Below are positions 1-24,266 of a stretch of DNA of 24,266 nucleotides, in pieces. Source of the stretch: a virus (lineage: Duplodnaviria > Caudoviricetes); the IMG/VR virus record IMGVR_UViG_3300020414_000012, positions 1 through 24,266 of that record; one strand, given 5' to 3'. The first letter of the stretch is position 1; the number at the start of each line of letters is the position of its first letter. The notes under the pieces are model-generated. The model was not told where the DNA came from. It was given only the letters and a program-made list of their open reading frames with translations, and did no database searches. Made by a program: the position numbers and the translations under genes.

Positions 1-934
1 TCTGTGCTGATTTTTTTATATCAGTTATATCTACTCTTGCACCACCAGATACAACTCTTAATTTATCATCTAATGCTTGATATGCACCTTTTGCAGCTAT
101 CTTCCATTCATCAACATTTCCAGTAATTGCTCTTTGTAATAAATCACCATAATCACTTCTTGTTATATCTCCATAGTTAGCAATATAATCATCTAAAAAT
201 TTATTAGTTAATGTTTCAGCACCTTTTCTAGCTTTTATTAATTTACCACCACCAAATAAAGATTTTTCAGTTACGTTTTCTGCAATATCTATAAATCTAT
301 TTTCTGTTTGTAGTCCAGGTGTCAACTGACCTTCTTTTAAAGCAGTTGCTAATTCATCATCTAATTTGGAAACTTTACTTAATTCTTCTTTTTGAGATTT
401 AATTATTTGTTCAGCTTCATCAGCTTCTTTTGTAGTTTTTATTCCTCTTAATTTAACTTTACTTATTATTGCAGGAACAGCTGCACCTACAGCCTCAAAT
501 GTTGAACCTTGTGCAAATGCTCTTAATACATCTTTTGCTAATTCTTCTTTAGGATCAAATGTAGTTGATGCAATACCTGCACCTGTTGCTTGTCCAAAAC
601 CTGCACCTAATGATCTATATAAAGTTTGTAATGCTGGTCTTAGAACTAATCTTGCAGCAGCTAAAGTACCACCTGTCATAGCACCACCAACAGCAAAACC
701 TACCTCTGTTGCTAGTCTGGCAAACTCTTTTGATTTTAAATAATTTTCGATAGCTTCGGTTCTTTCGTTACCTTCTGCTATATCTATATCATCAACAATA
801 CCTGGTAGAGATCGTCTTTCTGATTTTTCTTTTTTAGTTTTTATTAAAGAGCCAATTCTTTGTATTTCTTGTTTAGTAGGAGTATCACCTGCTATTCTTA
901 CTTGACCTAAATTTCTAACTGTAATGACTCCCAT
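1..934 (-). CDS. Large internal virion / DNA ejection protein, truncated at window edge (not in ORF track)
   Basis: ATG at 934-932 directly after the TAA of 935..1765, with GGAGG RBS. Open frame to the window edge: MGVITVRNLGQVRIAGDTPTKQEIQRIG...GFAVGGAMTGGTLAAARL...GAGFGQATGAGIA.... Helical with Gly/Ala hydrophobic segments. Function inferred from position. Confidence 0.7.
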   Translation of the reverse strand, partial: MGVITVRNLGQVRIAGDTPTKQEIQRIGSLIKTKKEKSERRSLPGIVDDIDIAEGNERTEAIENYLKSKEFARLATEVGFAVGGAMTGGTLAAARLVLRPALQTLYRSLGAGFGQATGAGIASTTFDPKEELAKDVLRAFAQGSTFEAVGAAVPAIISKVKLRGIKTTKEADEAEQIIKSQKEELSKVSKLDDELATALKEGQLTPGLQTENRFIDIAENVTEKSLFGGGKLIKARKGAETLTNKFLDDYIANYGDITRSDYGDLLQRAITGNVDEWKIAAKGAYQALDDKLRVVSGGARVDITDIKKSAQ

Positions 935-1765
935 TTATCCTCCAGTTACATCATAGATTCCATCAGCACCTATTTTTCCAGTATATTCATCTTCTTTTTC
1001 TCTAGGTTCTTTTTGTAGAACTTGTGATTCTTTTGTAATAACACCACCTTCAATTCTTGTATCTAATTCTTGTAAATACTCTCTTAAACTTTTAGCTTTT
1101 GCTTTAAATGTTGTTTCACTATCAGTAACTTGAGGTAAAATTTGTCTTACGTTGTCTTCTTCAGCTGCAGATACTTGAGCTCCTCTAAGTGCTTTAATTA
1201 CATTTAATTCTAACTGTTTTGTATCAGCTCTAAATTTTGCTTGTGTTGGACTGAAAGGAGTAGATAATCCTTTAAATCTTGCTTCAAAAAAACCTGTTCC
1301 TACTTTATCAACATCTTTAACTATTTTATCAATACTTGATAAAACTGTTTTTCTAGTTGCAGCTTTTGCTTTTTCTCCTGCAGGGATAGATTTTAAAACT
1401 TTTCTGTTTCCTTTTGCATCTATTTGAACAACATCTGTTAAATCAAAACCTTCTTGTTTTTTTTCAGCATCAGTAAGTAATCTTGTTCCAACTTCTGTAG
1501 TTTGAGGTGGTGTTAATAAAGATTTAACAACTTCACCTGGTGCAATTTTAATTAAGTTTTTTTGCATAGTTGTTAATTCAGGCATTTCAGATAAAAGTTT
1601 TAATGCTTGTTGTTGCTCTAATTGTCTGCCAAGTTGCATGGCTTGACCACCAGTTCCTAAAATAGCTTGAGCTGGTGCTTGTCCTGATAAACCACCTAAT
1701 AGTCCACCAAAACCTAATTGTGCTATTGGATTGTAAGCTAAATTTCTAAATCTGTTTATACTCAT
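935..1765 (-). CDS. Putative internal virion (ejection) protein
   Basis: 276 aa. N-terminal Gly/Leu hydrophobic stretch (LGFGGLLGGLSG), Gln/Lys-rich helical remainder. TAATG coupling to the upstream gene; lies in the ejection-protein block. Confidence 0.55.
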   Translation of the reverse strand: MSINRFRNLAYNPIAQLGFGGLLGGLSGQAPAQAILGTGGQAMQLGRQLEQQQALKLLSEMPELTTMQKNLIKIAPGEVVKSLLTPPQTTEVGTRLLTDAEKKQEGFDLTDVVQIDAKGNRKVLKSIPAGEKAKAATRKTVLSSIDKIVKDVDKVGTGFFEARFKGLSTPFSPTQAKFRADTKQLELNVIKALRGAQVSAAEEDNVRQILPQVTDSETTFKAKAKSLREYLQELDTRIEGGVITKESQVLQKEPREKEDEYTGKIGADGIYDVTGG

Positions 1766-2562
1766 TATATTAATCCTCTTTGTTTTAAATAGTCTATATT
1801 AAAAGGGTTGTCTGCTGTATTTGTGCTACTTAATAAGCCATAGGGCTGTGCTGAGTAGCCAAATTGTTGACTTGGGGGTATTATACCCAATATACTATCT
1901 ATCTTAGTTTTAGCATTATTATAGTCTGTTTGCAAATCAGAACTTAACCCTAAACCTGATGTGTTAAGATTATCAAAATATTTATTAACCATAGATTCTT
2001 GAGGAGTTGTTCCTGTTATATTATAAGGTAATTGACTTACAATATTATTAATAACACCTCTTGTTTCTGAATCATTAATTTGTGTGTTATCTGAAATACT
2101 ATAGTCATTTAAAAATTCATATCCTGGAGTATCAAGCAACATATTTTTAGCTTGTTCAGTTTGATATAATGTTCTTAAAGCACCAATTACTCCAATATTT
2201 AATGGATTTGATTTTATATTAGCTATGTAATTATCAAAAAAACTTGTAACACTATCTCTATCTCTTGGATCAACATCTACCTCTGGATCAGGATCACCAT
2301 AAACAGGATCTGCTTGTCTAATAGCTTGTTTTCTTAATGCTTCTTGAAAACCTGGATCTACTTTATTATCTACACCACCACCTCCTCCATATTCTTGCTG
2401 TCTACTAGAAACATTTTTAGATGAATCATAAGATCCACCACCATATTGAGATTGTGCGTCTGTTCTTCCACCAGAATAAGCAATATTAGAAGTCATAGCA
2501 GCTTTTGCTGCTGCTTGTTGATTTCCTCCTCCGCCTGAATCTGAACCTGAACCTGAACTCAT
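1765..2562 (-). CDS. Putative internal virion protein, Gly/Ser-rich N-terminus
   Basis: 265 aa starting MSSGSGSDSGGGGNQQ; AAGGA RBS; low-complexity N-terminus; function from position only. Confidence 0.5.
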   Translation of the reverse strand: MSSGSGSDSGGGGNQQAAAKAAMTSNIAYSGGRTDAQSQYGGGSYDSSKNVSSRQQEYGGGGGVDNKVDPGFQEALRKQAIRQADPVYGDPDPEVDVDPRDRDSVTSFFDNYIANIKSNPLNIGVIGALRTLYQTEQAKNMLLDTPGYEFLNDYSISDNTQINDSETRGVINNIVSQLPYNITGTTPQESMVNKYFDNLNTSGLGLSSDLQTDYNNAKTKIDSILGIIPPSQQFGYSAQPYGLLSSTNTADNPFNIDYLKQRGLI

Positions 2563-2571
2563 TTAATGTCC

Positions 2572-2682
2572 TTATAAAATTATAGAAATTATAACTAAAA
2601 TATATAAAGCAACAATATGTTTAGTAGGTTTTGCTTTTACTTTAGTTTCAAGATCATAATAAATTTTTTTTAATTTATCCAT
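2572..2682 (-). CDS. 36-aa small membrane protein (not in ORF track)
   Basis: MDKLKKIYYDLETKVKAKPTKHIVALYILVIISIIL*. ATG overlaps the TAA of 2682..3398 (TAATG) and the ORF fills the gap. Basic N-terminus, hydrophobic C-terminus. Confidence 0.7.
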   Translation of the reverse strand: MDKLKKIYYDLETKVKAKPTKHIVALYILVIISIIL

Positions 2683-3398
2683 TATAATAGTCCTCCTAAT
2701 AATCCTAAACCTGCACCTGCTAATGCTCCATAACCACCTAAAAAAGTAGATGGTAATTGTGATCCCACTAAAGCACCACTTAATGCAGTTGAAACAGGAT
2801 TTGCTTGTATTTGTTGTGATCCCATTGTTGTAGGCAATCCAGCAGCAATTGGTGATACAAAACCTGAATATTGTTGTAATGCTTGTAGTGGAGCTAATTG
2901 TTGTTGTCTTTGAATATTTTCTAATTGTTGTCCAGTTTGAAATACTGAAGGTAATTGTGTTGCTAAACCTAATTGTCTACCTCTTTCTATTCCATATTCT
3001 TGAAATGCTAAAGGTAATGCAGCTTGTGCAACTTGACTTAATGCAGTTTGTTGAGCAAGAGGTGATGACGGAGTTCTTCCTGCACCACTAAATTGTGATT
3101 GAACTCCTGTTGCAATATCTTGTCCTGTTTTTTGAATTAATGGTGAAAGAAAAGGATTTAAATAATTACCACTAAGTGTTGCAGCCATTTGTTGTTGAGC
3201 TGCTGTACCTAATGCTTCTTGTGCTGCAAGTCCTGTTAAAGTTTGTTCTGATGGTGGAACATACCCTGTTGCACCTACACCTTGACCATATAAATTTGTA
3301 GCTTCTGAAAGTATTTGTCCTAAAGCTGGTTCTGCTGGTGCATAAGGTGTTTTTTGTGATGTAGAAGTGCCTCCACTTGATCCTCCGCCAAAACTCAT
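2682..3398 (-). CDS. Putative DNA ejection/pilot protein
   Basis: 238 aa, MSFGGGSSGG start, Gln/Ala/Gly-rich, C-terminal glycine zipper GALAGAGLGLLGGLL. AGGAG RBS, ATGA-type overlap region with the upstream gene. Typical first gene of a podovirus ejection block. Confidence 0.6.
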   Translation of the reverse strand: MSFGGGSSGGTSTSQKTPYAPAEPALGQILSEATNLYGQGVGATGYVPPSEQTLTGLAAQEALGTAAQQQMAATLSGNYLNPFLSPLIQKTGQDIATGVQSQFSGAGRTPSSPLAQQTALSQVAQAALPLAFQEYGIERGRQLGLATQLPSVFQTGQQLENIQRQQQLAPLQALQQYSGFVSPIAAGLPTTMGSQQIQANPVSTALSGALVGSQLPSTFLGGYGALAGAGLGLLGGLL

Positions 3399-3838
3399 AT
3401 TTTATTCTCCTGTTTAATTTTTTTTTCTAAAACTACATGGGTTCTTTTGTAGTCAAAGATGTTTAAAACTTTTTGCCAACCTGGTCTAGCAATAAGTTCC
3501 ATCATATCGCAACCTTCTTCTTTAGCAAAATTTTCTATCTTACTAATTAAGTGTTGCCACTTATTTCTTTGTCTGCCAGTCATTATATAAATATGGCAAA
3601 CTTTACCAAATTTTCTTTTAATCAACTCAGTTACTACAACACCAAAGTATTTATTTGTTGTAAGTTTTTGTTTGCGATCCCACAATACCCAAAGTTGAAA
3701 TTTACCTTGTTTGGTAACATCATAAACAAAATCTGAATCGGTAAGTTGACTTGAATAAGCTAAAGCAGACTTAATATCTTTTTCTACCATACCCCAAACT
3801 TTATCAAGTTCTTCAATTGGTATTCGTACTAATTCCAT
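3395..3838 (-). CDS. GNAT-fold-like virion assembly protein
   Basis: 147 aa with the pattern QLW...GVVVTE...CHIYIMTG...W...IENFAKEEGC..MELIARPGWQKVL, as seen in acetyltransferase-like genes preceding ejection proteins (position analogous to P22 gp14/T7 gp13). Confidence 0.55.
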   Translation of the reverse strand: MELVRIPIEELDKVWGMVEKDIKSALAYSSQLTDSDFVYDVTKQGKFQLWVLWDRKQKLTTNKYFGVVVTELIKRKFGKVCHIYIMTGRQRNKWQHLISKIENFAKEEGCDMMELIARPGWQKVLNIFDYKRTHVVLEKKIKQENKI

Positions 3839-3845
3839 AAATACA

Positions 3846-3860
3846 TTAAAAAATGCTTAA
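3846..3860. promoter_or_regulatory. TTAA-N7-TTAA (CtrA-type) site in intergenic gap
   Basis: ttaa-aaaatgc-ttaa in the 35-bp gap 3839..3873; could be chance in AT-rich DNA. Confidence 0.2.
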
Positions 3861-3873
3861 TAACAATATATAA

Positions 3874-4215
3874 TTACGCACTTTTTTCGTCAAATATTTC
3901 TAATACACATACTATTCCTGCTATATCATCAGCAGTTTGTGCTTTCAATTTTAAAGCATCTCCAGATTCTAAAACTATAGTTCCTTTAGCTAAATTATCA
4001 ACAGTTTTTGATGATAGAGATATATGAGCTATTTCATGTTCTGAGTTAGAAGCTGATGAGTCTGTGGTAAATGCTTCTACTTCATTAGCACCAGTATGAA
4101 TATTTGTTACTTGAATAGTTTTAATTAAAGCTGTTCTGTCTGTAGGACAAGTATATACAGTTGTCTTATCTGTCGTTGTCAGATCAAACATTGAATTTTT
4201 ATAAATATTAGCCAT
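3874..4215 (-). CDS. Small beta-rich tail-associated protein
   Basis: 113 aa, MANIYKN...TTVYTCP...ALIKTIQVTN...IVLESGDALK pattern common among small marine phage virion proteins. Confidence 0.55.
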   Translation of the reverse strand: MANIYKNSMFDLTTTDKTTVYTCPTDRTALIKTIQVTNIHTGANEVEAFTTDSSASNSEHEIAHISLSSKTVDNLAKGTIVLESGDALKLKAQTADDIAGIVCVLEIFDEKSA

Positions 4216-4220
4216 AGTTA

Positions 4221-4859
4221 TTATTTTATAAAAGAAGGCAATCCTAACATTGGTCTACCATCAAATTTGTTTTTGTCAGAGTATTTACCATTTAAATGAT
4301 TATAATGCAAAAAGACTTGTCCACATATATTACCTTCAAAAGGTTCTCTCCAATGCTCTAAATCACAACCAGAATACACTAACATATCGCCAACATCAAG
4401 CACCAGTTTATCTCCTTTTGGAGCATCAGGTTTATGTATGTTTTTGTATTCATCTATAACATTATCACTACCAGTTGGATCAATAAATATTGACCATTTA
4501 TCTCCACCTAAATTAAGTGTTGTAGATATTTCACAACTTGGTCTATCTTTATGTCTTTTTAGTATATCGCCTTTTTTATATGCTCTTGCATAAGAATAAG
4601 TTGGTATTAAATCTAGTCCTGTGTGTTCTTTCATTACAGGTAACATTTTTACTAGTAAAGTTTCCATTACAAAGTCTGCATAATGAGAATAAGTATTAGG
4701 TATTTGTTTGTCTTTCCAAGTACCTAATAAACTAGATTCTGCATGAATATTATTTTTATACATAAATTCTACTGCATCTCTTTTTAATAAAAAATAATTT
4801 AAACAAAAATTAGCAAGTTCATAACTAACTGCATTTTTTATAACTTTATATTTAAACAT
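4221..4859 (-). CDS. 2OG-Fe(II) oxygenase-like protein (HxD...H)
   Basis: PTYSYARAYKKGDILKRHKDRPSCEISTTL...GDMLVYSGCDLEHWREPF...QVFLHY; HxD...H facial triad. Confidence 0.8.
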   Translation of the reverse strand: MFKYKVIKNAVSYELANFCLNYFLLKRDAVEFMYKNNIHAESSLLGTWKDKQIPNTYSHYADFVMETLLVKMLPVMKEHTGLDLIPTYSYARAYKKGDILKRHKDRPSCEISTTLNLGGDKWSIFIDPTGSDNVIDEYKNIHKPDAPKGDKLVLDVGDMLVYSGCDLEHWREPFEGNICGQVFLHYNHLNGKYSDKNKFDGRPMLGLPSFIK

Positions 4860-5449
4860 TATACAAACATTCCTTTCTGTAAAAAATTAAACGATACTGA
4901 TATTCTTATGTCATTAGATTCGTTGGGATCAACACAGTGCATTAACCATGATGGAAACATAATACATCTTCCAGTAATAGGTTCATAATGTGTTTCTCTA
5001 AATAATCTTGGAGGCACTTGACCTTCTTTTTGTCTAGGTCTTGACATACAAGCAACTGATCTTGGATCATCTATTTTTAAATGTCCAGAATTTTTAGGTG
5101 CTTTAATATAATATACACCTGACCATAGTGAGTTAGGATGTTGATGAGCTCTATTCATACCACCTGGAGGATTAATGTTTGCCCACATATTACCTAGTAC
5201 AGGTTCACTATCTAAATGTTCTTGTTCATAAATAGTTTTTTGACAAGCATATAACATATCAACTAATTTTTTAAATTGTGGTAAATCAGCCATATTAGTT
5301 GTTGAGTGCCACCCTTGAACATTAGTTCTTGTTATACCTTTATCTTGTTTAGACCAAGCAACAATATCTCTTTCTAATTCTTGATTCAAAGTTGGATGTT
5401 TTATATCTGCAATATAAACAGGTGTTGGAAAATGTAGTTCTCTAATCAT
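4859..5449 (-). CDS. Putative 2OG-Fe(II) oxygenase (TIGR02466 / 2OG-FeII_Oxy_5-like, HxH...H)
   Basis: MWANINPPGGMNRAHQHPNSLWSGVYYIK...IMFPSWLMHCVDPNES..IRISVSFN. Confidence 0.85.
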   Translation of the reverse strand: MIRELHFPTPVYIADIKHPTLNQELERDIVAWSKQDKGITRTNVQGWHSTTNMADLPQFKKLVDMLYACQKTIYEQEHLDSEPVLGNMWANINPPGGMNRAHQHPNSLWSGVYYIKAPKNSGHLKIDDPRSVACMSRPRQKEGQVPPRLFRETHYEPITGRCIMFPSWLMHCVDPNESNDIRISVSFNFLQKGMFV

Positions 5450-6030
5450 TTAAATGGTGTACCTCCAAACCACATTACTAAAGATTTTCTATTACCTCTA
5501 ATAACTGGTTTAACTCTATGTCTTATAAATGATGCAAAAAATACTGCATGACCTTGTTTTATTTTAGCAATTTTACCTTCTGTCATTAATTCTAAATCAC
5601 CACCTTCAAATTCTGATTCTGGAGATAGTAGGCAAGTCATAGATATTTTTCTAACTGGTGGTTCATGCTGACAATTAACATCATTATCTACATGCCATTC
5701 ATAGAATCCTCCTTCTGGATATTCTGTATATTGTGCCATCTCTGTGATAGTCATTCCATCAAAACCAAAATGATTACCATTTGTTTGTTTCATAATTTTT
5801 TCTATGTCTTTATACATATCTGTCATTTTCTTAAATGGAATCCAACTGATATGTGATGTTCTTGTTTTAGTATCTAACACACCACCTTTTATTCCTTGTT
5901 TATTTCCAACATAAGCATCTTGTTTAGGTTCATTTCTTCCAGCTTCTATAATCATTTGACATTGTTTAGGTGTAAATATTGGTGTTGTTGTTTCTACAAT
6001 ATAAGATTTCCATCTAGGTTCTGTTATCAT
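5446..6030 (-). CDS. 2OG-Fe(II) oxygenase, prolyl-4-hydroxylase/PKHD-like
   Basis: QYTEYPEGGFYEWHVD...RKISMTCLLS..EFEGGDLE...VFFASFIRHRVKPVIRGNRKSLVMWF; HxD...H plus RxS 2OG-binding motif. Confidence 0.88.
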   Translation of the reverse strand: MITEPRWKSYIVETTTPIFTPKQCQMIIEAGRNEPKQDAYVGNKQGIKGGVLDTKTRTSHISWIPFKKMTDMYKDIEKIMKQTNGNHFGFDGMTITEMAQYTEYPEGGFYEWHVDNDVNCQHEPPVRKISMTCLLSPESEFEGGDLELMTEGKIAKIKQGHAVFFASFIRHRVKPVIRGNRKSLVMWFGGTPFK

Positions 6031-6677
6031 ACTGCACCTCTGTTTTTTATTGGATCAAATTGCACATCACAGTTTGCAGCAAGTGTTCTTCTAGTTTCAT
6101 TAGTGCCATTAAAAGGATAAACACAATGACGCATATCATAAGGAAATACATAAAAATCTCTAAGATCCATTGGTGGTTGATAATCTATCTTTGCAAACTG
6201 ACCATTACTTGCACCTAATATTTGTAATCTTCCATTCTGTTGTATGTGTTCTGCTGAATATTCTTTACCATAAGTAGATGGTAGTTTTAAAATCATTACA
6301 GATGATAAACCTGTAAACAACATACCTCTATGTATGTGTGCTGGATTATATTCATGTTGTTTCATTTCATTAACCCAAATAGAATTTAAATGTGTATCGT
6401 AATCTCTAATTTTATTAAAAGCTAAATAGTGTTTAAATACAGACATGAAATAATCTGTAACATTTGTAGGTAGCATATTATGATTTTTCATTTTAGATTG
6501 ATCTGCACCATTATAAAATAAAGAATGTTCACTTTCTATTTTACCTACAAGTTGAGTATTAGCAGGTGCTAGATTGTTATAGTTAGATTCATAAATATAA
6601 TTAATAGAATGAAATATATCTAAAGGTACTTGATACTTTAGAATGGATTGACCTAAAAATACAAAATCAAAATTCAT
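6027..6677 (-). CDS. Putative 2OG-Fe(II) oxygenase (HxH...H)
   Basis: SIWVNEMKQHEYNPAHIH...LSSVMILKLP...FYVFPYDMRHCVYPFN..ETRRTLAAN. Confidence 0.8.
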   Translation of the reverse strand: MNFDFVFLGQSILKYQVPLDIFHSINYIYESNYNNLAPANTQLVGKIESEHSLFYNGADQSKMKNHNMLPTNVTDYFMSVFKHYLAFNKIRDYDTHLNSIWVNEMKQHEYNPAHIHRGMLFTGLSSVMILKLPSTYGKEYSAEHIQQNGRLQILGASNGQFAKIDYQPPMDLRDFYVFPYDMRHCVYPFNGTNETRRTLAANCDVQFDPIKNRGAV

Positions 6678-7348
6678 TAAGAATTGTTAGGCAATTCCTC
6701 TTTCTTATCATGTTGTAATTCGCCAGACTTTTTAATTCTTTGTAAAGATTGTAATTGACCCATTACATTAAATACTTCTGATTCAGATGAGTTTGCATTT
6801 AAAGTTTTAGCTTTAGCTGCATATTGTAAACCATAAGATTCTAGTTGATGTTGATTAACATCTTTGTCATTAAATGATCCATCATTAAATTCTTTTTTTA
6901 ATTTAGACCACATTTTAATTTCTCTCATTCTGTGTTTAGCAACTTTTTCCATAGATGCTTTGCCAAATTTAGCTTCGTCTAAATCTATTTGGTATTTAGT
7001 TAATTTATATTCATCTTGTTCAGTATCTATTTTTTTTTCTAACCATTTAATCTTTGCATCATTTCTTCTATAATCAAATGATAAAGTCATAAGGTTGTCC
7101 AAGTAAGATGATTGTTCTCTGACACATTGCCAATACTTAGCAGCTTTTGTAGGATAACGATTGTCTTGCAATACAGAAAATCTAGCTTCTGTTTCTGTTC
7201 TAAACATTTGTTTCTTAGTCCAAGTATCTCTTAATTCTTCAACCATTCCTTTGAAAGAATTTAAATCTTCTTGTTCTAATAAATTGTTTAAATGTGTTTC
7301 TTCTTTTTGTATTAGATCTTTTAAGTCTTTCTTATTTGACATTGACAT
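6677..7348 (-). CDS. Helical/coiled-coil hypothetical protein heading the oxygenase cluster
   Basis: 223 aa, charged and helical, with the motif FRTETEARFSVL...YPTKAAKYWQCVREQ. TAATG overlap with the first oxygenase. Start is either 7348 or 7342. Confidence 0.6.
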   Translation of the reverse strand: MSMSNKKDLKDLIQKEETHLNNLLEQEDLNSFKGMVEELRDTWTKKQMFRTETEARFSVLQDNRYPTKAAKYWQCVREQSSYLDNLMTLSFDYRRNDAKIKWLEKKIDTEQDEYKLTKYQIDLDEAKFGKASMEKVAKHRMREIKMWSKLKKEFNDGSFNDKDVNQHQLESYGLQYAAKAKTLNANSSESEVFNVMGQLQSLQRIKKSGELQHDKKEELPNNS

Positions 7349-7380
7349 ATTGATATACCTTTTAGTTTATTTGTAAAGTA

Positions 7381-8406
7381 TTAAGAAGTTGTAAATGTTC
7401 TAACATCAGTAGAACCTGCACCTGTCCACTCTTCTGTTGCAGTTCTAAGTTCATTCGCTGGGCCTTCTCCTCCAAAAGCTATTGCAGATGTTGAAGTTCC
7501 AGCTCCTGCCATTGCAATATATGCAGGGCCACTTAAATCAGCTTGTTCAGTCCAGCTTGAACCATTCCATAATTCAACATTAACAACTCTCCTATCTGCT
7601 GGAGAATCGTCATATCCTCCAAATATTAATCCTGAAGTATTGTCGGTATATCCAGCTGATCCTCCAAAAGACCTTTCAAAAGCTATATCACCAACTTCAG
7701 TCCAACTAGAACCATTATATAATTCTGTATTTGTAAAATAACTTCCTCCTGGAGCTTGTCCACCACATATTAAGGCAGAAGTTACTATTCCAAATCCTTG
7801 TTGCCCATATCTAGCTGAATTTATGTCAGTTGTTTCAGTCCAAGTTGATCCATTCCATTGTTCTACATTAGTAAAAACTCCAGGACTAGGAAAATCTGCT
7901 CCACCAGAAAATAAAGCAGAAGTATTACTTGCTCCTGCTCCTCCTCCCTGTTGTCTTGCAGTATTCAAATTTGCTACTTCAGTCCAACTACTACCATTCC
8001 AAGAATCAGTTTTTGCTGATTCTGCTGATGGTGTTACTCCGCCAAATGCTAAAGCAGAAGTTTGAGTACCACTTCCTTTTACACCTCTTCTAGCAGTATT
8101 TAAATCTCCAACCTCTGTCCAACTTGTTCCGTCATAAGATTCTGTTAATGCTTGAGCTGCATTAGGAGGAGGGCCAAGATACCCACCAAAGCCTAACGCA
8201 GATGAACTACTTACACCTGCTCCACCCATCATTCTTCTTCCTGTGTTTAAATTACCACCAGTAGCCCATGAACCTACTGTAGTAACAGAAGCACCTTTTA
8301 AAGCACCTGTTGTTGAATTATACCAAACTTGTCCTTCAACAGGATTGCTAGGATCAGATGATCTTGATTCTATATTTGTTCCAATTATTTCTTTGTATGT
8401 TGCCAT
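7381..8406 (-). CDS. Kelch-like six-bladed beta-propeller protein (putative fibre-tip/receptor-binding protein)
   Basis: Six repeats W(T)ExxDLNTAR...GAG...ALxFGG-loop-TExWNGSSW. Start re-assigned to 8406 (MATYKEIIG, 341 aa) because it matches the paralog N-termini and follows the upstream stop as TAATTATG. Confidence 0.75.
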   Translation of the reverse strand: MATYKEIIGTNIESRSSDPSNPVEGQVWYNSTTGALKGASVTTVGSWATGGNLNTGRRMMGGAGVSSSSALGFGGYLGPPPNAAQALTESYDGTSWTEVGDLNTARRGVKGSGTQTSALAFGGVTPSAESAKTDSWNGSSWTEVANLNTARQQGGGAGASNTSALFSGGADFPSPGVFTNVEQWNGSTWTETTDINSARYGQQGFGIVTSALICGGQAPGGSYFTNTELYNGSSWTEVGDIAFERSFGGSAGYTDNTSGLIFGGYDDSPADRRVVNVELWNGSSWTEQADLSGPAYIAMAGAGTSTSAIAFGGEGPANELRTATEEWTGAGSTDVRTFTTS

Positions 8407-8408
8407 AA

Positions 8409-9359
8409 TTAATCTGTATCTATTGTTTGTGTTAAAGGAGAACCTGCTCCTGTCCATTCTTCAGTTGCTGTTGTTGCAGTTGAAATTGCTCCACCAAAAG
8501 CTAATGCGTTTGCTGTTGTACCTGCACCAGCCAGATAATCTCTTGCTGTATTTAAATTATTTGTTTCTGTCCAAGAAGTTCCATTCCATAATTCTGTTGC
8601 ATTTGTTGCTGGTGGAGCATTTCCACCAAATCCTAAAGCATCTGTACTTAAACCAGCTCCTGCCATACCATATCTACCTGCATTTAAATCGGCTACCTCT
8701 GTCCAACTAGAACCATTCCACAGTTCTGTAATTGCTGTTCTTGGTTCTCCACCAAAAGCAAGTGCGGCTGTTTTAGTGCCACATCCTGTTAATGCCGCTC
8801 TACCTGTGTTTAAATCTGCTGTTTCTGCCCAACTAGTTCCATTCCAAGTTTCTGTTTCAGATTTATTACCTGGCCCTCCTCCAAAAGCTAAAACTGAAGT
8901 ATTATCAACACCTGCTCCTCTTAAAGCATATCTTGCAGTATTTAAATCTGCTACCTCACTAAAACTAGTGCCATTATAAGATTCTGTTGCTCCTGTAGTT
9001 GGTGGCCCTTCTCCACCAAATGCAAGTGCAGAAGTTTGAGTTCCAGCTCCTCCTAATTGACTTCTACCAGTATTTAAATCATTAACTTCAGTCCAAGATG
9101 TTCCATCATATTTTTCTGTTATAGCTAGTCCAGTTCTACCACCAATAGCTAAACCAGCTGTATATATACCTGCTCCACCTAATTGAAACCTAGCAGTATT
9201 TAAAGCTCCTCCTGTAGCCCAAGATCCAGATGTAGTTTGACCCTCTAGCTTTAAAGTGTTTGTGGTTGCATTATACCATACTTGACCCTGTACTGGATTA
9301 TCAGGATCAGTAGTATAGCTTACAACCTTTTGACCGACTATGCCTTTATATTCTGACAT
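8409..9359 (-). CDS. Kelch-like six-bladed beta-propeller protein
   Basis: Six repeats as above; N-terminal DPDNPVQGQVWYNATT module. Confidence 0.75.
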   Translation of the reverse strand: MSEYKGIVGQKVVSYTTDPDNPVQGQVWYNATTNTLKLEGQTTSGSWATGGALNTARFQLGGAGIYTAGLAIGGRTGLAITEKYDGTSWTEVNDLNTGRSQLGGAGTQTSALAFGGEGPPTTGATESYNGTSFSEVADLNTARYALRGAGVDNTSVLAFGGGPGNKSETETWNGTSWAETADLNTGRAALTGCGTKTAALAFGGEPRTAITELWNGSSWTEVADLNAGRYGMAGAGLSTDALGFGGNAPPATNATELWNGTSWTETNNLNTARDYLAGAGTTANALAFGGAISTATTATEEWTGAGSPLTQTIDTD

Positions 9360-9366
9360 TTAAAAT

Positions 9367-9687
9367 TTATTCCTCTAATGTTATATCTTGTGGTCTTTCG
9401 CCAATTCTGTCAATTTTTTGTTCGATAGTTTCGCCATCAATAGCATTATCGTTATCCCATGCTGTTTGACTAGCAGTTATTTCTGCATCAACAAGAGCTT
9501 GTGCTTCGTCTTTTGTTTTAACAACACCAGCAACTTTAGAAATCCAAAGATTTGCATGTTTATTGTATGCTGGAATTTGCCAAACATTAGCAGGATAACC
9601 TTTAAAAGTGATTCTCATAGATTCTACATGATCTATAAAACCCTTTCCCCAGTTTTCTGCTACACAGTATTGATATGTTTTTGCCAT
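9367..9687 (-). CDS. Hypothetical protein, possible fibre assembly chaperone/adaptor
   Basis: 106 aa with a strong AGGAGG RBS, located between propeller genes. Confidence 0.5.
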   Translation of the reverse strand: MAKTYQYCVAENWGKGFIDHVESMRITFKGYPANVWQIPAYNKHANLWISKVAGVVKTKDEAQALVDAEITASQTAWDNDNAIDGETIEQKIDRIGERPQDITLEE

Positions 9688-9699
9688 AGTTTTACCTCC

Positions 9700-11532
9700 T
9701 TAATCAGTTAAAGTTTTTACCAAATTTGATGGTTTATTCCATTCTTCTGTTTGTCCGCCAACTGGAGGACTTCCTCCCATAGCTAAAGCTGATGTTGTTA
9801 CTCCATCTCCAGATAAGTCACTTCTAGCTGCATTTAAATCTGTTGTTTCAGTCCAAGTAGCACCATTCCAATCCTCTGTTTTTCCAGTTACAGGTGGAAT
9901 ACCTCCAAAAGCTAAAGCAGCTGTATAAGTGCCTCCACCTGCAAGATTATATCTTGCTGTATTTAGATCTCCAACTTCAGTCCAGGAGCTACCATTCCAT
10001 AATTCTGTTATTGCTTGTGGCCCACCAGAAGGGCCAGGATGAACATAACCACCAAAAGCTATAGCTGCTGTTTGTGTTCCAGCTCCTGATAAAACAAATC
10101 TTGCAGTATTTAAATCTGTTGTTTCTGTCCAACTACTACCATTCCATGATTCTACTAATGCTGAGTTTCTAGGAGAACCAAATGGATCTCCACCAATACC
10201 TAAAATTGCTGTATTAGTTACTCCTGAAGTACCTAAAGATTTTCTACCACTATTTAAATCTGCAACCTCAGTCCAACTACTACCATCCCAAGATTCTGTT
10301 TTTCCTGTTATAGTATTGCCTGGAGGTACAAATCCACCAAAAGCTAATGCTGATGTGTAAATTCCATTACCTGAAATATTTTGTCTAGCAGTATTTAAAT
10401 CACCTACTTCAGTCCAAGTAGTTCCATCATAAGATTCTGTTAATGCTGATAAATTATCTCCTGGAGGAAAGTTTCCTCCAAATGCTAACCCAGCTGAATT
10501 ACTTGCTCCTGCACCTGCCATAGCATATCTTCCAACATTCATATTTGCACCTGTTGACCAAGCACCGATTGGAACACCAGGCCCTGTCCATTCTTCTGTT
10601 GCTGCTGATGTTGGTGGACTTCCACCAAATGCTAATGCGTTTGCTGTTGTACCTGCTCCAGCTAAATATTCTCTTGCTGTACTCATATCAGTTGTTTCAG
10701 TCCAACTAGTTCCATTCCAATCTTCTGTTTTTCCTGTTACTGCTGGACCTGGATTACCAGCAAAAGCTAAAGTAGATGTTGATGTTCCAAAAGATGCACT
10801 AGCTAATTGTTGTCTTGCAGTATTTAAATCTGTTGTTTCTGTCCAAGCACTACCATTCCATGTTTCTGTTGCACCTGTTACTCCACCAGGCCCAGCACCA
10901 CCAAATGCAACTGCTAATGTTGATGTTCCTGCACTTGCAAGTTGTGATCTAGCACTATTTAAATCTCCAACTTCTGTCCAGTTAGATCCATTCCATTGTT
11001 CCACTAATGCTACTCTAGGAGGATCTTGATCTCCTCCAATACATAATGCAGCAGTCGCTATTCCATTTGCTCCTGGAAATCTTCTTTTTTGATTTAAAGA
11101 ATTTACTGTAGTCCAGCTACTACCATCCCAAGATTCTGTAGAAGTTAATGCAACATTACCAGGTAAATTAAATCCTCCAAATCCTAATGCAGAAGTATTA
11201 CTTGCTCCAACACCACCCATGTGTGCTCTTGAAGTATTTAAGTCTGAAACTTCAGTCCAAGTCGCACCATCATAAGATTCTGTTATGTTAGTTTGGGGAT
11301 CTCTCCCTCCAAAAGCTAAAGCTGATGTATAAATTCCAGCTCCTGCAACACCATATCTAGCAGTATTTAAATTACCACCACTAGACCAAGATCCAGATGT
11401 AGTTACATTTGGATATTGATATTTAAAATGTTGATTAGTGCTATCGTACCAAAGCTCACCTTCAACTACACCAGGTTTATCTCCAGCATAGTTGGTAACA
11501 GCAGTTCCAACTGTTTGCTTATAGGTAGCCAT
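9700..11532 (-). CDS. Kelch-like tandem double beta-propeller protein (12 repeats)
   Basis: Twelve repeats in two sets of six joined by EEWTGPGVPIGAW; N-terminal GELWYDST module. Confidence 0.75.
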   Translation of the reverse strand: MATYKQTVGTAVTNYAGDKPGVVEGELWYDSTNQHFKYQYPNVTTSGSWSSGGNLNTARYGVAGAGIYTSALAFGGRDPQTNITESYDGATWTEVSDLNTSRAHMGGVGASNTSALGFGGFNLPGNVALTSTESWDGSSWTTVNSLNQKRRFPGANGIATAALCIGGDQDPPRVALVEQWNGSNWTEVGDLNSARSQLASAGTSTLAVAFGGAGPGGVTGATETWNGSAWTETTDLNTARQQLASASFGTSTSTLAFAGNPGPAVTGKTEDWNGTSWTETTDMSTAREYLAGAGTTANALAFGGSPPTSAATEEWTGPGVPIGAWSTGANMNVGRYAMAGAGASNSAGLAFGGNFPPGDNLSALTESYDGTTWTEVGDLNTARQNISGNGIYTSALAFGGFVPPGNTITGKTESWDGSSWTEVADLNSGRKSLGTSGVTNTAILGIGGDPFGSPRNSALVESWNGSSWTETTDLNTARFVLSGAGTQTAAIAFGGYVHPGPSGGPQAITELWNGSSWTEVGDLNTARYNLAGGGTYTAALAFGGIPPVTGKTEDWNGATWTETTDLNAARSDLSGDGVTTSALAMGGSPPVGGQTEEWNKPSNLVKTLTD

Positions 11533-11534
11533 AA

Positions 11535-14153
11535 TTATTTAACCTTTAACAGCCAACCTTGTGTAGAATCTGTATAGACTAAAGTATTGGCTGACCTTTC
11601 TACTGATACAGTTAAATCATCTGTAGAACCATTTATTTTTTCAGAACCATTAGCTGATATTGTAAATGTATTAGAATCAAAAGTTCCAGCATAATCTATA
11701 AAACTTACAAAATCTCCTAAAGTTCCTGCTGGTAAATTCATTGTAATAACTCCACTTGTAGTGTTTACAAAATAACCTTCACCTGCTGTTGCTGTAAAAG
11801 TAGAAGTTTTAACTGATTGCCATTGTTCTCCACCAGATACTTCGCCAAAAGATAAGTTACCTGATCCATCAGTTTTTAATACTTGATCTGCTGATCCATC
11901 TGCATTTGGAAATTTAATACCATCTAAATTTAATTTACCTGAACCTTTTGGTGTTAATTTTAAATCTATATTTGTATCTCCACCAGTTGCAGATATTTCA
12001 GGTGCATTACCTGTTGCTGCATTAGCAATAGTAAATTCATTAACAGCCGAACCTGTAGCTGTTAAATTAAATAATTCATTTCCATTTGTGTCGTCAATTT
12101 TTGTTCCAATTTTAGGAGAAGTTAAAGTTTTATTTGTGAGTGTATCTGTTGAAACTAAAGATACTAAAGTAGAACTAGCACCAGCTGGTAATAACATTTC
12201 ATTTGTAACAGCAGCAGAGTGAGGTTGAGATTTTATAATTTGACCATGTGAATTAGATTCACAATTTAATTGTATAGCACCAGCATTTGTATTTCCTTTA
12301 ACAGTTACATGACCAGTACCTTTAGCTAATAAATCTAAATCAATATTACTATCACCACCAGTTGATGATAAAGTTGGATTACCACCTGTTGCAGCATTGG
12401 CTACTGTAAATTCATTTACTGCTGAACCTGTTGCTGTTAATTTAGCTAATTCATTTCCATTGGTATCTAAAATAGAAGTATCAATTTTTGGTGTAGTTAA
12501 AGTTTTATTTGTAAAAGTTTGTGTTCCTGTAAGAGTAGCAACTGTTGAATCTATTGATATTGTTCCAGATGATGTAATTGTACCACCATCTATTCCTGTG
12601 CCAGTTGCAATAGATGTAACTGTTCCAACATTAGCTGGTGTAATCTGAGAGTAAGTTATGTTGCTAGATCCTATTGAAGCACTAGAATCTGTTGTGCATA
12701 AAAATATTTTATTATCATTTGCTGTACCTTGATTAACTACAACCATACCACCAGATAATTCAGCTATAGTATCATGTTCAGGATCTCTTGATGCAGCACC
12801 ACTTGATACTGCTAAGTATAATCCATTTTCTGTAGCATCACTTTGATCTTTTACTAAAACTCTATCTCCAGCTACAAGAGTAACACCATCAATACTATCA
12901 CCAGCTTCTAAACCATTCGTTAAATTTACATTTGCTGTAGTAGCACATTCAGCTATAATTCTTGTTCTTAGTCCTGCTACTGCATCATCTACATAAGACT
13001 TAGTTGCAGCATCTGAATTATTTGATGGATTTCCAAGACCAGTTATTGAACCACCAGATATTGAAACACTATCAGATGCTTGAGTTGCAATAGTTCCTAA
13101 TCCTAATGATGTTCTTGCTGTTGATCCTGTTTCTGCTACCCATGTTGAACCACTACCAACAATAAAGTTACCATCTGTTGTAGCAAGATCACCAATTGCA
13201 GTTAAGTTTGCATTTGAAGCACCTTTGGCATCTAGTTGTGTTTGAATATTTGAACTAGCACCATTTAGATAACCAAACTCTGTATTTGAAATTGTACCAT
13301 CATGTATTTTTGTAGCATCAATAGCAGCACTTGCATTTATATCTGCATTAACAATTGCACCATCTGTTATTTTAGCAGAAGTAATTTGTGAGTCAGCTAT
13401 CTTAGCTGTAGTAATTTGTGAGTCTGCAATGTGTATAGTATCTATACTAAGATCAACATAATGTTCAGAGTTAATACTATCATCAGCTATTTTTGTACCA
13501 TCAACTGCATCAGCAGCAATTTTAGCTGTTGTAACATTTGCATCTGTAATTTTAGCAGTAGTAATTTGTGAATCTGCAATATGAGCTGTGTCTATTGAAC
13601 CATCTACATAATGTTCTGAATTAATACTGTCATCTGCAATTTTAGTTCCATTAACTGCATCACCTTGAATTTTTGATGTAGTAACTGCATTATCTCCTAA
13701 TTGTGTTGCACCAATAACTTCACTTGGAATAGATGTATTTGTTTTTGATAAAGCACCTACATAAACATTTGTAATAGCTTCACTAGATAATGAACCTGAA
13801 TCCCATGTTACATTAACAGTTGTATTGGTTGAAAAAGATGATGAACTAATTGTTCCAAAAATTGTTCCTGGTGTACTAGCAATTAATTTAATTCTTCTTC
13901 CTGCATGATAAAAAGAAGTTACATCAACACCAGCAATTGTAAAAGAGGTAGATGATGCGTAAGCAGCTGTGTAAGCACCTGAACCATCTCCATATTCTAC
14001 CCATTGACTGTCATTAAACCACTCTCTAGTATTTTTCATCAATGCTCTAATTGCATTGTTTAAATTAGAAGGTAGCATCCCTTCGGCAGTAGAGATACCA
14101 TTTAAGTCTGTGTTATTTGCTTGTGTTGTTGAATAATCTTTTATACCTGCCAT
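11535..14153 (-). CDS. Long tail fibre protein
   Basis: 872 aa, Thr/Ser/Gly/Ala-rich. N-terminal anchor motif (N..AEGMLPSNLNNAIRALM), ADxxITTAKI 10-aa repeats, DAATKSYVD and GDRVLVKDQ..ENGLY fibre modules, C-terminal GYFVNTTSG..LP..GD...VY.D..GW domain. Confidence 0.85.
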   Translation of the reverse strand: MAGIKDYSTTQANNTDLNGISTAEGMLPSNLNNAIRALMKNTREWFNDSQWVEYGDGSGAYTAAYASSTSFTIAGVDVTSFYHAGRRIKLIASTPGTIFGTISSSSFSTNTTVNVTWDSGSLSSEAITNVYVGALSKTNTSIPSEVIGATQLGDNAVTTSKIQGDAVNGTKIADDSINSEHYVDGSIDTAHIADSQITTAKITDANVTTAKIAADAVDGTKIADDSINSEHYVDLSIDTIHIADSQITTAKIADSQITSAKITDGAIVNADINASAAIDATKIHDGTISNTEFGYLNGASSNIQTQLDAKGASNANLTAIGDLATTDGNFIVGSGSTWVAETGSTARTSLGLGTIATQASDSVSISGGSITGLGNPSNNSDAATKSYVDDAVAGLRTRIIAECATTANVNLTNGLEAGDSIDGVTLVAGDRVLVKDQSDATENGLYLAVSSGAASRDPEHDTIAELSGGMVVVNQGTANDNKIFLCTTDSSASIGSSNITYSQITPANVGTVTSIATGTGIDGGTITSSGTISIDSTVATLTGTQTFTNKTLTTPKIDTSILDTNGNELAKLTATGSAVNEFTVANAATGGNPTLSSTGGDSNIDLDLLAKGTGHVTVKGNTNAGAIQLNCESNSHGQIIKSQPHSAAVTNEMLLPAGASSTLVSLVSTDTLTNKTLTSPKIGTKIDDTNGNELFNLTATGSAVNEFTIANAATGNAPEISATGGDTNIDLKLTPKGSGKLNLDGIKFPNADGSADQVLKTDGSGNLSFGEVSGGEQWQSVKTSTFTATAGEGYFVNTTSGVITMNLPAGTLGDFVSFIDYAGTFDSNTFTISANGSEKINGSTDDLTVSVERSANTLVYTDSTQGWLLKVK

Positions 14154-14303
14154 TTAATCTCCTAAGAACCAAGAAAATGCTTTATTATTTTCTTGATTTT
14201 TTTCATTTACTAATGTGTTAATAGCTTCTTCAATTTGTCTTTGAAAAAACTCTTGTGTTTCAAAACTGTATCTAACATTATCTATATCAGTTTTATCTGT
14301 CAT
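14154..14303 (-). CDS. 49-aa hypothetical protein (not in ORF track)
   Basis: MTDKTDIDNVRYSFETQEFFQRQIEEAINTLVNEKNQENNKAFSWFLGD*. ATGA overlap with the nozzle stop; its TAA abuts the fibre ATG and its 3' end supplies the fibre's AGGAG RBS. Confidence 0.75.
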   Translation of the reverse strand: MTDKTDIDNVRYSFETQEFFQRQIEEAINTLVNEKNQENNKAFSWFLGD

Positions 14304-16111
14304 CTCAACCCTGATCTTGATGCAACTATATCAATTCCTTGTGCATCTTTCCAAGCACCTCCGCTTGGTATTTTAACATTAACTTTAACATATCTTCCAG
14401 ATTGTCTTACTGGATTTATACCTGTAGAATTCATGCTTGAAGAAGTTGATTCTGTAGCAATATCAGCAAGTCTATCTCTAGTTTTTAAAGTAACTGTAGC
14501 AGTTGCATCTACAATAGGTCTTACACCTATTATAGACGATCTTGTTCCTGGAAACAACTCTAATTCTGTAGTTTCTATTTCTCCTTCATTTTCTGTTCCT
14601 GAAAAAATAGCAGCTTTGTAATCACTATCAATAGCACCTAATAATAATTGTCCTCCATTCCAAAAATCAGTATCTAATGAAATATTAATGTTATCTAAAT
14701 TTTCTGAAATAATGTCCATTAACTCAACTGTATAAGCTCCAACAAATTGTGAAAATATTGTACTAGCATTAGCATTTGCTGTTGACCATTTTTGAGTAGC
14801 ATAATTATAAATTAAAACTTTATCACAAATACCAGTAGTATTAGATGTGTCAGCAGAAGATGGATATAACCAAATTGCTAATTGATTAAAAGGATCTGTA
14901 GCTGCAACTATTCTATCAGAAAATGCTTTATTTAAATCTAAATCAAAAAATCTATTTACTTTTTCTGCACCTATTGCAGTAACTTGATCTCCATTAACTT
15001 CAAAAAATCCGTCATCCGCATAAAAAAAGACTCTACGATTATCTTGGCAAACAGTTCTTCCATATACTGCTCCTCTATTTGGTGAAATAACTGATAGACG
15101 GAATACTGTTGCACCACCGACATAATCCATTCTAATTATTTGATTTTGCCTAAATACATAACCAATCTCTCCAGAAGTTATATGAACTATTTGTCCACCT
15201 GATCCTGGTAGGTCTTGCAAGTCTGATTGTTTAGTTCCAGCTGCCCAAGTTGTAATATCATTTATTCCTGACCATTGTATTCTATTAGTTGCACCAACAT
15301 GATTACCTGTTACTAAAAAATCTCTAATTATACCTGAAACTTTAAATGTAGGTACAGTACCTGATGTTCCAATAGTTGAAAGATCTTCAAAAGAAGATGA
15401 TGTTCCCATTAAATAATATTGAGGTGCATCTACACCATTACTAGCTATGATATAATTTCCAAATTGTGTAAATGTAACATAATCAGTTGCATCTCCAGTC
15501 AAAGGAGTTCCACCATAAAAATTTGTAGTTGTTAATCTTACAGTATCAGACGAAACATTTGTTAAATTATTATTTCCAACTGTTGCTCTTGTTACAGTTA
15601 CAACTGCACCTGATACACTTGCTGAAAAATCTGCATGACCATTAATAGTATTTTTTAAATTTGTAGCAGTAGTGTCGTTGTTTGTTTGAACTTGAAATTC
15701 ATTTGTAGATGGTGAACCAGTAACAGATGTAAAGACAACAGTTGTACCATCATTTTTTTTTAAAGTAATAGTTTTACTTGCACCAATATTTGCATAGTCT
15801 GAAACTGTAATTGTACAAGTTGCAAAAGCTGTACTTAAAACTTTACCTCTTGCTCCTCTTTCTGAAAAAGCACCACCAGTCAATTCATAAATAGTTTCTT
15901 GTGTTGCTACAAAATTAAATACAGTATTAGAATTATCTCTAAAAGAACCTGCACCTCTTGAATCTTTTGTAGTTGTATTTGTAGAATAATTAACTAATGA
16001 AGGAAATCTTTTATAAGAATTTAAAGCATAATAAACATTGTTAGCTACATTAGCACCAGGATTGTTATGCTCTGGTTGGTCAGGAAGCCATTCTCCAAAA
16101 GGTATTTGCAT
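14300..16111 (-). CDS. Tail nozzle / tail tubular (DNA-stabilisation) protein
   Basis: 603 aa, MQIPFGEWLPDQP start, beta-propeller-like strands (RIQWSGIND..W, VFFYADDGFF, LIYNY....WS); follows the adaptor. Confidence 0.7.
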   Translation of the reverse strand: MQIPFGEWLPDQPEHNNPGANVANNVYYALNSYKRFPSLVNYSTNTTTKDSRGAGSFRDNSNTVFNFVATQETIYELTGGAFSERGARGKVLSTAFATCTITVSDYANIGASKTITLKKNDGTTVVFTSVTGSPSTNEFQVQTNNDTTATNLKNTINGHADFSASVSGAVVTVTRATVGNNNLTNVSSDTVRLTTTNFYGGTPLTGDATDYVTFTQFGNYIIASNGVDAPQYYLMGTSSSFEDLSTIGTSGTVPTFKVSGIIRDFLVTGNHVGATNRIQWSGINDITTWAAGTKQSDLQDLPGSGGQIVHITSGEIGYVFRQNQIIRMDYVGGATVFRLSVISPNRGAVYGRTVCQDNRRVFFYADDGFFEVNGDQVTAIGAEKVNRFFDLDLNKAFSDRIVAATDPFNQLAIWLYPSSADTSNTTGICDKVLIYNYATQKWSTANANASTIFSQFVGAYTVELMDIISENLDNINISLDTDFWNGGQLLLGAIDSDYKAAIFSGTENEGEIETTELELFPGTRSSIIGVRPIVDATATVTLKTRDRLADIATESTSSSMNSTGINPVRQSGRYVKVNVKIPSGGAWKDAQGIDIVASRSGLR

Positions 16112-16119
16112 AAATTTCC

Positions 16120-16800
16120 TTAATTGTTATTACTTGTAATAATTCTTGACACATCATTAAACGCACCTGAAACAGTTACATCACCTGTTTGTTGCAAAGG
16201 TGCATTTCCATATTGATCTTCTCTGTCATTTCTCTCTAATCTTTCAAGAGCTGTAGAATACATTTGTTGCCATTGTTGAACTTGTCTTGGTTCAATTCCA
16301 CCTAAAAAATTAGCAGCATGGTATAGTGAACCATATAAATAAATTGCAGGATGATTTGATAAAATATAATTAGAAGTATTTGAATCTGATAAAGGATCAA
16401 ATGCTTTATAATAATTTACAACACCTGTGTAAGAACTATCTGGAGATGGTGCAAATCTAAAATTATCACCTAGTATTGTAAAAGTTACTGGTAGTCCAGT
16501 TGTTGAACTTCCTTTAATTTGATCCATTTGTGCTGGAGTAATATATCTTAAAGCATATTTAGTTCCACCTTGTAAAATATAAAAATCTCTTATTTGTAAA
16601 AATCCAGTCGGTAATGCTTTAGTTTCAGAATCAATAGTAAAAGAACTATCAGTTGCGTTCATTTTTCTTATTCTTAATTTAGAATTAAAATCTTTTTCTG
16701 TAAGAACAATAAAATCTTCTGAAATTTCTGATGTTAAATCTGATCTATTAAGCCAATTTGCTATTGATGTTTTTAAATCTGAATATGTTGCAAGTGCCAT
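16120..16800 (-). CDS. Head-tail adaptor protein
   Basis: 226 aa: TYSDLKTSIANWLNRSDLT...LPTGFLQIR...G.P..F...F.PSPDSSY...YY...SNYILSNHP.IYLYGSL; characteristic adaptor pattern. Confidence 0.75.
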   Translation of the reverse strand: MALATYSDLKTSIANWLNRSDLTSEISEDFIVLTEKDFNSKLRIRKMNATDSSFTIDSETKALPTGFLQIRDFYILQGGTKYALRYITPAQMDQIKGSSTTGLPVTFTILGDNFRFAPSPDSSYTGVVNYYKAFDPLSDSNTSNYILSNHPAIYLYGSLYHAANFLGGIEPRQVQQWQQMYSTALERLERNDREDQYGNAPLQQTGDVTVSGAFNDVSRIITSNNN

Positions 16801-17132
16801 TATAATTTACCTTCTGCTGTTTTAAAATATTTAAACTCATTACTATTTAATTTTGTTTTTAATATTTTTGTTTGAACTTCTTTAGGAAGTGAAAACCAAT
16901 TGTTACTACCATTATACTCATTCGCCCAAACAGATAAAGCTAAAGTTGGAATAGAAGCTACTCTTTTTAAATCTCTGGATTTTGAATATCCATCATTTAA
17001 ATTTAATAATCTTTTATTGTGTTGTAAATGAGGATCTATATTAACTTCTTCATTTAAAACAATTTTCTTTTCCATTTCATCTAAAGAAAATGTTTCTTTT
17101 TTTAAACCATCAATACTTATATCTTTTCTCAT
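16800..17132 (-). CDS. Conserved phage hypothetical protein
   Basis: 110 aa with RVASIP...W...LN..EFKYFKT motif; coupled on both sides. Confidence 0.6.
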   Translation of the reverse strand: MRKDISIDGLKKETFSLDEMEKKIVLNEEVNIDPHLQHNKRLLNLNDGYSKSRDLKRVASIPTLALSVWANEYNGSNNWFSLPKEVQTKILKTKLNSNEFKYFKTAEGKL

Positions 17133-17263
17133 CTACCTTGACCTTTATATCTTGTGTTTTTTTGTTGTCGTTTTTCATTTTTGTTTTTTGACTTTTTATG
17201 TTTACCAGGTCTTTTTCTAGGTTTAGGTCTTGGAACAAAATTGACAAACTTTTGTCTAGCCAC
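17129..17263 (-). CDS. 44-aa highly basic peptide ending YKGQGR (not in ORF track)
   Basis: GTG start overlapping the upstream TAG (TAGTG), TGA overlapping the downstream ATG (ATGA): MARQKFVNFVPRPKPRKRPGKHKKSKNKNEKRQQKNTRYKGQGR*. Confidence 0.75.
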   Translation of the reverse strand: MARQKFVNFVPRPKPRKRPGKHKKSKNKNEKRQQKNTRYKGQGR

Positions 17264-17544
17264 TAAGCACTCAACTCAACAACAGATATATCATCACCAC
17301 TAGAACCAATGATTGCAACTTTTTCACCTGGAGAAACTTTAAAAATTTCTGGTTCGTTTGCAGGTATATAAATTTTGCTTGTAGTTGCAGTTGGATTTGC
17401 ACCAAATAAAATGTGAACTGCTGCGTTAGAACAAATTCTTACATATTCTGATTGTGATCCAAAAGCTGATGATTGAGTAGATGAACTACCTGTTAAAGCA
17501 ATCATCTGAACTGTTGTAGGTCTTAATCCATAATTAAAACTCAT
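17263..17544 (-). CDS. Small beta-rich virion protein (possible capsid spike/decoration)
   Basis: 93 aa, VRICS..VHILFGANPTAT...IPANEPE.F.V.PGEKVA; AGGAG RBS; downstream of the capsid gene. Confidence 0.55.
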   Translation of the reverse strand: MSFNYGLRPTTVQMIALTGSSSTQSSAFGSQSEYVRICSNAAVHILFGANPTATTSKIYIPANEPEIFKVSPGEKVAIIGSSGDDISVVELSA

Positions 17545-17563
17545 ATTTATCTCCTAATTTTAA

Positions 17564-17592
17564 GGGGGAAGTACCGCTAGGCAAGATCCCCC
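17564..17592 (-). other. GC-rich RNA hairpin between head accessory genes
   Basis: mRNA GGGGGA-UCU-UGCC-UAGC-GGUA-CU-UCCCCC; no clear U-tract. Confidence 0.5.
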
Positions 17593-17602
17593 CAGTTATT
17601 AT

Positions 17603-17950
17603 TTATCTTCTTATTACAAATGTAACAAGTAATTTTTTAGCTCCAGTAGAACCACCATCAGTAATCATTTCGATAGTTCCATCTTCTTCTACTCTGTTTA
17701 AAGCAGTAGGTTCAGCAGTATCTACATCACCAGCAGCAGAACCAGAGTGAGCAACAGTTATGCCACCACCAGTTACAGCAGTACCACCAATTTCAAAAGA
17801 AATTGCAGCATTTGCTCCAGATATTGCACCTTGTAAAGCAGTTATAATTTTAACTATTTTACCACCATCAGGTACACCAACAAAAGTTGATGAAGCTGTA
17901 GAAATATCTTCTATTTCAGCAGTTATAAAGTAATCGTTTAATGTTCTCAT
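17603..17950 (-). CDS. Putative capsid decoration/minor head protein
   Basis: 115 aa, Gly/Ala/Thr-rich beta protein immediately after the major capsid gene; AAGGA RBS. Confidence 0.55.
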   Translation of the reverse strand: MRTLNDYFITAEIEDISTASSTFVGVPDGGKIVKIITALQGAISGANAAISFEIGGTAVTGGGITVAHSGSAAGDVDTAEPTALNRVEEDGTIEMITDGGSTGAKKLLVTFVIRR

Positions 17951-18017
17951 TTTTTTATCCTTTTTATTTGCTTCGTTCCGTCATTGACTTCAAAGACCAA
18001 ACAAAATTGTTAATTTA

Positions 18018-18043
18018 ATGATGGGGGATAATTCCCCCACCAC
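18018..18043 (-). terminator. Hairpin after major capsid gene (weak terminator or mRNA stabiliser)
   Basis: mRNA GUGGUGGGGGA-AUUA-UCCCCCAUCAU shortly after TAATAA; following U-tract is poor. Confidence 0.55.
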
Positions 18044-18053
18044 TTTAGATTTA

Positions 18054-19004
18054 TTATGAAGTAGTTAAATCTGTGATTAAACCACTTGCTTTTTCATTTC
18101 TTGACTCAAGAGTGTACTCAGCAACCATAAATCTCTGATCTGCATCAGCAGTCTGAGCTGGTGTTTGTAGAGAGAAATCTCTTAAGAAAGAAACTGCCCA
18201 GAATTCCATATCAAGAATGTGAGCATCTTGTCCGATTTTAGCAGCAGTACCATTAGCACCTCTGATAAATCTGTTTGGTGATACTTGCATAGTTCCAAAG
18301 TCTGATTCATATACGTCAATAGAAGTAATTAATCTTCTATCTTCCGCAGCATCAAATCTAGTAGAACCACCTGTAAAGCCAGATAGTTTCTGTTTGTTAA
18401 AAGCATTTACCATAATCATGTTAGGGTTTCCGCCTTCATTGTAACAGCTAACTAAAATACCTTTTAACTGATCTTCAGTAAAGGCTCTTTGCGTTCCATC
18501 GGTTCGTACAGCACCATTTCCAGCACCAGATCCACCAGCACCTGCATCAACATTAGTTTCGTACCAAGTTGGAACTCCGCCAAGTTTTCTTGCAGTTGTT
18601 GCATTACCAGCAGTTTTAGCAACATTAGATAAAAGAGCTGTTTCCATATCTCTTTTTAATTCTTTTGCAGCTTTAGCTACTTGGTAAGCCATCTCATTAT
18701 TTCTTCCAGCAGAAGTTACAGCTTCGTTAGTTGCAGTAACTTGGATTCCTTTAGTAGAAATTTGAGTGTGGTTGTTTTCTAATACAGTAGGTGTCATAGT
18801 TCCATAAGAAATATCAGCACCTTCAACAGCAGCATTTGCAGCAACATCAGCTAATGCGTCTGTTTGCCATTGGTGTAAAGTATTAGTTGCTTTTGTTTTT
18901 GCAACTCCAGACATAAAAGGTGTTTCTGTTGGACTAATTGAATATATGATGTCCGCTAGATCTTCTCTTATACCTACAGTCGTATATGTTTGGTATTTAG
19001 CCAT
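18054..19004 (-). CDS. Major capsid protein (DUF5309/SU10-like)
   Basis: 316 aa: REDLADIIYSISPTETPF...HQWQTDAL...N.TQI..K...GR..E.AYQ..K..KELKRDME...VYESDFG...V.PNRF...EYTLE.RNEKA; GGAG RBS; follows the scaffold. Confidence 0.9.
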   Translation of the reverse strand: MAKYQTYTTVGIREDLADIIYSISPTETPFMSGVAKTKATNTLHQWQTDALADVAANAAVEGADISYGTMTPTVLENNHTQISTKGIQVTATNEAVTSAGRNNEMAYQVAKAAKELKRDMETALLSNVAKTAGNATTARKLGGVPTWYETNVDAGAGGSGAGNGAVRTDGTQRAFTEDQLKGILVSCYNEGGNPNMIMVNAFNKQKLSGFTGGSTRFDAAEDRRLITSIDVYESDFGTMQVSPNRFIRGANGTAAKIGQDAHILDMEFWAVSFLRDFSLQTPAQTADADQRFMVAEYTLESRNEKASGLITDLTTS

Positions 19005-19027
19005 TTGTTTTCTCCGTTAGGTTATGT

Positions 19028-20020
19028 TTATAGATAACGCATCAGTAATTCGGTAGCATCTTTTGCACTTCCGCTTTTCTTCAACGCTTTAATCTTCTTC
19101 AACCTAGACTGATTATTTAAATCTTCTTTTGTAGCTTTAACACCTGACTTAACAACTGTAGTTGGTTTAACTTTTTTACTTACTAAATTGGGTTTAGTCG
19201 CATTAGCTTTCATACCATCCATTATCACATCAAAATATCTTGAATCATAAATTCTTGCGACATCATCGTTTGAGAAGCCTTTAGAATTTAAATAACTCAT
19301 AATATTATTTTTAACTGTTGCACCCTTAATAGGATCAGCAATCTCAGGATGTTTTAAATGAAGTTTTTTTTGTTCATTTCTAAGTATTTCCTGAAACTGA
19401 GTTTCTTGATGTTCTCTCAGTTTTTGCTGTGCTTGTTGTATCGTTTGTTTTCGTTTATTAATCTTACGATCAACTCTAGCAGCTTCAGTTGGATCTTCAT
19501 CCCAAAGAGCATCAAGCTCTTTAGAACTCATATCGTTGTTAATCTCAGCATTTAAAGTAACTACTAATGAATTTAAATCATCCATCTTAGTTGAATACTG
19601 ATTTTTAAGACGATCTTCTTCGGCTTTTAGCTCTCTTTTTTCAATTGCTATCTCCTCAGTTTTTCGTCTATAGTCGGCATCTTTTTGATAACCTGCTTTT
19701 AATTCTTCAAGGTCAACATCAATCTTTTCACCATTTACAATTACTTGGTGTAGATCAGTTTCTTGTTCTTCAATTGCATTTTCATCTTGTGATGCTTGTT
19801 CTTCTTCTGCTACTTCCATTGTTTCCTCTGGTTGAGCAACAGGTTGTTGTTGTTCTTCTGTTTCAGTTTCTGCTTTCGCTTCTACTTCTTCTTTTGGTTC
19901 AACTGGTGCTGCTTCTTCTTGAGGTTTTTTGATAACACCTTTAGTGTCCATTAAACCTTCAATAGATTTTGCTGCACCTTGTACTGAAGCATTGTTCAGT
20001 AAAGGGTTTGTTTCAGACAT
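19028..20020 (-). CDS. Capsid scaffolding protein
   Basis: Acidic N-terminus, V.VNGE..V.LEELKAGYQ..ADY.RKT motif, coiled coil, basic C-terminus. Start re-assigned to 20020 (MSETNP, 330 aa) because GGAGG lies 5 nt upstream. Confidence 0.85.
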   Translation of the reverse strand: MSETNPLLNNASVQGAAKSIEGLMDTKGVIKKPQEEAAPVEPKEEVEAKAETETEEQQQPVAQPEETMEVAEEEQASQDENAIEEQETDLHQVIVNGEKIDVDLEELKAGYQKDADYRRKTEEIAIEKRELKAEEDRLKNQYSTKMDDLNSLVVTLNAEINNDMSSKELDALWDEDPTEAARVDRKINKRKQTIQQAQQKLREHQETQFQEILRNEQKKLHLKHPEIADPIKGATVKNNIMSYLNSKGFSNDDVARIYDSRYFDVIMDGMKANATKPNLVSKKVKPTTVVKSGVKATKEDLNNQSRLKKIKALKKSGSAKDATELLMRYL

Positions 20021-20035
20021 TAAGTCCTCCATTGT

Positions 20036-20081
20036 TAAGCTGTCGTTAGACTTGGCTTATTTTAACCTTGATGGTTAAAAT
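20036..20081 (-). promoter_or_regulatory. Tandem RNA hairpins upstream of scaffold RBS
   Basis: mRNA AUUUUAACC-AUCAA-GGUUAAAAU, then UAAGC-CAA-GUC-UAAC-GAC-A-GCUUA, just 5' of GGAGG. Confidence 0.5.
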
Positions 20082-20371
20082 TTTGTATTATTCTGTTGTT
20101 TTCTAAAATCTTCCAACTGTTTAGCTGCAAGTTTTCCTGTTTCGATAACAGTTAGTAGATGTTGCTCTACTTTTCCAACAACATTGTAAGCAATCCAAAG
20201 TTTTTCTCTGGTATCACTCTCTTTAGCACCTGTTTTTTCAAGAAGTGCCTCAGAATAAATTTTTTTAAGAGTTTCCATACTCTCTTGAAAAAGTTTACTC
20301 TCTAATATCTGCTTGGCTTCGTTGGATCGGCTGATTTCCACCGCCCTGTCCGCCTGGTCTTTCGCTTTCAT
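20075..20371 (-). CDS. Small helical protein between portal and scaffold
   Basis: 98 aa: A..IL...F...L...........REKLW..Y......L...IETGKLA; overlaps the portal 3' end by 77 nt. Confidence 0.7.
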   Translation of the reverse strand: MKAKDQADRAVEISRSNEAKQILESKLFQESMETLKKIYSEALLEKTGAKESDTREKLWIAYNVVGKVEQHLLTVIETGKLAAKQLEDFRKQQNNTKF

Positions 20372-22526
20372 TTATTCCTTCTAGTTGTTTGCCAAACATA
20401 TTAGTAGATTTTGCCGCTTCTTCAAGTATTTTGTTATCTCCTGCTACCATCATCTTGTCTAAATCTGCATCTGCTTTAATTTTTGCAGTATCAAGTTGAG
20501 TATTATATTTTAAAGCCATTTCTTTTATCTTCGCTTCAAAGTCTAATTGCATTTCTTGAGTTTTCTGAGCTAATTCTTGAGCTTGTAATTCTAGGTCTGC
20601 AAGTTTTCGCTTATTCTCAGCATCAATTCTAGTAAATTCTATCTTCTCAATCGGTGTTAATGGTGGTGGTTGAGGTGGTGGCATCATTTGTTTCCCCACA
20701 TCAGGATCTACAAAATAAGTTTCTACATTTTTAAGACCTGCGTTCTCTACTATTTTAGTTAAAGTATTATACATATTTTTTAAATTGACCATTGGCATCT
20801 CTTTTCCACCTTGAATTTGAAATGCTTGTAGTTGTCTTTCTAAAATACTATTTAACATGATTGTTTGTTGTTCTTTAGAACCAGTTCCAAGACCAACTAC
20901 AATATTAATATTAAATCTATCTTTCCATTCTGTAGGTCTTACTGGAATATATTGGTTACTCATCATAATAATTTTTTCTTTATCCTGATATTTAACCATT
21001 AATTCAAATATTTTTTTAAATAAATCTTTAACACCTGTTTCTGCAAACACTCTAGCAATTAATTCTGATCTCATTTGAGTTTGTTGCATCAAAGCATTTA
21101 CACCAGTAGCTGTTTTAGCATTTAAAGTGTCAGGACTTAAACCTTGAGCTTCTTTTGAAACACCAGTTCTACCTTCTCTAACTGAATCTAAATAATTTAA
21201 TAATGGAAAGGCTTGTTGTGAAATTGGTTGAGCTTGTAATGGTTGCATCACTTGGTTTGGTGGTTGTTTAGTTCTAACAATTCCACCAGGTCTAGTCGTC
21301 AATAAATCATCCATATTGACCATACCATCCATGACTGCAACTCTGTTATTATTTGTTAAATACATATTGTCTAACAACTGTCGCATTACAGTAGATTTCA
21401 TTAACTGAACATCTTCTACTAATTCTGAAATTGATCTTCCGTAAAATCTATGAGGCATTGGAATAGGAGTAATAGTTACGAAGGGTACACTATCGCAAGG
21501 CATATTTGATAATATGTGATGACCATCTGAACCAGCAGAAACTATTTTTCTAAGTTCAGCAATTCCATCTTGGTCATAATCATATTTTACATAAGACTCA
21601 TAAACTAAAACTTTTTCTGTCGAAGTATCTGTTGAGCTTGAAATTTGATAATCATCAACATCTGTTAATCTTACAGTTTCTTCATCATTGTAAATATCTA
21701 AATCTGATTTAGGTAGTTCATCAACTTCGTCTTGAGGATAACCCATTGCAACTAAATCTGATCTTGTCATTAAAACTTTATGAGAAACAAAATCGGCATC
21801 TTCAATTGTTTTAGCACTTCTATCAATTAAAAATTCTTCTGGTGGAATACTTTCTATTTTAACTTTACCAGTTTTTTTAATTCGTTTTATTTTGCAATTA
21901 TATAAATTAAAATTAGGAACTTGAACTTGAGATATATCTACCCCTTGCATTTCATATTGTTTTAAAACTTCTTGAAACTTTTCTTTGGCAGACTCATCTT
22001 CAAATACTTCTTCTTCAACAGTTTCTATTTCATCCTTAGTATCTTGCAAAGCCTCTTTCTCAACTATGGATAAATTTTCGTAAGTTTCGTAATCTACTTT
22101 TTCAGAGTCATCCCAATAAATTTTTAAGAAACCATTTTTTTCAATTAAGGCATCTTTAAAAAAATTATATAATAATTGAAAGCCATCATTCTCTTTATAA
22201 AAAACATGATTTAAATAAGCTGTAGCTTGTGCTGCCATCGGAACATCTTCTGCTGTCATTGGTTCGCAATTAACAACTTTATCAGATGCAGTAAACACTC
22301 TTAATAAATTTGGTAATAAACTTTCAATCGTATCTGCAACATCGGTTGATACTACTTGACTACGACCATCTATTTCTGTTCCTAGTTTATCACCTAAATA
22401 ATATTCTAATGATTTAGTTCTTGAGTCTGATAATTGACCACCTAGATAACCTAAAGCATTTTGTATTTGATTTGATAATAAACTTTGTAATTCTATATTT
22501 GATATTTCTTTATTTTTTTTTGCCAT
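20295..22526 (-). CDS. Portal protein (P22/SU10-like)
   Basis: 743 aa: YYLG...GRSQVVSTDVADTIE..LP.L.RVF...FKDALIEKNG..K.YWD...IPPEEF...P.PHRFYG.S...TGV...TAT; C-terminal Gln/Pro linker and coiled-coil barrel. Confidence 0.92.
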   Translation of the reverse strand: MAKKNKEISNIELQSLLSNQIQNALGYLGGQLSDSRTKSLEYYLGDKLGTEIDGRSQVVSTDVADTIESLLPNLLRVFTASDKVVNCEPMTAEDVPMAAQATAYLNHVFYKENDGFQLLYNFFKDALIEKNGFLKIYWDDSEKVDYETYENLSIVEKEALQDTKDEIETVEEEVFEDESAKEKFQEVLKQYEMQGVDISQVQVPNFNLYNCKIKRIKKTGKVKIESIPPEEFLIDRSAKTIEDADFVSHKVLMTRSDLVAMGYPQDEVDELPKSDLDIYNDEETVRLTDVDDYQISSSTDTSTEKVLVYESYVKYDYDQDGIAELRKIVSAGSDGHHILSNMPCDSVPFVTITPIPMPHRFYGRSISELVEDVQLMKSTVMRQLLDNMYLTNNNRVAVMDGMVNMDDLLTTRPGGIVRTKQPPNQVMQPLQAQPISQQAFPLLNYLDSVREGRTGVSKEAQGLSPDTLNAKTATGVNALMQQTQMRSELIARVFAETGVKDLFKKIFELMVKYQDKEKIIMMSNQYIPVRPTEWKDRFNINIVVGLGTGSKEQQTIMLNSILERQLQAFQIQGGKEMPMVNLKNMYNTLTKIVENAGLKNVETYFVDPDVGKQMMPPPQPPPLTPIEKIEFTRIDAENKRKLADLELQAQELAQKTQEMQLDFEAKIKEMALKYNTQLDTAKIKADADLDKMMVAGDNKILEEAAKSTNMFGKQLEGINESERPGGQGGGNQPIQRSQADIRE

Positions 22527-22527
22527 A

Positions 22528-23799
22528 TTAAACTATATAATTTGTATCTACTTCTATTGGCTTATCCCAATCCGATGTTTCTAATGGTTCTGTAACAGCA
22601 CCATACCTTACCGAATCGCAAAAGTGTGATGCCCAATTGTGTAGGGGTTTATTCCTAAAACAATTATTTTTTTCATCCCACCGCTTACAATATGATTTTA
22701 ATGCTTCAACCAACTTATTGCAATTGTTTTTATGAAAAAAACACTTGGGTAACATTCGTCTTACTTGCTCAATACCATCTTCTACACTAAGTTTGGGTGC
22801 TATGTCAAATTCTAACCCTAGTTCTTTAGCGGTCTCCCATCTGGATTTATTTGTGCCAATCTCTCTAACTCTAATATCATGCGGAGCTATGTGTTTTGAA
22901 TATGTGTAAGGTTTGCTATCTATGATATTTATATAATGCTCTAATCCCTCACCAGAATTTTCGTAGCAATCAATAATTCTAATTTCGCCATTTGTTCTTC
23001 GTTGAGCAAAGGTGATTACTGTACTATCGTTCATCCCTAAATCCCACCAAGTTTCAACATCTAAACTATCGTCTATATCAAAGTTCTTAATATTGCCAGA
23101 CTCCTCTAATTCTTCGATTATAGATCCAAAGTAAGAACCGCTAATTCCAGCTTGAAATGAACACTCAAATTCTTGTTCGTAACTCTCAGGCGACATTGTT
23201 TGTTTAGCAGCATCTAATTCATCTTGAGCTATGATCTTTGTTTCACTAGCTCTAAATACTTTGGTAAACCAATCTTTGCTAGTCTTTGCTTTTTCATGTA
23301 GTTCGTAGAACCAATTTCTTCCCATCGGAGTTCCGATAAAGATAGCGAAGCCTTTTCTGTCCGATAAGCATGGTCTTAAAATGGTATCAAAGAGGTCTGG
23401 CGAAAGGTTTTGTGTTTCATCGCAAACTATACCATCAAAATACTGACCTCTGATAGCAGCACTATTCTCACCACCTAAGATTTGTATTCTTGAATTGTTT
23501 ATAGAAAAGTCCACCCTTAGTTCTGACTCATTAAATTTAACTCCTGGAATTGTGGCAGAAAATTGTTTCATGTAATCCCAAGCAGTAGATTTACCTTGCA
23601 ACCTGTAAGGACTTATAAAGGCATATCTTGGATAAGGTTTTGTTGATGTCAGAGCAGCTTTGATTAAATGGTTTATAGCAAAAACTGTTTTGCCTCCTCT
23701 CCTGTGGACAATTACTACATTAAATCGGTTCTTATCGCATTTTTTATGCAAAAAATTTTGAATATCTCTTGGTGAATAAGGAATAACAATTTGTTTCAT
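22528..23799 (-). CDS. terL: Terminase large subunit
   Basis: Walker A VHRRGGKT, Walker B GIVCDE, IGTP motif, nuclease WDLG..DST and HFCDSVRY. Confidence 0.95.
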   Translation of the reverse strand: MKQIVIPYSPRDIQNFLHKKCDKNRFNVVIVHRRGGKTVFAINHLIKAALTSTKPYPRYAFISPYRLQGKSTAWDYMKQFSATIPGVKFNESELRVDFSINNSRIQILGGENSAAIRGQYFDGIVCDETQNLSPDLFDTILRPCLSDRKGFAIFIGTPMGRNWFYELHEKAKTSKDWFTKVFRASETKIIAQDELDAAKQTMSPESYEQEFECSFQAGISGSYFGSIIEELEESGNIKNFDIDDSLDVETWWDLGMNDSTVITFAQRRTNGEIRIIDCYENSGEGLEHYINIIDSKPYTYSKHIAPHDIRVREIGTNKSRWETAKELGLEFDIAPKLSVEDGIEQVRRMLPKCFFHKNNCNKLVEALKSYCKRWDEKNNCFRNKPLHNWASHFCDSVRYGAVTEPLETSDWDKPIEVDTNYIV

Positions 23800-23817
23800 T
23801 TTAAAACAAAACCCCCC

Positions 23818-24003
23818 TTAATGAATTGTTTCATTTGAATCAGGATAATCGCTAGGCAAAATAAATTGTGTTCTAAGAAAATCTGAAAAGTCGTTAGCTT
23901 CAGCCTCATCTTGAAAACCTTGAAAGTGTGTAATCACAATTGGTTTCTTTGTTTTCTTATCTTTCATAATGAAGATTATTGTTTTTAGAAAAGTATCATC
24001 CAT
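23818..24003 (-). CDS. 61-aa hypothetical protein
   Basis: ORF co-oriented with terL, ends ...NETIH; weak RBS. Confidence 0.55.
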   Translation of the reverse strand: MDDTFLKTIIFIMKDKKTKKPIVITHFQGFQDEAEANDFSDFLRTQFILPSDYPDSNETIH

Positions 24004-24078
24004 TTGTTTATGCCTTGTATCAATTTTATTTTAGTCAGTAACGCAAAAAGTGGGTATCGCACTTTTAAAACCCCCTAT

Positions 24079-24093
24079 GTTCGCTATTTGTTC
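24079..24093. promoter_or_regulatory. Alphaproteobacterial LexA-type SOS box (GTTC-N7-GTTC)
   Basis: gttc-gctattt-gttc (minus strand GAACAAATAGCGAAC) in non-coding DNA ~76 bp upstream of the first late gene. Confidence 0.5.
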
Positions 24094-24129
24094 TTCATAA
24101 TTCAGTTATTACAACCACAAATTTTATAA

Positions 24130-24199
24130 TGATAAGTTAATCGTTATCGTTAATAATTTCCGATAATACTGCGTTATCACCAGTTTAGAACCTTTCTAA
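24130..24199. promoter_or_regulatory. Cluster of palindromic operator-like sites
   Basis: GATAA-N8-TTATC (24131..24148), GATAA-N7-TTATC (24162..24178), TTAGAA-CCT-TTCTAA (24185..24199). Confidence 0.35.
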
Positions 24200-24266
24200 G
24201 TAATTGTGTGATATTTTTGCAACACTCATGTATAACATTTGCTTTTTATGTGTGTTATTTTTACCA

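Follow-up and report, generated by a model that had tools for sequence, protein, structure and literature searches.

The four oxygenases encoded in the tail region of a marine phage probably hydroxylate the phage's own adhesins, with loop prolines as the likely main target. A neighboring gene, HEL, encodes a helical protein that is likely an adaptor or chaperone in this process. The window, the whole stretch of 24,266 nucleotides that was analyzed, represents an HTVC106P-like pelagiphage. Its host is likely a SAR11 bacterium. Positions 4221-14153 occupy the variable tail slot of this phage, an island with many alleles across relatives.

Gene layout of the tail slot

The first-pass annotation had placed ten co-oriented genes in this block, and all ten were found there on the minus strand (Table 1). 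It had also put the gaps between them at about 32 bp or less. Gaps of -4 to 32 bp were measured within the block, and 146 bp separate it from the nozzle gene. The gene order is fixed across phage backbones, with overlapping stop and start codons. For the third propeller, the mechanical open reading frame overlaps its neighbor by 49 bp. The family-consensus start lies 2 bp past the preceding stop.

Table 1. Features of the tail slot and its borders, in the direction of transcription.
Feature	Position	Strand	Evidence and remarks
Nozzle / tail protein	14300..16111	-	phrog_3287; upstream slot border, outside cassette; conserved in relatives with other alleles
Anchor tail fiber, 872 aa	11535..14153	-	PHROG tail-fiber matches; 1.7% Pro; C-terminal ~95-aa domain common to other adhesins
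Double Kelch-type beta-propeller (2 x 6 blades), 610 aa	9700..11532	-	12 repeats; phrog_27227 E=9e-162; Kelch_6 weak; proline-rich loops
106-aa protein	9367..9687	-	Always among propellers; no family assignment (Pfam, PHROG)
Single six-bladed Kelch-type propeller, 316 aa	8409..9359	-	AlphaFold2 mean pLDDT 94.7, pTM 0.89; family profile to KLHL3 E=1e-28
Third propeller, single six-bladed Kelch-type, 341 aa	7381..8406	-	6 repeats; phrog_27227 E=3e-81; start corrected from 8457
HEL, all-helical coiled-coil hairpin protein, 223 aa	6677..7348	-	Model pLDDT 93.5
OX216, PF13759-type oxygenase, 216 aa	6027..6677	-	His-x-His...His; Pfam E=5e-8, above cut-off
OX194, PKHD / prolyl-4-hydroxylase-like 2OG-Fe(II) oxygenase, 194 aa	5446..6030	-	PF13640 E=4e-15
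OX196, PF13759-type oxygenase, 196 aa	4859..5449	-	His-x-His...His; Pfam E=7e-29
OX212, Syn9-gp54-family oxygenase, 212 aa	4221..4859	-	phrog_2954 E=1e-46; database label 'ferrochelatase'
113-aa conserved small gene	3874..4215	-	phrog_1276; downstream slot border, outside cassette; kept in relatives regardless of allele

Anchor fiber, propellers, and 106-aa protein

Residues 776-862 of the anchor fiber match phrog_958, 'baseplate wedge subunit' (E=2.7e-8). The C-terminal domain of the fiber also precedes glycine-rich adhesins and is likely a branch point for secondary receptor-binding proteins. It is presumably T4 gp10-like, a branch point for docking.

A Kelch propeller is made of six repeats, each about 44-50 aa long, containing Gly-Gly plus a conserved Trp and forming a four-stranded blade. 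Three Kelch-like propellers had been proposed for the block. Six repeats per propeller, twelve in the 610-aa protein, the KLHL3 profile match, and a confident model with a repeating strand pattern bear this out. Pfam Kelch_6 stays below its cut-off for the window propellers. Trp and Asn are abundant in their repeats, and a common N-terminal knob of about 45 aa is present. The repeat pattern and predicted fold are those of the Kelch propellers of KLHL2/3/12 and KEAP1. However, the phage propellers have a short N-terminal knob, are single or tandem, lie in a tail island, and carry variable loops loaded with proline. They are likely receptor-binding.

The 106-aa protein had no Pfam or PHROG match, and Atlas gave only unnamed viral clusters under 0.9. 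Other slot alleles encode XkdW / tail-assembly-chaperone proteins of about 100 aa. By analogy, the 106-aa protein is likely a fiber assembly chaperone.

Proline in the propeller loops

Pro-rich surface loops had been noted in the window propellers, and the observation extends to 353 de-duplicated relatives (2010 parsed blades), in which Pro makes up 13.6% of the blade loops and 1.9% elsewhere. It is the only strongly loop-enriched residue, at 7.3-fold, with the next residue at 1.8-fold. It also shows the largest difference when oxygenase-linked homologues are compared with oxygenase-free ones. Oxygenase-linked propellers have 10.8% loop Pro and 26% PP loops (91 loci), while cellular propellers have 4.3% loop Pro (22 loci). 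In propellers adjoining fusions of HEL to a glycosyltransferase (GT2), loop Pro is 3.4% and PP loops are absent (17 loops from two loci, L486 and L488), and no PF13640 match was found in these two genomes. The number of PP per 1000 aa is 5.4 in propellers, 5.1 in glycine-rich adhesins, and 0-0.8 in proteins of oxygenase-free alleles. Proline is frequent in loops on structural grounds, and this counts against a hydroxylation reading.

The four oxygenases

The earlier call of four oxygenases is supported by metal ligands that are invariant in all four families. The invariant residues are H113, D115, H171, R181, and S183 in OX194 (23 sequences), H103, D105, H169, and R171 in OX212 (20 sequences), H102, H104, and H171 in OX196 (30 sequences), and H114, H116, H184, R196, and R197 in OX216 (23 sequences). 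OX194 (H113/D115/H171) and OX212 (H103/D105/H169) thus possess the HxD/E...H triad of 2OG-Fe(II) dioxygenases. OX196 and OX216 have His-x-His...His in place of HxD, with a conserved Arg, and are above the PF13759 cut-off. These two are putative 2-oxoglutarate users. Three of the four match Pfam 2OG families above cut-off, the exception being OX212, which is matched through PHROG only.

Judged by its sequence, OX194 is the best candidate prolyl hydroxylase. It alone of the four resembles the P4H / PKHD clade over the catalytic domain, with HxD...H plus R-x-S (R181/S183). Its profile matches PKHD 3dkq (E=3e-14) and the prolyl 4-hydroxylases 5c5t (E=5e-11, positions 19-166) and 2jig (E=4e-4). The closest solved relatives are PKHD proteins, for which the literature search found no substrate. 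OX196 matches the uncharacterized structures 3bvc and 2rg4 (E<1e-18). No solved relative was found in the PDB for OX216 or OX212. These gaps, the PKHD kinship of OX194, and the His-x-His ligands of OX196 and OX216 count against a hydroxylation reading.

Relatives of OX212 occur in 154 phage records, including Syn9 gp54, HTVC023P, HTVC033P, and HTVC008M. Its ferrochelatase label was rejected. No chelatase was present among PDB matches to E=5, by sequence or profile, or in Pfam, and the HxD...H set is found instead. Syn9 gp54 is handled as a 2OG dioxygenase in the available text of PMC2938197. None of the four oxygenases gave an AlkB or TET/JBP match in Pfam or PDB, which proves little because OX212 and OX216 are without a solved relative.

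HEL, the helical partner

The first-pass annotation had treated the helical protein as a bystander. On the contrary, no other gene is linked as closely to the propellers as HEL. It comes after the last propeller in 52/55 informative loci that were picked by a propeller; 72 had been fetched, of which 17 were too short. Upstream of HEL, a propeller is present in 71/76 informative metagenome loci and in 34/39 informative OX212-picked loci, with 80 fetched in each case. In distant phages, HEL is fused to GT2 and adjoins distant propellers, and the GT part is present in 80/81 longer HEL relatives. A HEL-sulfotransferase fusion was found at L199. HEL is likely a propeller adaptor or chaperone, and because of these fusions it may present propeller chains to tailoring enzymes. 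No HEL relative was found in the Syn9, HTVC023P-type, and HTVC008M cultured-phage regions.

Linkage and mobility of the cassette

All four oxygenases lie downstream of HEL in 65/65 de-duplicated loci having 4.2 kb downstream. The ranking of loci by similarity to genes of the window favors recovery of the same cassette. OX216 is missing at L017/L018 and L202. The block was found again in no fewer than three further phage backbones. It is shared by HTVC106P-type, HTVC023P-type, and HMO-2011-type backbones. Their adaptor and nozzle genes are only 20-30% like those of the window; identity is mostly 70-90% for HEL and the oxygenases. The propellers diverge more than the enzymes, at 45-60% identity. 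The cassette is best explained as an exchangeable tail module that marine phages inherit as one unit.

Additional genes can be present. Of the 65 loci, 18 carry an inserted sulfotransferase, 27 have a fifth oxygenase, and six encode a ParB-N-like protein. The window contains no sulfotransferase. Presence of the sulfotransferase shows no association with loop Pro (p=0.61) and a weak one with Ser+Thr (p=0.015, uncorrected).

Association of oxygenases with proline-rich adhesins

In a neutral test, the flanking GNAT-like gene served to pick 70 loci, which were sorted by hand; 22 of them were too short to class. Oxygenases were present in 13/13 loci with a propeller or a proline-rich glycine-rich adhesin and in 0/35 loci with other adhesins, including a proline-poor glycine-rich allele. 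Kin share alleles, and this split is weakened by the few independent allele types, by which it becomes 2/2 vs 0/6 (p=0.036).

The second adhesin type consists of unrelated glycine-rich fibers with a TPPxxPPQG motif, accompanied by distant versions of OX194, OX196, and OX212. The pairing is also found in cultured HTVC023P and HTVC033P. The glycine-rich fibers of L048 have 0.7% Pro and no oxygenases, that of L481 has 4.0% Pro and one oxygenase of the OX194 type, and the remaining loci have 6-12% Pro and two to four oxygenases. Two cultured phages count against the match with proline. In Syn9, a ten-oxygenase array adjoins glycine-rich fibers of about 2% Pro. HTVC008M has five oxygenases and one fiber at 4% Pro.

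HMO-2011-type phages often carry whole propeller cassettes without adjacent enzymes (L073, L096/L097/L227, L235, and L251), and loop Pro is still 10.2%. HEL and four oxygenases were found at another site in 7/54 informative loci; the two frequencies differ (7/54 vs 11/36, p=0.06). No contig spans both the propeller site and the HEL-oxygenase site, so enzyme action in trans is a candidate explanation only.

Co-occurrence had been suggested as a check on the enzymes and adhesins, and the counts (13/13 vs 0/35, 52/55, and 65/65) strongly favor a functional link. Two natural controls point to proline, namely L048, which is proline-poor and lacks oxygenases, and L486/L488, in which proline-poor propellers accompany a HEL-glycosyltransferase. 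Proline is the likely main target residue. The proposal of a dedicated pathway that modifies the adhesins stands in part. The co-occurrence and these controls agree with it, but the enzymes also serve unrelated glycine-rich adhesins and are often separated from the propellers in HMO-2011-type phages.

Alternative explanations

It is unlikely that the adhesins are tailored mainly on residues other than proline, by multi-step modification of Trp, Asn/Asp, Ser/Thr, or Tyr, or with a small group then attached. Such chemistry could explain why four unrelated oxygenase families occur per cassette, two with His-x-His ligands, and why a fifth oxygenase or ParB-N-like gene can be added. It would also suit the Trp- and Asn-rich repeats, the sulfotransferase that weakly follows Ser+Thr and not loop Pro, and the Syn9 array, which is paired with tryptophan halogenases and proline-poor fibers. 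However, the singular enrichment of proline in loops, its difference between oxygenase-linked and oxygenase-free homologues, and the minimal L481 module, which keeps only an OX194-type enzyme, argue for proline.

Modification of the host surface or of a host metabolite, and not of the virion, appears improbable. It does not predict the adhesin proline match (L048, L481, L486, and L488), nor HEL staying with propellers while the enzyme partner changes, nor one enzyme set beside two unrelated adhesin folds with proline-rich loops as their only common feature. In such a case, an allele-linked change of the phage's own receptor could block rival phages, or a secondary metabolite could be made. The available text of PMC7029224 proposes host O-chain modification by glycosyltransferases in pelagimyophage host-recognition islands, and secondary-metabolite synthesis is proposed for cyanophage oxygenase arrays in those of PMC2938197 and PMC7824862. 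The inserted sulfotransferase and the conservation of the enzymes beside more variable propellers are also consistent with it.

Auxiliary or nucleic-acid-modifying genes riding in a recombination hot spot beside tail genes, with no functional link, would fit a many-allele island, few independent allele types, and a HEL-oxygenase block that can be far from tail genes in HMO-2011-type phages, but this is very improbable given the fixed order and overlapping codons across backbones, the same families beside a second, unrelated proline-rich adhesin, the 0/35 loci with other adhesins, and the absence of AlkB or TET/JBP family matches in the Pfam search.

Comparison with known systems

The 5c5t structure matched by OX194 is the chlorovirus PBCV-1 prolyl 4-hydroxylase. 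That enzyme reportedly takes proline-rich peptides from viral proteins as substrates (Eriksson 1999, as cited in PMC9301287). PBCV-1 is a eukaryotic virus with a single enzyme, whereas the phage cassette has four candidate enzymes and a partner protein.

Virion-protein modification is known from mycobacteriophages. Their capsid and tail tube are glycosylated (Freeman 2023, as cited in the available part of PMC12619734). In PMC13445384, as far as its accessible text goes, host-dependent methylation of a tail protein is needed for adsorption, the methyltransferase is that of the host, and the word 'hydroxylation' does not occur. The likeness is a modification that matters for particle surface or adsorption; the chemistry and targets differ.

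The accessible portion of PMC2938197 describes bacterial operons of 2OG-Fe(II) dioxygenases, a sulfotransferase, and a tail-collar or glycine-rich collagen-like protein as the proposed substrate, which is itself a prediction. The cassette likewise combines multiple dioxygenases, in some loci together with a sulfotransferase, with a neighboring fiber-like or glycine-rich protein. However, it lies in phage tail islands, has Kelch propellers as likely substrates and HEL as partner, and its oxygenase families (PF13759, PKHD/P4H-like, and Syn9-gp54) differ from those operons'. The sulfation step finds no support here, with no such gene in the window and those of the 18/65 relatives untied to loop proline.

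The Syn9 (PMC2938197) and HTVC023P-type (PMC9599517) arrays, in the text available for both, have the same enzyme families as the cassette. Syn9 and HTVC008M genes match the OX194, OX196, and OX212 profiles, and the Syn9 and pelagiphage arrays sit behind tail-fiber genes. In its available text, PMC9599517 lists '2OG-Fe(II) oxygenase + ferrochelatase' as partner auxiliary metabolic genes of HTVC023P-type pelagiphages, and the words 'kelch' and 'propeller' are absent there. Both sources, to that extent, read the oxygenases as metabolic or secondary-metabolite genes, unlike the adhesin reading given here.

Proposed mechanism and significance

In late infection, the propellers would be made together with the anchor fiber and could attach to the C-terminal domain of the fiber by means of their N-terminal knob, with the 106-aa protein assisting. 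HEL would hold the propeller chains or present them to the enzymes that tailor them. OX194 could then add hydroxyl groups to prolines, for example within xPP and xPG motifs, using O2, Fe(II), and 2-oxoglutarate. The other three oxygenases may act on different sequence contexts, ring positions, or residues. Loops modified in this way would make up the face in contact with the host surface, or stabilize that face. The favored role for the hydroxyl groups would be to adjust how the adhesins bind host-surface glycans.

More tentatively, the cassette may belong to an adaptor-guided tailoring system of marine phages. In such a system, HEL would recognize Kelch adhesins and bring them interchangeable enzymes. 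Pelagiphages would use prolyl and other hydroxylases, more distant phages would use a glycosyltransferase, and a sulfotransferase would occasionally take this place. The abundant 2OG-Fe(II) oxygenase arrays of phages could then consist largely of enzymes that hydroxylate virion proteins and so yield tail adhesins rich in hydroxyproline. If true, this would give a concrete job to oxygenases that are usually filed as auxiliary metabolic ('metabolic helper') genes.

The tail island and its host

The window covers a small podophage's structural arm, in which genes for the terminase, an SU10-type portal, the capsid and the adaptor are followed by the nozzle gene. The capsid protein shares 81.3% identity with that of Pelagibacter phage HTVC106P, and the remaining 308 matching records are all below 60%. 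Because of this capsid kinship, SAR11 is the likely host. HTVC106P has the same borders at this slot (nozzle, 113-aa gene and GNAT-like gene) and a different gene content that includes no oxygenase. The cassette is therefore one allele of a variable tail island. The first-pass annotation had described ten co-oriented, tightly packed genes, and all ten are present, with gaps of -4 to 32 bp. They encode an anchor fibre, three Kelch propellers (610, 316 and 341 aa), a 106-aa protein, a 223-aa helical protein (HEL) and four oxygenases named by length (OX216, OX194, OX196 and OX212). The start of the third propeller is most likely 8406 rather than 8457. A tblastn search of GenBank phages with the propeller and HEL gave no match, so no cultured phage with the propeller allele was found among the records searched, from which close relatives may be missing. 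In locus L022, an HTVC023P-type head/adaptor region is joined to window-type 113-aa and GNAT-like genes (77-80% identity); this is likely a chimera or a recombinant.

Features located in the window and in the gathered loci (L), contigs (G) and proteins (P)
Feature	Source	Position	Detail
Variable tail cassette, minus strand	window	4221-14153	ten genes
OX212	window	4221-4859	
Likely chimera or recombinant	L022	1-10400	
Weakly GT9-like gene	L022	8454-9332	293 aa
HEL-GT2 fusion protein	L486	8426-9928	
HEL-GT2 fusion protein	L488	11784-13061	
HEL-GT2 fusion proteins		P0272-P0352	
Second cassette type	L053	2435-9577	
Second cassette type	HTVC023P	gp59-67	
Second cassette type	HTVC033P	gp58-64	
Oxygenase-fold-like gene	L053	7031-7582	
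ParB-N-like gene	L121	6914-7240	107-144 aa across loci
Short repeated-pattern genes	L625 in G009	7355-12151	about ten

Propellers and oxygenases

The propellers have six repeats each, and the 610-aa protein has twelve. A profile built from 112 relatives matches KLHL3 (E=1e-28), and the AlphaFold2 model has a pLDDT of 94.7. In Kelch proteins, the variable loop after the Gly-Gly motif lines the ligand face. The proline-rich surface loops proposed earlier are borne out at this place: among 353 de-duplicated relatives, proline makes up 13.6% of this loop vs 1.9% elsewhere. Proline occurs in 81% of 2010 parsed loops and Pro-Pro in 26%, and any non-Pro residue is enriched at most 1.8-fold. In one protein (P0151, 356 aa), Kelch repeats are fused straight to HEL; this single case could be a frameshift.

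The four oxygenases are distinct, as proposed, and appear intact from their sequences, with metal-ligand residues invariant in each alignment. The invariant sets are HxD...H...RxS in OX194, HxD...H in OX212 and HxH...H in OX196 and OX216. PKHD proteins are the best match of the OX194 profile (E=3e-14), and it also reaches two prolyl 4-hydroxylases, 5c5t (E=5e-11) and 2jig (E=4e-4). OX196 matches two structures, both uncharacterised. OX212 is a relative of Syn9 gp54 and has the database label ferrochelatase; no chelatase was found among its structure matches. OX212 and OX194 showed no significant similarity when their profiles were compared. Four PHROG families match 2OG oxygenases at the OX212 locus and in relatives and look mislabelled: 2954 and 3531, which are called 'ferrochelatase', and 274 and 2297, which are called 'DNA endonuclease'. 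L121 and five further loci carry a ParB-N-like gene between OX196 and OX212. A literature search for the PiuC substrate gave no paper.

Linkage and mobility

The searches by propeller, HEL and OX212 rank loci by likeness to the window, and the following counts therefore show tight linkage, not its frequency: HEL comes next in 52 of the 55 propeller-picked viral loci (n=72) that extend beyond the last propeller, a propeller lies upstream of HEL in 71 of 76 informative HEL-picked metagenome loci (n=80), and a propeller precedes HEL in 34 of 39 informative OX212-picked loci (n=80). Each of the 65 de-duplicated loci that extend 4.2 kb past HEL has all four oxygenases; insertions in these loci consist of a sulfotransferase (18), a fifth oxygenase (27) or the ParB-N-like gene (6). 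OX216 is missing from three shorter loci (L017, L018 and L202). The block is found on HTVC106P-type, HTVC023P-type and HMO-2011-type (L412) backbones, in J-type central-fibre loci, and in loci (L214) whose neighbours are probably T4-like neck genes. Likeness to the window is 20-30% for backbone genes, mostly 70-90% for HEL and the oxygenases, and 45-60% for the propellers. The cassette is real, conserved and mobile. In Mantel tests over 80 loci, HEL, the 106-aa protein and the oxygenases are correlated (r 0.45-0.66). Linkage by itself would produce such values, so they are not taken as a sign of co-evolution.

Oxygenases follow proline-rich adhesins

As a neutral test, we used the flanking GNAT-like gene to select 70 loci and classed them manually by their HMM labels. 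The expected co-occurrence of oxygenases and adhesins was upheld: oxygenases are present in 13/13 loci with a propeller or a TPPxxPPQG glycine-rich fibre and in 0/35 with other adhesins (LamG, C1q-like, S74-chaperone fibres and unnamed families), in a set that includes several near-duplicate loci and alleles shared by descent. Another 22 loci were too short to class, and 10 of these end within an oxygenase block. Counted by allele types, oxygenases occur in 2/2 vs 0/6 (p=0.036).

The glycine-rich allele has a fold unrelated to the propellers and is accompanied by distant versions of OX194, OX196 and OX212 (25-57% identity). It is found in cultured HTVC023P, HTVC033P and 023Pt_psg01, and in reduced form in HTVC008M. 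HTVC023P and HTVC033P grow on Pelagibacter HTCC1062, and their glycine-rich fibres are gp59-62 and gp62 and gp64, respectively. What both oxygenase-linked adhesin types have in common is proline. Pro-Pro occurs 5.4 times per 1000 aa in propellers and 5.1 in glycine-rich fibres, against 0-0.8 in proteins of oxygenase-free alleles. A natural control is the whole cassette of L048: its two glycine-rich fibres are of the same build but lack the motif and have 0.7% domain proline, and the cassette has no oxygenase. In L481, a single fibre with 4.0% proline is accompanied by one OX194-type enzyme. The remaining glycine-rich loci have 6-12% proline and two to four enzymes, and four contigs stop short of the enzyme site.

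This second cassette type consists of two to four TPPxxPPQG fibres, a small partner protein and three oxygenases. In L053 it also holds an oxygenase-fold-like gene, seemingly without metal ligands. L011, L012 and L022 have very long S74-chaperone fibre alleles; in these, the position that oxygenases occupy elsewhere is taken by a gene with weak likeness to GT9 (E=0.0065).

HEL and its enzyme fusions

A GTDB genome scan with the propeller profile gave 79 loci, two with the full cassette. About 70 of the 79 are cellular propellers, with HEL and these oxygenases absent within 10 kb. On two phage-like contigs, L486 (which has a tail-sheath gene) and L488, distant propellers adjoin a fusion of HEL with a family-2 glycosyltransferase (HEL-GT2). 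PF13640 had no match in these two genomes, both of which may be incomplete. The HEL part of the fusion is matched by 81 proteins, 80 of which also have the transferase part. Loop proline is 3.4% in the HEL-GT2-linked propellers, with no Pro-Pro loop (2 loci, 17 loops), 4.3% in cellular propellers and 10.8% in oxygenase-linked ones (91 loci). Serine reaches 16% in the HEL-GT2-linked propellers vs a comparison value of 9.7%. HEL thus stays with the propellers while the enzyme changes and the propeller make-up follows. This pattern is the strongest reason to think that the propellers are what the enzymes act on. The HEL-GT2 fusion and serine-rich propellers are likely a virion glycosylation system.

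One HEL-GT2-linked propeller has long poly-serine tracts; the contigs were binned into unrelated genomes. A GT9-GT1 fusion gene is also near in L486. In G009, the short genes of L625 share a repeated 'ICL.AVK.DG..L.YV..QT' pattern and adjoin a propeller-HEL-GT block. L199 has a HEL-sulfotransferase fusion, a single case and possibly an assembly error.

HEL is modelled as a long helical hairpin (pLDDT 93.5). A profile search found no solved relative, and the model resembles nothing beyond generic coiled-coil hairpins (best Z 9.8, about 99 residues) and uncharacterised phage proteins. For HEL and the 106-aa protein, Atlas look-ups matched only unnamed viral clusters (<0.9). Among proteins of 519-2000 aa, the HEL profile had one match, an apparent chimera, and Syn9 gp43 was rejected as a HEL relative. 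HEL may bind the propellers; the predicted complex of HEL with the 316-aa propeller (score 0.14, mark 0.32) counts neither way.

Evidence against

HMO-2011-type (HTVC033P-like) phages often have whole propeller cassettes without adjacent enzymes (L073, L096/L097/L227, L235 and L251), and these propellers retain 10.2% loop proline. In 7 of 54 informative HMO-2011-type loci (of 80), HEL and the four oxygenases are placed where the early arm ends, and propellers are present in 11 of 36 informative nozzle-picked loci by hand count (p=0.06). The propeller site and the remote site show the same two divergence classes as linked loci, and long contigs that span both sites with other alleles (G001, G005, G006 and HTVC033P) have no remote module. 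Both observations fit relocation within one genome. No HMO-2011-type contig was found that spans the propeller site with a propeller allele and the remote HEL-oxygenase site.

The ten-oxygenase array of Syn9 comes after two tryptophan halogenases and fibres whose proline content is about 2%; proline therefore cannot explain every phage array. In addition, one chemistry needs fewer than four enzyme families. A scheme in which prolines are hydroxylated and then sulfated found no support, as sulfotransferase presence is unrelated to loop proline (p=0.61).

Proposed mechanism and significance

The earlier proposal of adhesin hydroxylation stands in part: it now has natural controls and cultured test phages, and the Syn9, HMO-2011-type and sulfotransferase data speak against it. 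The propellers may dock on the anchor fibre as secondary receptor-binding proteins. Late in infection, HEL would present them to the oxygenases, which would hydroxylate loop residues, prolines first (OX194), and the hydroxylated loops could shape or stabilise the host-binding face. It is quite probable that the adhesins are acted on by the enzymes in some way, at whichever residue; the whole sequence of steps is favoured by a modest margin over even.

For bacterial operons that include tail-collar or glycine-rich proteins, PMC2938197 predicts that proteins are hydroxylated and sulfated; for cyanophage arrays, it predicts secondary metabolites, as does PMC7824862. PMC9599517 treats oxygenases that adjoin 'ferrochelatases' in HTVC023P-type phages as partner auxiliary metabolic genes, and PMC9301287 terms the viral use of 2OG-Fe(II) oxygenases and prolyl-hydroxylase-like genes cryptic. 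PMC7029224 proposes that glycosyltransferases in the host-recognition islands of pelagimyophages modify the host O-chain. Virion protein modification in mycobacteriophages is the subject of PMC12619734, which cites glycosylation of capsid and tail tube, and of PMC13445384, on host-dependent methylation of a tail protein. Among the top matches of a mainly open-access literature search, no paper tied these enzymes to tail adhesins of the Kelch or glycine-rich type or described HEL; the supplements of PMC2938197 and PMC9599517 may list these neighbourhoods.

Two cultured phages, HTVC023P and HTVC033P, have the glycine-rich version and the same enzyme families, which already puts a direct test within reach. 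Prolyl-hydroxylase-like genes and 2OG-Fe(II) oxygenases rank with the most common 'auxiliary metabolic genes' of marine phages. If these enzymes modify tail adhesins, many virome-based metabolic claims would need re-reading. HEL would then stand for a new family of adaptors for virion tailoring, and the most abundant ocean phages would have a host range that hinges, through protein modification, on oxygen, iron and 2-oxoglutarate.
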